From an uncultured Mycoplasmatota bacterium (GTDB lineage Bacteria > Bacillota_I > Bacilli_A > RF39 > UBA660), in assembly GCA_900545005.1 (NCBI GenBank), contig UQXO01000004.1, positions 13,661 to 77,660 on the forward strand: 64,000 nucleotides of DNA, given 5' to 3'. Positions within the stretch are counted from its first letter, which is position 1; each line of letters starts with the position of its first letter. The notes below the pieces were generated by a model. That model worked only from the letters and a program-made list of their open reading frames with translations. It was not told the origin of the DNA and made no database searches. Positions 1 through 64,000 of the stretch are shown piece by piece. Made by a program: the position numbers and the translations under genes.

Positions 1-1
1 T

Positions 2-916
2 ATTGGTTTAGCTAGAATTGCTGTTAAAAAAGATAATAAAAAAGAAGCATTAACGTATTTAGAACAAGTAAATCCTACGACTATTAGCGATTATGAACAA
101 CTAGAAATGGTCTATTCTTGTATTTATTTTCAAGAGGGGTTACTCGATGAGGCTCTAAATTTTTTAGAAACTAATGTTCATAGTAGAATTGATTATATTA
201 AGTATCGTTCTTTAGCAAAATCAGGGATTATTTATGCTCTTAAAGATAATCATAAGACTTCTTTAGAGTATCTAAAAGATTCTTATGATCCTTATGATAA
301 TATTGCTCTAGGAGCCCTTTATCTTAAGACTAAAGAGTATGATAAAGCTTGTAATAGTTATTTTTTAGCAGCAAGAATAGATCAAAATTATTTAGTTAAA
401 GCTTTAGAGTGTGCTATGTATTTTGATGAGGTATTAGCGATTAAGATAGTTAATAATCTTTTAGATACTAGTGTTCCTAAAGAAAAGTATTTCTCTATTA
501 TTTTGTATTTAAGTAAGAAATATAATATCTTCTTTACTGGTGTTAGTTATGAAGCCTTAAACTCTTATAATGAGGCTTTAATTAGTCCAAGTTTAGAAAA
601 AGCTTTAGAAAATTTAAAAATAAGTAATAAGTTAAATCCAAATCTAGGGATTGCTACAATACTCATAGAAAGTACAGTTAAGATATTATTAAATACTAAT
701 GAAGTAAAAGCAACTAAAATAGACGGACCCATCACAGATAAATATTATCTTTATCTTCCTTTTATCGGGTGGAATCTAGAAGATTATTTAGTTGTAGAGA
801 CTCTTAAAAATACTAAAGAAGTAGTAAGAATTGATTTAGCTAAAGAATGTTTTTCTGAAGTTAAGACAAGTATGATTTTAAAGAAAGATAAGAATATTTC
901 CAAAATATTTAAGTAG
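2..916 (+). CDS. TPR-like helical repeat protein; the 5' end lies outside the window
   Basis: The frame is open from position 2 through the listed ATG at 107 (IGLARIAVKKDNKKEALTYLEQV...). The C-terminal half is paralogous to the next ORF (ALECAMYFD...LSKKYNIFFTG versus ALKCAMHLD...LSKKYNIFFPG). Confidence 0.6.
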   Translation: MGLARIAVKKDNKKEALTYLEQVNPTTISDYEQLEMVYSCIYFQEGLLDEALNFLETNVHSRIDYIKYRSLAKSGIIYALKDNHKTSLEYLKDSYDPYDNIALGALYLKTKEYDKACNSYFLAARIDQNYLVKALECAMYFDEVLAIKIVNNLLDTSVPKEKYFSIILYLSKKYNIFFTGVSYEALNSYNEALISPSLEKALENLKISNKLNPNLGIATILIESTVKILLNTNEVKATKIDGPITDKYYLYLPFIGWNLEDYLVVETLKNTKEVVRIDLAKECFSEVKTSMILKKDKNISKIFK

Positions 917-925
917 GTGAACATT

Positions 926-2311
926 ATGAAAAATGAAAAATTAAGATTAGCCAGGGATTATTATTTTAATCATCAGTATCAAGAAGCTCTTAAAGAGTTT
1001 TTATATTGGTATCAAAAAGAAGAGGGTATTACTAAGATTGAAGCAGCTTTTTTTATTGGGAAAATTTATAGTATTTTAGATTATCCTTTAGAAGTTATAA
1101 ATACTTATTATAATATTGTTTTAGAAAGTAAGATTCCTTTATATACAGCTAGGGTTTATACGGAAGAAGGGTTTTATTATCGGAAGAGGGGAGAGTTTAA
1201 AGAAATGGCTAGACTATATGAGAAGGCTATTCATATTAATCCCTATGATATTAAAGCTTTAACGGAGTTAGCACTTTATCATTTAACTAGTGGAAATTTA
1301 GAAAAAGCCGAAGAGTTATATGAGAATATCTTATTCGTTAATAGAAAAACTTATGTTTTTGATAAGAAAGTTCGGAATGATAATATAGCCTTCATAGGAC
1401 TTGCAATGATTATGATTAAGAAAAATGATTTAGCTAAAGCTAAAGAGTATTTAAGACAAGTAATAGAGCTTAATCCTAAAGATAAAGAGACTTTAAATAA
1501 GTGTTATGCTAATATAGCTTTCTTAGAAGAGGATTATAATAAAGCTTTAATATTCTTAAGGAATAATACTTTAAGTAAGAATAATAAAGTAAGAATAGAG
1601 TCTTTAGAGAAGATGGGGATAATCTATGCTATTAAGGGTGATTTTGAAGAAGCTATTAAGACTTTAGAAGTAGTTAGTATTGGGACTAATAAAAATCATT
1701 ATGCTAATTATATCTTAGGATATATATATTATAAAGAACACGATTATCTTAAAGGATATAAGGCTAATATGATAGCTAGTAGGGAGTATCCTAAGTGTTT
1801 AATATATGCTTTAAAGTGTGCAATGCATCTAGATATGAATCTTACTCTTAAGACTGCTAATTTAGTAGTAGAAAATAGTGTTCTAGTAGCTAAGTATCGT
1901 CCTTATCTTATATATCTAAGTAAAAAGTATAATATTTTCTTTCCCGGATTAGATTATAATAATCTAATGAATAAAGAGATTCAATTATGTAAATATTCTT
2001 TAGAAGATTTAAGAAGAGATACTATAGATACTTGTGAATTAAATAATAATATATCTATAGATGAGCTAATTAACTATACTATTCCTAGTCTTATAGAAGA
2101 TATGCCTCCTTATAGAAATGAATACTGTGATACTTATATAATTTATTCTAAAGATATAGGAGTAAATGGTAAAGATTATATAATAGTTACTACTTATAAA
2201 GATTCTAAAGAGATAATTGATATTAAATTAAGTACTAAGACTTCTCTAGATTACTATGAATCTTCTCATTCTCTTAGATATAAACCTTTAATTAGAAATT
2301 TATTTATATAA
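926..2311 (+). CDS. TPR repeat protein, tandem paralog of the upstream ORF
   Basis: Repeated A/Y/L-rich 34-aa-like helical units are present (EKAIHINPYDIKALTELALYHLTSGNLEKAEELYE; AKAKEYLRQVIELNPKD). The track start at 917 is GTG. The ATG at 926 is preceded by AGGTGA at 915-920, so 926 is preferred. Confidence 0.6.
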   Translation: MKNEKLRLARDYYFNHQYQEALKEFLYWYQKEEGITKIEAAFFIGKIYSILDYPLEVINTYYNIVLESKIPLYTARVYTEEGFYYRKRGEFKEMARLYEKAIHINPYDIKALTELALYHLTSGNLEKAEELYENILFVNRKTYVFDKKVRNDNIAFIGLAMIMIKKNDLAKAKEYLRQVIELNPKDKETLNKCYANIAFLEEDYNKALIFLRNNTLSKNNKVRIESLEKMGIIYAIKGDFEEAIKTLEVVSIGTNKNHYANYILGYIYYKEHDYLKGYKANMIASREYPKCLIYALKCAMHLDMNLTLKTANLVVENSVLVAKYRPYLIYLSKKYNIFFPGLDYNNLMNKEIQLCKYSLEDLRRDTIDTCELNNNISIDELINYTIPSLIEDMPPYRNEYCDTYIIYSKDIGVNGKDYIIVTTYKDSKEIIDIKLSTKTSLDYYESSHSLRYKPLIRNLFI

Positions 2312-2317
2312 GAATGA

Positions 2318-2353
2318 CTTCTTTAGAATAGTATATTCTTTAGAAGTTTTTTT
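2318..2353 (+). terminator. Rho-independent terminator after the TPR pair
   Basis: A 29-nt hairpin, cttctttagaatagtatattctttagaag (two stems separated by a 2x2 mismatch), is followed by T7. Confidence 0.6.
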
Positions 2354-2411
2354 CTCTTATGTATAAATTCTTTAGATATGGATATATTAGTTTAAAAGTA
2401 TTATCTTTTCA

Positions 2412-2693
2412 TAGAGTATGCAACTCTATGAAAGCTAATTTTCGGATATTATTTTTACCTTATATCTAAATGATATCATATCTTTAAGTCTTTTTAAAGG
2501 ATATATTTAAAGAGAAATTATTTTTTTATAGTCAAAATTATAGTCAAGTTAAATCTTCTTAATCATAGGTGAATACTAAGTTTGTAAAGAGTTATTCTAA
2601 TCAGAATAATAAATCTATTCTAGTCAAAATTATAGTCAAAATAAGGCTTAAGTCCAGTATTCACCTACATATTTCATAGAGTTGCATACTCTA
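2412..2693. repeat. Nested inverted repeats flanking ~240 bp upstream of the surface protein gene
   Basis: The outer IR is a 22/22 match: tagagtatgcaactctatgaaa (2412-2433) against tttcatagagttgcatactcta (2672-2693). The inner IR is 12/12: taggtgaatact (2566-2577) against agtattcaccta (2656-2667). A palindrome ttattct-aatc-agaataa sits at 2592-2609. Confidence 0.8.
2529..2639 (+). promoter_or_regulatory. Two copies of a 19-bp direct repeat, each carrying 2x TAGTCAA; candidate transcription-factor binding sites
   Basis: tagtcaaaattatagtcaa occurs at 2529-2547 and again at 2621-2639. The TAGTCAA half-sites within each copy are spaced 12 bp apart. Confidence 0.45.
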
Positions 2694-2768
2694 GGAATAC
2701 AAAATTAGGGATATGTATATTATTTTTAATCTTGGCTAGGCTATAAGCATCGCAAATTATAGCTAGAA

Positions 2769-4424
2769 ATGGGTTATATTAATATGAAGAAATTTAATAA
2801 AGATAAGTATTTAATGAAATTAAAATTTAAGAAGTATAAGAGATACTTATATATAGGAATACCTTGTCTCTTAGTATTATTAGCAGGAATATATTTTGCT
2901 TATTCAAAGTTTAGTGTCTTTAAAGAGGAAGAAGTAGTAAGAACTACGGTAGGAGATTTTATCTCTGGAGATATAGTTATTACCCCTTATATAGATGGAG
3001 AATACTCTAAGACTATACCTGGTAAGAATGATGGTTATGTAGTAGAAAAAATAGTTTGTGATAATGATGCTTCTGCTAGTTGGGATAATGATTCTTGGGG
3101 AATAATGGTTACTAACTTAACTAAGAGAACAAAGTGCAATGTGTATTTTAAGAAGTACAATCCTGTTGATAAAGTTATTGCTCAATTGGATACAAGCGGT
3201 AAGTGTCCAACTATCAATAGTGATGGGACAGTTAATGTTACTAAAGAAGAGACAACAGATGGTTATGTTTGTAGTGCTCCGGATGCTTATGGAACTAGTT
3301 ATTATTATAGGGGCAATGTTACTAATAACTATGTAAAGTTTGCTGATAAGTATTGGCGTATTATCCGTATTAATGGCGATGGTACAGTTCGTGTAATCTA
3401 TGATGGAACCTCTGCTCATGCTAATGGTAAAAGTAGTACGGATAGACAAATCGGCACTTCCGCATTTAATAATTATTGGAAGAAAGATAATGTCCAAGAA
3501 GCTACTAATTCACTTGTTTATTATGATAATGCTGGTGTTGGCTATATGTATGGTAATCGTGATGCGATAGTAGAAGCTACTGAGTATTATTCAACAATTG
3601 GTTTTACAAATACAAATAATTATTTTATAGCTAAAGAGTATACATATGATGCGACAACTGACAGATTTACTTTAAAAGATCCGATTTCCGTATCAGCTTG
3701 GACGATGACCTCAGACTATGTCGGCTATTATACTTTTGGTAGTCCAGTTGATATAACTTATAATTCGTATGTATATAAAATATTGGGGGTAACAGCAGGT
3801 GATTCAAGTACTTCCGTAAAATATGGTTATGTTAGGTATGGAACATCCAGTAAAGAAGTAGCCCAGACTAATACCAATGATTCAACCATAAAAACTTACT
3901 TAGATAATTGGTATAAAACCAATATTTCTGGTACGGAAAATGAACAATATTTAGCAGATAATATATTCTGTAATGATCGCAGTTTTGCATCTAATAATTC
4001 TGGAACTGGAACTGAAGCGGGAGTAAGTAAAACATATTACAATTGGTATAATTGGCATGCATCAAAGTCTAATTTAAAATGTCAACAAAAAAATGATGCT
4101 TTTACGGTAAGCGATACTACTAATGGAAATGGGGATTTGACTTATCCAATTGGTTTAATAACGACTGATGAGACTGTACTAGCTGGTGGATGGGATGCTG
4201 ACAATAAGGGTTATTACCTATATTCGGGGTCATGGTATTGGTCTTCCTCGCCGTACAGTTTTAACGGCGGCTACGCTGTCGTAGAGTTCGTGGGTTCGAG
4301 TGGTAGCGCTCACAACAACCGCTACAACGTGAACTACGCCGGCGGGGTAAGACCTGTCTTAAATTTATCAGCAGAAGTATTAAATAACGGTGATGGAAGT
4401 ATGAATAATCCTTACTGTCCGTGA
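2769..4424 (+). CDS. Membrane-anchored extracellular protein with a C-terminal DUF1566/C-type-lectin-like domain; paralog of 53909..55507
   Basis: The N-terminus has a basic stretch followed by a TM helix (YLYIGIPCLLVLLAGIYFAY). The C-terminus reads GSWYWSSSPY...AGGVRPVLNL...GDGSMNNPY, matching the YWSS...VRPV pattern of Lcl/DUF1566-type lectin folds. An alternative start is the ATG at 2784. Confidence 0.65.
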   Translation: MGYINMKKFNKDKYLMKLKFKKYKRYLYIGIPCLLVLLAGIYFAYSKFSVFKEEEVVRTTVGDFISGDIVITPYIDGEYSKTIPGKNDGYVVEKIVCDNDASASWDNDSWGIMVTNLTKRTKCNVYFKKYNPVDKVIAQLDTSGKCPTINSDGTVNVTKEETTDGYVCSAPDAYGTSYYYRGNVTNNYVKFADKYWRIIRINGDGTVRVIYDGTSAHANGKSSTDRQIGTSAFNNYWKKDNVQEATNSLVYYDNAGVGYMYGNRDAIVEATEYYSTIGFTNTNNYFIAKEYTYDATTDRFTLKDPISVSAWTMTSDYVGYYTFGSPVDITYNSYVYKILGVTAGDSSTSVKYGYVRYGTSSKEVAQTNTNDSTIKTYLDNWYKTNISGTENEQYLADNIFCNDRSFASNNSGTGTEAGVSKTYYNWYNWHASKSNLKCQQKNDAFTVSDTTNGNGDLTYPIGLITTDETVLAGGWDADNKGYYLYSGSWYWSSSPYSFNGGYAVVEFVGSSGSAHNNRYNVNYAGGVRPVLNLSAEVLNNGDGSMNNPYCP

Positions 4425-4477
4425 AAATTTAGTAGAGAAATAGAGACCTCATCAAGATCTCTTTGCTAAGTATATTA

Positions 4478-4518
4478 AAAGACTGTTGTGAATTTATAAA
4501 CATTCACAGCAGTCTTTT
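4478..4518. terminator. Bidirectional terminator between convergent genes
   Basis: aaagactgttgtgaat / attcacagcagtcttt forms a ~16-bp stem with an A-run before it and a T-run after it. Confidence 0.75.
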
Positions 4519-4522
4519 CTTG

Positions 4523-5467
4523 TTATAGAGCAGTTATCTTCTCTGTATTTTTAAAATTCCATTTAACATAATGTTTTAGATATTCTGGGCCTTTTTCCTC
4601 TAAGATTTTCTTAGCTAGAGCATCTACACCGGAATTAGCTCCTAGTAAAACTTTAGTACCTAATTCTTCACTCATCTTCTTCATAGCTTTTAAAAAGACA
4701 TAACGACAGATGATAGAGGCAGCTGCTACTGATAAGACTTGGTCTTCAGCCTTCGTCATAAAAGTAACATTAGTAATCTTTTCCGGTGCTTTGCTTATAT
4801 GTTCATAAAACTTCTTGGGATAAACAAATTGATCAATAACAATCGCATCATAAGAATAATTATCTTTCTTTATAAGAGTAGTTAAAACCTTATTATGTAA
4901 AATAGCCTTAATCTTATTCATATTCTTATCTTCTTCTGGTAACTTATTATAAGTATCATTATCTAGGATATAAGTAACATAAGGAATTCTCTTAATAATA
5001 AGAGGAGCAATTTCCATAATCTTATCATCTGTTAACTTCTTACTATCTCTGACCCCTAAATCCGTTAGAAAACTAATATTTTCCTTAGATACATAAGTAG
5101 CACTGACAACAATGGGACCAAAATAATCACCAGTACCAACTTCATCAGAACCAATTGTCGCCATATTATAATATTTCTTTGTCGGAATATTATCTTTATT
5201 CTTCGTTTTTTCTTTACCGGTAGTATCAATGTACCGATTATTTTTAATCCGTTCTTGTTCAATCCATAAAGATGCCTCAATATCGGCACTTATTCCTTGA
5301 AACATAATTTTACCAGACTCATAAAGAGTAACCGTTGTATCATAATTTTTAACCTGGAATACTGCATAGGGTGGTGTTTTCATCGGCATATACTTTTCAT
5401 AATACTTTGTCACAACCGGAATTAGATTAGAACTTAACTTAAAACAAATAGTCATATTAAACCTCAC
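4523..5467 (-). CDS. rnhC: Ribonuclease HIII
   Basis: The N-terminal domain carries TVTLYESGKIMFQG. The catalytic region carries GSDEVGTGDYFGP. At 314 aa, the length is typical of RNase HIII. Confidence 0.85.
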   Translation of the reverse strand: MRFNMTICFKLSSNLIPVVTKYYEKYMPMKTPPYAVFQVKNYDTTVTLYESGKIMFQGISADIEASLWIEQERIKNNRYIDTTGKEKTKNKDNIPTKKYYNMATIGSDEVGTGDYFGPIVVSATYVSKENISFLTDLGVRDSKKLTDDKIMEIAPLIIKRIPYVTYILDNDTYNKLPEEDKNMNKIKAILHNKVLTTLIKKDNYSYDAIVIDQFVYPKKFYEHISKAPEKITNVTFMTKAEDQVLSVAAASIICRYVFLKAMKKMSEELGTKVLLGANSGVDALAKKILEEKGPEYLKHYVKWNFKNTEKITAL

Positions 5468-5543
5468 TTACTAAAAAAATTTTAGCATATTTATCTTTCT
5501 TTTTCAAATTAATTAGTATATACTTAAAGTAGGAAGTGATTTT

Positions 5544-6257
5544 ATGATAAGTATAGTAGATAGTATCATTTTAATTCTCTTATTATTTGGAGCCATAATT
5601 GGTTTTAAGACGGGGGTTATTAAAAGTGCTGTCTCATTTTTAGGAACTATTTTAATTATTTATTTAGCATTTGTCTTAAAGAATCCTATCTCCGAATTTA
5701 TGTATCTACATTTACCATTTTTTAATTTTTCGGGAGACTTAGCAGGCGTTACTGTCCTTAATATTCTTATTTATGAAGGACTTGCTTTTCTTATTTGTTT
5801 TGCTATCTTAGAAATATTATTAAAAGTTGTAGTTTTTGCGAGTGGAATATTAGAAAAAATCTTAAGACTAACTATTGTCTTTGGACTATTCTCCAAGATT
5901 CTAGGGCTTATCTTTGGCTTTATAGAATATTATTGTATTATTTTTACTGGTTTATTTCTAATCTCTATTTTTAATCCTTCTACTACTGTTATTAAGGATT
6001 CTAAATTAGCTAGTAGTATTTTAAATAATACGCCGGTTTTAAAGAGCACTTTTGCGGGTCCTAAAGCTGCGATTGATGAGATTCTTGAACTTCAAAATAC
6101 TTATAAAGATGATAAGACAGGATATAACGAAGCCGCTTTTAGTATTCTAATTAAATATAATATTATTACTAAAAATCAAGCTGAAAAATTAATAAATACA
6201 AAAAAGATTGATATTAAAAATCCCTATGCTATAATAGGAAGTACCAAGGAGAATTAA
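5544..6257 (+). CDS. cvpA: CvpA family membrane protein
   Basis: The N-terminus ISIVDSIILILLLFGAIIGFKTGVIKS and the multiple TM helices fit CvpA. It is divergent from rnhC, as the rnhC-yshB pair is in Bacillus. Confidence 0.7.
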   Translation: MISIVDSIILILLLFGAIIGFKTGVIKSAVSFLGTILIIYLAFVLKNPISEFMYLHLPFFNFSGDLAGVTVLNILIYEGLAFLICFAILEILLKVVVFASGILEKILRLTIVFGLFSKILGLIFGFIEYYCIIFTGLFLISIFNPSTTVIKDSKLASSILNNTPVLKSTFAGPKAAIDEILELQNTYKDDKTGYNEAAFSILIKYNIITKNQAEKLINTKKIDIKNPYAIIGSTKEN

Positions 6258-6258
6258 A

Positions 6259-6543
6259 ATGATTAAGTATTTAGAAGACAATGATTTAGATAGTAAATTA
6301 AAAGATAAAAAAATTTTAGTAGACTTTTATGCTGATTGGTGTGGACCTTGTAAGATGTTAGGAACCATTCTAGAAGAAATGGACTTTCCTATCTTAAAGA
6401 TTAATGTCGATAAGTTTCCTGAGCTGGCTCGGCAATTTGGGGTTATGTCTATTCCCACCATTATTCTTTTTGATAATGGTAAGGAAATTAAGAAAAATAT
6501 TGGTTTCTTAAGTAAAAATGAATTAGAAGAGTTCTTAAAATGA
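6259..6543 (+). CDS. trxA: Thioredoxin
   Basis: The WCGPCK active site is present. The protein is 94 aa. Confidence 0.9.
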   Translation: MIKYLEDNDLDSKLKDKKILVDFYADWCGPCKMLGTILEEMDFPILKINVDKFPELARQFGVMSIPTIILFDNGKEIKKNIGFLSKNELEEFLK

Positions 6544-6544
6544 A

Positions 6545-6588
6545 AAGTTCTTATAAGTCTATTTATAAAGACTAAAGAACTTTTTTTC
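6545..6588 (+). terminator. Terminator after trxA
   Basis: A long hairpin, aagttctt...aagaactt with inner agtct/agact pairing, is followed by T7. Confidence 0.65.
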
Positions 6589-6962
6589 TATAATAAACCC
6601 TTTTAAAAATAATCAAACCTTCTTAAATACTTTAAGTCATATTTTTTATAAAAAAGCCGTACATGACTCTCAATTTGGCATCTTGAAAAAAAATTTTAAA
6701 AATTATAAAAAAAACCTAGACAAAAGAAAAAAGCAATGTTATTATCTAAACGTGTGTCTGGAGGAATGCATTAAAATACAATGACTATATTAATAACAAC
6801 TATATATACTTTGGATGTAATTTAAGATGATAAATAGATGGATAAGAGACTTTAAATTTTAAAAGAATAATTAATGCCGGTAGAACTATCAGAATAAATT
6901 CTAGGAAAAAAATCATCCAGGGGATGATTAAAATTAAACCTCTATAGGACATCTAAGTTTTA

Positions 6963-7238
6963 CTACCTAAATAATCTACCGTACTTATTTTTATATAGAA
7001 GAAGATTATCTTTAATTTTCCTGAAATTCTCGGGACTAAAATTATCTTTATACTTATCAAGGATACTAATATCTTGGTTTTTTAGAAGACTATACCAGTT
7101 TGATCTTAAGAAACTTAAAATAAACTGGGCTTCCTCATTCGAAAGATTAATATTACTCTTACTAGCAAAAGTAAAAATATCATTTAAAGATAACTTATTT
7201 ATGGTACTCTCTACTAAATTATACAAAATATCACCCAC
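6963..7238 (-). CDS. DUF2624 (YqfT-like) small protein
   Basis: The pattern ...LSLNDIFTFASKSNINLSNEEAQFILSFLRSN... resembles the YqfT family. A hairpin aatcatcc-cct-ggatgatt plus T7 lies downstream on the minus strand (6905-6933). Confidence 0.5.
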   Translation of the reverse strand: MGDILYNLVESTINKLSLNDIFTFASKSNINLSNEEAQFILSFLRSNWYSLLKNQDISILDKYKDNFSPENFRKIKDNLLLYKNKYGRLFR

Positions 7239-7289
7239 TTAATTGTATGAATTAAAAAGAATTTGTAATACTAAATAATGGTGGATTTT

Positions 7290-9176
7290 ATGAAAAAAAA
7301 GATGTTCTTAATAACTGTAGTTATTCTCATCTTTAGTCTTTTTTCCTATAGACTTTATACTTTAAGAATTAAAAATCATGATTATTACTTAAATCTTTAT
7401 GAAGAGAAGACTACTAAATATCTTTATGGCTTGCCAAACTATCGGGGGCGAATCCTAGATAGTAACGGTAAAATTCTCGTAGATAATAAGAAAGTCAATA
7501 TTATTACATATCGTCTTATTAATAATCCTAGTACCGATTACTTAATTAATCTAGCTTATAAATTAATTAATATTCTTAATTTGACTGAGGAAGCTTCTAA
7601 AGACGAATTAAAGAAGTATTACCTTTTAACTGAAAATACTAATTACTTATTAACTTCTAAAGATAAGGATAATCTTAAATATCGGAAAGTTACCGATACC
7701 CAGATAGAGAAAATTAAATACGAAAGAATAGATAAAGAATTAGAAAAGTATACTCTTAAAGATAGAATAGCTATTCACACTTTTTATTTATTAACCGATG
7801 GTTATTATTATGACACGAAAGTTATAACTAAAAGGGTTTCTGATAATTTATGTCTGCAAATTACTGAGTATAATTTAACTGGACTTACTTGCGAATATAT
7901 CTATGAAAGGGATAATCTTTATAATATTATTCCGAGTATCATAGGAAGAGTAGGTTCTATAAAAAAAGAAGATAAAGATACTTATTTAGAAAAAGGGTAT
8001 CTTAGTACTGATTTGGTTGGTCTATCAGGATTAGAACTCTTTTATGAGAATATGCTACATGGTAAAAGAGATAAATATATCATTAAGAGTGATAATACCC
8101 TAGAATTAGTAGAACAGGGATCTTTTGGAGATGATTTAGTCTTAAATATAGATTTAGACTTAGAATTAAAACTCTTAGAAATTCAAAAGAATAATATGAT
8201 TAAAGTAAAGAAATTAAAAAATACCCAATATTTTGATACTAATTATACTATCTTAAGTAATCCTAAGACCGGAGAAATCTTAGCACTAAGTGGGTTAAAA
8301 TATCAGAATAATACTTTTTCTGATGTCTCTAGTAATATTATTCTTACTAGTTATACTGTGGGTTCTGTTATTAAAGGAGCTTCTAATACCGTCGGATATT
8401 TAAATAATGCTATTGATATTAATAAGTCCTATAAAGATTCTTGTATTAAAATTTATAAAGTCCCCAAGAAATGTTCTTATAAAGAATTAGGTTATCTAAA
8501 TGATATAACAGCTCTTAAGCATTCTAGTAATTATTATCAGTTTATGACTGCTATAAAAGTTTTAGGAAAGAAATATTCTTATAATATGGACTTAGAAGTA
8601 ACATTAGATGATTTTAATAAGTATCGGCGTGTTTTTTCAACATTTGGCCTAGGTAGTTCCACTGGTATTGATTTTTCCAAAGAAAATACGGGTATTAAAG
8701 GAAATAAGATTGCTAGTGACTTATATCTTAATTTAGCTATTGGTCAATATGATACTTATACCCCTTTACAAATTTTAAACTATATTAATACGATTGCTAA
8801 CAATGGTACTAGAATGGCTCTTTCTTTTAAAAAAGGAGAACCTAAAGAATTAAATAAAGTTTCTTTAGAACCTAAATACCTAAAAAGAATTCAAGAAGGT
8901 TTTTATGAAGTAGTTAACGGGGGAACAGCCAATAACTTTATTAATAAAAAATACCATGCCGCTGGTAAAACCGGTACTGCCCAAAACTACTATGCCCCCG
9001 GTATTACAACCATTAATACCACTTTTGCATCTTACTTTCCTTTTGCGGACCCTAAATATTCCTTAGTAGTATTAAATCCTAATATCTCTGTGGAAGGTGC
9101 TAAAGTAAAATATAACGCCCCTTTACATCGCTTAATAAGTACCGAAATTACGAATTATTTGTTTGCAAAACCATAA
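7290..9176 (+). CDS. Class B penicillin-binding protein (PBP2-type transpeptidase)
   Basis: The three transpeptidase motifs are present: SxxK (GSVIKGAS), SxN (HSSNYY) and KTGT (GKTGTAQ). There is an N-terminal TM anchor. The ATG at 7290 follows GGTGGA, which is preferred over the track start at 7278. Confidence 0.85.
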   Translation: MKKKMFLITVVILIFSLFSYRLYTLRIKNHDYYLNLYEEKTTKYLYGLPNYRGRILDSNGKILVDNKKVNIITYRLINNPSTDYLINLAYKLINILNLTEEASKDELKKYYLLTENTNYLLTSKDKDNLKYRKVTDTQIEKIKYERIDKELEKYTLKDRIAIHTFYLLTDGYYYDTKVITKRVSDNLCLQITEYNLTGLTCEYIYERDNLYNIIPSIIGRVGSIKKEDKDTYLEKGYLSTDLVGLSGLELFYENMLHGKRDKYIIKSDNTLELVEQGSFGDDLVLNIDLDLELKLLEIQKNNMIKVKKLKNTQYFDTNYTILSNPKTGEILALSGLKYQNNTFSDVSSNIILTSYTVGSVIKGASNTVGYLNNAIDINKSYKDSCIKIYKVPKKCSYKELGYLNDITALKHSSNYYQFMTAIKVLGKKYSYNMDLEVTLDDFNKYRRVFSTFGLGSSTGIDFSKENTGIKGNKIASDLYLNLAIGQYDTYTPLQILNYINTIANNGTRMALSFKKGEPKELNKVSLEPKYLKRIQEGFYEVVNGGTANNFINKKYHAAGKTGTAQNYYAPGITTINTTFASYFPFADPKYSLVVLNPNISVEGAKVKYNAPLHRLISTEITNYLFAKP

Positions 9177-9220
9177 AAGTATGATAAAATACTTAAGAGT
9201 GATGCAAAGGAGGGATACTT

Positions 9221-9385
9221 ATGGCTAAAAATGAAAATAGAAATTATGTTACTTTAGCATGCCAAGAATGTAAGCATGAAAATTATACTACAAGTAAAAA
9301 TAAGAAAAATACTCCAGAAAAGTTAGAAACTAAAAAATATTGTAGTAATTGTGGCAGAAAAACAACTCATAAAGAGAAAAAATAA
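9221..9385 (+). CDS. rpmG: 50S ribosomal protein L33 (Zn-ribbon form); not in the ORF track
   Basis: My translation is [54 protein letters not shown]. It has CxxC...CxxC motifs. AAAGGAGGG lies upstream. Confidence 0.9.
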
Positions 9386-9404
9386 TTAAAGAAAGGCTTA
9401 TATT

Positions 9405-9965
9405 ATGAATATCAACATTAACGATATTAAAAACGGCATGACTATCATCATGGATGGTAAATTATGTCAAATAGTTGAATTTCAACATGTAAAACCAGGT
9501 AAAGGTGCTGCCTTCGTTAAGATTAAGTTAAGAAACTTGAAAACTGGTTCGATTGTTGAAGATACTTACAATACTAATATTAAAGTAGAAAAAGCCCATA
9601 TTGATAGAAAACCTATGCAATACTTATATAGTACTGGGGACAATTATGTATTTATGGATACCGCTACTTATGAACAAATTGAAGTACCAGCTAGTAAACT
9701 AGAAGAAGAAAAGAAATATTTAAAAGAAAATTTAGAGATTGTTATCAATTTCTATGAAGGAGAAATAATTGGAATTGACTTACCAGAAAAGATTGAATTT
9801 GAAGTAGTTGAAACTACTGAAGCAACTAAGGGTAATACTACTAATAATGCCTTAAAGGATGCTACTATCGAAACTGGTTATGTAGTTAAAGTGCCAATGT
9901 TTATTAATCAAGGTGAACATATTATTATTTCGACTAAAGATGGTAAATATTCATCCAGAGCTTAA
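9405..9965 (+). CDS. efp: Elongation factor P
   Basis: IVEFQHVKPGKGAAFVKIKLRNLKTG is present. The protein is 186 aa. Confidence 0.93.
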   Translation: MNININDIKNGMTIIMDGKLCQIVEFQHVKPGKGAAFVKIKLRNLKTGSIVEDTYNTNIKVEKAHIDRKPMQYLYSTGDNYVFMDTATYEQIEVPASKLEEEKKYLKENLEIVINFYEGEIIGIDLPEKIEFEVVETTEATKGNTTNNALKDATIETGYVVKVPMFINQGEHIIISTKDGKYSSRA

Positions 9966-9981
9966 ATTTAAGCTCTTTTTT
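9957..9981 (+). terminator. Terminator after efp
   Basis: The perfect palindrome agagcttaaa/tttaagctct overlaps the stop codon and is followed by T5. Confidence 0.65.
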
Positions 9982-10102
9982 CAAAGAAAGTAGGGGCTAA
10001 AATAATATTATTTTAAATTTAGAGGAAGCTTATAGTAAGATTAGAAGTATCTTAACTAATTTTGAAATAGGGAGTAGTAATAATTATCAGATTAAAAGTT
10101 TA

Positions 10103-10366
10103 GTGGGGCAACCTGGTAATTTTGAGCTTAAATCAAATGATCAGATTAGAATAGTCTTTAGTCATCTAAAAGATAATTATTATCTTTTAAAAGGCGTTTT
10201 CTTAAAGAAAGAAACCTGGGGTCAGAATGACTTTATTACAACGTGTATGCGTCCTGAACCTAAAAAAGATGAATTAAAAATGGCTATTTTCTACTCCGAA
10301 AACCGCATCGAAGAATTACTTAATGATTTAGAGACTAAAGCCCGAACAGGAAACCGTTATCAATAA
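10103..10366 (+). pseudogene. Gp49/HigB (RelE superfamily)-like toxin domain protein; possibly degenerate or using a non-ATG start
   Basis: IKSLVGQPGNFELKSNDQIRIVFSHLKDNYYLLKGVFLKKE matches the K.L.G...ElR....yRi.f......llL.gF.KK core of Gp49/HigB toxins. The frame is open back to 10001 with no ATG. No antitoxin ORF is adjacent. Confidence 0.4.
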
Positions 10367-10483
10367 CATAAACTGTCAAGTTACCAATTTTAAGCCTATT
10401 TATTAGGCTCTTTTATTTACAAAAAACTAAAATTATAGTAAGATTAACCTTAGATGAAACAAATTATAAAGGATGTGAATTTT

Positions 10484-11398
10484 ATGGAACATTATAGTGT
10501 ATTGCTTAATGAAACTATAGATAATTTAAATCTTAAAGAGGATGGTATTTATGTTGATGCCACCTTAGGACTTGGGGGACACTCTAGTAAAATTTTAAGT
10601 AGTTTAACAACTGGTCACTTATATGCCTTTGATGAAGATAGTAAAGCAATTTTTTTTGCTGACGAACGTTTAAAAAAGATTGGGACCAATTATACGTTAA
10701 TTAAAAGTAACTTCGTTGATTTAAAAGTTAAGTTAGCAGAACTTGGTGTTACCAAAATTGATGGAATTGTCTTTGATTTAGGTGTTTCTTCTCCACAGAT
10801 TGATGATGCTACCCGTGGCTTTAGCTTTAGTAAAGATGGTATTCTTGATATGCGAATGGATACTGATGCCACCTTAAGTGCGGAAAAAGTCGTAAATGAG
10901 TATTCTAAAGAAGCTTTAACTGATATTTTCTTTAGTTATGGAGAAGAACCTAAGAGTAGATTGATTGCCAGTAAGATTGCATCTTCCCGTCCTATTAAAA
11001 CTACTTTAGAATTAGTTAAAATAATTGAAAGGGCCGTCGGCGCTAACTACTTTTATAAGAAACATCCTGAACGTAATATCTTTCAAGCTATTAGAATTGA
11101 AGTTAATAAAGAATTATCGGTTCTAAAAGAAGTATTACCTGATGTCTTAGACCTTTTAAAACCAGAAGGAAGAGTAGCTATAATTACTTTCCATTCTCTA
11201 GAAGATCGAATTGTAAAAAAATTCTTTAAAGAAAATAGTGAAGTTAATGAATTAGTTAAAGGCTTACCAACTATTCCTGAGGCATATAAACCTAAATTAA
11301 AACTAATAACTAAAAAACCTATTTTACCTAGCACGCAAGAACTAGCTGAGAATTCTCGTAGTAAAAGTGCAAAATTACGAGTAGCAGAAAGGATTTAA
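10484..11398 (+). CDS. rsmH: 16S rRNA (cytosine1402-N4)-methyltransferase RsmH (MraW)
   Basis: HYSVLLNETI, DATLGLGGHS, DLGVSSPQID and FHSLEDRIVK are present. The ATG at 10484 fits the family N-terminus better than 10454. Confidence 0.92.
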   Translation: MEHYSVLLNETIDNLNLKEDGIYVDATLGLGGHSSKILSSLTTGHLYAFDEDSKAIFFADERLKKIGTNYTLIKSNFVDLKVKLAELGVTKIDGIVFDLGVSSPQIDDATRGFSFSKDGILDMRMDTDATLSAEKVVNEYSKEALTDIFFSYGEEPKSRLIASKIASSRPIKTTLELVKIIERAVGANYFYKKHPERNIFQAIRIEVNKELSVLKEVLPDVLDLLKPEGRVAIITFHSLEDRIVKKFFKENSEVNELVKGLPTIPEAYKPKLKLITKKPILPSTQELAENSRSKSAKLRVAERI

Positions 11399-11399
11399 A

Positions 11400-11699
11400 A
11401 TGAAATCAGAAAAGAATAATAAAAGGGATAAAAAATTATTTATACTAATTATCTTAGTCTTAATCCTCTCGCCACTATTGCAAGTTGTTACGAGAGCTAA
11501 GTTAAGCGAGGTTAATATTGAAGTAGAAAAACTAAAGAATAATATTGAAGAACAAGAGAATGTTAATGAGTCGGTAGAAATGCAAATTAATGAGTTAGCA
11601 TCCCTAGATAAGATTAGAGAAATTGCTAAAGAAAATGGTTTATCTTATAAGAATAATAATATTACTAGTATAGATAAGGATGAAGATAATGAAAACTAA
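11400..11699 (+). CDS. ftsL: Cell division protein FtsL-like
   Basis: It is 99 aa with a single TM helix and a coiled-coil region. It lies between rsmH and the PBP2B gene. Confidence 0.65.
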   Translation: MKSEKNNKRDKKLFILIILVLILSPLLQVVTRAKLSEVNIEVEKLKNNIEEQENVNESVEMQINELASLDKIREIAKENGLSYKNNNITSIDKDEDNEN

Positions 11700-13809
11700 G
11701 AAGAATAGAAATATCTATTTTAGTAAAATTGTTCTTTTGCTTTTAATTTTTCTTTTTATTGCTCTTATCGGTAAACTAATTTATATTTCCTTATCAAAAG
11801 AAATCGATGGCATTGACTTAAAAGCTTATGCCGAGAAAAGAAATACGACTAAGAAAATATTATATGCCCATCGTGGTAATATCTATGATAAGAGTGGTAA
11901 CTATCTAGCCAGTACCGTTAATTCTTATACCTTAATTGCTTATTTAAGTGATACCCGAACTACTAATCCCAATAAACCTCAACACATTGTAGATAAAGAA
12001 CTAACAGCAAAAAAACTAAGCGAAGTATTTAATAAAAATGGTAATAAAAATATGACTTATGATTATATCCTAGAACGTCTTAATACTGAGAATAAATATC
12101 AAGTCGAATTTACTTATGCTAAAGATATCTCTGAGACCCTAAAGCAAGAAATTGAAAGCTTAAATTTACCAGGACTAGATTTTGCAGTCTCATCTAAAAG
12201 ATATTATCAAATGGGAGATTTTGCTTCTTATATTGTTGGCTATTCTAAAAAAGATGATGAAGGTAATATTAACGGAGAAATGGGGATTGAAAAGTATTGC
12301 AATGCCACCTTAAAGGGGGAAAATGGTTTTAGTGAATATCAAACCGATAATTATGGTTATAAGCTTCCGTATGCCGAAGAAAACATTAAACAAAGCAAAT
12401 CTGGTAATGATATTTATTTAACAATTGATAATAATATTCAATTATTTGTTGAGCAAGAAATTAATAATCTTTCGACTAATTATAACTATACCTGGCTTAC
12501 TTTGACCGTTGCTGATGCAAAGACTGGTGCCATTCTAGCTAGTGGGGCTTCACCATCTTTTGATGCTAATAAACTTAATATGACTAATTACTTAAATCCT
12601 TTAGTATCTTATTCCTATGAACCTGGTTCCACGATGAAAATATATTCCTTTATGAGTGCTATCGATAGTGATCTTTATAATGGTGATGAAAAATATATGT
12701 CCGGAACCATTAAAGTAAGTGATGCTACTATTAAAGACTTTAATAATGTCGGGTGGGGTAGTATTACGTTCGATGAAGGTTTTAGTTACTCTTCTAATGT
12801 TGCTGCGACCATTCTTAGTCAAAGACTAGGTAAAGAAAAGTTAAGTGAATATTATGAAAAGTTTGGTTTTGGTAAACAAACTGGTATCACTTTACCCGAA
12901 GAGGCCAGTGGCACAATTGATTTTAACTATACTACCGAAATAGCAACAGCTTCCTTTGGTCAAGGAATTACCACAACTCCTATTCAAAATATCCAAGCCT
13001 TAACGACTCTAGCCAATGATGGCGTAATGCTAAAACCATACATTATCTCCAAAATTGTTGATAGTGCCACTAAAGAAGTTATTTATGAAGGTAAAAGAGA
13101 AGAGATTGGGCAAATTGTAAAAAAAACTACGACTGATAAGATGAAAACAATGATGCATGATGTTGTCTATTCTGGAAAAACTGATGCCCGTTATTTTAAA
13201 TCTAATCTTGTTGAAGTCATGGGAAAAACAGGAACAGCTCAAATTGCGAATCCTAGTGGTGGGGGTTATTTAACAGGAGACTATGATTATGTTAAATCCT
13301 TTGCCATGTTATTTCCTTATGATAATCCCCAGTACATAATATATTTTTCGGTTAAACAATTCCAAGGAGCTTTTAAAAATGCCGCGAGTGCGATAGTTAA
13401 TATTGTGGATGAGATTGCTAAATATAAAAATTTAGAACAAAAGACTAAAGAATCAACAAATACTAATATTATTACTTTAGATAATTTTGTTAATACAGAT
13501 ACCTTAACTACTACGGATAAATTAAAACTCTTAGGACTTAATCCTATTGTCTTAGGAAATGGAAATACTATTATTAAACAGTATCCTAATCAAGATAATA
13601 AAGTCTTAATTGGTAGTAAAGTCTTTTTAAAGACTAACGACTCTTATGTAATGCCTAATACCGTTGGCTATTCTAAAGCTGAATTAATTGCGTTATGTCA
13701 TCTTTTAAATTTAAAATATGTAATTAATGGAAGTGGTAAAGTGGCTTCCCAAAGCATCCCCGAGGGCAGTGCTATTCCCCTTGAGACTATAACTTTTAAC
13801 TTGGCTTAG
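11680..13809 (+). CDS. pbpB: Division-type class B PBP (PBP2B/FtsI) with two C-terminal PASTA domains
   Basis: GSTMKIYSF (SxxK), YSSNVAA (SxN) and GKTGTAQ (KTG) are present. Two PASTA-like repeats fall in the last ~130 aa. The start could be 11689. Confidence 0.88.
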   Translation: MKIMKTKKNRNIYFSKIVLLLLIFLFIALIGKLIYISLSKEIDGIDLKAYAEKRNTTKKILYAHRGNIYDKSGNYLASTVNSYTLIAYLSDTRTTNPNKPQHIVDKELTAKKLSEVFNKNGNKNMTYDYILERLNTENKYQVEFTYAKDISETLKQEIESLNLPGLDFAVSSKRYYQMGDFASYIVGYSKKDDEGNINGEMGIEKYCNATLKGENGFSEYQTDNYGYKLPYAEENIKQSKSGNDIYLTIDNNIQLFVEQEINNLSTNYNYTWLTLTVADAKTGAILASGASPSFDANKLNMTNYLNPLVSYSYEPGSTMKIYSFMSAIDSDLYNGDEKYMSGTIKVSDATIKDFNNVGWGSITFDEGFSYSSNVAATILSQRLGKEKLSEYYEKFGFGKQTGITLPEEASGTIDFNYTTEIATASFGQGITTTPIQNIQALTTLANDGVMLKPYIISKIVDSATKEVIYEGKREEIGQIVKKTTTDKMKTMMHDVVYSGKTDARYFKSNLVEVMGKTGTAQIANPSGGGYLTGDYDYVKSFAMLFPYDNPQYIIYFSVKQFQGAFKNAASAIVNIVDEIAKYKNLEQKTKESTNTNIITLDNFVNTDTLTTTDKLKLLGLNPIVLGNGNTIIKQYPNQDNKVLIGSKVFLKTNDSYVMPNTVGYSKAELIALCHLLNLKYVINGSGKVASQSIPEGSAIPLETITFNLA

Positions 13810-13898
13810 TCCAAGTTTTTTTGGGTAAAATTTTCAAAAAGATATTGCAAAATATTTAAAATGTGTTAGGATATTTAAATGTTGTAAGGGAGAATATT

Positions 13899-15389
13899 AT
13901 GGATAGAAATTTAATTATGCATTGTTATTATGATGTTAGTACTTCTTTAAAGGAAAATAAGCCTTTAGTGGAAGTTACCGAAAAATTACAAGCTTTAGCT
14001 GATAAGTATAAAATGTCACTTTTAGATTTAACAGAGATTGCTTTAGAGGCTGGGTATTATAAATCCCAGATACCAGAAGAAGACTTAAAAAAATATCGCG
14101 ATACTATTAAAAAAATTAGAAAACCCCTTTTGGCGTTGCGAAGGGAACAATTAAAAGGAAAAAGAATAAATCCTCAGGTTGAAGACTTAAAAACTACTAG
14201 AGAAAAAATGTATCTATATAAATATTTTGATGCTCTTTTAAAGGCCTATAATTTAGAAATGCCTATTGAAATATCCTTAATAATTATTAGTGAAAAATTA
14301 GGTCTAAATATTGATGATATTAAAAAATATAGTAAAATTTATCTCGAAAAATATGCCTTGGGTTCAGAAAAAAACAATTATAATCAAAAGTTAAAAAGAC
14401 AGGCCAGATTAATTAATAATCCTACTAAAGCTTTTGTGAACAATTCTTTAGCTTATCAAGTTATTCAAATGGCTAGTAGAGAAAAGGGAAGTAAATTAGG
14501 AGCTAAGATAGCCTTTATTCTTAGTGATACTACTAATTACGATTTAAATGCAATTAAGAATATTATTTTTAAAGAATATGCTGATAAGTTAAATAGTGTT
14601 AATGATGAAGAATATAGACAATATCTCTTTACTAAAGAAGAAGAAATAATGTCTGTTCTAAATTATGTAATAGAAGAAAAAAGTAAAAGAAATCAGCCAG
14701 ATTCTAAAAGCTCTAGAGAGCCCCGAATCTCTAAAGAAAAATTAGAAAATTTAAAACGTTTCTTAAGTGCTAATATGACTTTAAAAGATTTTGGAAATAC
14801 TGATGCTTTTTCCAAAGGAAATAGAGGGATATCTGGAGTTAGAAAGTATTTAGAAAGTGCTTGTGGGGTTGATGAAGCATTAAAAGAAAAGTTAAGAATG
14901 CACATTCATACAGTTGAAGAGTATGAATTATCATATTTAAATACCATCCTTGAACTTCTTTTAGACTTTCGTAAAAACGGGGTTATAAATGGTGCTTCTA
15001 AAAGAGAGTTTGATATATTAGATTATTATTGTCTTACTAATTATCCTCTAACAGATTTAAGGACAGCTTTAATAAATAATCATTTAATTGCTGATAGTGA
15101 TTTAACTTATCTTTCTTCTTTAGCCTCTAAAGATGATCTTCATAAATATGCTTATAATAAAGTTTCTTTAGATAGTTTTCTTAATGATGTTACAGGTTAT
15201 TCAATTGATGGCAAGATGCGTTATTTAACTAAAGAAGAAAAAGAAGGAATCTATGAATTCTTTGAATGTTATAATATTCCCGCTACTAGTTATAGTATTA
15301 GAACTGCTGTCAATAGATATTTAAAGGGAACTCTTTTCCTTCCAAGCAAGAGCCTTGATAAACAATTAGCTAGAATTAAAAAAGACTAA
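13899..15389 (+). CDS. Hypothetical, predicted helical, K/E-rich protein (~497 aa)
   Basis: A long ORF has AAGGGAGA 6 nt upstream of the ATG at 13899. I recognise no motif. There is no TM segment or signal peptide. Confidence 0.6.
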   Translation: MDRNLIMHCYYDVSTSLKENKPLVEVTEKLQALADKYKMSLLDLTEIALEAGYYKSQIPEEDLKKYRDTIKKIRKPLLALRREQLKGKRINPQVEDLKTTREKMYLYKYFDALLKAYNLEMPIEISLIIISEKLGLNIDDIKKYSKIYLEKYALGSEKNNYNQKLKRQARLINNPTKAFVNNSLAYQVIQMASREKGSKLGAKIAFILSDTTNYDLNAIKNIIFKEYADKLNSVNDEEYRQYLFTKEEEIMSVLNYVIEEKSKRNQPDSKSSREPRISKEKLENLKRFLSANMTLKDFGNTDAFSKGNRGISGVRKYLESACGVDEALKEKLRMHIHTVEEYELSYLNTILELLLDFRKNGVINGASKREFDILDYYCLTNYPLTDLRTALINNHLIADSDLTYLSSLASKDDLHKYAYNKVSLDSFLNDVTGYSIDGKMRYLTKEEKEGIYEFFECYNIPATSYSIRTAVNRYLKGTLFLPSKSLDKQLARIKKD

Positions 15390-15538
15390 TTGTTTTTTTT
15401 AGAAGAACAAAATTTGGGCTAGAAAATATCTTAAAGTCGATATTACTATTTAAAGGAAGTTAACATTTTAAATTTTAATTCTATTCATACTAGATTAATC
15501 CTATTAACTTTGGTATAATTTTTTAAGCGAGGTACTCT

Positions 15539-16657
15539 ATGAAAATAAAATACGAATTATTAAAAAAAGATAAGGAAACGAATGCCCGATTAGGACTTAT
15601 TCATACTAACTATGGAACTTTTGAAACGCCAATGTTTATGCCGGTTGGAACTCAAGCCACCGTTAAAACCCTAGCGCCCGAAGAATTAAAAGCTAACCAC
15701 GCCGGAATTATCTTAGCTAATACTTATCATTTATGGTTAAGACCAGGTGAGGATATTGTAGCTGCCGCGGGCGGTTTACATAAATTTATGAATTGGGATC
15801 AGCCAATTTTAACTGATTCTGGGGGATTTCAAGTCTTTTCTCTAGCTAAAAGAAAAGATATTACCGAAGAAGGCGTTAAGTTTAAGAACCAATATAACGG
15901 AGATGCTTTATTACTTACTCCAGAAAAGTCTATTCAAATCCAAAATAAGTTAGATAGCGATATTGCTATGAGTTTTGATGAATGTATTGGGTATCCAGCT
16001 ACCTATGATTATTGTAAAAACTCGGTGGAAAGAACCATAAGATGGGCTAAACGAGGAAAAGATGTTTTTAATAATCCTAATCAAAGTCTTTTTGGCATAG
16101 TTCAAGGCGGCGAGTACGAGGATTTACGTCGCCACTGTGTTGAAGAATTAGTTAAAATGGATTTTGATGGTTATTCCATTGGCGGCACTAGTGTTGGTGA
16201 AGATAAACCTACGCAATATAAAATGGTTCGTTATGCTACCAAATATTTACCTGAAGATAAGGTTCGCTATTTAATGGGGGTAGGAGATCCAATAGATATC
16301 GTAGAAAATGTTTGTAATGGAGTTGATATCTTTGACTGTGTTTCCCCCACAAGATTAGCCCGCCATGGTCATGCTTTAACTAGATATGGCAAAATCAATA
16401 TTAAAAATGCTAAATATAAAAGTGATTTTACCCCTATTGAAGAAGGCTGTACTTGTTATGCTTGTCAAAATTACACGAAAGCTTATATTAAACACTTAAT
16501 TAACTGTGAAGAAACATTTGGAGCTAGACTTTTATCGATTCATAATATCCATTACTTAATCAATCTAACTGAAGAGTTAAGGACTGCTATTAAAAATGAC
16601 AGTTTATTAGCATATAGAGAGGAATTTATTAAAAATTATTATGGCGAAAATAAGTAA
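15539..16657 (+). CDS. tgt: Queuine tRNA-ribosyltransferase
   Basis: [16 protein letters not shown] and [12 protein letters not shown] are present. The Zn site is CTCYAC...H. Confidence 0.95.
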
Positions 16658-16949
16658 ATTTTTATCTTTTCTACTCATTGTTTTAATGATTTTACTAGTT
16701 GGGTATAAAGCAGGGATGGTTGTGAAGAAAAATCATGAAGACAAGATGTGGCTAGTCTTAAATAAAAAAGTCACGGAAAAAGCTCATCAATGTTATATTG
16801 ATGGTAAATGTACGAATAAAACTGTAACTATTTCTTACTTAATAGCAAATGAATATCTAATAAATGTGGTTAATCCTGTGACTAAAGAAGTCATTAATAC
16901 TTCTTCTTATGTTAATTTAGATACTAATGAGTTTGTTATTTTATATTAG
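16641..16949 (+). CDS. Small membrane-anchored protein (not YajC-like)
   Basis: It has an N-terminal TM helix ([16 protein letters not shown]) and overlaps the tgt stop. The SD is weak. I see no family motif. Confidence 0.45.
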
Positions 16950-17310
16950 AATGATCTTTAAAATTAATACCTATTGAAGAAGCAATAATAGAAATTAAGA
17001 TTAAAACTCCATAATAAATTATCTTACTTAGACTAATAAAATCTTTAGTAAATAGACTAATGATAAAGAAAAGAAAAATAACTAAACCTCCCAGTTTTAA
17101 TCCTTCTAGATAGCCTTTTTGATTAGTTCTTTTACCATTAAGAAAATTAATGACAAAAAGACCAATAGCACTCCAGATAAATAATATTAAACAATTAACA
17201 TTATAAGACATATTAGTATATAAATAAAAAATGGAACTTAAAATACTACCTAACAATAAATATAATAATAAAAAGAAAATACTTTTAAAATAGAAAAATA
17301 ATTTATTCAT
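16936..17310 (-). CDS. Small 4-TM membrane protein, YrzE/TIGR04086-like
   Basis: It has four hydrophobic helices with a GKRTNQKGYLEGLKLGG loop. A yrzE homolog sits near tgt in Bacillus. Confidence 0.4.
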   Translation of the reverse strand: MNKLFFYFKSIFFLLLYLLLGSILSSIFYLYTNMSYNVNCLILFIWSAIGLFVINFLNGKRTNQKGYLEGLKLGGLVIFLFFIISLFTKDFISLSKIIYYGVLILISIIASSIGINFKDHSNIK

Positions 17311-17377
17311 GATCTCACCTAATAAAATATATGTTTAAAAAGAGATTAAATTACTCATAATATAAATAGGTGATTTT

Positions 17378-18025
17378 ATGGACTTAGTCGTTATTACGCT
17401 AAAGACAATATTTTTCTATTTTTTTATTTTAATTTCTTATCGAATTATGGGTAAAAGAGAAATTGGTCAGTTAGGAACAACTGATTTAATTGTCTCTATC
17501 CTAATAGCGGAGTTAGTAGCAATTTCCATAGAAAACTTTAACGACACCATCTTAAATACCGTTATTCCTATTGCTGTTTTAGTCGTAATGGAAATTGCTT
17601 TAGCTTACTTTTCTATTAAATCCAAATTTGTCAGAAATTTTTTAGATGGGAAACCAACTATGATTATCAAAAATGGTCAAATCAATTATAAAGAAATGGT
17701 TAAAGCTAGATATTCTATTGATGATTTATTATTTCAACTACGCCAAAATAGTATTAAAAACATTGAAGAAATAGAATACGCTTTATTGGAAACTAATGGC
17801 AAATTATCAATATTCCCTTATAATCCTTTAAAATTAAAATCATCTTATCCGATGGCTTTAATTATTGATGGAATTATTCAAGCTGATACATTAACTAATA
17901 TTAAGCAAGATAAAAAGTGGCTGCTTCAGCATTTAGAGAAGAAAAATTTAAAACCAGAAGATATTTTCTATGCTTTTTATAAGAAAAATAGTGTTTATCT
18001 AATTAAAAAAAGCGATATTAAGTAG
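17378..18025 (+). CDS. DUF421 (YetF/YdfS family) membrane protein
   Basis: RIMGKREIGQLGTTDLIVSILIAELVA is the N-terminal signature of DUF421. Confidence 0.75.
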   Translation: MDLVVITLKTIFFYFFILISYRIMGKREIGQLGTTDLIVSILIAELVAISIENFNDTILNTVIPIAVLVVMEIALAYFSIKSKFVRNFLDGKPTMIIKNGQINYKEMVKARYSIDDLLFQLRQNSIKNIEEIEYALLETNGKLSIFPYNPLKLKSSYPMALIIDGIIQADTLTNIKQDKKWLLQHLEKKNLKPEDIFYAFYKKNSVYLIKKSDIK

Positions 18026-18139
18026 AATTTAAAAAAGATGTTAAAAATTTTTTTAAAGATTAATAAATCTTCATTAAAAGAAGGAGATTACATAGACTTT
18101 AAATTATAAATTTGGTACAATAGACTTCGTGATGTACAA

Positions 18140-20707
18140 ATGAAGAGAAATGAAGTAAAGTATGAAGAATTAAGCCCAATGATGCAACAATATTTGGACA
18201 TTAAAAATAAACATTTAGACGAATTATTATTTTACCGAATTGGGGATTTTTATGAGTTGTTCTTTGAAGATGGCGAGACAGCTGCTCGAGAATTAGAGCT
18301 TACTTTAACAGGAAAGAATGCTGGATTAAGTGAACGTATACCTATGTGTGGGGTACCTTTTCATTCCGTTAAGCCTTATATTGAAAAGTTAATTGATAAA
18401 GGATATAAGGTTGCAATTTGTGAACAGTTAGAAGACCCTAAAATGACTAAAGGAATGGTCAAAAGAGGAGTTATTCAAGTTATTAGTAAAGGAACTTTAA
18501 CCGATTATGAAATGATGCCTCCTAAAGATAATAACTATATAGCTAGTGTTCTTGACTATGGTAACTGTTATGTTTTAACATATGCGGATATCTCAACTGG
18601 TGAATGTATGGCTTCTTTAGTTAAGCATGATAATGAGTCTTTACTAGATGAATTAGTTAATCTGAGTATTAAAGAAGTTATTTTAACCGATAATAGTAAT
18701 CTCTCTTTGATTCAGATTTTAAAAAACAACTATGGAATTGAAATAACTTATAGTAATAATTATCTTGAAGATGAATATGCTTATCTTTATAAAGAGCTTG
18801 ATGATAAGTTTGCTACGGGTATTAAGCATTTATTTTATTATTTAGTAATTACTAATATGAAAGATGTTTCTAATATTAGAGAAGTAACAATTATTGATAA
18901 AGATAAATACTTAAATATGGATATTCATACGGTTAGAAATTTAGAAGTCTTTGAAACTTTAAGATTAAAAGAAAGAACTTATAGTTTATTATGGCTTTTA
19001 GATAAGTGTAAGACGGCTATGGGTTCCCGAAAATTAAAGTCTTGGCTTCTTCATCCGCTCAAAGATATTAAAGAGCTAAATAAACGATATGATGCTATTG
19101 AAAAGATTAATACAGAATTTATTATTAAAGATGAATTAAGAGATTATTTGTACCAGGTCTATGATTTACAACGTTTGTGTGGTAAATTAATATCTGGAAA
19201 CTTAAATGCTCGTGATCTTTTGCAGATAAAGAAGAGTTTAGAAATCTTACCTAATATCATTAGTGATGTTAAAAAATTAGGCTTTGCTTATGAGTTAGAT
19301 CCTAATACAGAGGTTTATGAGCTTCTAGAGCAGGCAATCTTTGAAAATCCTCCCGTAACAGTTAGAGAAGGCTCGTTAATTAAGAGTGGCTATAATAGTG
19401 AACTTGATGAACTACGTAGTATCAGAACTGGTGGTAAAGAATTTATTGCTTCTTTTGAAGAAAAGTTAAAAGATGAGACGGGGATTAAGAACTTAAAAGT
19501 AGGGTATAACAAGATCTTCGGCTACTATATTGAAGTTTCTAAAGGTCAAAGTAAGATGGTTATGGAAGATTTTGGGTGGGAGCGAAGACAGACTCTAACT
19601 AATTGTGAACGCTTTATCTCCCCAGCTCTAAAAGAAAAAGAAGCTCTTATTTTAAATGCTGAAGAACGGATAATTGATTTAGAATATAAAATATTTAATG
19701 AAGTAAAAGAAAGTGTTAAGAAACATATCTTTAGTTTGAAAAAAGACGCAGAAATTTTAAGTGAAATCGACTGTTTAATCTCTCTAGCAGTTTGTGCAGA
19801 AGAGTATAACCTAGTAAGGCCAACTTTAACGTTAGAAAATGAAATTAAGATTAAAGATGGTAGACATCCAGTCGTAGAAGCAGTTAGCAATGGCTTATAT
19901 GTTCCTAATGATTGTATGATGCCCGAAAATATTAATACTCTTTTAATAACTGGACCGAATATGAGTGGTAAATCAACCTTTATGCGACAGTTAGCTATCA
20001 TTGTTATTATGGCTCAAACTGGCTCATTTGTTCCCGCCAAAAGAGCAACCTTGCCAATAATCGATAAGATTTTCACAAGAATTGGTGCTTCTGATGACCT
20101 TGTTAGTGGGGAATCAACATTTATGGTTGAAATGAAAGAAGCTTGTAATGCCATTTTAAATGCTACTCCTAACTCTTTAGTCTTATTTGATGAATTAGGA
20201 CGTGGGACAGCTACTTACGATGGGATGAGTCTTGCTCAAGCTATTTTAGAATACATTAGTAAAAATATTAAATGTAAGACCTTGTTTTCTACCCATTATC
20301 ATGAATTAACCGTGTTAGCTAATGAAATTAAAACGATAAAAAATGTTCATGTTGAAGCTCATGAAGAAAATGGGACAGTTACCTTCTTGCATAAAGTAAG
20401 TAGTGGACCGGCTGATAAGTCCTACGGAATTCATGTAGCAAGATTAGCGAAGATGCCAGAAGACCTGCTTAAAAGAGCCTCTGAAATACTAAAGAATTAT
20501 GAAACAACGGATAATAAGACTAATATTAAACAAGTAAGTCTTTTTGACCTCGAAGAGCCTAAAACCGTTGCCGAAGAATCAGTAAAACATGAAGAAAATA
20601 ATGGCATAACTAAGGAAATTGCCAAACTAAATTTGGATAATTTAAGACCAATTGATGCCTTAAATGAGTTATATAAAATAAAAGATATGATAAATAAAAA
20701 AGCATAA
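18140..20707 (+). CDS. mutS: DNA mismatch repair protein MutS
   Basis: The protein begins TPMMQQY-like (SPMMQQYLDIK). The Walker A motif is GPNMSGKST. DELGRGT and STHYHEL are also present. Confidence 0.95.
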   Translation: MKRNEVKYEELSPMMQQYLDIKNKHLDELLFYRIGDFYELFFEDGETAARELELTLTGKNAGLSERIPMCGVPFHSVKPYIEKLIDKGYKVAICEQLEDPKMTKGMVKRGVIQVISKGTLTDYEMMPPKDNNYIASVLDYGNCYVLTYADISTGECMASLVKHDNESLLDELVNLSIKEVILTDNSNLSLIQILKNNYGIEITYSNNYLEDEYAYLYKELDDKFATGIKHLFYYLVITNMKDVSNIREVTIIDKDKYLNMDIHTVRNLEVFETLRLKERTYSLLWLLDKCKTAMGSRKLKSWLLHPLKDIKELNKRYDAIEKINTEFIIKDELRDYLYQVYDLQRLCGKLISGNLNARDLLQIKKSLEILPNIISDVKKLGFAYELDPNTEVYELLEQAIFENPPVTVREGSLIKSGYNSELDELRSIRTGGKEFIASFEEKLKDETGIKNLKVGYNKIFGYYIEVSKGQSKMVMEDFGWERRQTLTNCERFISPALKEKEALILNAEERIIDLEYKIFNEVKESVKKHIFSLKKDAEILSEIDCLISLAVCAEEYNLVRPTLTLENEIKIKDGRHPVVEAVSNGLYVPNDCMMPENINTLLITGPNMSGKSTFMRQLAIIVIMAQTGSFVPAKRATLPIIDKIFTRIGASDDLVSGESTFMVEMKEACNAILNATPNSLVLFDELGRGTATYDGMSLAQAILEYISKNIKCKTLFSTHYHELTVLANEIKTIKNVHVEAHEENGTVTFLHKVSSGPADKSYGIHVARLAKMPEDLLKRASEILKNYETTDNKTNIKQVSLFDLEEPKTVAEESVKHEENNGITKEIAKLNLDNLRPIDALNELYKIKDMINKKA

Positions 20708-20728
20708 ATTGCTTAGAAGGAAGTATAT

Positions 20729-21121
20729 ATGAAATCGAGAAGTGAATTAAGAGAAAAAATAATGATAATTTTATATCAAATTGATATAAATAAATCGCAA
20801 CATATTAATTTTAATGTGGAAGAAATAATTAGTGATAATCTTGATATTGATAATGAGTTTGTTAGAGATACTGTTTATGGGGTTATTACTTATGAAGATG
20901 AAATCATCAAAATAGCTAATAAATACTTAAAAGACTGGGATATAAATCGTATTGATAAGACTGGAGCCGCTATTTTAAAAATGGCTATCTATGAGCTTAA
21001 ATATACAGATACTCCACATATTGTAGTTATTAATGAAGCTGTAGAACTAGCTAAGAAATATTCAGATGATTCCGTTCGTAAGATTATTAATGCTGTTTTA
21101 GATAAGATGATAAAAGAGTAA
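20729..21121 (+). CDS. nusB: Transcription antitermination factor NusB
   Basis: The protein is 130 aa. ...INRIDKTGAAILKMAIYELKY...INEAVELAKKY... is present. Confidence 0.85.
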   Translation: MKSRSELREKIMIILYQIDINKSQHINFNVEEIISDNLDIDNEFVRDTVYGVITYEDEIIKIANKYLKDWDINRIDKTGAAILKMAIYELKYTDTPHIVVINEAVELAKKYSDDSVRKIINAVLDKMIKE

Positions 21122-21123
21122 TT

Positions 21124-22404
21124 ATGGATATTAATTATATTACAATATCAGACTTAAATCGTTATATTAAGGCTAAATTTGATGTCGATGGTAATCTAAA
21201 TAATGTTTATTTAAAAGGAGAAATCTCAAATTTTAAACATCATACTAGGGGGCATTTCTACTTTACTTTGAAAGATGAGTCTTCTAGAATAGCAGCGGTT
21301 ATGTTTAATTTTAATGCTTCCAAAGTTAACTTTGAACCAGAAGATGGTATGAAAGTTTTAGTTAGTGGTCGTATTAGTGTTTATGAAGCTACTGGATCTT
21401 ATCAAATCTATGTTAATACCATGGATGTTGATGGTATAGGAAACTTATATTTAGAATATGAAAAACTAAAGAAAAAGCTGGCGACTGAAGGTCTTTTTGA
21501 TCAAAACCATAAAAAACCAATTCCCCGATTTCCTAAGACTATTGGGATTATTACCGCTCCTACGGGGGCTGCCATTAGAGATATCTTAAGCACCATTAAA
21601 AGAAGATATCCTATTGCTAAAACTATTCTTTTTCCGGCCTTAGTTCAAGGAACTGGTTCGAAAGAATCAATTGTTAAACAGTTAAAAAAAGCTCAAGAAT
21701 ACGACTTAGATGTTATTATCTGTGGGCGTGGAGGTGGTTCGATTGAAGACTTATGGAGTTTTAACGAAGAGATAGTAGCCCGGGCTATTTACGAATCTAA
21801 AATTCCCGTTATCAGTGCCGTTGGGCATGAAATTGACTTTACCATTGCCGACTTTGTGGCTGATTTAAGGGCACCAACGCCAACTGGTGCCGCCGAAATG
21901 GCAGTGCCTAATCTCACTGATTTAAACAATTATTTAAATCAATTAAAGATTAGAATAACTAAAGCAATGGAAAATAATCTTAACGAAAAAGAAAGTCGTT
22001 TAAAGACACTAACAACAAAGCAGATATTAAAAAATCCTTTAAGTATTTACGAAATTAAAGAACAGAAACTAGATAATTTATTAGATAGGTTGAATCTATA
22101 TATTAATAATAAACTTAGAGAGGATACTCTTAAATATCAAAGAATTATCGATAATATTCTCTTTAAGGAGCCAAAAAAATTATTAGAAAGAAAAGAATAT
22201 CAATTTAATATTCTTTTAAAGACAATAACAATCCTTAATCCAATGAAACTCTTAGAAAGTGGGTATAGTGTTGTTAAAAGTAAAGATACAATAGTTACTA
22301 GTATCGCTAAAATAAATAAAGATGATTTGTTAAAAATCACCTTAAAAGATGGGGTAATTAATGCCAAAGTGGTAAGTAAGGAGGGCAATCATGGCCAAGA
22401 ATGA
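21124..22404 (+). CDS. xseA: Exodeoxyribonuclease VII large subunit
   Basis: YLKGEISNFKHHTRGHFYFTLKD, GIITAPTGAAIRD and GRGGGSIEDLW are present. Confidence 0.93.
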   Translation: MDINYITISDLNRYIKAKFDVDGNLNNVYLKGEISNFKHHTRGHFYFTLKDESSRIAAVMFNFNASKVNFEPEDGMKVLVSGRISVYEATGSYQIYVNTMDVDGIGNLYLEYEKLKKKLATEGLFDQNHKKPIPRFPKTIGIITAPTGAAIRDILSTIKRRYPIAKTILFPALVQGTGSKESIVKQLKKAQEYDLDVIICGRGGGSIEDLWSFNEEIVARAIYESKIPVISAVGHEIDFTIADFVADLRAPTPTGAAEMAVPNLTDLNNYLNQLKIRITKAMENNLNEKESRLKTLTTKQILKNPLSIYEIKEQKLDNLLDRLNLYINNKLREDTLKYQRIIDNILFKEPKKLLERKEYQFNILLKTITILNPMKLLESGYSVVKSKDTIVTSIAKINKDDLLKITLKDGVINAKVVSKEGNHGQE

Positions 22405-22618
22405 GAAAACTTTTGAAGAAAATTTAACCGAATTAGAAAGTATAGTAAAAGAATTAGAAATGGGTAATGTTGATTTAGATAAGGCTATTGCCAAATATAG
22501 TGAAGCTATGCAATTAGCTAAAATCTGTGGTGAAAAATTAAATAATGCTAAAGAAAGCATTAATAAAATTTTAACTGACAATAATACCTTAGAAGACTTT
22601 AAAATTGAAAACGAGTAG
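22391..22618 (+). CDS. xseB: Exodeoxyribonuclease VII small subunit
   Basis: The protein is 75 aa. FEENLTELESIVKELEMGNVDLDKAI is present. It overlaps the xseA 3' end. Confidence 0.9.
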   Translation: MAKNEKTFEENLTELESIVKELEMGNVDLDKAIAKYSEAMQLAKICGEKLNNAKESINKILTDNNTLEDFKIENE

Positions 22619-22691
22619 CAATACTTGTTTTTTGGTATAAATTGTCACTATAAATACTTATAAGAAGTTCATACTACTAATGGTGAAGTTT

Positions 22692-23675
22692 ATGAAAAAG
22701 ATAATTCAAAAAATAACAGTGGGTTTAGCCATATTTAGTTTTCCTTTTACGGTTTTAGCCTACTCAGATAAGGTAATCTTAGGCGGTCAAAATATCGGGA
22801 TAACTATTAATATGCAGGGTGTTTTAGTAGTAGGATTCTACAAAGTAAATGGAGAATATAATTCCAGTCATTTATTAAGCGGTGACTATATTACCAAAGT
22901 AAATAATATTCCAGTTAATAATATCAAAGAACTTGTTAATGAAATAAATAATAATGCTAAAGATGATAGTGTTTCTATAACTTATATTCGTAATAATAAA
23001 GAATATACTACTAATTTAAAGTTAGAAAAGACTAATAATACCTATAAAACGGGTATCTATGTTAAAGATAATATGCTAGGTAATGGGACTATTACTTATA
23101 TTGATCCCGAGAGTAAAATCTATGGTGCTTTAGGACATTTCATTGTTGATAGTAGTACTAATGAGGCTATAAAAATAAATGATGGTAATATCTTTAAGAG
23201 TATTATTACTAGTGTTACTAAGAGTACCAATGGTAATCCTGGAAGTATTAATACTAACTTCTCTAAAAAAGATATCTATGGCACCATTGATAAAAATACC
23301 TTTGCTGGTATCTTTGGTACCTTTAATAAAGAAGTAAATACGGATAATTTAGTTCCCATTGCCAAAATAGAAGAAGTAAAAAAAGGTGCTGCTACCATTT
23401 ATACCTCTTTATATCATAACGAAGTAAAAGCTTACAATATCAATATCTTAAGAATTGAAAAAAACAATAAAATTAAAAACTTCTATTTTGAAATAACGGA
23501 TGAAGAATTAATTAAAGAAGCTGGCGGTATTGTGCAAGGAATGAGTGGGTCTCCTATTATTCAAAATGGTAAATTAATCGGAGCCGTTACTCATGTTAGT
23601 ATTGATAACGTTAAAACCGGTTATGGTATTTCTATTATAAATATGCTAGAAGAAAGCGAAAAAAGTAGTAATTAA
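22692..23675 (+). CDS. spoIVB: SpoIVB-like S55 serine peptidase with a PDZ domain
   Basis: GGIVQGMSGSPIIQNGKLIGAVTHV is the S55 catalytic-Ser motif. There is a signal/anchor at the N-terminus. The ATG at 22692 follows GGTGAAG. Confidence 0.75.
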   Translation: MKKIIQKITVGLAIFSFPFTVLAYSDKVILGGQNIGITINMQGVLVVGFYKVNGEYNSSHLLSGDYITKVNNIPVNNIKELVNEINNNAKDDSVSITYIRNNKEYTTNLKLEKTNNTYKTGIYVKDNMLGNGTITYIDPESKIYGALGHFIVDSSTNEAIKINDGNIFKSIITSVTKSTNGNPGSINTNFSKKDIYGTIDKNTFAGIFGTFNKEVNTDNLVPIAKIEEVKKGAATIYTSLYHNEVKAYNINILRIEKNNKIKNFYFEITDEELIKEAGGIVQGMSGSPIIQNGKLIGAVTHVSIDNVKTGYGISIINMLEESEKSSN

Positions 23676-23709
23676 GACTTAACCATTATATAATAGTAAT
23701 GGTGATTAT

Positions 23710-24678
23710 ATGAAAAAGATAGTAATATTTGGCGGTGGCTCTGGCCTTTCGCAAATTTTAAAAGGATTAAAACTTTTCCCTCTAGACATAACAGCCGTTG
23801 TCTCTGTAGCGGATAATGGTGCCTCTACCGGCCGCCTTCGCAAAGATTTTAATATTCCTGCCGTTGGCGATATTTCTAAAGTAATGTTAGCTATGTCAAA
23901 TGCTAACACTGACTTAGTAAATCTTCTAAATTATCGTTTTACTAAATCTAAGACTTTAGGTAATCATTCTGTAAAAAATCTTCTTTTAAGTGCCCTTTTA
24001 GACCTCAAAGGTAATTTTAATGATAGTATTCCTATTATGATGAATTTATTAGATATTAAAGGCAATATTCTTCCCTTAACCGAAGATAATGCTGAATTAG
24101 TAGGTTTTACCGCCTCTGGTAAAAAAATTCTAGGCGAAGAACAAATTACTAAATGTGCTAACAAAATTAGTCATATTGGCTACAATAAAGAAATAAAAAT
24201 AAATCCTAAAGTTCTAACCGCTATTAAAGAAGCCGATTTAATTATCTTTTCGACCGGCTCTCTTCTAACTAGCATTGCTCCTCATTTAATTGTTAAAGAA
24301 GTTATTGAAGCTTTAAGAAATACTAAAGCTCCTAAACTTTATATCTGTAATTTATTTACCCAGCCCGGTGAAACTGATGGTTATACCGTAAGTCAGCATA
24401 TCGATATCCTCGAGTCTTACCTAGGTAAAGATACCATTGATGTAGTGATTGCTAATAAAAATCTTAAAGATAAGGCTTTAAAAGCTAAATATCAAACAAA
24501 AGAGCAAAAAGATCCTGTTATCTTAGATGAAGAGGTACTTCAAAAAAGAAATGTCTTAGTAATAGCAGATAACCTTGCTAAAATTGAAGATAATGTCTAT
24601 CGCCATGACTCTTTAAAAACGGCTTATTTAATCTTTTCCTACTTAATGGATAGTGAAGCAAGTAATTACTCAAAGTAA
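23710..24678 (+). CDS. yvcK: YvcK/CofD-like gluconeogenesis factor family protein
   Basis: IVIFGGGSGLSQILKGLK and ITAVVSVADNGASTGRLR are present. Confidence 0.88.
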   Translation: MKKIVIFGGGSGLSQILKGLKLFPLDITAVVSVADNGASTGRLRKDFNIPAVGDISKVMLAMSNANTDLVNLLNYRFTKSKTLGNHSVKNLLLSALLDLKGNFNDSIPIMMNLLDIKGNILPLTEDNAELVGFTASGKKILGEEQITKCANKISHIGYNKEIKINPKVLTAIKEADLIIFSTGSLLTSIAPHLIVKEVIEALRNTKAPKLYICNLFTQPGETDGYTVSQHIDILESYLGKDTIDVVIANKNLKDKALKAKYQTKEQKDPVILDEEVLQKRNVLVIADNLAKIEDNVYRHDSLKTAYLIFSYLMDSEASNYSK

Positions 24679-24694
24679 ATTACTTGCTTTTTTT
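24658..24694 (+). terminator. Terminator after yvcK
   Basis: The 10-bp stem gcaagtaatt...aattacttgc overlaps the stop codon and is followed by T7. Confidence 0.7.
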
Positions 24695-24857
24695 GGACCT
24701 CCAAACTAAAAGTTTGGCGAAATTTTTAAAAAGTTTAGCCAAAAAGAAAAAAAATCACTACTTATCCCTAATATATATATATAGAAGGGTAGTGATTCTA
24801 TGACCAGCTAATTTTTAATTTTTAATTTTATTAAAAAGTTATTTGAGGAGGTTTAAA

Positions 24858-26717
24858 ATGAATAATAAAATTAAAAAAATAATCAGTTTTACTTTAATAC
24901 TAACAATTTTTATCCTGTTTACAAAGCAAAAAGTAGATGCTGAGAGCATCTACGAAGGAAAGTGGATTCCCAATATTTATTTAAAACTTGAACTAAATGG
25001 CTCCCAAAAATATATGCAAGCTGAGTTTTTTAGAAGGAGAAGTGATAACTCTTATGTTTACTGCTTAGAGCCATTTATTAAAATTAAAAATAATTCTACT
25101 TATGAAGAAGTTACTTCCAACTATCATAAACGCCTAGCCTTACCTGAAAAACGCTGGGAAAGAATTCTTTTATTAGCCTATTACGGATATAAATATCAAA
25201 ACCATCAAGAAGATAAATGGTATGTTATAACACAAGTTTTAATTTGGCGAACAATGAGTATTAATTATCAAGTTTCCTTTACAGACAAATTAAATGGTAA
25301 TATTTTACCCAATGCTTATCAAGAAGAAATTAATGAATTAGAAAACTTAGTAAAAAAGCATAGCCTGTTGCCTAGTTTTAATGATAAGACGCTTTCCACA
25401 TCTTACCATAATACTCTTACTTTAGAAGATGAAAATGCTTCCTTAAAAGATTACTACATTGAAAAATCAACTCTTCCCGCTACCATTACTAATAATAATC
25501 TTACCATTGAAGCAACCACCCTAGGAAATCATCAAATAATCTTAGAAAAACAAGATACTTTATATAAAAATGTACCTGTTCTTTACCTTTCTGAAGATTC
25601 TCAAAATGTCTTATTACCTGGTTCTTATGAACCCCAAAGAGTAACTTTAAATATTAATGTCGTAGGACCATCTCTAAAAATAGTAAAGAAAGATTTAGAG
25701 ACTAAAGAAACTCTTAAAGTCGCTGACATTAAATTTAAAGTTAAAGATCTTAAAACTAATGAATACTTAATAAATAAAAATAATCCCGATGATCCCCATA
25801 TCTTCAAGACTAATCAAGATGGAAAAATCCTAATAGATAACTTAAATTTTGGTAAATATATTATTACGGAAGAAAGTACTATTCCTGGTTATTTAAAAAA
25901 TACCCAAGAAAAACTAGTAGAACTCACTAAAGATACTACTTATCCAAAAGAAAATAATAAATTAATCTATGAAGTATCCATTTATAATGAAAGATTAACT
26001 ACTTCCCTTAAAGTTATTAAACTAGGAGAAAGTAACACTTCTAAAGATAGGTATATTCCTTTAAATAATATCACCATTGGTCTTTATGCTAAAGAAAGTA
26101 TTAAAGATATCAATGGAAAAATAATTCATCCTAAGAATAGTCTAATTGCTATGTCTAAGACTAATCAAGATGGTATCATCGAATTTATTAGTCTTTATCT
26201 AGGAAAATATTATCTAAAAGAAATAACTACTCAAGATAATTATCTTCTAGATACTAAAGAATATGCTATTGACCTAAGTAATATTAATTCTAAAGATGAA
26301 ATTAAGTCTTTAAAACTCATTAATTACTTAAAGAAAGGAAGTGTTAGTCTGGTTAAAAAGGATAGCCTAACTAAGGAAGTATTACCGGGTGTTAAGATTA
26401 ATCTTTATAAAGATGATAATACTCTTATTTACGAAGGAATTACTAATACTAGTGGTCTTCTTTCTATTGATAACTTACCCCTAGGAACTTATTACTTCGA
26501 AGAAATAGAAGCTATCCCCGGTTATACAATAAATCAAGAGAAACTTTACTTTACTCTCAAAGACCATAATGAATCTTTAGAACTAACATTTCTAAATGAC
26601 CCTTTAATTCCTATTCCTGATACTTATTCCCATAAAAAAGATTGGTCTAAGATCATAGAAGGAGCCTTAATTATCACATGGTTAATCATAATATTTCGAA
26701 GAAAAGCCATTATTTAA
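24858..26717 (+). CDS. Surface adhesin: N-terminal thioester (TQXA-type) domain, three Cna-B/SpaA-like domains, and a C-terminal anchor
   Basis: A signal peptide is present. The Cys motif is VYCLEPF and the Gln motif is ITQVLIW. The repeats carry GKYIITEESTIPGY, GKYYLKEITTQDNY and GTYYFEEIEAIPGY. The C-terminus is IPDTYSHKKDWSK, then the TM segment IIEGALIITWLIIIF, then RRK. GAGGAGG precedes the ATG at 24858. Confidence 0.75.
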   Translation: MNNKIKKIISFTLILTIFILFTKQKVDAESIYEGKWIPNIYLKLELNGSQKYMQAEFFRRRSDNSYVYCLEPFIKIKNNSTYEEVTSNYHKRLALPEKRWERILLLAYYGYKYQNHQEDKWYVITQVLIWRTMSINYQVSFTDKLNGNILPNAYQEEINELENLVKKHSLLPSFNDKTLSTSYHNTLTLEDENASLKDYYIEKSTLPATITNNNLTIEATTLGNHQIILEKQDTLYKNVPVLYLSEDSQNVLLPGSYEPQRVTLNINVVGPSLKIVKKDLETKETLKVADIKFKVKDLKTNEYLINKNNPDDPHIFKTNQDGKILIDNLNFGKYIITEESTIPGYLKNTQEKLVELTKDTTYPKENNKLIYEVSIYNERLTTSLKVIKLGESNTSKDRYIPLNNITIGLYAKESIKDINGKIIHPKNSLIAMSKTNQDGIIEFISLYLGKYYLKEITTQDNYLLDTKEYAIDLSNINSKDEIKSLKLINYLKKGSVSLVKKDSLTKEVLPGVKINLYKDDNTLIYEGITNTSGLLSIDNLPLGTYYFEEIEAIPGYTINQEKLYFTLKDHNESLELTFLNDPLIPIPDTYSHKKDWSKIIEGALIITWLIIIFRRKAII

Positions 26718-27280
26718 TTATTACTATTCTTATCCTTTTTTCCCTTAGTTTAATTATTCTTAAACATAATGATTATCTTCAAGATAAAAAAGAACAAGCT
26801 AGTATCGATTATTACTTTTCTAAAAAGACCAGTGATACAAAAAATACTATAAGTCTCCCCGAAGAAGAAATAACCCCATATTATGCTATTTTAAAAATTC
26901 CTAAGATTAACTTAACAAAAGGATTAGTTAATCCCGATAGTAAAGATAATAACGTTAATAAAAATATTTATATTGCTAAGAATTCTCTTTTTCCTGAAGA
27001 TAACAAGATAAGTCATATTATTCTCGCTGCTCACTCTGGATATAACGGTATAGCATATTTTAAAGACTTAAATAAACTAGTTTCTAATGATGATATATAT
27101 CTTTATTATAATAGAAAAAAATATACTTATAGAGTAGCCTTCTCTTATGAAATTGAAAAAAATGGTTATCTAACTTACAATACTAGAAGTGTTTCTGATC
27201 TTTATCTAATTACTTGTCTTAAGAATACAGATAGACAAATAGTCTATGTAGCTAATTTAATTATGGAAGAAAATATTTAA
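26678..27280 (+). CDS. Sortase family transpeptidase
   Basis: It has an N-terminal TM helix. The His motif is ILAAHSG, the Cys motif is LYLITC, and an Arg follows in TDRQIVY. It overlaps the adhesin 3' end by 40 nt. Confidence 0.8.
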   Translation: MVNHNISKKSHYLIITILILFSLSLIILKHNDYLQDKKEQASIDYYFSKKTSDTKNTISLPEEEITPYYAILKIPKINLTKGLVNPDSKDNNVNKNIYIAKNSLFPEDNKISHIILAAHSGYNGIAYFKDLNKLVSNDDIYLYYNRKKYTYRVAFSYEIEKNGYLTYNTRSVSDLYLITCLKNTDRQIVYVANLIMEENI

Positions 27281-27334
27281 GAAAAAGCCAAAAAAATCTT
27301 TAAAATATGATATGATGTTATTGAGGTGGTTAGT

Positions 27335-27970
27335 GTGAATTTAGATAATCAAAATAAAATGAGAATTCTTGATGATATCTTCTTAGGAACTAAGGAGTCC
27401 CAAGGACTAAGAAATGCCGTAGCAGCCATTAAGTTTGTCTTATTTGATGATGATAGTGTCTTACCAGATGGTTTAAAGTATAATGATAAGTATGAGTTTA
27501 TTTCTTCTAGAAGGGGAGGACGGGCTAAGGCTAAAGCCTTAAGTGAGCTTGATTTAACTGAAGATTTATGCCAATATGCTATGTCCTCTTTTGGACTTTG
27601 TAATACTGCTTTTACTGTTACTTATGATGATTATAAAAAAGCTCTTGATAATACAATTACTAGGGATTATACGGCCGATTTTGCCGTTGAATTAGTAGCG
27701 TATGCCTTTACTTTTGAGCCTTATGGAGCCGTAGTCGTCTTAGAGAAAAATAAGACCTTAAGAAAAGCTTTAGCATCATCTCTTCTTAATGAACGTTATA
27801 TTGAAAATAAAATGTTAATGCTTGATCGCTTTGATGGGGTTATTCTAAGTACCAAGATGGATGAATTTACCAAGGAAAAATTCTTGGATAATTATAAATC
27901 CTTAGCCAATTACTTTTATAATATTAAGACCCGAAGTCAGGATTATCTAAATTACCTAGAAAATAATTAG
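27335..27970 (+). CDS. Hypothetical cytoplasmic protein (~211 aa)
   Basis: A GTG at 27335 lies 5 nt after GAGGTGG. I recognise no motif. Confidence 0.5.
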   Translation: MNLDNQNKMRILDDIFLGTKESQGLRNAVAAIKFVLFDDDSVLPDGLKYNDKYEFISSRRGGRAKAKALSELDLTEDLCQYAMSSFGLCNTAFTVTYDDYKKALDNTITRDYTADFAVELVAYAFTFEPYGAVVVLEKNKTLRKALASSLLNERYIENKMLMLDRFDGVILSTKMDEFTKEKFLDNYKSLANYFYNIKTRSQDYLNYLENN

Positions 27971-27985
27971 AAAGAGTAGGAGTAG

Positions 27986-28369
27986 ATGAAAAATTTAATT
28001 GCAGAATTTAAAAAATTCATTATGCGCGGTAATGTCGTTGATTTAGCTGTTGGTGTAGTAATGGGTAATGCTTTTTCCAAGATTGTTACCTCTTTAGTAA
28101 ATGATATTATGATGCCTATAATTGGAATTATCATTGGTGGTCATGATTTTAAAAATCTTTCTATTACCATTGGAAACGCCAAAATAATGTATGGCTCCTT
28201 TATCCAAAATATCATTGATTTTCTTATCATTGCAACTTCTATCTTCATTTTCATTAAGCTAATTAATGTTCTTATGCCAAAGAAAGAAGAATCCAAGAAA
28301 GAAACAAAAAAAGAAGTATCCGAAGAAGTCTTACTGTTACGAGAAATTAGAGATAGTCTTAAGAAATAA
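27986..28369 (+). CDS. mscL: Large-conductance mechanosensitive channel
   Basis: [24 protein letters not shown] and IMPIIG are present. The protein is 127 aa. Confidence 0.93.
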
Positions 28370-28400
28370 AAAAAGTCACATCGTTGTGTGGCTTTTATTT
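28368..28400. terminator. Bidirectional terminator between mscL and the small convergent ORF
   Basis: The hairpin gtcacatcgttgtgtggc (28375-28392) is flanked by an A-run and a T-run. Confidence 0.55.
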
Positions 28401-28496
28401 TGCCGTAATAAACATAGCAGCATAGGAAGCAATAATTCCTACAACCATAACAATTAACATAGTCCAAACAGCAATCTTTTGGGCTTTTTTTGACAT
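28395..28496 (-). CDS. 33-aa single-TM peptide (DUF4044-like); not in the ORF track
   Basis: My translation is MSKKAQKIAVWTMLIVMVVGIIASYAAMFITAK. GAAGGAAGG SD-like sequence lies upstream on the minus strand. Confidence 0.5.
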   Translation of the reverse strand: MSKKAQKIAVWTMLIVMVVGIIASYAAMFITAK

Positions 28497-28580
28497 AAGT
28501 TCTTACCTTCCTTCATGTAATATAATAATATTTTAGCATAAAAATAAGCACTTGCCAATATACTTATGTAGGTGATTAAC

Positions 28581-29162
28581 TTGAAACTTCTAAAAAAGCA
28601 CTACAATACAGTCTTATTCTTGGTAACTATCATTGTCGTAGGCATTATTCTTGGTCTTATTTTAGGTATCAAGCAAGGCCCCATCTTTAAGAATGACTTA
28701 ATCTATAGTACCTCTAATCTCAAGAATGCTATTCTTACTAATAATGTTAATAATATTCTTTCTCACTTTCTTTTACTAGGACTAGTTATTTTCACATGTC
28801 TCATTATGCCCTTATATTTTCTTAATATAATTTATTTACTATTCAAAGGGATAACTATAGGGTTTAATATCTATATTTTTACAGTTTCTTTTGGTTTTAA
28901 AGGATTAATTAGTTCTCTTATCTATAATCTAACTATTAATCTTTTTTATCTTTCGATGTTTATCTTTCTTTTAATAAAGGGAAACTATCTTACTAAGAAT
29001 ATCCTTATTCTTTTAATAGACCATTCTAAAGATATTTTTCCTAAGATTAAAAAGACTATTTTAGCCATGCTAATCATTGGCAGTACCATTCTTATAAATG
29101 ATCTAATCCTTTTCTTTTCCTCTAAAGTCTTACTTCCTAAAATATTCTTTCTCTTAGGATAG
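28581..29162 (+). CDS. Polytopic membrane protein, SpoIIM-like (tentative)
   Basis: It has ~5 TM helices, and its size and N-terminal layout resemble stage II sporulation protein M. The TTG at 28581 lies 6 nt after AGGTGA; the track start is the GTG at 28572. Confidence 0.35.
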   Translation: MKLLKKHYNTVLFLVTIIVVGIILGLILGIKQGPIFKNDLIYSTSNLKNAILTNNVNNILSHFLLLGLVIFTCLIMPLYFLNIIYLLFKGITIGFNIYIFTVSFGFKGLISSLIYNLTINLFYLSMFIFLLIKGNYLTKNILILLIDHSKDIFPKIKKTILAMLIIGSTILINDLILFFSSKVLLPKIFFLLG

Positions 29163-29210
29163 ACTTTAAAAAATTATTTTGGTAAAATATATCACGGAAG
29201 TGATTTACAA

Positions 29211-30317
29211 ATGAAAACAGTAGTAGTAGGAATGAGTGGTGGCGTTGATTCTTCGGTATCCGCTTATCTTTTAAAAGAACAAGGATATAACGTTATAGGG
29301 CTATTTATGCGTAATTGGGATGCCGCTTTAAATAATGATATTGAAGGTAATCCAACTTTTGGCGAGAATATCTGTCCTCAAGAACAAGATTACAATGATG
29401 CTAAAAAAGTCTCTCAAGAACTAGGCATACCTTTATACCGAGTTGATTTTATCAAAGAATATTGGGATTATGTCTTTAAGTATTTTCTTGATGAGTTAAA
29501 GAAGGGGAGAACTCCTAATCCCGATTTAATGTGTAATAAGTATATTAAATTCGATTTATTTATCAAAGAAGCTAAAAAACTAGGAGCCGATTATATTGCC
29601 ACTGGACATTATGCCAGAATGGAAGATGGACACCTTTTAAGAGGAATAGATTCTAATAAAGACCAGACTTATTTTTTAGCTCAAGTAAAAAGAGAAGCTC
29701 TAAAAAATGTTTTATTTCCGGTTGGGGGGTTAACTAAACCCGAAGTCCGCAAGATTGCTAATGAAATTCATTTAGAGACTGCTAATAAAAAGGATTCCAC
29801 CGGTATCTGTTTTATCGGAGAAAGAAACTATCAGAAGTTTATTCATAACTATCTAAAACCTAATCCCGGAGATATTTTAAATGTCGAAACAAAAGAAAAA
29901 ATTGGTACTCATACTGGTCTTATGAATTATACAATTGGGCAAAGAAGAAATGTCGGAATCTCGGGTAATTTAGAACGCCATTATGTCTGTGGTAAAGATG
30001 TTGAAAAGAATATTCTTTATGTTGCCTTTGGGGATGATAATACTTATTTAATGAGCGATGCTTGTCTTATTGAAGATGTTAACTTCTTAAGTGAGGCAAG
30101 ACCCCAAAATTGTAGTGCTAAATTCCGTTACCGTGGGGAAGATAATGAAGTTACTTTAGAATATTTAAGTGATGGCAATATCCTTGTTAAATATCCTCAT
30201 CTTGCCAAAGCCGTTACTCCTGGTCAAGCTTGTGTACTTTACAGTGGCGAAGAATGTCTTGGCTCTGGCATAATTAAAGAAGTCTTTAAAAATGGGCAAA
30301 AATTGTGGTATTTATAG
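29211..30317 (+). CDS. mnmA: tRNA 2-thiouridine(34) synthase MnmA
   Basis: The PP-loop is VVVGMSGGVDSSVSA. NPDLMCN and DSTGICFIG are also present. Confidence 0.95.
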   Translation: MKTVVVGMSGGVDSSVSAYLLKEQGYNVIGLFMRNWDAALNNDIEGNPTFGENICPQEQDYNDAKKVSQELGIPLYRVDFIKEYWDYVFKYFLDELKKGRTPNPDLMCNKYIKFDLFIKEAKKLGADYIATGHYARMEDGHLLRGIDSNKDQTYFLAQVKREALKNVLFPVGGLTKPEVRKIANEIHLETANKKDSTGICFIGERNYQKFIHNYLKPNPGDILNVETKEKIGTHTGLMNYTIGQRRNVGISGNLERHYVCGKDVEKNILYVAFGDDNTYLMSDACLIEDVNFLSEARPQNCSAKFRYRGEDNEVTLEYLSDGNILVKYPHLAKAVTPGQACVLYSGEECLGSGIIKEVFKNGQKLWYL

Positions 30318-30337
30318 GCAAAAACTTTACGTTTTGA

Positions 30338-30365
30338 TTGACACTTTTTGTACAAATGATATAAT
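30338..30365 (+). promoter_or_regulatory. Near-consensus sigma-A promoter with a palindromic operator in the spacer
   Basis: TTGACA (30338-30343), a 16-nt spacer, and TGaTATAAT (-10 at 30360-30365). The perfect 10-bp palindrome tttgtacaaa (30347-30356) lies inside the spacer. Confidence 0.7.
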
Positions 30366-30400
30366 TAGTATGTAAGATAAGAAAGGCAGTTGTTTTACAT

Positions 30401-31171
30401 ATGCAAAAATTAAATGACCTATTTCAAGAATTAGGTATTTCCAAAGTTCGTTTAGCTAAATACCTAGGTGTATCAAGACAAATGGTTTATAATTATCTAG
30501 AACTTGATGATTTAAGTAAATGGCCTAAAGAAAAAAGAGTTATGCTTTATAAGTTATTAGATGTTAAGGATGCTAATAGTATTAATTATATTGATGTTAC
30601 AACTGATTATATGTTAGGAGTAGAATCCCGCCTTATTAAAGGCATTCGTCTGCAAGGGGAGGGGAGTTCTTGTATTGACATTAAAGGCTTAAACTATGAG
30701 TCTGAGCAACTCTTAACCGATATTATTAATCTGTTAAAGGAGCGCTTAAGTGAAGATAATTTCCGTAAAGAAAACTATTATACCTTTAAGTACTTATATC
30801 ATACTTTACAGTTGATGGATGAAATTCCCGAGATTAAATATATCTTTGGCTATATGAGTAAAACCGGTGGTTACACTAATCCCGAAGAATATAAATTACA
30901 AGAAGAAAAACAATTTATCTTAGAAGGAATATTACATACCGCCTTAGACTTATATAATAATGGTGGATCATCACGTTCTAAACTACAAGAAGCTCATCGC
31001 CGTTGGATTGCAGAAATTGATGCTAAAAAGGAAGAAAAAATTTCGCGTACTCAAGAATTAAGTGCCGTTAAATTGCAGGCCTTAAAAGAATTAAATTATG
31101 CAAAAATGGATAATACGAACGCCAATGAAGTCATTGAAAAAATTCTAGAATTACTAGCTAAAAAAGCTTAA
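30401..31171 (+). CDS. XRE-type HTH protein with an uncharacterised ~190-aa C-terminal domain
   Basis: The N-terminus LGISKVRLAKYLGVSRQMVYNYLE is a helix-turn-helix. The rest is unrecognised. Confidence 0.65.
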   Translation: MQKLNDLFQELGISKVRLAKYLGVSRQMVYNYLELDDLSKWPKEKRVMLYKLLDVKDANSINYIDVTTDYMLGVESRLIKGIRLQGEGSSCIDIKGLNYESEQLLTDIINLLKERLSEDNFRKENYYTFKYLYHTLQLMDEIPEIKYIFGYMSKTGGYTNPEEYKLQEEKQFILEGILHTALDLYNNGGSSRSKLQEAHRRWIAEIDAKKEEKISRTQELSAVKLQALKELNYAKMDNTNANEVIEKILELLAKKA

Positions 31172-31673
31172 AAAAATTAAAATACAACTCCCCTACCAAT
31201 CATAAAAAGAGAAGAGGGGAGTTGTATTATTATATATACCTATCATTTTATCCTTCTCTTAAATACATTAACTATTATTTACTGCATTTTATGTTTATAA
31301 ATAGTAAAAATAAGCCTAAATTCTCGCGCATCGAGAAATTAAAAGATGAATAATTGATTGTCTCGTTGTCTCAAAATTGCTCATATTTTGGGCAAAAAAT
31401 CCGTATTTCCTTAATAAACAATAATTAATTATCTGGAAATATTATTAATTAATAAAATAAAAATTTATCTTCTAGAAATTAAAATTAGATTCTTATAAAT
31501 TTTATTTCATATATTATTTATAATCAATTAAAAAATATTTAAGATTAATGATTAATCATCTAAAGAATAGAATTTTAATATCTAATAAGGTAATTAATCA
31601 TATAAAATAACTAAAATTTATTTTGAAATATAACTGCACATAATATATATTATGTTAACATTTATAAAATGGC

Positions 31674-32432
31674 TTATAAAAATAAGATAAATAAAGATAA
31701 TAATAAACCTATTAAGATATGCCACCTTCTCTGATAACTCACGGCTTCTGGTAGTATTTCTAAAAAAGAAATAGTAATCATCAAAATACCCACGAAGTAT
31801 AACATTATATTAAGAAATAAAATACTAATAAACGGTTTTAAAAATAACCAAGTAATAATGGCTCCGAAAGGTTCAGCCACTCCCGATAAAAAAGTATATA
31901 ATAAGGCTTTCTTACGATTACTGGTACTATAGTAGATTGGAACAGCAATACAGATACCCTCTGGTAAGTTGTGAGCCGCAATCGATAAGGCTATCTTTAA
32001 ACCTAATTTTTTATTAGCCAGACTAGAAGTAAAGACAATTATTCCTTCCGGTAAGTTATGTAAAAGTAAACTTGCCATACTTAAGATTCCTACTGTATAT
32101 AAGTGATTATTATCTTTAAATTTAGTTTTAAAAAAATGAACGAATACCATTACCAATATGGGTATCATTATGACAATTAATAAAGCTCTATTAATCTTTA
32201 AATTACTAAAAAAGTAATTAATAGAAATTGGTATTAATTCCTTAAGACTTATTAAACTCATTACTCCCATGGCAAAAGAAAGAGCAACACTTATTACCTC
32301 TCTTACCCTACTCTTACTAAAATAAGTAAAGAAAATTCCTAAATTAGTGGCCGCTCCCGCTAAAATAGCCATCACAATCGCATTTTTGGCATCCATAATC
32401 ATCACATTAATATTATTCCGATGAAAACCCAT
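31674..32432 (-). CDS. zupT: ZIP family zinc transporter (ZupT-like)
   Basis: The motifs HNLPEGIIVF and AAHNLPEGICIAVP are present. There are ~8 TM segments. Confidence 0.85.
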   Translation of the reverse strand: MGFHRNNINVMIMDAKNAIVMAILAGAATNLGIFFTYFSKSRVREVISVALSFAMGVMSLISLKELIPISINYFFSNLKINRALLIVIMIPILVMVFVHFFKTKFKDNNHLYTVGILSMASLLLHNLPEGIIVFTSSLANKKLGLKIALSIAAHNLPEGICIAVPIYYSTSNRKKALLYTFLSGVAEPFGAIITWLFLKPFISILFLNIMLYFVGILMITISFLEILPEAVSYQRRWHILIGLLLSLFILFL

Positions 32433-32497
32433 AAATTACCAAACATTTTATAGTATTATTTTTTTCAATTAATCCACAATATAATTAGGAGGTCAAA

Positions 32498-32638
32498 ATG
32501 AATTCAAAAAATAATGCAAGAAACAATGCTAAGAACAATGCTCGTAATAAAGCAAAAAGTTCTACTAGATGTCATAACACTGCTAAAAATAACAGTAAAT
32601 GTCATGCAAAATCCAATGAATTAAATGATGAAATTTAG
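32498..32638 (+). CDS. 46-aa N/A/K-rich peptide with two Cys-His pairs; not in the ORF track
   Basis: AGGAGG lies 6 nt upstream of the ATG. My translation is MNSKNNARNNAKNNARNKAKSSTRCHNTAKNNSKCHAKSNELNDEI. Confidence 0.45.
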   Translation: MNSKNNARNNAKNNARNKAKSSTRCHNTAKNNSKCHAKSNELNDEI

Positions 32639-32651
32639 TTCAAATCCTTAA

Positions 32652-33545
32652 TTATTTATGACTGCGAGGATGATATTCTTCGTAGTCCTTTTTTAATTTT
32701 TCATCAATAAGATGCGTATATATCTGGGTTGTCTTTAAATCTTCATGACCAAGTAACTCCTGAATAATCCTAATATTAGCACCGTTCTTAAGTAAAATCG
32801 TAGCAAAAGAATGTCTTAAAGTATGAGGAGATACTTCCTTTTTAATCCCCTTTTTACTACACTCTTCCTTAAGAAATTTAAAGAAAGCTTGTCTTGTTAT
32901 CTTTTTCCCATAACTAGAAATAAATAAGTACTCACTATCATTTTTCTTAAGTAAACTATTACGATAATATTCTAAATACAATTTAGTATAATATAAAGCC
33001 TCATCATCAATCGGAACAATTCGTTCCTTCCTCCCCTTCCCCAAAACCCTTAAATAACACTCAGAAAAATCAATATCACTTACCCGAAGATTAGTAAGCT
33101 CACTAATACGTAAACCTGTCGCAATCAACAGTTCTAACATCGCCTTATTCCGATAATCTTTAGGTTTCTTTAAATCAATAGCTAGTAAAGTTTTTATTTC
33201 TTCCGATGTTAAATATTCCGGTAAATTTTGCTCTAATTTAGGCATAATTAACTTATCACAAGGATTAACTTGGATAATAGACTCTCTTGTTAAAAAGCCA
33301 TAAAGAGATCTTAAAACCGTAATATGATGAGCCATACTCCTCCTACTTAAAGCTTCTAAAGTGCTTAAATACTTCAAAATATCATTATCATTCATCTTTA
33401 AATAATTTCTATTATAATTATATAAGTCTTTGATATCTTCTTTATAAGAAGCTAAAGTATTCCTACTAAGATTTTTCTCATATAAAAGATAATCTAAGTA
33501 TTTATTAAGATATTCATCATTAAGAAAATTTACTTCTTTATCCAT
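32652..33545 (-). CDS. xerD: Tyrosine recombinase XerD/XerC family
   Basis: ATGLRISEL, LGKGRKERIVPI and HTLRHSFATILLKNGANIRIIQELLGHEDLKTTQIYTH are present. Confidence 0.85.
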   Translation of the reverse strand: MDKEVNFLNDEYLNKYLDYLLYEKNLSRNTLASYKEDIKDLYNYNRNYLKMNDNDILKYLSTLEALSRRSMAHHITVLRSLYGFLTRESIIQVNPCDKLIMPKLEQNLPEYLTSEEIKTLLAIDLKKPKDYRNKAMLELLIATGLRISELTNLRVSDIDFSECYLRVLGKGRKERIVPIDDEALYYTKLYLEYYRNSLLKKNDSEYLFISSYGKKITRQAFFKFLKEECSKKGIKKEVSPHTLRHSFATILLKNGANIRIIQELLGHEDLKTTQIYTHLIDEKLKKDYEEYHPRSHK

Positions 33546-33737
33546 ATTTATTCTCCTTTAATCTTTTTATCTTAACTCTAATTTTATCATAAACTTATCT
33601 CTTAAAGAATTTTTAATTACTAAAATACTAGTTAATTTTAAAAAGAAAGTCTATTTATGATATAATAAATACTGTTTTAACAAGTATAAAACTAATATAT
33701 AGAAAGGTAATTGATAATTTTTATCAAACTAAATAAT

Positions 33738-34937
33738 ATGGAAACACTAGCAAATAAATATCGCCCTCAGTCTTTAGAAGAGGTCGTTGGTCAAAAGCAT
33801 TTAATCGGACCGAATAAAATTTTATCAAATATGGTTCAAAATAAGAAGATTTTTTCTATGATTTTATATGGTAAACCAGGAATTGGCAAAACTTCTATTG
33901 CTTATGCTTTAGTTAATTCCTATGATAAAAAATATAAGTTCTTAAATGCTACTTCATCTAGAAAAGAAGACTTTCTAATTGCCATTGAAGAGGCTAAAAT
34001 GTATAAGGATTTAATCCTAGTTGTTGATGAAATTCATCGAATGAATAAAGATAAACAAGATATTTTACTTCCTCATATTGAATCAGGTCTTATTATTTTA
34101 ATTGGTCTTACGACTAGTAATCCTTATCATAAGATTAATCCTGCTATTCGTAGTCGTTGTCAAATCTTTGAATTAAAACCCCTAGAGAAAGAAGATATTA
34201 TTACTTGTTTAAAAAGAGTTAGTGCTAAAGAAGACTTAACGGTTGAAGAAGAAGTTTACGCCGCCATTGCTAAACTTAGTAGTGGTGATGTTAGAAACGC
34301 AATTAATTTGCTAGATGTCGCTAGTATGACTGTCCTAGATAAGAAAATAACAATGGAGACTATTAAAAATATTAGTTCGAAGTCATCGGTTTTCTTTGAT
34401 AAAGATGACGATGGATATTATGATATCATCTCAGCTTTTCAAAAATCTATTCGAGGAAGTGATGCTGATGCTGCTATCTACTACTTAGGAAGATTAATTG
34501 AAGCTGAAGACTTAGATATTATCTATCGCCGGATGAGTGTAATTGCTTATGAAGATATTGGTCTTGCTAATCCTTCGATGGGTCCCAAAGTAATGGCAGC
34601 CATTCATGCCGCAGAAATTTTAGGGCTACCTGAAGCTCGTATTCCTCTAGCTCAAGTAGTCTTAGAACTAGCTCTTTCTCCTAAGAGTAATTCCAGTGAA
34701 AATGCTATTGATAATGTTTTAAATGACATCAGAAGTGGCTCTACTGGGGAAGTCCCTGAACACCTTAAAACTACTTCACCTAATTATAAATATCCCCATA
34801 ACTATCCTAAATACTGGGTTAAACAACAATATTTACCCGATGCCGTCAAAAATAAAAAATATTATTATCCAAGACATAGTAAGTATGAAGATACCCTAAA
34901 TCTTGGTAATCAAGAGATGAAAAAAGAAACTAAATAA
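33738..34937 (+). CDS. rarA: Replication-associated recombination protein A (AAA+)
   Basis: LANKYRPQSLEEVVGQ, GKPGIGKTS and VDEIHR are present. The MgsA C-terminal motif is AISAFQKSIRGSDADAAIYYLGRL. The ATG at 33738 is preferred over the TTG at 33711. Confidence 0.92.
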   Translation: METLANKYRPQSLEEVVGQKHLIGPNKILSNMVQNKKIFSMILYGKPGIGKTSIAYALVNSYDKKYKFLNATSSRKEDFLIAIEEAKMYKDLILVVDEIHRMNKDKQDILLPHIESGLIILIGLTTSNPYHKINPAIRSRCQIFELKPLEKEDIITCLKRVSAKEDLTVEEEVYAAIAKLSSGDVRNAINLLDVASMTVLDKKITMETIKNISSKSSVFFDKDDDGYYDIISAFQKSIRGSDADAAIYYLGRLIEAEDLDIIYRRMSVIAYEDIGLANPSMGPKVMAAIHAAEILGLPEARIPLAQVVLELALSPKSNSSENAIDNVLNDIRSGSTGEVPEHLKTTSPNYKYPHNYPKYWVKQQYLPDAVKNKKYYYPRHSKYEDTLNLGNQEMKKETK

Positions 34938-34980
34938 CTGGTCTAACTTAATATATAAGTTTTTCCTTCTTAGTTTCTTT

Positions 34981-35670
34981 TTAATTTTCTAAATCTTTTA
35001 ACCATTCTAGGATGATATGGCTAGCCATAAAAATACCCGCAACGCTAGGGACAAAAGGTGTTGAACCTGGAGTTCTATCATGGGTTTTAATCGGAAGCTC
35101 ACTACTTGTAACTACCGTTAGCTTCTTTATTTTATTATCTTTGCAAAGGCGACGCATAATTTTAGCTAAAGGATCATTATTAGTCTTATAAATGTCAGTA
35201 ATTACAATCTTACTAGGATCTAGTCTATTTCCGGTTCCCATTGCACTTATAATAGGAATTTTTTGTTCTTTAGCATACATTATTAAAGCCATTTTAGTTG
35301 TCACTGTATCACAACAATCTAAGATATAATCCGTATCAAGAGAAATATACTCTTTGATATTCTCTTTATTTAAGAAAACACTATGCACGGTAAAACAACC
35401 ATCAGGATTAATACTTAATGCCCTAGCTTTGGCGACTTTTACTTTTTCTTCACCTAAGACTTCATAATTACTTATTACTTGTCTATTTAGATTAGTTATA
35501 TCAACTGTATCATTATCTATTATAATAATATTCTTAAGACCAAAACGAACTAAAGTTTCTAAAGCAAAACCCCCAACGCCTCCAACACCAATCAAGACAA
35601 TCTTTTTATTCTGAATACTTTTTAATTTATCTTCACTAATTAATTTTAATATTCTTGCATACTGTTCCAT
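34981..35670 (-). CDS. tcdA: ThiF-family tRNA threonylcarbamoyladenosine dehydratase (TcdA/YrvM-like)
   Basis: IVLIGVGGVGGFALETLVRFG...IIDNDTVDITNLNRQ is present. It is adjacent to rarA, as in Bacillus. Confidence 0.85.
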   Translation of the reverse strand: MEQYARILKLISEDKLKSIQNKKIVLIGVGGVGGFALETLVRFGLKNIIIIDNDTVDITNLNRQVISNYEVLGEEKVKVAKARALSINPDGCFTVHSVFLNKENIKEYISLDTDYILDCCDTVTTKMALIMYAKEQKIPIISAMGTGNRLDPSKIVITDIYKTNNDPLAKIMRRLCKDNKIKKLTVVTSSELPIKTHDRTPGSTPFVPSVAGIFMASHIILEWLKDLEN

Positions 35671-35686
35671 TTAATTTACTCCATAT

Positions 35687-35854
35687 AAAAACCAAAGGGT
35701 GGTCTATTGTGATAAAAGCCCGCTTATCGCAGGTGGGTATACACATAAATTGTTTCAGGATCCTTGCATTTACAAGTATTCAACACCACAATTTAATTAG
35801 ATTCCCGTATAATCACTTACTCGGTTTTATGTAAATAAACCATTTTCCTTTGGT
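35687..35854 (-). ncRNA. ssrS: Candidate 6S RNA
   Basis: A 265-bp ORF-free gap lies upstream of tcdA. The minus-strand promoter is TTGCTT (35884-35889), 17 nt, then TGaTACACT (-10 at 35861-35866). The ends of the ~168-nt RNA pair (ACCAAAGG..UGGU with ACCA..CCUUUGGU) and a U-run follows. The internal pairing UAAAUUGU/ACAAUUUA gives a rod with internal loops. B. subtilis 6S-1 (bsrA) lies in the aspS-yrvM(tcdA) gap. Confidence 0.55.
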
Positions 35855-35935
35855 AATTTAAGTGTATCATAAGAGCTTCTTATAAGCAAGTCCTTTTGCT
35901 TATTTTAAGTCCTTTTTTTTCATCTTCATAGAGTT

Positions 35936-37699
35936 TTAATTCGTATGAATTTTCCATCTTTCATTAACATTACAGTTCGTTGAATATGGCATTGGATTAG
36001 GCATCTCTAATTTAATTATCATTGGTAATTTGAAAGCTCCTCCAAAGCCAACACAATTACCTGGTTGTAAAACTTTTTGTTTTTCAATAACATCTTGACT
36101 AATATTAGGAAGCATTGTTCTAATATATTCAATATCTTTAGGATGGGTCATTTTAAATATTAAGAAGTTACTACACTGTGAAATAACCGTATCACTAATT
36201 TCAACTGGTCTCTGAGAAATAATATTTAATAAGACTCCATATTTTCTACCTTCTTTAGCAATTCTTTCAAAGATATTATATCCTAAAAGAAAAGTATCAG
36301 CATCTTTAGAAACATAACGGTGAGCTTCTTCTAAGAATAAATGAAAAGGTATACTAGCTCTTTGGGTACGTGATTTAGCAAACTCAAAGAACATACGAGC
36401 ATATATTTTAACCAAAACCTTCGCATAAGTATCATCCATATCTTCAAGATTAATGTTTATTATCTGGGCTTTTTTTCTATTAGGAGTTGCTACTAAAGAA
36501 GCAATATACTGGTCTAAAGTAATATAATTAGGATAATTAAAATAAGTCCCAACATTACTATTTAAAATTGAATTCAACCTAACTTTTAAAATACTAGCAT
36601 CATCTCTAATGGCTTCATTATGTAAAAAGCCTTCACTAATCAAAGTAAATTCTAAGGCACTAGCAAAATCTTTTAAAGTATAATAAACTGGTTTTGCAGA
36701 AATTTTACCTTCTAAATCATCATTAATAAACTTTAAGATATACTCATTAATTAAGACTGATTCTCCAAAATTTCCATGCGAATCTATTTCAAAACAATCA
36801 CTAAATTTCCTTGTATACCCTACTCCTGGAATATCCGTATCAAAGTTAAACTCCTTAGTATGGCATACCTGAATAACTTGAAAAACTTCATTCTTCTTCT
36901 CTTTAGTAGTTTCATTACTAAAAAGAATAGCCAATAATGCTTTCGCAATTAAATGATTCTTATACATTGTTGCCTCATCTGAGACATCCGCAAATACCTT
37001 AGCTAACTTTAAGGCTCTTTCAATAATAGGAATTTGCGTATGACTAGAAACTTGTAGTAACAAAGTCATATCATCTAAAGTTAATAAATGAACAGGTATT
37101 GATAGTCTTTGATCAGTAGCCTCCGTAGGATTTGTAGTAATAAACTTATAACTATAATTTGGATTTAATTCATTTAACTTTGAGAAAGCCGTTTTATATT
37201 CACCATAAGCATCAAAGATAAATATATTGGCATTATAAGCAATAAACTCTGGGTTTGAAAATAAATTCTGAACCATTCTGGCAACCCCACACGATTTACC
37301 AGAACCTGAGTTACCAAATATTGCCATATGATTTGATAAGAGATCATTTATATCAACATAAACAGTATGTCCTTTATAAATAGCTGATTGGCCTAAAATA
37401 AAGGTTTTATCACTATAAGAACCCATTAAACTCTGTAATTCTTCATCGTTTATTTGTCTTATTTTTGATGATAAGACTGGTTTCCTAATAACCCCACTAA
37501 TATATTTATTTCCAATAAATTCTCCTAAAAACCTTATTTTAATAATCTCATCATTAACTTCTTCTACTTCCCCTAAAATTCTTTGATTTTCCGCTTCAAA
37601 GACAACATTATTATTCATTAAGTCAACATCTTGACCAGGTTGGATAAGGGATTCAACATGAGCTTCTCCCTCTGTTATATATTTAATTTTTCCAAACAT
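35936..37699 (-). CDS. HerA/FtsK-superfamily ATPase (DUF87-type) with an N-terminal barrel-like domain
   Basis: The Walker A motif is FGNSGSGKSCGVARM and the Walker B-like motif is HLFLEEAHRY. The ~100-aa N-terminus (KIKYITEGEAHV...EVEEVNDEIIKIRF) resembles a HAS barrel. AAAGGAGA serves as the SD. Confidence 0.7.
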   Translation of the reverse strand: MFGKIKYITEGEAHVESLIQPGQDVDLMNNNVVFEAENQRILGEVEEVNDEIIKIRFLGEFIGNKYISGVIRKPVLSSKIRQINDEELQSLMGSYSDKTFILGQSAIYKGHTVYVDINDLLSNHMAIFGNSGSGKSCGVARMVQNLFSNPEFIAYNANIFIFDAYGEYKTAFSKLNELNPNYSYKFITTNPTEATDQRLSIPVHLLTLDDMTLLLQVSSHTQIPIIERALKLAKVFADVSDEATMYKNHLIAKALLAILFSNETTKEKKNEVFQVIQVCHTKEFNFDTDIPGVGYTRKFSDCFEIDSHGNFGESVLINEYILKFINDDLEGKISAKPVYYTLKDFASALEFTLISEGFLHNEAIRDDASILKVRLNSILNSNVGTYFNYPNYITLDQYIASLVATPNRKKAQIININLEDMDDTYAKVLVKIYARMFFEFAKSRTQRASIPFHLFLEEAHRYVSKDADTFLLGYNIFERIAKEGRKYGVLLNIISQRPVEISDTVISQCSNFLIFKMTHPKDIEYIRTMLPNISQDVIEKQKVLQPGNCVGFGGAFKLPMIIKLEMPNPMPYSTNCNVNERWKIHTN

Positions 37700-37784
37700 C
37701 TTTATTCTCCTTTATTCTTCTTATAAATAAATTATATCATTTACCTCTTAAAAGATAAACTTTTTTAAGCAATTTTTTATTTTT

Positions 37785-37812
37785 CCAAAATAAAACGACT
37801 ACTATGGTAGCC
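37785..37812 (-). terminator. Terminator upstream of the HerA-like gene (after the glucosaminidase-like gene)
   Basis: The minus-strand hairpin ggctac-cata-gtagtc is followed by gttttatttt. The HerA-like gene then has its own TGaTATAAT element (-10 at 37731-37736). Confidence 0.5.
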
Positions 37813-37820
37813 ATTTTACA

Positions 37821-38633
37821 CTATAGGTTTAATAATTTTTCAACCGAAGTAATCTTAACTTCACTACTAAATTTATTACGATAGCTATTAACATTACTTA
37901 CCCAAGTTGGATTAGCCATCTTAACTCCATCAACTATTAATGGATTATATTTATAGCCAATCTGTTCAACCGTTTGTAAGCCTTGATCAAAGTAACTACT
38001 CTTAAGAAGCATAACATATTTATAAACACCATATTCAATAGATGGATAAGTAGTTAATCTTCCATTACTCATACCTCCAAAGATATTATTTTTATTTAAC
38101 ATACTTTGAGCCCCTAAATTACCTGTTTCAATCCAAGTAATAGCCTTTGCTGTCTTTAAATCAACACTTGGGTTTAAAGACACAAAATATTCAATTAGAT
38201 TATAAATATATTCTTTTGAACAATCTTTATAAGAATAATTTCTTTTAAATAATTCACTCTTATTACTCTCTAAAGCGACAATAAACTCTAATAAAGCCGC
38301 ATCAAAAGAAGCTTTATTATTCCCTGTTTGTAATAAATCTAATTCATTAAAACTAGTCTTATTAGCACTTCTTATTTCACTAAGCAAAGTATTATAATCA
38401 ATTCCAAACATCATCGCATAAAATTCATAAGTCTTCTCTTTAGCCGTAATATTTTCATTTATTTTATTTTCCGCAATATCTTCAAGAGTCAATGTCTTAT
38501 AAGTATCAATATTTGGTACAACAACAATACTTTCATAAGTTTTATTCTTCTTCATATTTAAAGTTATAGGGATTATAATTGTAATTACTGATATAAATCC
38601 TATCAGGAAAATACTAATTACTTTCTTTTTCAT
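37821..38633 (-). CDS. Membrane-anchored glucosaminidase (LytD/FlgJ-type, PF01832-like) domain protein
   Basis: It has an N-terminal TM helix. The motif WIETGNLGAQSMLNKNNIFGG matches E-S/T-G...NN.FG. AGGAGG serves as the SD. Confidence 0.6.
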   Translation of the reverse strand: MKKKVISIFLIGFISVITIIIPITLNMKKNKTYESIVVVPNIDTYKTLTLEDIAENKINENITAKEKTYEFYAMMFGIDYNTLLSEIRSANKTSFNELDLLQTGNNKASFDAALLEFIVALESNKSELFKRNYSYKDCSKEYIYNLIEYFVSLNPSVDLKTAKAITWIETGNLGAQSMLNKNNIFGGMSNGRLTTYPSIEYGVYKYVMLLKSSYFDQGLQTVEQIGYKYNPLIVDGVKMANPTWVSNVNSYRNKFSSEVKITSVEKLLNL

Positions 38634-38690
38634 TTAAGACCTCCTAGTCTTATTATTTACCCATAATTTATTCTTTCATACCTAAATATG

Positions 38691-40118
38691 TTATTTTTCT
38701 AATTCTTCTTTTAAGATTTGTTTTGTCATAACTGGATTAGCTTTTCCTTTAGTTTGCTTCATCACTTGGCCAACAAAATAATCAAAAAGATTAGTACGTC
38801 CATTTAAGTAAGCTATCCTTTGCTCTTCATTATTCTTAATAATATCTATTATCATTGTTCTTAAAACTAATTCATCAGATATCTGAGCATTTTCTTTAGA
38901 AATAAATTCTTTAGGTTCTTTTTTAGATTCTAAAGCCTTACTAAATACTTCTTTAGCTTGTTTATTCGATAAAGTTTTATCTTTAATAGCATCCGTTATC
39001 TGTCTTAACATCTCTGGAGTAATAAAGAAGTCTTTAATACTACTATTGTCTTTATTCAATTCGGTTACAATATTAACTGTTATCCAGTTTGCCGCCATCT
39101 TAGAATCTATACCTATTATAACACACTTTTCAAAGTAATCCGCAATATTTCTATCCTTAATAAGAATACTAGCATCATACTCATTAAGTCCTAAGTCATT
39201 AGTATACCTTTTTAAACGCTCTAGAGGAAGTTTAGGTATCTCATTGATTAATTCCTCTATCCAAGACTTATCAAGCTTATAAGGCGGAATATTAGGGTCT
39301 AAGAAGTACTTATAATCAATAGCATCTTCTTTCGTACGCATTCTAATAGTCGTATTAGTATCCTCGTCAAATCTTCTCGTCTCTTGAATTAACTCTTCCC
39401 CAGTATCTAAAGCATTTCTTTGTCTTTCTTCCTCATACTTAATAGCAGCCTCAATATTCTGAAAACCATTAACATTCTTAATTTCTACTCTAGGCGTAAC
39501 ATACTCTCCTAAATTATTCTTTAGATTAATATTAACATCACATCTAATTTGACCCTTTTTCGTATCCGCATCTGATATATCAGTATAACGATAACAATCA
39601 CGAATATATTCTAAAAAAGCAATAACTTCTTTACTAGAATGAAAACAAGGTTCTGTAACAATTTCCAAAAGTGGTACCCCAGCTCGGTTATAATCAATTG
39701 TTGTCATCTTCGCAAAATGATCTAAACTAGCTGAATCTTCTTCTAAATGGATATCATGAATTAAAACCTCAATTGTCTTATCATCAACTGGTATTTCTAA
39801 TTTACCATTTACCCCTACCGGATTAGTACACTGCGTAATCTGATATCCTTTAGGTAAATCGGGATAATAATAATTCTTACGATCAAACTGCATAACCTTG
39901 GCAATCTTACAATTTAAAATATGAGCCATCTTAATCGCATGAGCAATACATTTCTTATTAACAATTGGTAAAGTCCCAGGAAATGCCATATCAACCGGAG
40001 AAACATAGACATTAGCCGTATCACTAAAACCATTTATTCCTTTAGAAAAAGCTTTAGCATGACTTTTTAACTCGCAGTGCATTTCAATTCCCACTACTAG
40101 TTGCAAATCCTTATTCAT
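38691..40118 (-). CDS. gatB: Asp/Glu-tRNA amidotransferase subunit B
   Basis: VVGIEMHCELKS and DRKNYYYPDLPKGYQITQ are present. The protein is 475 aa. Confidence 0.95.
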   Translation of the reverse strand: MNKDLQLVVGIEMHCELKSHAKAFSKGINGFSDTANVYVSPVDMAFPGTLPIVNKKCIAHAIKMAHILNCKIAKVMQFDRKNYYYPDLPKGYQITQCTNPVGVNGKLEIPVDDKTIEVLIHDIHLEEDSASLDHFAKMTTIDYNRAGVPLLEIVTEPCFHSSKEVIAFLEYIRDCYRYTDISDADTKKGQIRCDVNINLKNNLGEYVTPRVEIKNVNGFQNIEAAIKYEEERQRNALDTGEELIQETRRFDEDTNTTIRMRTKEDAIDYKYFLDPNIPPYKLDKSWIEELINEIPKLPLERLKRYTNDLGLNEYDASILIKDRNIADYFEKCVIIGIDSKMAANWITVNIVTELNKDNSSIKDFFITPEMLRQITDAIKDKTLSNKQAKEVFSKALESKKEPKEFISKENAQISDELVLRTMIIDIIKNNEEQRIAYLNGRTNLFDYFVGQVMKQTKGKANPVMTKQILKEELEK

Positions 40119-41583
40119 ATGAAACCTCCTTTGCTATTTGATTCTTATAATTCATCGTTTTTTCAATCCCATAAGCAATATTTAAAACCGTCTGGTCATT
40201 ATAACAATCACCAGTAATATTTAAACCAACTGGTAAATTATCTACAAATCCATCTGGTATTGTAATAGAAGGAAATCCTCCAAAGTTACCTATCTGTAGA
40301 TGTTCTTCTAATATTTTTGAACCACCAGCCAAAGTATTTTGCGACTTTTCTAAGAAAGGAGCCGGACCACTACCAACTGGTAAAATAACCGCATCATAGT
40401 CTTTAAATAATTCTTTCCATTTATTAACAATTAATCTGCGAACCCGTTTAGCATTATTAAAGTATTTATCTTGGTTTTCTCTTTGTAGTACATAAGAGCC
40501 AATAACAAATCTTCTCTTAATTAGTGGAGAAAAACCCTTAGTACGATGGTCTTTCATGGCTTCATAAATATTATTAGCACATCCTCTTGGTCCAAAGTTA
40601 ATGCCCGTCAAGTTGGACATGTTAGATGTTGCTTCTGCACAAGATATTACTACATAACAAGATGCTACCGCATCCAGTAAAGTCTTATCAACACTAACTT
40701 CATCAACCGTAATTCCTCTATTTCTTAAATCATTAACTTTATCCATAAAATTATTTAAATGAGTTTTTAACTCCTCACTTGGCGTCTCATAATTATCTAA
40801 AGATACTATTTCTTTAACATAACATAATCTTCTAGTCTTTAAATCATCCTTTAAGTTTTCATATAAATGCATATTACTACTATCCCAAGAAGTCATATCC
40901 TTTTCATCTTGACCCTTAATTACATCCGTAACAATCGCAGCATCAGCTACATTTCTTGTTAAAACGCCACAATGGTCTAAACTAGAAGCAAAAGGAAACA
41001 AGCCATATCTAGAAATCATCCCGTAAGTAGGTTTATAGCCAACTATACCACAATAAGCAGCTGGTTTACGAATAGAATCTCCTGTATCGCTTCCTAAAGC
41101 GTAAGGATAAACCCCTGCTGCCACGGCCGCCGCTGATCCACTTGATGAACCCGCACACATTCTTCTAGTATCCCAAGGATTTCTAATGATACCAGTTTTA
41201 GCTGTCGTACCAGTACCACCCATACCAAACTCATCCATGGCCGTTTTATTAGTAGCAACCGCCCCAACCTTCTTTAGTTTTTCAATAACAGTCGCATCAA
41301 AGAAAGGAATATAACCAGTTAAAGTATTACTAGAGGCACAAGATTCAATATCTTTTGTTGAATAATTATCCTTAATTCCATAAGGAATCCCACTAAGTAA
41401 ATTATCTGTAACTTTACTACCTTTAGCATCATCTAAAATAAGAGCAAAAGCATTACATTTATCTTCAATTTCCTTCGACTTTTCTAAAGATTCACCAACT
41501 AATTCCTCAGAAGTAATTTCTCCCTTAATAAGCATTTCATGTAATTTTTTAATATCTAATTCATTATGCATTTTCACCAACAA
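40111..41583 (-). CDS. gatA: Asp/Glu-tRNA amidotransferase subunit A
   Basis: The amidase signature GGSSGGSAAAVAAG-like sequence (AGSSSGSAAAVAAG) is present, followed by GSDTGDSIRKPA. Confidence 0.95.
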   Translation of the reverse strand: MLVKMHNELDIKKLHEMLIKGEITSEELVGESLEKSKEIEDKCNAFALILDDAKGSKVTDNLLSGIPYGIKDNYSTKDIESCASSNTLTGYIPFFDATVIEKLKKVGAVATNKTAMDEFGMGGTGTTAKTGIIRNPWDTRRMCAGSSSGSAAAVAAGVYPYALGSDTGDSIRKPAAYCGIVGYKPTYGMISRYGLFPFASSLDHCGVLTRNVADAAIVTDVIKGQDEKDMTSWDSSNMHLYENLKDDLKTRRLCYVKEIVSLDNYETPSEELKTHLNNFMDKVNDLRNRGITVDEVSVDKTLLDAVASCYVVISCAEATSNMSNLTGINFGPRGCANNIYEAMKDHRTKGFSPLIKRRFVIGSYVLQRENQDKYFNNAKRVRRLIVNKWKELFKDYDAVILPVGSGPAPFLEKSQNTLAGGSKILEEHLQIGNFGGFPSITIPDGFVDNLPVGLNITGDCYNDQTVLNIAYGIEKTMNYKNQIAKEVSYE

Positions 41584-41869
41584 CCTTTACTACTTCAACT
41601 TCTCTGCCAACAGTCTTTCCACTATTCCGAAGTAACTCTTCAATTGGTACGGTCTCTTCTACTTCATCATTATTTAAATGACTCCCCATATCATCTAAGC
41701 AATAACTCATTGGTTTAACATCTTTAATATTAGGAATTTCATTAATAATATTAATATTTCTATCTATCTCTTGAAATTCATCTAAAACCATCTTATTTTC
41801 TTCTGCCGTTAAACCAATAAGTAACTTATCAGCATAACTATCAACCATTTCTTTTGTAAAATGTTTCAT
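41564..41869 (-). CDS. gatC: Asp/Glu-tRNA amidotransferase subunit C
   Basis: The protein is 101 aa and sits directly upstream of gatA, overlapping it. LIGLTAEENKMVLDEFQEI is present. Confidence 0.85.
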   Translation of the reverse strand: MKHFTKEMVDSYADKLLIGLTAEENKMVLDEFQEIDRNINIINEIPNIKDVKPMSYCLDDMGSHLNNDEVEETVPIEELLRNSGKTVGREVEVVKVVGENA

Positions 41870-41877
41870 ATCATCAC

Positions 41878-43143
41878 CTACATATTCATATTGATATAAT
41901 CAACTAATTCATCTTCATTAATTGTTACTTCTTCTTTTGTAACATTATCTTTAATCTTAATCATCTTCTTATTGATATCCTCATCATTAAGAATAATTAA
42001 GAACTTAGCATTTAATCTATCAGCTTGTTTAAACTGAGCTTTAAGACTTCTTCCCATATTTTCCATTTCAATATCAAAACCACTTAATCTTAAAGTTTGA
42101 CAAATATTAACAGCATAATCTTTTTCCGTATCAGAAACATACATAATATAAACATCAACCCAATTCTTAATTGGTAGTTCAATATCTTCTTTTTCTAAAG
42201 CAAGCATTAATCTATCTAAACCACATGCAAAGCCAATTGCTGGCGTACTTGGTCCTCCAAGGGTTTCAATCATTCCATTATATCTGCCCCCAGCAGCCAA
42301 AGTACTTTGACTACCCATAGTATCAATATCCGCCATTATTTCAAACACCGTGTGATTGTAATAATCTAAGCCTCTAACAATCTTTGGATTAACCTCATAA
42401 GGAATATCCATAATCTCTAAATAATGTTTAACATCAAGAAATCTCTTCTTAGCCTCGCTAGTTAGATAATCAATTGTTTTCGGAGCCTTCTTAATAATCT
42501 CATTATCCCCATCAACCTTACAATCTAATATTCTTAAAGGATTTTTTTCTAATCTTACTTTACAATCATCACATAACTCATTAATGTGTGGTTTTAAATA
42601 ATTAATTAAAGCCTCACGATAATTCTCTCTTGATTCCTTATCTCCCAAAGAATTAAGCTCTACTTTAACATTACGAAGTCCCAAAGTCTTAAATAGATTT
42701 ACCGGAATAGAAATAATCTCTGCATCAATATAAGCATCATCACAACCAATTGCTTCACAACCAAATTGACTAAATTCTCTTAGTCTCCCACTTTGGGGTC
42801 TTTCATAACGATACATTGGTTCTATATAGAAGAATTTAACGGGTTGAGTAGCACCACCATACATCTTATTTTCAATATAACTTCTAACAACCCCCGCCGT
42901 TCCTTCCGGTCTTAAAGTAATATTTCTTTCTCCTCGGTCCTTAAAATCATAAGTTTCTTTAGTTACAATATCCGTTGTTTCTCCTACACCACGGTGAAAT
43001 AGTTCCGTGGCTTCAAAAACAGGAGTTCTAATCCAACCATAATTATAAGTTTGACATAAGTCCTTAATTAAACTTTCTACATATTGCCACTTAAGGGCAT
43101 CAGTTCCAAAAATATCAACTGTTCCTTTTTGTTTAAGTATCAT
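41878..43143 (-). CDS. hisS: Histidine--tRNA ligase
   Basis: KGTVDIFG, LRPEGTAGVVR, YRYERPQSGRLREFSQFG and GGRYNGM are present. The ATG at 43143 follows GAAGAGGA. The track start at 43179 would add 12 atypical residues. Confidence 0.93.
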   Translation of the reverse strand: MILKQKGTVDIFGTDALKWQYVESLIKDLCQTYNYGWIRTPVFEATELFHRGVGETTDIVTKETYDFKDRGERNITLRPEGTAGVVRSYIENKMYGGATQPVKFFYIEPMYRYERPQSGRLREFSQFGCEAIGCDDAYIDAEIISIPVNLFKTLGLRNVKVELNSLGDKESRENYREALINYLKPHINELCDDCKVRLEKNPLRILDCKVDGDNEIIKKAPKTIDYLTSEAKKRFLDVKHYLEIMDIPYEVNPKIVRGLDYYNHTVFEIMADIDTMGSQSTLAAGGRYNGMIETLGGPSTPAIGFACGLDRLMLALEKEDIELPIKNWVDVYIMYVSDTEKDYAVNICQTLRLSGFDIEMENMGRSLKAQFKQADRLNAKFLIILNDEDINKKMIKIKDNVTKEEVTINEDELVDYINMNM

Positions 43144-43266
43144 ATTTATCCTCTTCTCTAAAAGTAAAATTCTAGTCATTACATACTAGAATTACTACTA
43201 CATAACAATTTATTTATCAAATATTATAATAACTTTCTATTTTTTAGTCAATTATTCCGACTATTT

Positions 43267-44469
43267 TTATTTAATTTTAGTCTGATTTGCTAAAGCCTTC
43301 TTTAAAAATATATCGTAGTCATTTATAAAATCAGTAAGAGTTTCTGTGTATTCTTCATCTAACTCTAAAAATTTTGGTTTAAAGAAGTCTTTATCATATT
43401 TTAATAATTCCTTCTTTTCATTAATTCCTACCATTTTTTCTTTATCATCATCTAAATACCAATAGGTCTTCGCAAATATTGGTTGTTGAGTAGTATTTGT
43501 TAAAACCGGTGGCCTTAGAACATTGCCAAAGCAATTAATTGGTGTACCTATTTGTTCGCCCACCACTTTACTACCTATCATCTGCATAGCAACACAAGCA
43601 AAGCGTCCACTAGAAAACACACCTTTATCAACGATAGTAACAAGTTCTAAATTGGTATTTTTTAAGTATTCAATAAGGGGCTTTATAATAGCAGAAGCCC
43701 CACCACCATTACCACGCAAATCCAAAACAAATTTTGTAATATTTTGATTTTTAGTTTCTCTATCAAGTACTTTAAGTAAGCTATCTATAACTGGAATATA
43801 ATATGGATGACAACTTTGGTATGTAAATATCAAAGCCTTATCTTGAATATAAAAGTTTGGCTTAGTATCCTTTCTTTTTAAAAGACATTCTTTTAAACTA
43901 TTTTTAGTATCAATAGATAACATTCCTTTATCAGTTTCAACTTTTAACAGTAAATTATCCCGTTTAAAACTAGGTAAACTATATAAAACTTCTAGAATAT
44001 TAAAGTTATTTTCTATCATAGCATATAGATGATTATAAGTTGCATAACTAACACATTTTTCATATTCATCAAGTAATTTTTCAACTAAAATGCCATTTAT
44101 CTTTAAAACCTTAGCTTTTCTAATTTTAGCATCTAAAGAATAGTCTATAAAAAGTCCCAAACCATTTATCCATTTTAGTTTATAAGGTAAAGGTGTTACC
44201 TTATAAAATGCTAAATGTGTATGACTATCTAAATACCCATTCATGTATTTTATTAAAACATTCATATAATAATTGAAAGTATAATCATCAAGTATTTTTT
44301 CATCTAATTGTAAACTAGCTATAAATTTTTTTAATTCTTCTGGACTATGAGATTGATAAAAATTTAAATGCCAATCCTCATTTGGATACTTACTATCAAC
44401 TAAAGTTCCTCTTGATAATTTAGTTAAATTAATAAATTCTTCTAAATCTTCTTTATATTGCTTTTGCAT
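43267..44469 (-). CDS. S41 family peptidase-like protein with no obvious signal peptide
   Basis: DLRGNGGGASAII matches the DLR.N.GG motif of the S41 catalytic domain, followed by SSGRFA. Confidence 0.6.
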   Translation of the reverse strand: MQKQYKEDLEEFINLTKLSRGTLVDSKYPNEDWHLNFYQSHSPEELKKFIASLQLDEKILDDYTFNYYMNVLIKYMNGYLDSHTHLAFYKVTPLPYKLKWINGLGLFIDYSLDAKIRKAKVLKINGILVEKLLDEYEKCVSYATYNHLYAMIENNFNILEVLYSLPSFKRDNLLLKVETDKGMLSIDTKNSLKECLLKRKDTKPNFYIQDKALIFTYQSCHPYYIPVIDSLLKVLDRETKNQNITKFVLDLRGNGGGASAIIKPLIEYLKNTNLELVTIVDKGVFSSGRFACVAMQMIGSKVVGEQIGTPINCFGNVLRPPVLTNTTQQPIFAKTYWYLDDDKEKMVGINEKKELLKYDKDFFKPKFLELDEEYTETLTDFINDYDIFLKKALANQTKIK

Positions 44470-44477
44470 ATACTTTT

Positions 44478-45806
44478 TTACTCTACCGTTTCTTTAACAT
44501 TTTCTCTAGTTCTAATAAATGAATAAGTAACACTATCAAAATAATATTCAGTAACATAATGTGTCTGTTCATTTGTCTTAGGAGTTGCTATTCTTAATTG
44601 ATTTCCCATAACATCAATACTAAAAGCTTTAATACCATTCCCATTATAATTATTAAAGTATAAAGGCATTTCCACATTCGTTAGACTATTACCATTAAAA
44701 TCACATAAATATAACTTATTATCTTTAACATAAAGAATAAACCCATTATGAAGTTCAATATAACTAATATTATCACTTAAGATACATTCTAAACTATTAG
44801 CATTATATAACTCATAGAAGACCCCCGTATTAGTAACATTCTTCGTCGTATAAAATATATTTGTCCCAAAAGAAATAATATCTTCAATTTTATTTGCAAT
44901 AACCTCACTTAAAGAATTACTACTAGCATCATAAATTTGATAACCACTATCACTCTTTAAGATATATTTCTTACTACTAAATTTAAAATTGATTCCATAA
45001 TACTGATAGTTTAAGACATTAGTAACTCGACCATTAATAACCTGATCTATTCCCCATAAACCATTCTTCTTAATAATATATTTAGAAGAATCAATAATTC
45101 CTTTTCCATTTTCTTGCTTAGAATAATGAATATCTTCATATTGCGCTAGTATTTGTTTATTCTTAATATCATAAAGTAATATTACACTAGTCTCATTCTC
45201 TAAACCTTTATTTTCATATTCTTTAATAAAAGCATATCTTTTATCGACAATATCCATCTTAATATCATACATTCCTGCTACTTCATCACTATATAGATAA
45301 GAAGTCGCTATCTCACAATCACTATCACTTAAAATACACTTATAAGTATCCAGAAGTTTACCACTATCATAAAGAAATAATACACCCTCGACTTTTTCTA
45401 GTTCATCTGGATTATCCGGAATATCATAACCAGATATCACTTTAGGAAGATTAGTATCTACCGTAGTAGCCGCATCATAATCTTGTCTAATTTTTTTCCA
45501 AAAAGGCACCATTTCCGTATCTAAAAGTGTTTCTCTATTATATTCTCTAAAGACCCATCCTAAACCATAACGTGAAACCACCGTCCCATCATTATAAGTT
45601 TTGGTTACTTCTTTAAAAGTTATTAAAGGCTTTTGCCCTTTCTTAAAACGTCCCTGGTCAATTAAAAATAATATCGTATATAAAGACACAATAGCAATAG
45701 TGCTAACAACTACTATTCTTCTAATTAGTAATTTCTTTTTTCTTAGAGCCTCTTTTTTAGCATACTCTTCTTCTTCATACATAGCTCCTGCTGAATCATT
45801 GTACAT
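44478..45806 (-). CDS. Membrane-anchored hypothetical protein with repeated beta-rich modules (possible WG-type repeats)
   Basis: A cytoplasmic acidic/basic N-terminus is followed by a TM helix (IVVVSTIAIVSLYTILFLI). Repeats contain KNGLWGIDQ and DKRYAFIKEY. AAGGAGGA serves as the SD. Confidence 0.5.
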   Translation of the reverse strand: MYNDSAGAMYEEEEYAKKEALRKKKLLIRRIVVVSTIAIVSLYTILFLIDQGRFKKGQKPLITFKEVTKTYNDGTVVSRYGLGWVFREYNRETLLDTEMVPFWKKIRQDYDAATTVDTNLPKVISGYDIPDNPDELEKVEGVLFLYDSGKLLDTYKCILSDSDCEIATSYLYSDEVAGMYDIKMDIVDKRYAFIKEYENKGLENETSVILLYDIKNKQILAQYEDIHYSKQENGKGIIDSSKYIIKKNGLWGIDQVINGRVTNVLNYQYYGINFKFSSKKYILKSDSGYQIYDASSNSLSEVIANKIEDIISFGTNIFYTTKNVTNTGVFYELYNANSLECILSDNISYIELHNGFILYVKDNKLYLCDFNGNSLTNVEMPLYFNNYNGNGIKAFSIDVMGNQLRIATPKTNEQTHYVTEYYFDSVTYSFIRTRENVKETVE

Positions 45807-45815
45807 AAATCCTCC

Positions 45816-46253
45816 TTATTCTTTTTCAAGTAAAATCGTTGTTGGTCCCATATTAACTAAGCTAACTTCCATATCAGCCCCAAATCTTCCTGTTTCCACC
45901 GGCACAAATTCTCTTAACTTAGTATTAAACTTTTCATACAAAGGTTCGGCCACATAATTCTTAGCTGCTTTAATATAACTAGGTCGATTACCATTAGTAG
46001 CATCCCCATATAAGGTGAATTGAGAAATACTTAAAATTTTTCCATTATAATCTAAGATACTTTTATTCATAATTCCCTTTTCATCCGGAAATATTCGTAA
46101 ATTAACAATCTTTTTGACCATATAATCAATTATTTTTTCCGTATCAGTCTGTGTAAAACCTACTAACAAAACTAAACCTTCATTAATATTGCCAACAACC
46201 TTTTCATCTACTTTTACCGAAGCATTTTTAGCTCTTTGAACAACTACTTTCAT
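45816..46253 (-). CDS. dtd: D-aminoacyl-tRNA deacylase
   Basis: MKVVVQRAKNASVKVD...GLVLLVGF...SQFTLYGD...GNRPSY is present. Confidence 0.93.
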   Translation of the reverse strand: MKVVVQRAKNASVKVDEKVVGNINEGLVLLVGFTQTDTEKIIDYMVKKIVNLRIFPDEKGIMNKSILDYNGKILSISQFTLYGDATNGNRPSYIKAAKNYVAEPLYEKFNTKLREFVPVETGRFGADMEVSLVNMGPTTILLEKE

Positions 46254-48427
46254 TAATTTTTAACTCTTTCTATTCTAATAACATATTTTTCCATATTTAA
46301 AGCATTAATTAAATTATCTAACTCTTGGGTATTTTTTATCTTCAAAGTAAGCTTATATTTGGTTAAAGTTTCTTCTTCCTTACTACTTACTGCCTCAATA
46401 TAAATATCTTTTTCTTTGGCAAGACTTACAATATCATAAAGATAATTTTTATTATTAATCGTACTTATTAAGATATCCGTAAAATAATAAGTCTCATTAG
46501 TATTATTCCAAGATACCTCAATTAGTCTATTAGTATTAGAAACATTAGGGCAATCACTCTTATGGACAGTAATTCCCTCACCCTTAGTAATATAGCCCAC
46601 AATTTTATCCCCTTTAATTGGTTTACAACATTTAGCAATATTTACTTTAATATCCCCACTACCAGCGACAATAATATCACTTTTATAATTGATATTCTCA
46701 CTCTTATGACCAATCTTTTCAATTAATATATCATGAACATCTTTCTTATCTTCATAAGCCATATTAATTATATAAGTTGGTGTAAATCTTAAGGAACCAA
46801 CAGATAAATAAATATCTTCAAGATTATCTAACTTTAAATCATGACAAACTTTTTCTACTCTTTCATTTGCTAAAACATCACTGATAGTTAACTTCTTACG
46901 GCGGATTTCCTTTTCTAATAAATCTTGTCCTCTTTTAATATACTCTTCTCGATCAATCTTTGAAAAATAAGACTTAATTTTATTTTTAGCCTGACTAGTC
47001 TTAACAATATTTAGCCATTCTTTCGAAGGCGTACTATCTTTACTAGTCTTAATAGATACTATATCCCCATCTTCTAAAGGCTTATTTAAAGGAACCATTA
47101 CATCATTAACTATTGCTCCTACACAAGTATCACCAACTTTCGAGTGAATACGATAAGCAAAGTCAATCGGAGTTGAATTAATTGGTAACTCTACAACATC
47201 TCCCTTAGGAGTAAAACAATAAATCATCCTACTTAAGGCTTCTTCATTGATTTCTTTTTTTAATTCACTATTACTTAAATCATCCCCATGTTGTTCGATT
47301 AAGTTTCTAAACATCTCTAACTTTTGTTCAAAAACATTAACCACACCCCCTTTGGAATGTTCTTTATAAGACCAGTGACTGGCAATACCCTTTTCTGCAA
47401 TCTCATCCATCTCCGTCGTTCTTATCTGAACCTCATAAACATAACCATGAGGCCCAAAAATAGAAGTATGCAAAGATTGATACATATTCTCCTTCGGCAT
47501 CGCAATATAGTCCTTAAAGCGTTTAGGAAGCGGTCTAAACTTAGCATGAATTAGCCCAATTGCTAAATAACAATCACTAACAGTATCAACAATAATTCTT
47601 AAAGCTAAAATATCATAGATTTCATTCCATTTTTTACCCTTAGCCATCTTCTCATAGATACTATGAACACTTTTAACTCGAGATTTAATATGAAAATGAA
47701 TATTATTTTCATTCATAATCTCAACAAGTTCCTCTTTCATCAGCTCTAACTCTTCATTTAGTTTAGTGCTCTCATTATTTAATTTTTCCTCAATATCCCG
47801 ATAAACATCTGGTTTCGTATAATATAAAGATAAATCCTCTAATTCCGCTTTAATTTGATTAATTCCTAATCGATGGGCAATAGGAATAAGAACCGAAATA
47901 GTCTCATTAGCTTTTGCTTTTTGAGCTTCTGGATCCAAAGCCCAGATAGTTCGCATATTATGTAATCTATCAGCTAATTTAACAAATAAAACTCTAACAT
48001 CTGAAGAAAGTCCTACTAAAACTTTTCTTAAATTAATCGCACTAACTTCTTTATCATCACTTAAGGCTAATTTATTAATTTTAGAAATGCTATTAACAAT
48101 CCCCGCAATCTCACTGCCGAAAACTTTTTCAACTTCTTCAATAGAAGCCCCGCCATGATTAACTACTTCATGTAAAAGCGCCGAAGAAATCGTTATATAA
48201 TCAGCATTCAAAGAAGTTAAAATATAGGCAACATTAACGGGATGACTAATATAATCATCTCCACTCTTACGCTTCTTGCCCTTATGATGTTCCCAAGCAA
48301 ATTGATAAGCATCATTAATGACTTTTAATTCTTCTTCCTTAGTAATGTAAGTCTTAAGCTTATCTAATAACTCTTCATAAGTTACTTCTTGATACTTTTT
48401 TTCTCTTCCTGTGTCCATTCTTTTCAC
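46253..48427 (-). CDS. relA: Bifunctional (p)ppGpp synthetase/hydrolase RelA/SpoT homolog
   Basis: The HD domain carries HPVNVAYIL...LHEVV. The synthetase domain carries YQSLHTSI. TGS and ACT regions are present. The protein is 724 aa. Confidence 0.95.
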   Translation of the reverse strand: MKRMDTGREKKYQEVTYEELLDKLKTYITKEEELKVINDAYQFAWEHHKGKKRKSGDDYISHPVNVAYILTSLNADYITISSALLHEVVNHGGASIEEVEKVFGSEIAGIVNSISKINKLALSDDKEVSAINLRKVLVGLSSDVRVLFVKLADRLHNMRTIWALDPEAQKAKANETISVLIPIAHRLGINQIKAELEDLSLYYTKPDVYRDIEEKLNNESTKLNEELELMKEELVEIMNENNIHFHIKSRVKSVHSIYEKMAKGKKWNEIYDILALRIIVDTVSDCYLAIGLIHAKFRPLPKRFKDYIAMPKENMYQSLHTSIFGPHGYVYEVQIRTTEMDEIAEKGIASHWSYKEHSKGGVVNVFEQKLEMFRNLIEQHGDDLSNSELKKEINEEALSRMIYCFTPKGDVVELPINSTPIDFAYRIHSKVGDTCVGAIVNDVMVPLNKPLEDGDIVSIKTSKDSTPSKEWLNIVKTSQAKNKIKSYFSKIDREEYIKRGQDLLEKEIRRKKLTISDVLANERVEKVCHDLKLDNLEDIYLSVGSLRFTPTYIINMAYEDKKDVHDILIEKIGHKSENINYKSDIIVAGSGDIKVNIAKCCKPIKGDKIVGYITKGEGITVHKSDCPNVSNTNRLIEVSWNNTNETYYFTDILISTINNKNYLYDIVSLAKEKDIYIEAVSSKEEETLTKYKLTLKIKNTQELDNLINALNMEKYVIRIERVKN

Positions 48428-48595
48428 TCCTCATCTTCATCTTTCCAAGCCAACCTGTTTAATTAATCGCTAATTTTTTCTTTCGGTTACTAACTATACT
48501 ACATATAATTTTAAAAGTAATCGTCTAAAAAGTGCCAATTGCCTTTTTTTAATTTTCTTATCTAAATCTAAGTCTAATTTTATTCTTATTTAGTC

Positions 48596-48847
48596 TTAAT
48601 GACTATTTCTCATCTTACTAACAACATAGTTAGAGAAGATTTCATTATCCGTATTTAAAATATCATCCACAATATTATATAAAGTCAAATTACTTTTTAA
48701 AGGCCAAACCATATTTCTTAAATACTCAAAGATATCATCCTGACTAACATAATTAATATTTTTCCTTTGTAGTTCTCTAACCTTAGAATCTAAAGCCGGT
48801 TTAATATGCGCTTTTAAATCTAAAACACTACTAAATTCATAATCCAT
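48596..48847 (-). CDS. comN: ComN/YrzD-like post-transcriptional regulator family protein
   Basis: The protein is 83 aa. ...ISQDDIFEYLRNMVWP...LTLYNIVDDIL is present. It is divergent from a SpoVB-like flippase, as the yrzD-spoVB pair is in Bacillus. Confidence 0.55.
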   Translation of the reverse strand: MDYEFSSVLDLKAHIKPALDSKVRELQRKNINYVSQDDIFEYLRNMVWPLKSNLTLYNIVDDILNTDNEIFSNYVVSKMRNSH

Positions 48848-48939
48848 AACATCACTGCTGCCCTTCTTAATTATTATAAACTAAATCCCTGTAATTTTGA
48901 AGTAGAAATCTACATAATATTTATATAGGTGATACGACT

Positions 48940-50238
48940 ATGAACCAGTTTTTCTTAAGTACCTTTATTTTATGTCTAGGAGGTTTCATCGTTAAAATTT
49001 TAAGTTTTATTATTAAGATTTTATCCACAAGAACTCTTGGTACTGAAGGAATAAGTCTTTATAGTCTTATTATGCCTTTCTTTTCTCTTATGGTCACTAT
49101 CGCTGGGTTTGGAATGCCCCAAGCTATTTCCAAACTAATTGCCGAAGGTAAAAATAAAAGTAGAAAGATTATTGAACAAGGTATTATCTTTTTACTCTTT
49201 CTTAACTTTTTCATTATGATTTTAATTATCTTAAGTAGTGATTTCATTAGCACTACCCTTCTTCATGAACCCCGTTTAAAAGTCTTAATTATTGCTTCTT
49301 CCCTGGCGATGCCTAATATAGCTTTAGCTTGTACTTTAAAAGGTTACTTCTATGGTAAACAAAAAATGCTTCCCAATAATATTTCTAATTGTATTGAACA
49401 ATCTATTAGACTTTTATTTATTATCTTTATCTTACCAGATCTTATCAAGAAAAACTTAGTCCTAGGTATTATGTGTTTTCTTCTATTAAATATTGTTACC
49501 GAAACAGCTAGTATTATAACTTTTTTAATTCTTTTGCCTAAAAATACGAAGTTAAATATTACCAAAATATCTTATGATAATCTTATCTTTAAAGAACTAG
49601 TTAATACTTCCGTTCCTTTAGTCTCTAGCCGAATTATTGGTAATATTGGTTACTTCTTAGAGCCTATTATTCTTTCCAATACTTTAATTTCTATTGGTTA
49701 CTCTAGTTCTTTCTTTGTCTTTGAATATGGTATTTATAATAGTTATAGTCTAGCCCTTCTTTTGATGCCTTCTTTTCTTATTCAAGCTATCTGTACTAGT
49801 ATTATCCCTGAAGTCTCTAAATTCTATAGTGAACATAAATATAATCTCGTTAAAAAAAGAGCCAAAGAGGCTATTATTCTTTCTAGTATCATTGGTCTTT
49901 TAACTGTTATCTTTGTTACCATCTTCCGTAGTTTCCTCCTTAAATTAATCTATAATACCTCTAAAGGTGCTAACTACATCTTAAGTTTAAGTCCCTTCTT
50001 TACCTTCTATTATCTAGAAGCCCCTATCTCTAGTATCTTACAAGGTATTGGCTATGGTAAATATACTCTAAAGACCACTACTATCGGTGTTATTATTAAA
50101 CTCCTGTCTTTATTTATCTTTAGTCTTCTTCATATCGGTCTTTATGGTTTAGTAATTAGTGAAGCTATCAATATCTTCTATGTTGTTTTTCAAAATGCTA
50201 CTAAGTTAAAGACTATCTTAGATACAAAAACATCCTAA
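48940..50238 (+). CDS. spoVB: MOP-superfamily flippase (SpoVB/MurJ-like)
   Basis: It has ~12 TM helices. The N-terminal segments GGFIVKILSFIIKILSTRTLGTEGISLY and AISKLIAE are typical of SpoVB-type polysaccharide/lipid II flippases. At 432 aa it is shorter than B. subtilis SpoVB. Confidence 0.6.
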   Translation: MNQFFLSTFILCLGGFIVKILSFIIKILSTRTLGTEGISLYSLIMPFFSLMVTIAGFGMPQAISKLIAEGKNKSRKIIEQGIIFLLFLNFFIMILIILSSDFISTTLLHEPRLKVLIIASSLAMPNIALACTLKGYFYGKQKMLPNNISNCIEQSIRLLFIIFILPDLIKKNLVLGIMCFLLLNIVTETASIITFLILLPKNTKLNITKISYDNLIFKELVNTSVPLVSSRIIGNIGYFLEPIILSNTLISIGYSSSFFVFEYGIYNSYSLALLLMPSFLIQAICTSIIPEVSKFYSEHKYNLVKKRAKEAIILSSIIGLLTVIFVTIFRSFLLKLIYNTSKGANYILSLSPFFTFYYLEAPISSILQGIGYGKYTLKTTTIGVIIKLLSLFIFSLLHIGLYGLVISEAINIFYVVFQNATKLKTILDTKTS

Positions 50239-50383
50239 ATGACTTTAGGATGTTGTAGTGATATTTTGAAAAAATTTTATAAAGATTTTGGTTTTATTAT
50301 AGCTAAATGGTTTTGGTTAATCATCACTACATTCATATTATGAGGAGGATTTTTAAATTTTATACATTAATTCTTAAAAAATT

Positions 50384-51412
50384 TTATTTAATAAACATCG
50401 CATCGCCAAAAGAGAAGAAACGATACTTATCTTTAACTGCTTCTCTATAAGCATTTAGGATATGTTCTCTAGAAGATAAGGCACTAACAAGCATTACTAA
50501 AGTGGATTTTGGTAAATGGAAATTAGTTATTAAACCATCAATAGCCATAAACTTAAACCCAGGGTAAATAAAGATATCCGTATCGCCTGAACACTCTCTA
50601 AACTCTCCGTTATATTTATGGGCAACCGTTTCTAAAGTTCGACAAGAAGTCGTCCCTACACTAATAATGCGACGTTTTTCTTTTTTCGCTTTATTTAAGA
50701 TATCCGCCGTTTCTTTACTCATCATATAAAACTCGCTATGCATTTTATGATCTAAGATATTTTCTTCTTCTACTGGTCTAAAGGTTCCTAAACCAACATG
50801 CAAAGTCACATAAGTGATAATAACTCCTTTATTTTTAATTTCTTCTAGAAGTTCTTCCGTAAAATGAAGTCCTGCCGTTGGCGCCGCCGCTGACCCTTCA
50901 ATCTTAGCATAAACCGTATTATATCTAGTTTTATCTTTTAATTTCTCATGAATATAAGGTGGCAACGGCATCTCACCTAATTTATCTAAAATCTCATAGA
51001 AAATCCCTTCATAGATAAATTCAACATGAACTATTCCCTCTCCTTTAATTTCTAAGACTTTAGCTCGTAATAACCCTTCTCCAAAACTAACTATAGTTCC
51101 TACATGTAATCTTTTCTGTGGTCTAGCTAAACACTCATATTCTTTATTTCCTAAATCATTTAAAAGTAATAACTCAATATGAGCTTTCGTATCTTCTTTT
51201 TCTCCAATCAAACGAGCCGGAATAACTTTCGTATTATTAAGAACTAAAACATCTCCTGGATTTAAATACTCAGTAATATTTTTAAATACTTCATGTGTAA
51301 GTTTCCCTGTCTTTTTATCCATTACTAAAAGACGAGAATCAGAACGTTTCTCTAACGGTGTTTGAGCAATTAACTCCTTTGGTAAATCATAATCAAAATC
51401 ATTTATATTCAT
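50384..51412 (-). CDS. queA: S-adenosylmethionine:tRNA ribosyltransferase-isomerase
   Basis: [32 protein letters not shown] and SFGDAMFI are present. Confidence 0.95.
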
Positions 51413-51483
51413 CTTGTTAACACTCTTTCTATTTTTTCTGTCTCATTGATGATACTCTAATTTTTTCTAAAAATCAAGCTTAT

Positions 51484-53271
51484 TTATTCATTTTTACTAT
51501 TCTTATCATCCAGATAATCATTTAAATATTCTAATAATATCTCAGCTGTTTTCTCTGGTATTATAAGACTTAACTCTTTCTTAGACAGTTTAGCTATATT
51601 CTTAAGACTTCCATACTTCTTAATAAGTTCTTTCTTTCTCTTAGGACCTATCCCCGAAACATTATCAAGAATACTACTAATTGATCCCTTTGAACGTATA
51701 GTTCTATGATAATTAATAGTAAAACGGTGAACCTCATCTTGCATTCTTGTTAGGTAATGAAAGAGATTAGAAGTCATATCAATCTTTATTTCTTTAAGAT
51801 TACTATCTACTAAAACATTAGTCCTATGATGATTATCTTTCTTTAGTCCTACTACTCTAATAGAAAGTCCTAAGTCTTCTAACATCCCTTGAGCAGCCTT
51901 AATCTGAGTCTCTCCCCCATCGGTAATAATTAAATCCGGTAAGACACTACCTTCTATTAAAGCCCTATTATATCTTCTATAGATTACTTCCTGCATCGTA
52001 TGATAATCATCATTCTTATCTACTTGAATTTTATATTTCCGATACTCACTCTTCTTTGGTTTCCCATTTATAAATACTACCATCCCCGAAACTGCAAAAG
52101 TCCCAAAAAGATTAGAATTATCAAAAATATCTATTCTCGTAATATGAGGCATATCTAAGACAAAGGCTAACTCCTCATTAGCATTGGTAGTTCTGGCCTC
52201 ATCGGCCTCTATTAGTTTAAACTCATTCTCAAAATTAATCTTCGCATTAGTTAAAACCATCGTTAGAAGTTCTCTCTTAATTCCCTTTTCTGGGGTAATA
52301 AACTTCGTATTTAAAGTCTTACTAAGTAACTCTTTATCCAAACTCATAGGAATTAATACTTCCTTAGGAATCTCATTTCTTAAGTAAAAATTAGCTATAA
52401 AAGACTCTATATCATCTTTAGAATCTATGGCTAATATGTTATTCTTATTCCCTAAAAGCTTCCCATTCCTAAGAAAAAACCATGTAATTGAAGTATACCC
52501 ATTCCTTGTATAATAATTAATAATATCTCTATTAGCTAAATCATGTAAATCGACTTTCTGTTTCTCTGTAATATAATCTATATACTCTAACTCCTTCTTT
52601 AAATCTAACGCCATCTCAAAATTTAACTGTTTACTATAGATATTTATCTTCTCTAAAATCTTCTTTCTTAAGACCTCACTATTCCCCCGCAAAAAAGATA
52701 ATATCTCACTTTCCATCTCTTTAAGTTTCTCTTGGTCTAAAGACTTACTACAATACCCTAAACACTCATGAATATGATAATATAAACAAACTTCTTTAGG
52801 TAACCCCTCACACTTCTTCAAAGGATATAACCTATTAATAAGATTTACTATTCTCCTCGCCGCATAAGCATTCGGATAAGGTCCAAATAAATATCTATTA
52901 TCTTTCTTTTTAATATTTAAATATCTAGATATTTTAAGGCGAGGATAAGGATACTTTATATACTCTATATAAGGATAACTCTTATCATCCCTAAGCATAA
53001 TATTATATTTAGGATTATACTTCTTAATAAGATTAATCTCTATTAGAAAAGCCTCCGTCTCACTAGTAGCCACTATATACTTAAAATCTTTAATATTCTC
53101 TACTAGCTTTTTAGTCTTCCCTGTTTGTTCTCTGTTAAAATAAGATGCTAATCTCCTATGTAAATTCTTAGCTTTCCCTACATAAATGATTGTCCCCTTA
53201 TCATCTAACATCTGATAAGATCCCGGAAGATTAGGTACTAAATGTAACTTTTCTTTAATTAAATTCTCCAT
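51484..53271 (-). CDS. uvrC: Excinuclease ABC subunit C
   Basis: The GIY-YIG domain carries PGSYQMLDDKGTIIYVGKAKNL. The UvrBC motif and the C-terminal (HhH)2 motif GIGPKRKKELIKKYGS are present. Confidence 0.95.
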   Translation of the reverse strand: MENLIKEKLHLVPNLPGSYQMLDDKGTIIYVGKAKNLHRRLASYFNREQTGKTKKLVENIKDFKYIVATSETEAFLIEINLIKKYNPKYNIMLRDDKSYPYIEYIKYPYPRLKISRYLNIKKKDNRYLFGPYPNAYAARRIVNLINRLYPLKKCEGLPKEVCLYYHIHECLGYCSKSLDQEKLKEMESEILSFLRGNSEVLRKKILEKINIYSKQLNFEMALDLKKELEYIDYITEKQKVDLHDLANRDIINYYTRNGYTSITWFFLRNGKLLGNKNNILAIDSKDDIESFIANFYLRNEIPKEVLIPMSLDKELLSKTLNTKFITPEKGIKRELLTMVLTNAKINFENEFKLIEADEARTTNANEELAFVLDMPHITRIDIFDNSNLFGTFAVSGMVVFINGKPKKSEYRKYKIQVDKNDDYHTMQEVIYRRYNRALIEGSVLPDLIITDGGETQIKAAQGMLEDLGLSIRVVGLKKDNHHRTNVLVDSNLKEIKIDMTSNLFHYLTRMQDEVHRFTINYHRTIRSKGSISSILDNVSGIGPKRKKELIKKYGSLKNIAKLSKKELSLIIPEKTAEILLEYLNDYLDDKNSKNE

Positions 53272-53343
53272 ATCTCATGCCTTTCTCTTCTAAATTATAG
53301 TGTATTTTCTCTAAATTTGCTATAATTATTATAGGTGTTTTCT

Positions 53344-53706
53344 ATGAAACTTATTAATTCTAATGAAATAATTATTAAAAAATCTCGTTTCTTAGGCTTT
53401 TACTATGAACTAGATACTCCCGAAGAAGTCCCTCTTATCTTATCTTCTTTAAGAAAAACTAATAAAAAAGCTAAACATTTCCCTTATGCTTATATAATCC
53501 AAGGAACAGCTAAAAAAAGTGATGATAAAGAACCAAACGGTACCGCCGGTCTTCCCATTTATACCGTCTTAGAACGTAAAAAGCTAAATAACGCTCTTAT
53601 CGTTGTTATTAGGTATTTTGGAGGTATAAAACTAGGAGCCGGAGGCTTATTCCGTGCTTATATGGAAACTGCTAGTAAAGTAGTTAATCCCTCAAAAAAA
53701 TCATAA
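53344..53706 (+). CDS. yigZ: IMPACT/YigZ family N-terminal (UPF0029) domain protein lacking the usual C-terminal domain
   Basis: IIIKKSRFLGF, DDKEPNGTAGLPI and VVIRYFGGIKLGAGGL are present. It is only ~120 aa. The hairpin tcataac...gttatga plus a T-run overlaps the stop. Confidence 0.7.
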   Translation: MKLINSNEIIIKKSRFLGFYYELDTPEEVPLILSSLRKTNKKAKHFPYAYIIQGTAKKSDDKEPNGTAGLPIYTVLERKKLNNALIVVIRYFGGIKLGAGGLFRAYMETASKVVNPSKKS

Positions 53707-53908
53707 CTTCTTGTTATGACTTTTTAACTTTGAAATTTTCCCGATTTTGGCAGAGGGCTTTTCGCCCTCTAAAAGCCCCTTCGAGGACTAGCCCATCGAT
53801 TTTCTCTTCCTTGTACTTACTATCGTTTTCATTTTTCTCTTCTTTATTTTTCTGCTGGGCCAAGCTTCTCTAAGAGCCAAGCAAACGGCCCTTTATTCCG
53901 TATTTACT

Positions 53909-55507
53909 TTACTGCATTTTCAAAGTATACGGATTCGAACTCTCGCCTGTACCTTTATCCAGCAGGATACTAGATTTCAGAAAAAGGGTTGGACGGATGA
54001 CAGCATTAAGAGAATTTGAAGCATAATCAGGGCGCACACTGCCGAAAGAGTACACGGTAAACACTCTCTCAGCATCAACCGGATATGGCATCATTGTCGA
54101 TTGATCAGCATTTGAGTTATATAAATAATCATTTCCTTTACAATCGCTAAAATCGGAAGCTTCCCAATTATAAAGTTCCTTTGCTAGACAAGCTGCTCTA
54201 TCTTTTGAAGACCCGCCACTAGTTGCATAACCATAATCACTTGGATACATTAAACCAATTTTACCGGTCCAAGTAGTAGCATGACCACTATAAACGGTGG
54301 TTCCTCTTTCATATATATAGGAATCACTTGGAAGAAAGTTATTCTCCCCATTATCATCATATCCACCTAAATTCCACATAACTTCTTCGATGGCATTTCT
54401 TGTTGTATCATTTTTTAAGCCATCAGAAGAGAAATCTACTTCCGTACAACTAAATGATTCCCCACCACCAATCGCAGCTGGTGAACAACCTTTGGTGCCA
54501 TTATAATAAGAACCCATTTTACTATATAATTGTTGACTTCCTAAGGAGATTATATCACTAGAATTAGTGTATCCGGATTTTAAATAGTTAGTAGGATTTA
54601 ACATCATCATAAGTTGAGAATCACTCCAGTCATTCGAACCATCATCACTAGTAGATGTTCCTACCCCGTTCTTTTTATAATCCCAAGAATAGTTACCTAA
54701 AGAATCAGCTCTTATAATCTTAACTAAATTTTCTTTTGTTCCATCTCCCTTAGTTACATTATTAAAGACCCCAATAATACGCCATAATTCGCAAGTATCA
54801 GCTGTTGGATTAGAATAATCACTACAGTTAAAATATACATAGTTACTTGGGTCTTTACCAATATATCTTACATTATTATCCGCATCATCAGTAGCTAAAT
54901 TAACAGTATCTTTTGTAGCTAAATTAGCAATATAACTATTTACAGGACCTTTTTCATTAGAAGGTACCCCTTTAATAATTATCTTAGACTTTAAGACTTT
55001 AGTTTCATTATTTAAATCATCTAAAGTAGTATTATAATCAATCCATAATCTAATAGAATATTCTTTAGTATTATTCTTAAACAAAGTGCCAGTATCAAGT
55101 ACCCTCGATTCAATACTAGTAGTATTGACAACATCAGTAGTAGTTAAACCATTTAACAACTTGGGTTCATTATTATTAACCATAACCTTTAAATAATCAC
55201 TAGCTAAAGTAGTCCCCTTAAGACTTTCTAAACTAACTGTATAAGCAGCCGCCATATCACAAACATTTTTGATACTAAAGGTAAAAGGGGTTAGTGTTTT
55301 ACCTTTGGCATCTGTTATGGGATAAGCGTTATCTAATTTAATTGCATTACTTTGATTAGCTAATGTAATATCAAAACAATCAGTAGTAGAAATAACATTA
55401 TCCGTATCTTGACTTACTCTCATATTCCACATGGAATAAGATAAGCCTATTCCCAATAAGATTAACAAACATATTGATACCCCAACAAACATAATATTCT
55501 TTTTCAT
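53909..55507 (-). CDS. Membrane-anchored extracellular protein, paralog of 2769..4424 (lectin-like C-terminus)
   Basis: It has an N-terminal anchor (IMFVGVSICLLILLGIGLSY). Blocks shared with the paralog include PV..(Y/V)IA.L.T, SNYVYF...WRII, GKIGLMYPSDY versus YPIGLITTDE, and AVIRPTLFL...GTGESSNPY versus GGVRPVLNL...GDGSMNNPY. Confidence 0.65.
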   Translation of the reverse strand: MKKNIMFVGVSICLLILLGIGLSYSMWNMRVSQDTDNVISTTDCFDITLANQSNAIKLDNAYPITDAKGKTLTPFTFSIKNVCDMAAAYTVSLESLKGTTLASDYLKVMVNNNEPKLLNGLTTTDVVNTTSIESRVLDTGTLFKNNTKEYSIRLWIDYNTTLDDLNNETKVLKSKIIIKGVPSNEKGPVNSYIANLATKDTVNLATDDADNNVRYIGKDPSNYVYFNCSDYSNPTADTCELWRIIGVFNNVTKGDGTKENLVKIIRADSLGNYSWDYKKNGVGTSTSDDGSNDWSDSQLMMMLNPTNYLKSGYTNSSDIISLGSQQLYSKMGSYYNGTKGCSPAAIGGGESFSCTEVDFSSDGLKNDTTRNAIEEVMWNLGGYDDNGENNFLPSDSYIYERGTTVYSGHATTWTGKIGLMYPSDYGYATSGGSSKDRAACLAKELYNWEASDFSDCKGNDYLYNSNADQSTMMPYPVDAERVFTVYSFGSVRPDYASNSLNAVIRPTLFLKSSILLDKGTGESSNPYTLKMQ

Positions 55508-55632
55508 AACAAATCCTTTACCTAAATTAATGAATTATAAACTTTATTCAAAGCACTTATAACCCCTATTTATTATTTCCAATATAATGATACCACAATT
55601 TTTACTTATTTAAAACCCAATTTTTAATCAAA

Positions 55633-55659
55633 TTAAAAATAGTGGTTTTCCCACTATTT
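55633..55659 (-). terminator. Terminator after tsf
   Basis: The minus-strand hairpin aaatagtgg-gaaaa-ccactattt is followed by a T-run. Confidence 0.7.
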
Positions 55660-55660
55660 C

Positions 55661-56539
55661 TTAGTTAGTCCCTTTTACTTGACTCATAACTTCTTCAGCA
55701 AAGTTTTCAACCTTTTTTTCAATACCTTCGCCAACTTCATAACGAATCATCATAACAAGTTCACAATTATTATTCTTTAAATATGTCTTAACATCAACAT
55801 CTCCATCTTTAATGAATTCTTGATCAACAAGGCAAATTTCTTTAAAGAATTTCTTTAGTCTACCGGCAACCATTTTCTCAGCAATTTCCGCTGGTTTACC
55901 CTCTTTCATTGCCTCTTCTTTTAAAACTTCTTTTTCTTTAGATACTCTCTCTTCCGGAACATCAGTTTCAAAAGTATATTCTGGTTTCATAGCAGCAGCT
56001 TGCATTGCTACATCCTTAGCAACTTCTTCATTTTGACCTTTAATTACCGTTAAAGCAGCAATCTTACCACCCATATGTAAATAACTACCAAAAACTTCAT
56101 CATCAGTCTTAGTAACAACTTCTAATCTTCTTAGAGATAACTTCTCTCCAATCTTAGCTGTCATTGCTACAACATAATCACTAATAGTTTGCCCATTAAC
56201 TTCTAAAGAATTAGCCTCTTCTACCGTCTTAGCATCACTATTTAATACAACCTCACCAATACTAGCAACCATTTTCTTAAAGTCTTCATTTTGAGCAACA
56301 AAATCAGTCTCAGAATTAACTTCTAAAATAACTGCTTTATTACCACTAACATAGATATTAGCAAGACCTTCAGCTGCAATTCTAGATTCCTTCTTAGCAG
56401 CCTTAGCAATACCTTTTTCTCTTAGCCAATCAATAGCCGCATCAATATTACCATTAGTAGCCTCTAAAGCCTTCTTACAATCTAAGATACCTAAGTTAGT
56501 AGCATCTCTTAATTCTTTTACTAATTGTGCAGTAACCAT
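55661..56539 (-). CDS. tsf: Elongation factor Ts
   Basis: AQLVKELRDATNLGILDCKKALEATNGNIDAAIDWLREKG is present. The protein is 292 aa. Confidence 0.95.
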   Translation of the reverse strand: MVTAQLVKELRDATNLGILDCKKALEATNGNIDAAIDWLREKGIAKAAKKESRIAAEGLANIYVSGNKAVILEVNSETDFVAQNEDFKKMVASIGEVVLNSDAKTVEEANSLEVNGQTISDYVVAMTAKIGEKLSLRRLEVVTKTDDEVFGSYLHMGGKIAALTVIKGQNEEVAKDVAMQAAAMKPEYTFETDVPEERVSKEKEVLKEEAMKEGKPAEIAEKMVAGRLKKFFKEICLVDQEFIKDGDVDVKTYLKNNNCELVMMIRYEVGEGIEKKVENFAEEVMSQVKGTN

Positions 56540-56561
56540 AAATTTCTCCTTATATTTAATC

Positions 56562-57440
56562 TTATTTATTTAAAGATGCAATTAATTCATCTTTCTTCAT
56601 ATTTGTATAGCCTTTAACCTTACGAGATTTAGCCATTGCTTTTAATTCTTGAATAGATTTAGATTCTAATTCATCAGCTTTACGCATTTCTTCTAATTCA
56701 CTATCTTTAGCTTCAGCTTTTGGTTTTTCTTTTTCTTCTGTAACATAATCAATTACTTCTAAACCATTAACTTCACAAATAGCATTAGTTAATGCTCCTA
56801 AAACGATTTTTACTGAACGTACAGCATCATCATTACCTGGAATTACATAATCAACATCATCAGGATCACAGTTAGTATCAACAATTCCAAATACTGGAAT
56901 ATTTAACTTTCTAGCTTCTCTAATAGCATTGATTTCCTTCTTAGGATCAACAATAATCATGGCATCTGGTAATTTAACCATTTCTCTAATACCGCCTAAT
57001 AATTTATTAAGTTTTTCATATTCTTTCTTAATTTGAATAACTTCTTTTTTAGGTAATACTTCAAAAGTACCATTTTCTTCCATCTTTTCGATTTCTTCTA
57101 ATCTCTTAACTCTTCTTCTAATAGTTCTAAAGTTAGTTAAAGTTCCCCCTAACCATCTTTCTGTTACATAGAATGATTTTGAACGATTAGCGCATTCAAT
57201 ACTTGCTTCTTGGGCTTGTTTTTTAGTACCAACAAATAAGAAAGTACCACCATTTTTAGCAATATCACTAATTTTAGCATATGCTTCTTCCATACAAGCA
57301 AGTGTTTTTTGTAAGTCGATAATATAAATATCGTCTCTTGTTGTGAAGATATATTCCTTCATTTTTGGATTCCATCTTTTGGTTTGATGACCAAAATGAA
57401 CCCCAGATTCTAATAGATTACTAATAGAAACTACAGCCAT
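56562..57440 (-). CDS. rpsB: 30S ribosomal protein S2 with a C-terminal extension
   Basis: [19 protein letters not shown] and [11 protein letters not shown] are present. The protein is 292 aa, with ~50 extra C-terminal residues. Confidence 0.95.
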
Positions 57441-57614
57441 TAAAAATCCCTCCTTCGTTATGCTTCTATTTATCTTTAAGCAATACCAATCACCTCTTCG
57501 GCACTCGATTAATATCTGGATAAATATGAATATTTGACTTTTAAAGCCATTAGTATTGTACCAAAGTTTATTTTTAAGTGCAAGCTAATTACCATAAATT
57601 AGCTAAAAAAAGGC

Positions 57615-58934
57615 CTATTTTATTAGACCCATCTTTATTTTCCAAGCAATTACTTTAACTGCTAAAGCTTTTAAATACTCTTCACTTAAATTCCCCGCTT
57701 TAACATAGTTTATAATCTCTTCGATATTTTTAGCATAATTTTTCGTAATTATAATATTATTGCCAGCTAAAATAGCTTTTAACCCAATTTCTTCAATATC
57801 AGCCGTAGCCCCCATATTTAAAGCATCTGTAATAACCATTCCCCTAAAGTCTAGGGTATTTCTTAAGTAATTATGATTACTAATTGATATAGAAGCGGGA
57901 TTAATACTATCTAAGACTTCTACCGTATTATGACTTATCATAATTGCTTCGGCCCCACTAAGAATAGCCCTCTTAAAAGGGTCTAAATCCTTTTCTACTT
58001 CTTCCTTACTTCTTGTATCTAAAGAACTAGTCTTATGCGTATCCTTATTCTTCCCATATCCCGGATAATGCTTCATCACATTAACAATACCACTATCTTT
58101 AGAACTCTCAATAATTACTTTAGCAAACTCTCCCGTTAACTCTGGACTTAACCCAATTGATCTATAATATATATAATCACTCTTATCTGTAGAAATATCT
58201 AAGACCGGGGCTAAATTAATATTAAGTCCTAAACTCTTTAGAAGTTCATTCTTCTCTTCATTATCTCTTCTAATAAGTTCAAATCCTCCCTCGATATATA
58301 AATTTCTAGGAGAAGAAAAACTCTTACTTCTTAAGTTTCTATTACTACTAACTCTTACAACACTTCCCCCCTCTTCATCTACTGCTAAGAATAAAGGATA
58401 ATCAGCTCTACTTTGTAATTCTTCTATCATCTTTAGAATATCTTCTCTTGTCTTATTCTTAAAAGCACCACCAAAGAGCACTAACCCTCCTAAATGATAC
58501 TTACTTACATCTTCTAAACTATTACTAGTATGATGAGGCATAAAAAGACTTCCAACAATACTTTCTAAAGACATCTTATTAACTAGATCTCTAGCCCTAT
58601 CATCATAAGAATTATTAAGTCCTAGTATTCTATATTCATCATTTCTCTTCTCTACCTTAAGTATACTTATCTTCTGATAATCCTTAGTACTATCAATATC
58701 CCCCTCATAAGTAATATCAACATAATCATTAACATTAGCCCCTATCTTCTCCAAGATATATATACTTTGATTATCTAAAGCTACATAAGACTTATCCTCA
58801 TCTTGATAAATAACTAATCCCCTGATTATCTTATCATTAGAACTCTCTTTTAAACTATCCCCCTCTTTAGAACTACACCCACTACTTAAAAGTATACTAA
58901 GTATACCAATCATAATAACTAAATATCTCTTCAT
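57615..58934 (-). CDS. nagZ: Glycoside hydrolase family 3 (NagZ-like beta-N-acetylhexosaminidase) lipoprotein
   Basis: The lipobox is ILLSSGC. The GH3 motifs are VDEEGGSVVRV and KHYPGYG. Confidence 0.8.
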   Translation of the reverse strand: MKRYLVIMIGILSILLSSGCSSKEGDSLKESSNDKIIRGLVIYQDEDKSYVALDNQSIYILEKIGANVNDYVDITYEGDIDSTKDYQKISILKVEKRNDEYRILGLNNSYDDRARDLVNKMSLESIVGSLFMPHHTSNSLEDVSKYHLGGLVLFGGAFKNKTREDILKMIEELQSRADYPLFLAVDEEGGSVVRVSSNRNLRSKSFSSPRNLYIEGGFELIRRDNEEKNELLKSLGLNINLAPVLDISTDKSDYIYYRSIGLSPELTGEFAKVIIESSKDSGIVNVMKHYPGYGKNKDTHKTSSLDTRSKEEVEKDLDPFKRAILSGAEAIMISHNTVEVLDSINPASISISNHNYLRNTLDFRGMVITDALNMGATADIEEIGLKAILAGNNIIITKNYAKNIEEIINYVKAGNLSEEYLKALAVKVIAWKIKMGLIK

Positions 58935-58943
58935 AAAAACCTA

Positions 58944-59879
58944 CTAATCATTTAATTTCTTATAAATATTCTCTTGTCTTTTCGTTAAAGTCTTCTCTAA
59001 CATAACTACCTCTTGAGTATTATATAGTATTGGAACCTCACTAAGTATATCAAAATATAAATAAATATCATCTAAAGACTCTATAAGTATTTTCGTACTT
59101 TTAGTCTCCTCTAACATATTATATAAATCCCTAGCAAACATCTCTACAATATTATTATTTTCCTGATAAGAAAACCTAATCCCTGCATAATAAAGATAAA
59201 AGAACTTTAAAACTACTTGCATAACCCCTATAAATAAGATTTTATTAGTCTCCCTTAACTTCTGTAACTTCTCATGAACATACTGTTTAACTAAGACTTT
59301 ATTCCCATTCTTAAGCATTAACCCCTTAACCTCTAAAAAGAACTCTAAAGGACTAGAAATACTCTTCTCTAAGAAGTTAACCCCCTCTTGTTCTAATTCC
59401 TGTTGTTTTTTAATCTCTTCAATATCTCTATATATATCTGGATGTAACTCCTCTATTAACTCTCTAGTCTTACTTTCTCTTAAAGCCTTAGCTAAATTAG
59501 TATAATCATAGTAAGGAAAATCTAAATGATTCTTTAAAATCTCTTCAATAATCATTAACATATGCTTATCATCAAAAAAATACCATTCTACCGAATCAAT
59601 ATCATCACAAAAATTATCAAAGATAGCCCTTAACGCTTCGATATCAAACTCTTCTTCTTTAATATCAATAAAATTAGTCAATAAAAAATACTCTATCTCT
59701 AAAAGACTAAAATACTTCTTACTATTAACTATATCCCGATGTAAATAATCTAAAAGCATCTCATTTAGTCTTTGATACTTCTTATCTATATTATCATCAG
59801 GTGAAGTCTTAATACTATTAAATACCCTAATTAAATTATTAATGACATTCTTTAAAGTAAATTTCATAATTTCCCCCAA
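58944..59879 (-). CDS. Hypothetical cytoplasmic, predicted helical protein (311 aa)
   Basis: A long ORF tightly packed against the nagZ-like gene (9-nt gap). I recognise no motif. Confidence 0.5.
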   Translation of the reverse strand: MGEIMKFTLKNVINNLIRVFNSIKTSPDDNIDKKYQRLNEMLLDYLHRDIVNSKKYFSLLEIEYFLLTNFIDIKEEEFDIEALRAIFDNFCDDIDSVEWYFFDDKHMLMIIEEILKNHLDFPYYDYTNLAKALRESKTRELIEELHPDIYRDIEEIKKQQELEQEGVNFLEKSISSPLEFFLEVKGLMLKNGNKVLVKQYVHEKLQKLRETNKILFIGVMQVVLKFFYLYYAGIRFSYQENNNIVEMFARDLYNMLEETKSTKILIESLDDIYLYFDILSEVPILYNTQEVVMLEKTLTKRQENIYKKLND

Positions 59880-59961
59880 AAACCTACTTCCCCCGACTTC
59901 TTTCTTCCTAAATTATACTAGCATTCTTAAGAAATTAAAAGCTTAAAAGAAAAAAATATAA

Positions 59962-61014
59962 TCAGAATAATCCAATTATATCTTTAATAGTAATAAATAT
60001 CATTAATAACATCAAAAGAACAAACCCAATCGTATGGAACCATCCTTCAATATTAGCATCTACTCTCTTTCCTCTAATCTTTTCAATAAGCACAAATAAA
60101 ATATGACCTCCATCAAAAGCAGGGAAAGGTAAGAAGTTCATAAACCCTAAGTTAATAGAGATATAAGCTGTCAAATAAAGAATTTGCGCTAATCCTAAGG
60201 CTAGAGACTGATTAACAATATTATACATACCAACTGGGCCCGATAATGAATTCATCGATAGACGCCCTGTAAATAAACCATAAATAATGGTAAACATTGA
60301 TTGATAAATGCTTTCAAATTTACTAGCCGCATAACTTAATGCTTTACCTACCCCATGGTAAGTTTCTTGGTAAATAGTAACACCAAATACCCGTGATTTA
60401 TTTCCTTTTTCATCGGTTGTTTCTTTAGGCGTAACTTTTAAAGTTTCTGTAGTATTATCTTCATGTCTTACTTCAATACTATAATAATCTTTTTTATTAT
60501 CTAAAGTAAGTAAGACTTGAGCTCTATCCCAAGTTTTCGTCTTTTTTCCATCAATACTTAGGATAACATCCCCACTTCTTCCGCCTGCTTCACTAAAAGC
60601 CGAACCCTCTAAAACATTATTAATCTTTGGGGTTGTACTAGTAGACCCATAAATAAGTCCAATCATAAAAAGAAGAACAAACGCCGTAATAAAGTTCATA
60701 ATAACCCCAGCACTAAGGATTAAAATTCGTTGCCACCAAGGTTTATTACACATTAACTTTTCCTTAGGAATCTTATCATCATCTTCCATAACCTCGCCCG
60801 CTAACTGGACATATCCTCCAATTGGTAAGGCTCTTAAGGAATATTGAATCCCACTTTTCTTAGAAATATGTTTACAAAGTAAAGGTCCCATTCCCACCGA
60901 AAACTCATAAACATGAACTCCACACAATCTAGCTACTATAAAATGTCCAAACTCATGAAGTAAAACCAAAATCCCCAGCATCAAAATTAATACGATTATA
61001 CTAACTAACCACAT
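59962..61014 (-). CDS. rseP: RIP metalloprotease RseP (site-2 protease)
   Basis: The HExxH motif is LHEFGHFIVA. A PDZ region is present. NFLPFPAFDGGH is also present. Confidence 0.92.
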   Translation of the reverse strand: MWLVSIIVLILMLGILVLLHEFGHFIVARLCGVHVYEFSVGMGPLLCKHISKKSGIQYSLRALPIGGYVQLAGEVMEDDDKIPKEKLMCNKPWWQRILILSAGVIMNFITAFVLLFMIGLIYGSTSTTPKINNVLEGSAFSEAGGRSGDVILSIDGKKTKTWDRAQVLLTLDNKKDYYSIEVRHEDNTTETLKVTPKETTDEKGNKSRVFGVTIYQETYHGVGKALSYAASKFESIYQSMFTIIYGLFTGRLSMNSLSGPVGMYNIVNQSLALGLAQILYLTAYISINLGFMNFLPFPAFDGGHILFVLIEKIRGKRVDANIEGWFHTIGFVLLMLLMIFITIKDIIGLF

Positions 61015-61032
61015 AATAACACTCTTTTCTAT

Positions 61033-61818
61033 TTATAATATTGTACATAACAATGTATAAAGCAAAACCCCAAATATTAAACTATCTAAACGATCTAAAA
61101 TACCCCCATGTCCCTTAATTAGATGTGAATAATCTTTAATATTATTTTCTCTTTTAATCTTACTAAAGAATAAATCTCCAATCTGACCAAAGACACTTAT
61201 TAGGATACTCATAACTGTTATTCTTAATACCCCCATATTCCCAATAACTGCTAAATAATAGAAAGTCCCAATAATACTAGCCGAAATAATACCTCCTAAA
61301 GCCCCTTCAATCGTCTTATGAGGACTAATACTAGAAAGCTTATGCGTCCCTACATATTTACCTATCAAAAGAGCAAAAACATCCGTAGCTACAATCACGA
61401 TAATGATATACAAAAGTAAATACTTATTAGCCATATCTAACATAACCATTGAATTAAAACTTAATCCGATTAGAAATAATAACGTAAACATAAATAAAGA
61501 TGTCTCCGTATCATATCTTCTACTAAAGATAGTCGGAATAATAAGACTAAATAACATAAACGCTATCATCTGATAAGAAACCCCAACATATAAAGCATAA
61601 GTATCATTAACCACATAAATTAAACTCATAAACGCAATAAGTCCTAAGATAATAATGGGTATATTTAATTTGCTTTTAACATTAGGTAAAGTAATAATCT
61701 CTTTATAAGCTAATAATGCTACAGCTCCTACTAATATTTTGAAAGTAATAGGTCCCAAGAAAAAAGCACTTAAAAAGATAATAGTTATTATAGCCCCACT
61801 AATTATTCTATTCTTCAC
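61033..61818 (-). CDS. cdsA: Phosphatidate cytidylyltransferase
   Basis: SKIKRENNIKDYSHLIKGHGGILDRLDS is present. The protein is polytopic. Its GTG start overlaps the uppS stop by 1 nt. Confidence 0.9.
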   Translation of the reverse strand: MKNRIISGAIITIIFLSAFFLGPITFKILVGAVALLAYKEIITLPNVKSKLNIPIIILGLIAFMSLIYVVNDTYALYVGVSYQMIAFMLFSLIIPTIFSRRYDTETSLFMFTLLFLIGLSFNSMVMLDMANKYLLLYIIIVIVATDVFALLIGKYVGTHKLSSISPHKTIEGALGGIISASIIGTFYYLAVIGNMGVLRITVMSILISVFGQIGDLFFSKIKRENNIKDYSHLIKGHGGILDRLDSLIFGVLLYTLLCTIL

Positions 61819-62525
61819 TACTTACCACCCCCAAATCTTCTTTCTCTACCATTATATGCATCTAAAGCTTTATCAAATTCCTTAGCATCAAAATCTGGCC
61901 AAAAACAATTAGGAAAATACATCTCTGCATAAGCAATTTGCCATAATAAGAAATTACTTACTCTTACATCTCCCCCAGTCCTTATCATTAAATCAACTGG
62001 TGGTAAATCCTGATACAAGTATTTCTTAAATAAATCAGGAGTTATCTCTTCCTTAGAAATCTTACCATCTTCAATATCTTTAACAATATCTTTAGTAGCA
62101 TCCACTATCTCACTTTGTCCCCCATAATTAAGACAAATATTTAAAATTCCCCCGGTATTATCCTTAGTCTCATCTCTTAGATAATCCATAGCCTCTAAAA
62201 CATCCCTTCTTAAAGGACTTTTTCTTCCACTAAAGACTACTTTAATATTATTCTTCTTTAACTCTTCACAAGGACTTTTAAACTCTTTAATAAAAAGATT
62301 CATCAAGTAATCCACTTCACTAGCTTCCCTTTTAAAATTCTCTGTTGAGAAACAATAAACTGATAAATATTTAACCCCTTTCTTAAAAATATAATCAGCT
62401 ATCTTCTTTATATTACTAAAACCTCGTCTATGACCTTCTAACTTTGGTAATAAATGATTTTTTGCCCATCTTCTATTTCCATCTAAGATAATTGCCACAT
62501 GCATAGGTATTTTTACATCTTCCAT
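61818..62525 (-). CDS. uppS: Undecaprenyl diphosphate synthase
   Basis: IPMHVAIILDGNRRWAK, IRTGGDVRVSNFLLWQIAYAE and RRFGG are present. The ATG at 62525 follows AGGAGG, and is preferred over the TTG at 62570. Confidence 0.92.
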   Translation of the reverse strand: MEDVKIPMHVAIILDGNRRWAKNHLLPKLEGHRRGFSNIKKIADYIFKKGVKYLSVYCFSTENFKREASEVDYLMNLFIKEFKSPCEELKKNNIKVVFSGRKSPLRRDVLEAMDYLRDETKDNTGGILNICLNYGGQSEIVDATKDIVKDIEDGKISKEEITPDLFKKYLYQDLPPVDLMIRTGGDVRVSNFLLWQIAYAEMYFPNCFWPDFDAKEFDKALDAYNGRERRFGGGK

Positions 62526-62577
62526 TTTTCCTCCTAATACCATTATATACTTCTTGTTCTTCTTAGTCAAAATAAAT

Positions 62578-63453
62578 TCATTTACGCATATTTTCTCCTA
62601 ACATCTCCATATCCATAGTTAACTGTTTAATACGTTCAATAATTCTTTTAGCTTTTACTTTCTCAGTACCTTTACAAGAAAGATGTTCTTCTAATTCATT
62701 TATTGTGAAATTAGATGTAAAAAAAGTCGTCTTATGTTCATTCATTCTTGTTTGTAAAATAGTTCCTAAGATTTCATCTCTTCCCCAGTCCGTAACTTTT
62801 TCGGCTCCAATATCATCAATTAACAATAAGTCAATATGACATAACTCATCCATAATATCATTCATCGCTTCAAAATCTCCCTTAATAGTCCTTAAAAGCT
62901 CTGGTAAATAGACAACCTTAGTCCTAAATCCTCTTTTCTTCATCTCATTAAAACAAGCACTTAAAATATAAGTCTTCCCACACCCAAAATTACCATGTAA
63001 ATAAAGACCTTTGGTATTCTTCCCATAATCATACTCTTTAATAAAACTCATTACCCATTTAATTAAAGCATAACGATTCTTATCTTTAGTATCAATAGTC
63101 TTTATCGAAGCATTCTCTAACTCTTTACTAGCACTAATACTATTTTTTAATTTCTTAAATTCTTGTAGTTTATAATAACAAGCCTCCGTAGAAAACATCA
63201 AATGATTATTATATTTATTAGGATAATTAAGATATCCTGATACTTTATTCTTACATTCATAAAGACCATGACAATTCTTACAATGATTATCCTCTTCCAA
63301 ATAACTTTCTAACTTAGAAGTATAATTCATTGCTTCTTTATCCGATAACTCTAAGGATGCTACTAAACTTTTAAACTCTGGATTCTTCATAGCCCGAATA
63401 TAATTATCTTTTAAGCTATTCTCAATTAGTCTTGTTTTATTTACTATTGTCAT
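62578..63453 (-). CDS. dnaI: Primosomal helicase loader DnaI
   Basis: The N-terminal Zn motif is CKNCHGLYECK. The Walker A motif is GNFGCGKTY and the Walker B motif is LLLIDDIGAE. Confidence 0.88.
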   Translation of the reverse strand: MTIVNKTRLIENSLKDNYIRAMKNPEFKSLVASLELSDKEAMNYTSKLESYLEEDNHCKNCHGLYECKNKVSGYLNYPNKYNNHLMFSTEACYYKLQEFKKLKNSISASKELENASIKTIDTKDKNRYALIKWVMSFIKEYDYGKNTKGLYLHGNFGCGKTYILSACFNEMKKRGFRTKVVYLPELLRTIKGDFEAMNDIMDELCHIDLLLIDDIGAEKVTDWGRDEILGTILQTRMNEHKTTFFTSNFTINELEEHLSCKGTEKVKAKRIIERIKQLTMDMEMLGENMRK

Positions 63454-63454
63454 T

Positions 63455-64000
63455 TTAAATTCCTTTCATCAATTCTTCTAATTCCTTTTGCTCTTCAGCC
63501 GTTGCTTCATTTCTTTTGATTTCCGTTTTAAACCAAACAGGTACCTCTTCTTTAGTTTTCGCACTTACTGGAGTAACCGCATTTAATTTCTTCTGTTCTT
63601 TTTCTGCTAAACTCATGGCGTCTTTAGCCGTCTTTACTCCACTTCTTACCCATTGTCCGGCAATTGCCTCGACAAAATTCTTATTTAATTTATTATCATT
63701 CTTCTTTAAGACATAATCAATCAAAACATTAACTACCGCCGGTTTTAAGTTTAAATCACAACACAAAGTCTCTAAAAGCTTTAAATCTCTATTCGTTGGC
63801 GTAATCCCATGATATTTACTCTTTAAGAAATCATATGGCTTCGTATTCTCAAAAACATAGATAATCTTATCTCTCTTACTCATATTCTCTAGAGTCTTAT
63901 TCTTATCTTCTTTATAAACAAGAGTCGGCAATTTGCCATTATTATGATAAGTATAATAATTTCTCGCCAGTTTTCTTAACTCATCTGCTACAATAAATCC
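63455..64000 (-). CDS. dnaB: Replication initiation/membrane attachment protein (B. subtilis DnaB-type, DnaD-domain); the 5' end lies outside the window
   Basis: It sits immediately upstream of dnaI. The DnaD-like motif is LNLKPAVVNVLIDYVL...FVEAIAGQWVRSGVKTAKDA. The frame stays open from 63931 to the window edge. Confidence 0.75.
   Translation of the reverse strand, partial: GFIVADELRKLARNYYTYHNNGKLPTLVYKEDKNKTLENMSKRDKIIYVFENTKPYDFLKSKYHGITPTNRDLKLLETLCCDLNLKPAVVNVLIDYVLKKNDNKLNKNFVEAIAGQWVRSGVKTAKDAMSLAEKEQKKLNAVTPVSAKTKEEVPVWFKTEIKRNEATAEEQKELEELMKGI

Follow-up and report, generated by a model that had tools for sequence, protein, structure and literature searches.

The prototype of diversity-generating retroelements (DGRs) is reportedly Mtd/Brt of Bordetella phage BPP-1, which is said to carry a 35-bp IMH and, downstream of it, a GC-rich hairpin or cruciform. 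In gut Firmicutes, DGRs that diversify DUF6273 have been described from phages and prophages, namely the tentaclins of crAss-like/nd phages (PMC10743442) and the Faecalibacterium prophages Lelie, CP11, Roos, and Pioen (PMC11792537), and DUF6273 is regarded as a domain of C-type-lectin-like character that DGRs target, its variable region (VR) lying at the C-terminal end (PMC10743442, PMC11792537). A chromosomal DGR with seven non-adjacent targets is known from Treponema denticola TvpA (Wu et al. 2018, PMC5758913). Here, we analyzed a stretch of 64,000 nucleotides from an uncultured Mycoplasmatota bacterium (the window), in which a sequence-only reading had pointed to a VR-like patch at positions 4245-4349, near the 3′ end of a surface protein gene. 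In our judgement this patch is rather likely to be a VR that was once written by a DGR, has since been uncoupled from any template and is now retired (a "fossil") and fixed. The coordinates of the features discussed below are collected in Table 1.

Table 1. Features of the gene and of its VR-like patch, with positions in the window
Feature	Position	Strand	Basis or remark
Gene of a probably membrane-anchored 551-aa protein	2769..4424	+	ORF; family homologs; syntenic orthologs
N-terminal hydrophobic helix, ~residues 24-48, YLYIGIPCLLVLLAGIYFAYSKF	2838..2912	+	Sequence; AlphaFold helix 24-48; family-wide conservation
C-terminal domain, ~residues 351-551, DUF6273-like, VR near its end	3819..4421	+	Pfam matches in homologs
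5′ framework TCCTCGCCG (Ser-Ser-Pro)	4245..4253	+	Identical to the 5′ end of template repeats and active VRs in relatives
Variable core, 30 codons, GC 0.56, 60% NNC	4254..4343	+	Codon-by-codon homology to AAC-rich template repeats
Putative degraded 3′ recognition element GGGGTAAGACCTG, in place of GGGGTTCGGCCAG	4344..4356	+	4/13 mismatches
Inverted repeat taaga-cctg-tctta	4348..4361	+	Codons of V-R-P-V-L; no significant structure

The gene is a member of a very large family with multiple copies per genome in uncultured gut Bacilli (> 7,000 homologs of the encoded protein); these hosts are relatives of "Mycoplasma sp. CAG:956" and hold at least 10 paralogs per MAG. Its chromosomal neighbourhood, in the order TPR, TPR, the gene itself and RNase HIII, is conserved among syntenic orthologs. 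The N-terminal helix is probably a signal anchor, with the remainder of the protein predicted to lie outside the cell. No Pfam match was obtained for the window protein itself at E ≤ 1; in the homologs P0005 and P0024 (66–82% identity), DUF6273 (PF19789) scored above its cut-off of 23.5 over the equivalent region (26.6–27.7 bits), and it was matched in 9 of 17 diverse C-terminal domains of the family. Two AlphaFold2 runs, one with the whole protein and one with the C-terminal domain, gave models of low confidence (mean pLDDT 50.4 and 41.0, respectively, with the C-terminal domain below 50), and a PDB profile search with the protein returned no sequence match. A C-type-lectin fold of the C-terminal domain would be expected from the literature on DUF6273 (PMC10743442).

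The patch (TCCTCGCCG...GGCGGGGTA) is in frame with the ORF and encodes the segment SSPYSFNGGYAVVEFVGSSGSAHNNRYNVNYAGGV. Its GC content is 0.581 over 105 nt (58%), compared with a mean of 0.296 (30%) and a standard deviation of 0.057 for 105-nt windows across the 64 kb, and the global maximum of these windows (0.59) lies at 4243. Only two other stretches reach a GC content of 0.50 or more, at ~21.8 kb and ~41.1 kb, both of them conserved cores of housekeeping genes, ordinary enzyme cores that lack NNC periodicity. Codons of the NNC type make up 19 of the 35 in the patch against a background of 8.5% (18,115 codons in 47 ORFs; binomial p ~5e−12), and when all ORFs were scanned, each of the top 14 NNC-rich windows of 35 codons fell inside the patch. 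Genome-wide, AAC stands to AAT as 142:1134 and TAC to TAT as 120:909, while the patch uses AAC six times and TAC four times, and AAT and TAT not at all. The claims that had been made from the letters, i.e., a sharply GC-rich patch of about 58% GC in an AT-rich gene, 19 NNC codons where C-ending codons are rare elsewhere, and an 11-nt G/C run (cgccggcgggg) at 4337-4347, were all confirmed. The same is true for the reported absence of a reverse transcriptase (RT), avd, and template repeat from the window, as the repeat searches and tblastn found no repeat of the patch, no RT (E > 0.8), no bAvd, and no AAC-rich template within the 64 kb. An Asn-rich frame at ~32.5 kb was considered as a template repeat and rejected, being a 12-nt intergenic tandem repeat.

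Related genomes hold complete DGR cassettes, in which bAvd, RT, and an AAC-rich template repeat (TR) stand beside one paralog of the family. In L149, L150, L208-L215, L224, L225, and L229, bAvd (PF22296) and the RT (RVT_1, with IGNMSSQ and YMDD) adjoin a family gene; TR and RT gene are convergent, and the TRs read WWASSPNNFNG.NANVRNVNSNGNANN.NNVNN.NGVRP. In the MAG CAKOOR, a single TR on contig 1 was compared with VRs on contigs 4, 8, and 5, which differed from it at 20/38, 19/38, and 22/38 adenine positions and at 0/85, 1/85, and 2/85 non-adenine positions, respectively. Strains with a common TR have wholly different cis VRs, each with 0 non-adenine mismatches, and 12 VRs were found with 0–1 such mismatches, several of them on contigs other than that of the cassette. 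Since TR and VRs on different contigs show adenine-only mismatches, this protein family is a genuine target of DGRs, some of its members being reached in trans. Single genomes contain graded series of VRs, from clean through lightly and heavily mismatched to fully decayed ones, and the VRs of long-decayed paralogs have a GC content of 0.23–0.40 and an NNC fraction of 0–0.15. In the sister MAG CAKOOW, with syntenic flanks 93–96% identical to the window, 0 of 9 paralogs carry a cleanly matching VR. The homologous paralogs in relatives are textbook VRs, which supports the view that the patch occupies the place of the variable region in a DGR target protein, and the family's TR/VR pairs with adenine-only mismatches likewise support the interpretation of its NNC/GC composition as a DGR footprint.

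The family resembles the DUF6273 DGRs of phages and prophages in the Pfam domain (as matched in homologs), the VR at the C-terminal end of this domain, the AAC-rich TR, the cassette of bAvd and RT, and the gut setting. Unlike them, its cassettes and targets are chromosomal; their neighbours are housekeeping genes (MetRS, aldehyde dehydrogenase), phage genes are absent from the vicinity, and a clade-general TR pattern found no match in viral contigs. In addition, the targets are at least 10 predicted membrane-anchored cellular paralogs, and the window copy matches no sampled TR. With T. denticola TvpA, it shares a cassette that serves several distant targets with adenine-only mismatches to a single TR, and it differs in the host (uncultured Bacilli related to CAG:956), the target family, the convergent orientation of TR and RT gene, and the presence of graded decayed VRs, the window copy included. 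As in BPP-1, the mutagenesis concerns the adenines of AAC codons, the variable protein has its VR at the C-terminus, and VR and TR have a GC-rich 3′ element in common; unlike in BPP-1, the shared element in the relatives measures only ~13 nt (GGGGTTCGGCCAG) and no significant hairpin accompanies it, and in the window the element appears degraded.

Compared with the TRs of relatives, the patch has the same overall frame (TCCTCGCCG...GGGGT), and its core has one extra codon within the AAC run. The 30-codon form is also found in L215, an otherwise perfect VR, which shows that slippage by one codon in the AAC run happens. Against the TR of L224, the core is mismatched at 22 of 40 adenine sites and at 11 of 50 non-adenine sites (p = 0.002), and within AAY codons positions 1–2 were changed in 22/40 cases and position 3 in 3/20 (kept in 17/20). 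Both GC content (0.56) and NNC fraction (0.60) of the core equal the values of active VRs. The patch thereby has the marks of DGR-derived sequence, i.e., TR homology, adenine-enriched mismatches, conserved third positions, NNC richness, and freedom from stops. In the window and among the sampled TRs of relatives, no TR differs from it almost only at adenines, as would be the case for an active VR: its non-adenine mismatches to sampled TRs number 11–16 vs. 0–2 in active VRs, and the closest among 10 TR variants, taken from relatives and metagenomes, left 15 of them together with the extra codon (a 3-nt gap). These mismatches are not AT-biased (T to C occurs three times), while simple decay in a genome of 30% GC predicts AT bias, so that descent from a different TR variant fits them better than long drift.

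A cognate TR was searched for in several ways. RT-guided look-ups in three RT/TR lineages (P0148/P0155/P0159, P0160, and P0162), which had no sample in common with window-type contigs, did not recover one, and the TRs of two of these lineages fitted the patch no better than the best of the 10 TR variants. The clade-general TR pattern, validated on known TRs before use, retrieved 9 TRs and 2 window-type VRs from metagenome contigs, with none of the TRs cognate. A template-compatible pattern with fixed third codon positions retrieved nothing from the GTDB representative genomes, not even the VR, and the species is not present among them with the patch allele.

The 3′ element was expected from the sequence-only reading to be the GC-rich IMH in which DGR variable regions end. 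The element GGGGTTCGGCCAG is common to every cleanly matching VR and to every sampled TR of the RT group except the TR/VR chimera of L220, and all 12 VRs with 0–1 non-adenine mismatches have 0/13 mismatches in it. The window has GGGGTAAGACCTG at this place, and the G/C run, which ends inside the element, is consequently not an intact IMH. As for the small hairpin that had been proposed just downstream, its sequence exists, but its folding energy of −1.3 kcal/mol is not significant (41 of 200 shuffled sequences give a fold of equal or greater stability), and the active VRs of relatives lack it, with no significant structure downstream of them either. An IMH-like 3′ element shared with a TR and followed by a hairpin, as in an active VR, is accordingly not seen in the patch.

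Strain comparison had been suggested as a check on ongoing diversification. The identity of the patch in L001-L005 was left out as evidence, as these loci had been retrieved by exact protein identity, and cluster members were used instead. Among 31 distinct strain variants, 23 have the same VR, 7 have a close haplotype with four amino acid changes, and 1 is a recombinant allele, as against 45 variable positions in the remainder of the protein. The patch is therefore nearly invariant, with 30 of the 31 variants falling into two close haplotypes, and shows no strain hypervariability at adenine-derived positions of the kind found in active VRs. It is also identical in the independent metagenome contigs L227 and L228, which are 98.5% identical to the window in the flanks. 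Of the two fates offered by the earlier reading, a remote target or a relic, this near-invariance and the excess of non-adenine mismatches to every sampled TR fit the relic better.

The mechanism we propose starts from a chromosomal cassette of bAvd, RT, and AAC-rich TR, which copies its template by error-prone reverse transcription that randomises adenines. The copy then enters the corresponding 3′ segment in several of the paralogs, some of them far from the cassette, and leaves stop-free NNC codons on a GC-rich, adenine-poor scaffold inside an AT-rich gene. The window copy was probably written by this process at some earlier time, be it directly or through gene conversion from an active paralog. 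Because its 3′ element appears to have decayed to host-preferred codons (AGA CCT) and no template match remains, the patch would now be uncoupled, and it would specify a single, fixed binding surface, passed on like any other sequence.

A retired VR has to be weighed against a patch that is still the active remote target of a lineage-specific DGR elsewhere in the genome, with a TR ending in ...GGGGTWAGACC and with rare or conditional diversification. In OROK01, the window-type contig L227 (coverage 4.82) was assembled together with the TR/RT contig L224 (coverage 4.99), and their near-equal coverage suggests that the genome of the window's species may still own a working DGR; the cognate template may also lie elsewhere in this genome. 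Chromosomal DGRs are known to reach remote targets at distances of over 100 kb from the RT (PMC5758913), the T to C changes among the non-adenine mismatches suggest another TR variant, and haplotypes A and B of the patch differ at six positions, four of which are adenine in related TRs. Furthermore, the alleles at the syntenic locus (haplotypes A and B, L243, L008, and L134) combine the same AGACCTG 3′ flank with wholesale different cores, a hint that rewriting happened with this flank already present. Episodic rewriting of the locus by a lineage-specific DGR, its template with the ...GGGGTWAGACC 3′ end being among those not sampled, would account for wholly different yet GC/NNC-rich VRs with one 3′ flank in genomes that are 93–98% identical in the flanks, and we grant it a minor chance. 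Current activity nevertheless seems unlikely: the VR is identical in 23 of 31 variants and close in 7 more, whereas the active cis targets of relatives differ in every strain; no TR with a ...GGGGTWAGACC end was found in 79 GTDB representative loci, metagenome contigs, or viral contigs; and the class-3 VRs with the AGACCTG flank lack the common set of non-adenine bases expected from a single TR. The P0130/L243 allele was considered as the active version of the same locus and ruled out, having 13 non-adenine mismatches.

Another alternative is import, in which homologous recombination or gene conversion brought the patch in from an actively diversified paralog or another species, after which it stayed static. 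The gene is indeed a mosaic: divergence between L006 and the window is ~30% in the 66 nt that follow the VR, compared with 6/105 in the VR and ~4% in the rest of the gene, and P0125 joins a cluster-1 body to a haplotype-B tail. Each genome has at least 10 paralogs in which the sequences flanking the VR are conserved, and the short contigs L220 and L221 resemble reciprocal TR/VR recombinants. No donor paralog with the patch VR was found among 75 VR segments, however, and import, which we consider quite improbable, departs from the retired VR in the last step only, as the sequence would still be DGR-made. An origin unrelated to DGRs, either as a GC-rich segment from a GC-richer organism or as a codon quirk of a conserved motif, could appeal to the missing RT and TR in the window and to the invariance of the patch in most strains. 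It is disfavoured, and in our view hardly credible, given that bona fide TRs and VRs from the patch's own family can be aligned to it codon by codon and have exactly the same 5′ frame, that the mismatches are adenine-biased with third positions kept, and that the other GC peaks of the window are ordinary enzyme cores lacking NNC periodicity.

The patch is an unremarkable case of an already known type of system, and the individual copy in the window, apparently retired, leaves current understanding unchanged by itself. It illustrates that a reading of codon composition without tools can flag DGR-made sequence even when the retroelement is tens of kb or more away, and for annotation, 3′ patches rich in GC and NNC can be read as marks of current or former DGR targets in this family. 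The active, mismatched, and decayed VRs that coexist in single genomes could be used to study the gain and loss of DGR targets, e.g., through the decay of the 13-nt recognition element. For the uncultured gut Bacilli related to CAG:956, the wider meaning is that one chromosomal DGR diversifies several surface-protein paralogs in trans.

The patch at the 3' end of the family gene stood out as the sequence-only reading had described it, being both GC-rich and NNC-rich: its GC content was 58% against a mean of 29.6% (SD 5.7%) over 105-nt segments of the window, the 105-nt GC maximum of the entire 64 kb fell there, 19 of its 35 codons ended in C against a background of 8.5% (18,115 codons, 47 ORFs; p ~5e-12), and the 14 NNC-richest 35-codon stretches of all ORFs lay within it. 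The G/C run was present as claimed, and so was the inverted repeat behind it, the structure of which was not significant (-1.3 kcal/mol; 41 of 200 shuffles folded equally well). As had also been stated, no RT, bAvd, AAC-rich template or repeat of the patch was found in the 64 kb. The only two other stretches with GC ≥ 0.50 had no NNC periodicity and, judged by eye, were conserved housekeeping-gene cores (XseA-like and GatA-like amidase sequence). An Asn-rich frame considered as a DGR template was rejected, as it is an intergenic tandem repeat.

The window protein has a hydrophobic N-terminal helix (residues ~24–48) and > 7,000 homologs in metagenomes, and its orthologs share a conserved neighbourhood (two TPR genes, the family gene and RNase HIII, with housekeeping genes around). 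All family members have a common C-terminal frame consisting of YYLYSG.WYW.SSP, ~29 variable residues and GVRPV.NL...G.G...PY. The family reaches at least 10 paralogs per MAG in GTDB representative genomes; it occurs in 'Mycoplasma sp. CAG:956' and in several MAGs labelled 'uncultured Bacilli' that come from Hadza and other gut samples. The window protein itself had no match in Pfam or NCBIfam; DUF6273 was matched above the curated cut-off over the C-terminal domain of homologs 66–82% identical to it, and by 9 of 17 diverse C-terminal domains of the family. DUF6273 has been described as C-type-lectin-like and as part of DGR target proteins, where the VR occupies the C-terminal end of the domain (PMC10743442, PMC11792537), and from this literature we infer a putative C-type-lectin fold for the domain of the window protein; two AlphaFold runs were both of low confidence and a PDB profile search was empty. 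In a large subfamily (P0058–P0120, ~600 aa), proteins ~80% identical to the window protein over residues ~130–551 carry a different and longer N-terminal module (~130 extra residues past the anchor), which indicates N-terminal domain shuffling within the family. A 532-aa ORF elsewhere in the window has an N-terminal anchor resembling that subfamily and a C-terminus (...SVRPDYASNSLNAVIRPTLFLKSSILLDKGTGESSNPY) resembling the family end motif; its VR-equivalent has GC 0.47 and NNC 0.20, it has no Pfam match, and its DNA matches regions close to family genes of the sister MAG CAKOOW (L139, L153) at 79–82% identity. This ORF probably represents a remote paralog that is not DGR-like.

Relatives possess a chromosomal cassette of bAvd, RT and TR that acts on several paralogs, rewriting the ~29 codons bounded by TCCTCGCCG and GGGGTTCGGCCAG and altering template adenines alone. 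The cassette lies beside one family gene each in CAG:956 (L149) and the MAG CAKOOR (L150), and recurs in many metagenome contigs with RTs 90–99% identical, its place in the chromosome being conserved as well (MetRS ... FemAB, bAvd, RT, convergent TR, target gene, aldehyde dehydrogenase). The CAKOOR TR, on contig 1, was compared with VRs of paralogs elsewhere in that MAG, and nearly all mismatches fell at template adenines (see table). Where strains shared a TR, their cis VRs were completely different from one another and none had a non-adenine mismatch (L209, L210, L223, L225, L214, L224, L226). This textbook DGR signature proves that the family is a target of the DGR, also in trans; the Treponema DGR likewise has several remote targets (PMC5758913).

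Coordinates and properties of the features, and classes of VRs scored against TRs
Feature	Location	Strand	Properties
Host gene of patch	window 2769-4424	+	ORF, 551 aa
Patch	window 4245-4349		TCCTCGCCG TAC AGT TTT AAC GGC GGC TAC GCT GTC GTA GAG TTC GTG GGT TCG AGT GGT AGC GCT CAC AAC AAC CGC TAC AAC GTG AAC TAC GCC GGC GGG GTA
G/C run	window 4337-4347		11 nt
Inverted repeat	window 4348-4361		
GC ≥ 0.50 stretches	window 21800-21922, 41037-41222		
Asn-rich tandem repeat	window 32501-32542		12-nt unit, ~3 copies
532-aa ORF	window 53909-55507	-	
Cassette TR	L149 12104-12259	+	L149, L150: short, non-coding, AAC/AAT-rich; reads WWASSPNNFNG.NANVRNVNSNGNANN.NNVNN.NGVRP
Cassette RT	L149 12516-13625	-	L149, L150: 369 aa; Pfam RVT_1; motifs LPIGNMSSQ, YMDD
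Cassette bAvd	L149 13597-13962	-	L149, L150: 117-121 aa; PF22296
Cis target, two ORFs	L149 9992-11720		
Duplicated 3' tail	L149 11649-11888		
Inverted copies	L150 11173-11227, 15194-15248		55 nt
TR/VR chimeras	L220 596-660, L221 1527-1591		
Haplotype B 3' end	L006 11591-11656		
Paralog VR	L177 (CAKOOR contig 4)		adenine mismatches 20/38; non-adenine 0/85
Paralog VR	L147 (CAKOOR contig 8)		adenine mismatches 19/38; non-adenine 1/85
Paralog VR	L160 (CAKOOR contig 5)		adenine mismatches 22/38; non-adenine 2/85
Class 1 (12 VRs)			0-1 non-adenine mismatches; 13-mer intact; GC 0.48-0.66; NNC 0.48-0.59
Class 2			3-7 non-adenine mismatches, frequent codon indels; 13-mer 0-2 changes; GC/NNC ~0.5/0.5
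Class 3			13-21 non-adenine mismatches; 13-mer 0-5 changes (mostly 3-5); GC/NNC mostly ~0.5/0.4-0.6
Class 4 (fully decayed)			≥28 non-adenine mismatches; 13-mer 2-6 changes; mostly GC 0.23-0.41, NNC 0-0.17

Several peculiarities of these cassettes were observed. The layout of L149 is repeated in L150 and L208–L215, in which bAvd and RT share one strand and the TR, on the other, converges on the RT 3' end ~275 nt from the RT stop codon; in the P0162 RT lineage (L236), target, TR, bAvd and RT all lie on the same strand. In L150, a 'collapsed' VR (TGGTGGGCTTCCTCGCCG + 18 nt + GCGGGGTTCGGCCAG) stands on either side of the whole cassette in opposite orientations (98% complementary), which might mark an inversion or insertion of the cassette, and the adjoining family gene ends in such a collapsed VR. 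The cis target of the CAG:956 reference (L149) looks degenerate from its sequence: an internal duplication (repeats of 165 nt and 107 nt that are 79% identical) accompanies its break into two ORFs, the 3' tail of 120 nt is present in two tandem copies (86%), and the VR departs from the adjacent TR at 13 non-adenine positions; VRs are clean in other strains, the RT of which is 99% identical. Two short metagenome contigs are reciprocal chimeras, L220 running from the TR upstream flank through an all-AAC body free of mutations into a VR-type downstream coding flank, and L221 from the coding upstream flank of the gene through the all-AAC body into the TR downstream flank; they are either products of TR-VR homologous recombination or repeat assembly artefacts.

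When 75 VR segments were scored against 10 TR variants, with GGGGTTCGGCCAG as the 3' recognition 13-mer of the TRs, they formed a continuum that was divided into four classes. The window patch falls in class 3: it is mismatched at 15 non-adenine positions, is longer by one codon, and has GC 0.56 and NNC 0.60. The additional codon does not disqualify it, because an otherwise perfect adenine-only VR (L215) also has six codons against five AAC in its TR. The proposal that the G/C run is an IMH element found no support, as the overlapping 13-mer, GGGGTAAGACCTG, is altered at 4 positions, towards AGA CCT, codons that the host prefers, whereas class 1 VRs keep theirs intact. Over the 30-codon core, mismatches to non-cognate TRs affected 22/40 adenine and 11/50 non-adenine positions (p = 0.002), and in AAY codons positions 1–2 were changed in 22/40 cases against 3/20 for position 3. 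Given this adenine bias and the kept third positions, the patch bears an adenine-mutagenesis footprint while being the current product of no sampled template. No better fit came from the TRs of two RT lineages that are more divergent (P0162, RT 61% identity, 3' element GGTGTGCGGCCCA, serving 'MSP...GVRPT' paralogs; P0160, RT 76% identity, TR of 30 codons).

The identical patch in L001–L005 was rejected as evidence of invariance, these loci having been retrieved by exact protein identity, which is circular. Strain variation was instead evaluated among members of 90%-identity clusters, giving 31 distinct protein variants: 23 had the window's VR, seven a close haplotype (S510P, S513N, Y523F, A524F) linked to a divergent 3' tail, and one (P0130) a wholly different VR, while 45 positions varied outside the VR. 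Two independently found metagenome contigs (L227, L228), which match the window at 98.5% identity across 9–13 kb, had an identical patch. The active cis targets of relatives, in contrast, differ in their VR in every strain, and active diversification of the window patch, for which the sequence-only reading had named invariance across strains as counter-evidence, is thus unsupported. Between haplotypes A (window gene) and B (L006), the VR differs at 6/105 positions, the gene body by ~4% and the last 66 nt past the VR by ~30%, so that the 3' end of the gene reads as a sharp recombination mosaic.

Other alleles at this locus bear on whether one hidden template could have served it. L008 (flanks 95–98% identical), L134 from CAKOOW (syntenic flanks, 93–96%) and L243 (the P0130 allele) each have a different VR (GC 0.50, 0.42 and 0.55), with 21, 27 and 13 non-adenine mismatches, respectively, and no clean match among the sampled TRs; none of the 9 paralogs in CAKOOW, the closest named genome, has a class 1 VR. 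A hidden template is possible given the flank common to the three alleles (...GT(T/A)AGACCTGTC) and the non-AT-biased direction of the window mismatches. These alleles have no alternative set of non-adenine bases in common, and therefore there is no positive evidence for such a template. The species is not represented with this allele in the GTDB representative collection, and no TR was found in ULNY01, a second assembly with the window's VR. The assembly OROK01 contains both a contig of the window type (NODE-441, coverage 4.82) and one with the cassette (L224; NODE-301, coverage 4.99), the cis VR of the latter being a perfect adenine-only match; L224 is 98.5% identical to L214 and, in its flanks, just 80–87% to CAG:956, and no sequence overlap tying it to the window's species was found. 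If both belong to one genome, the window copy would be a retired target beside a working DGR; if not, the window lineage may have lost its cassette. The L224 template leaves the patch unmatched whichever genome owns it.

Of the two options offered earlier, remote target or relic, a relic is the better one, the patch being near-invariant among the 31 variants and no sampled TR matching; the DGR reading was right on origin and protein context, and its IMH and hairpin details were not borne out. We propose that segment 4254–4343 was made by the same adenine-mutagenesis route or received through recombination from a sequence made that way; mosaicism is evident in the gene. Decay of the 3' element would then have uncoupled the VR from the DGR, and it would now be inherited as a putative binding surface that is fixed, on a DUF6273-like domain anchored to the membrane and presumably exposed. 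The patch is a further member of an already known kind of DGR target. Its own interest is modest; that of the family, diversified in trans and with VRs in graded stages of decay, is somewhat greater.
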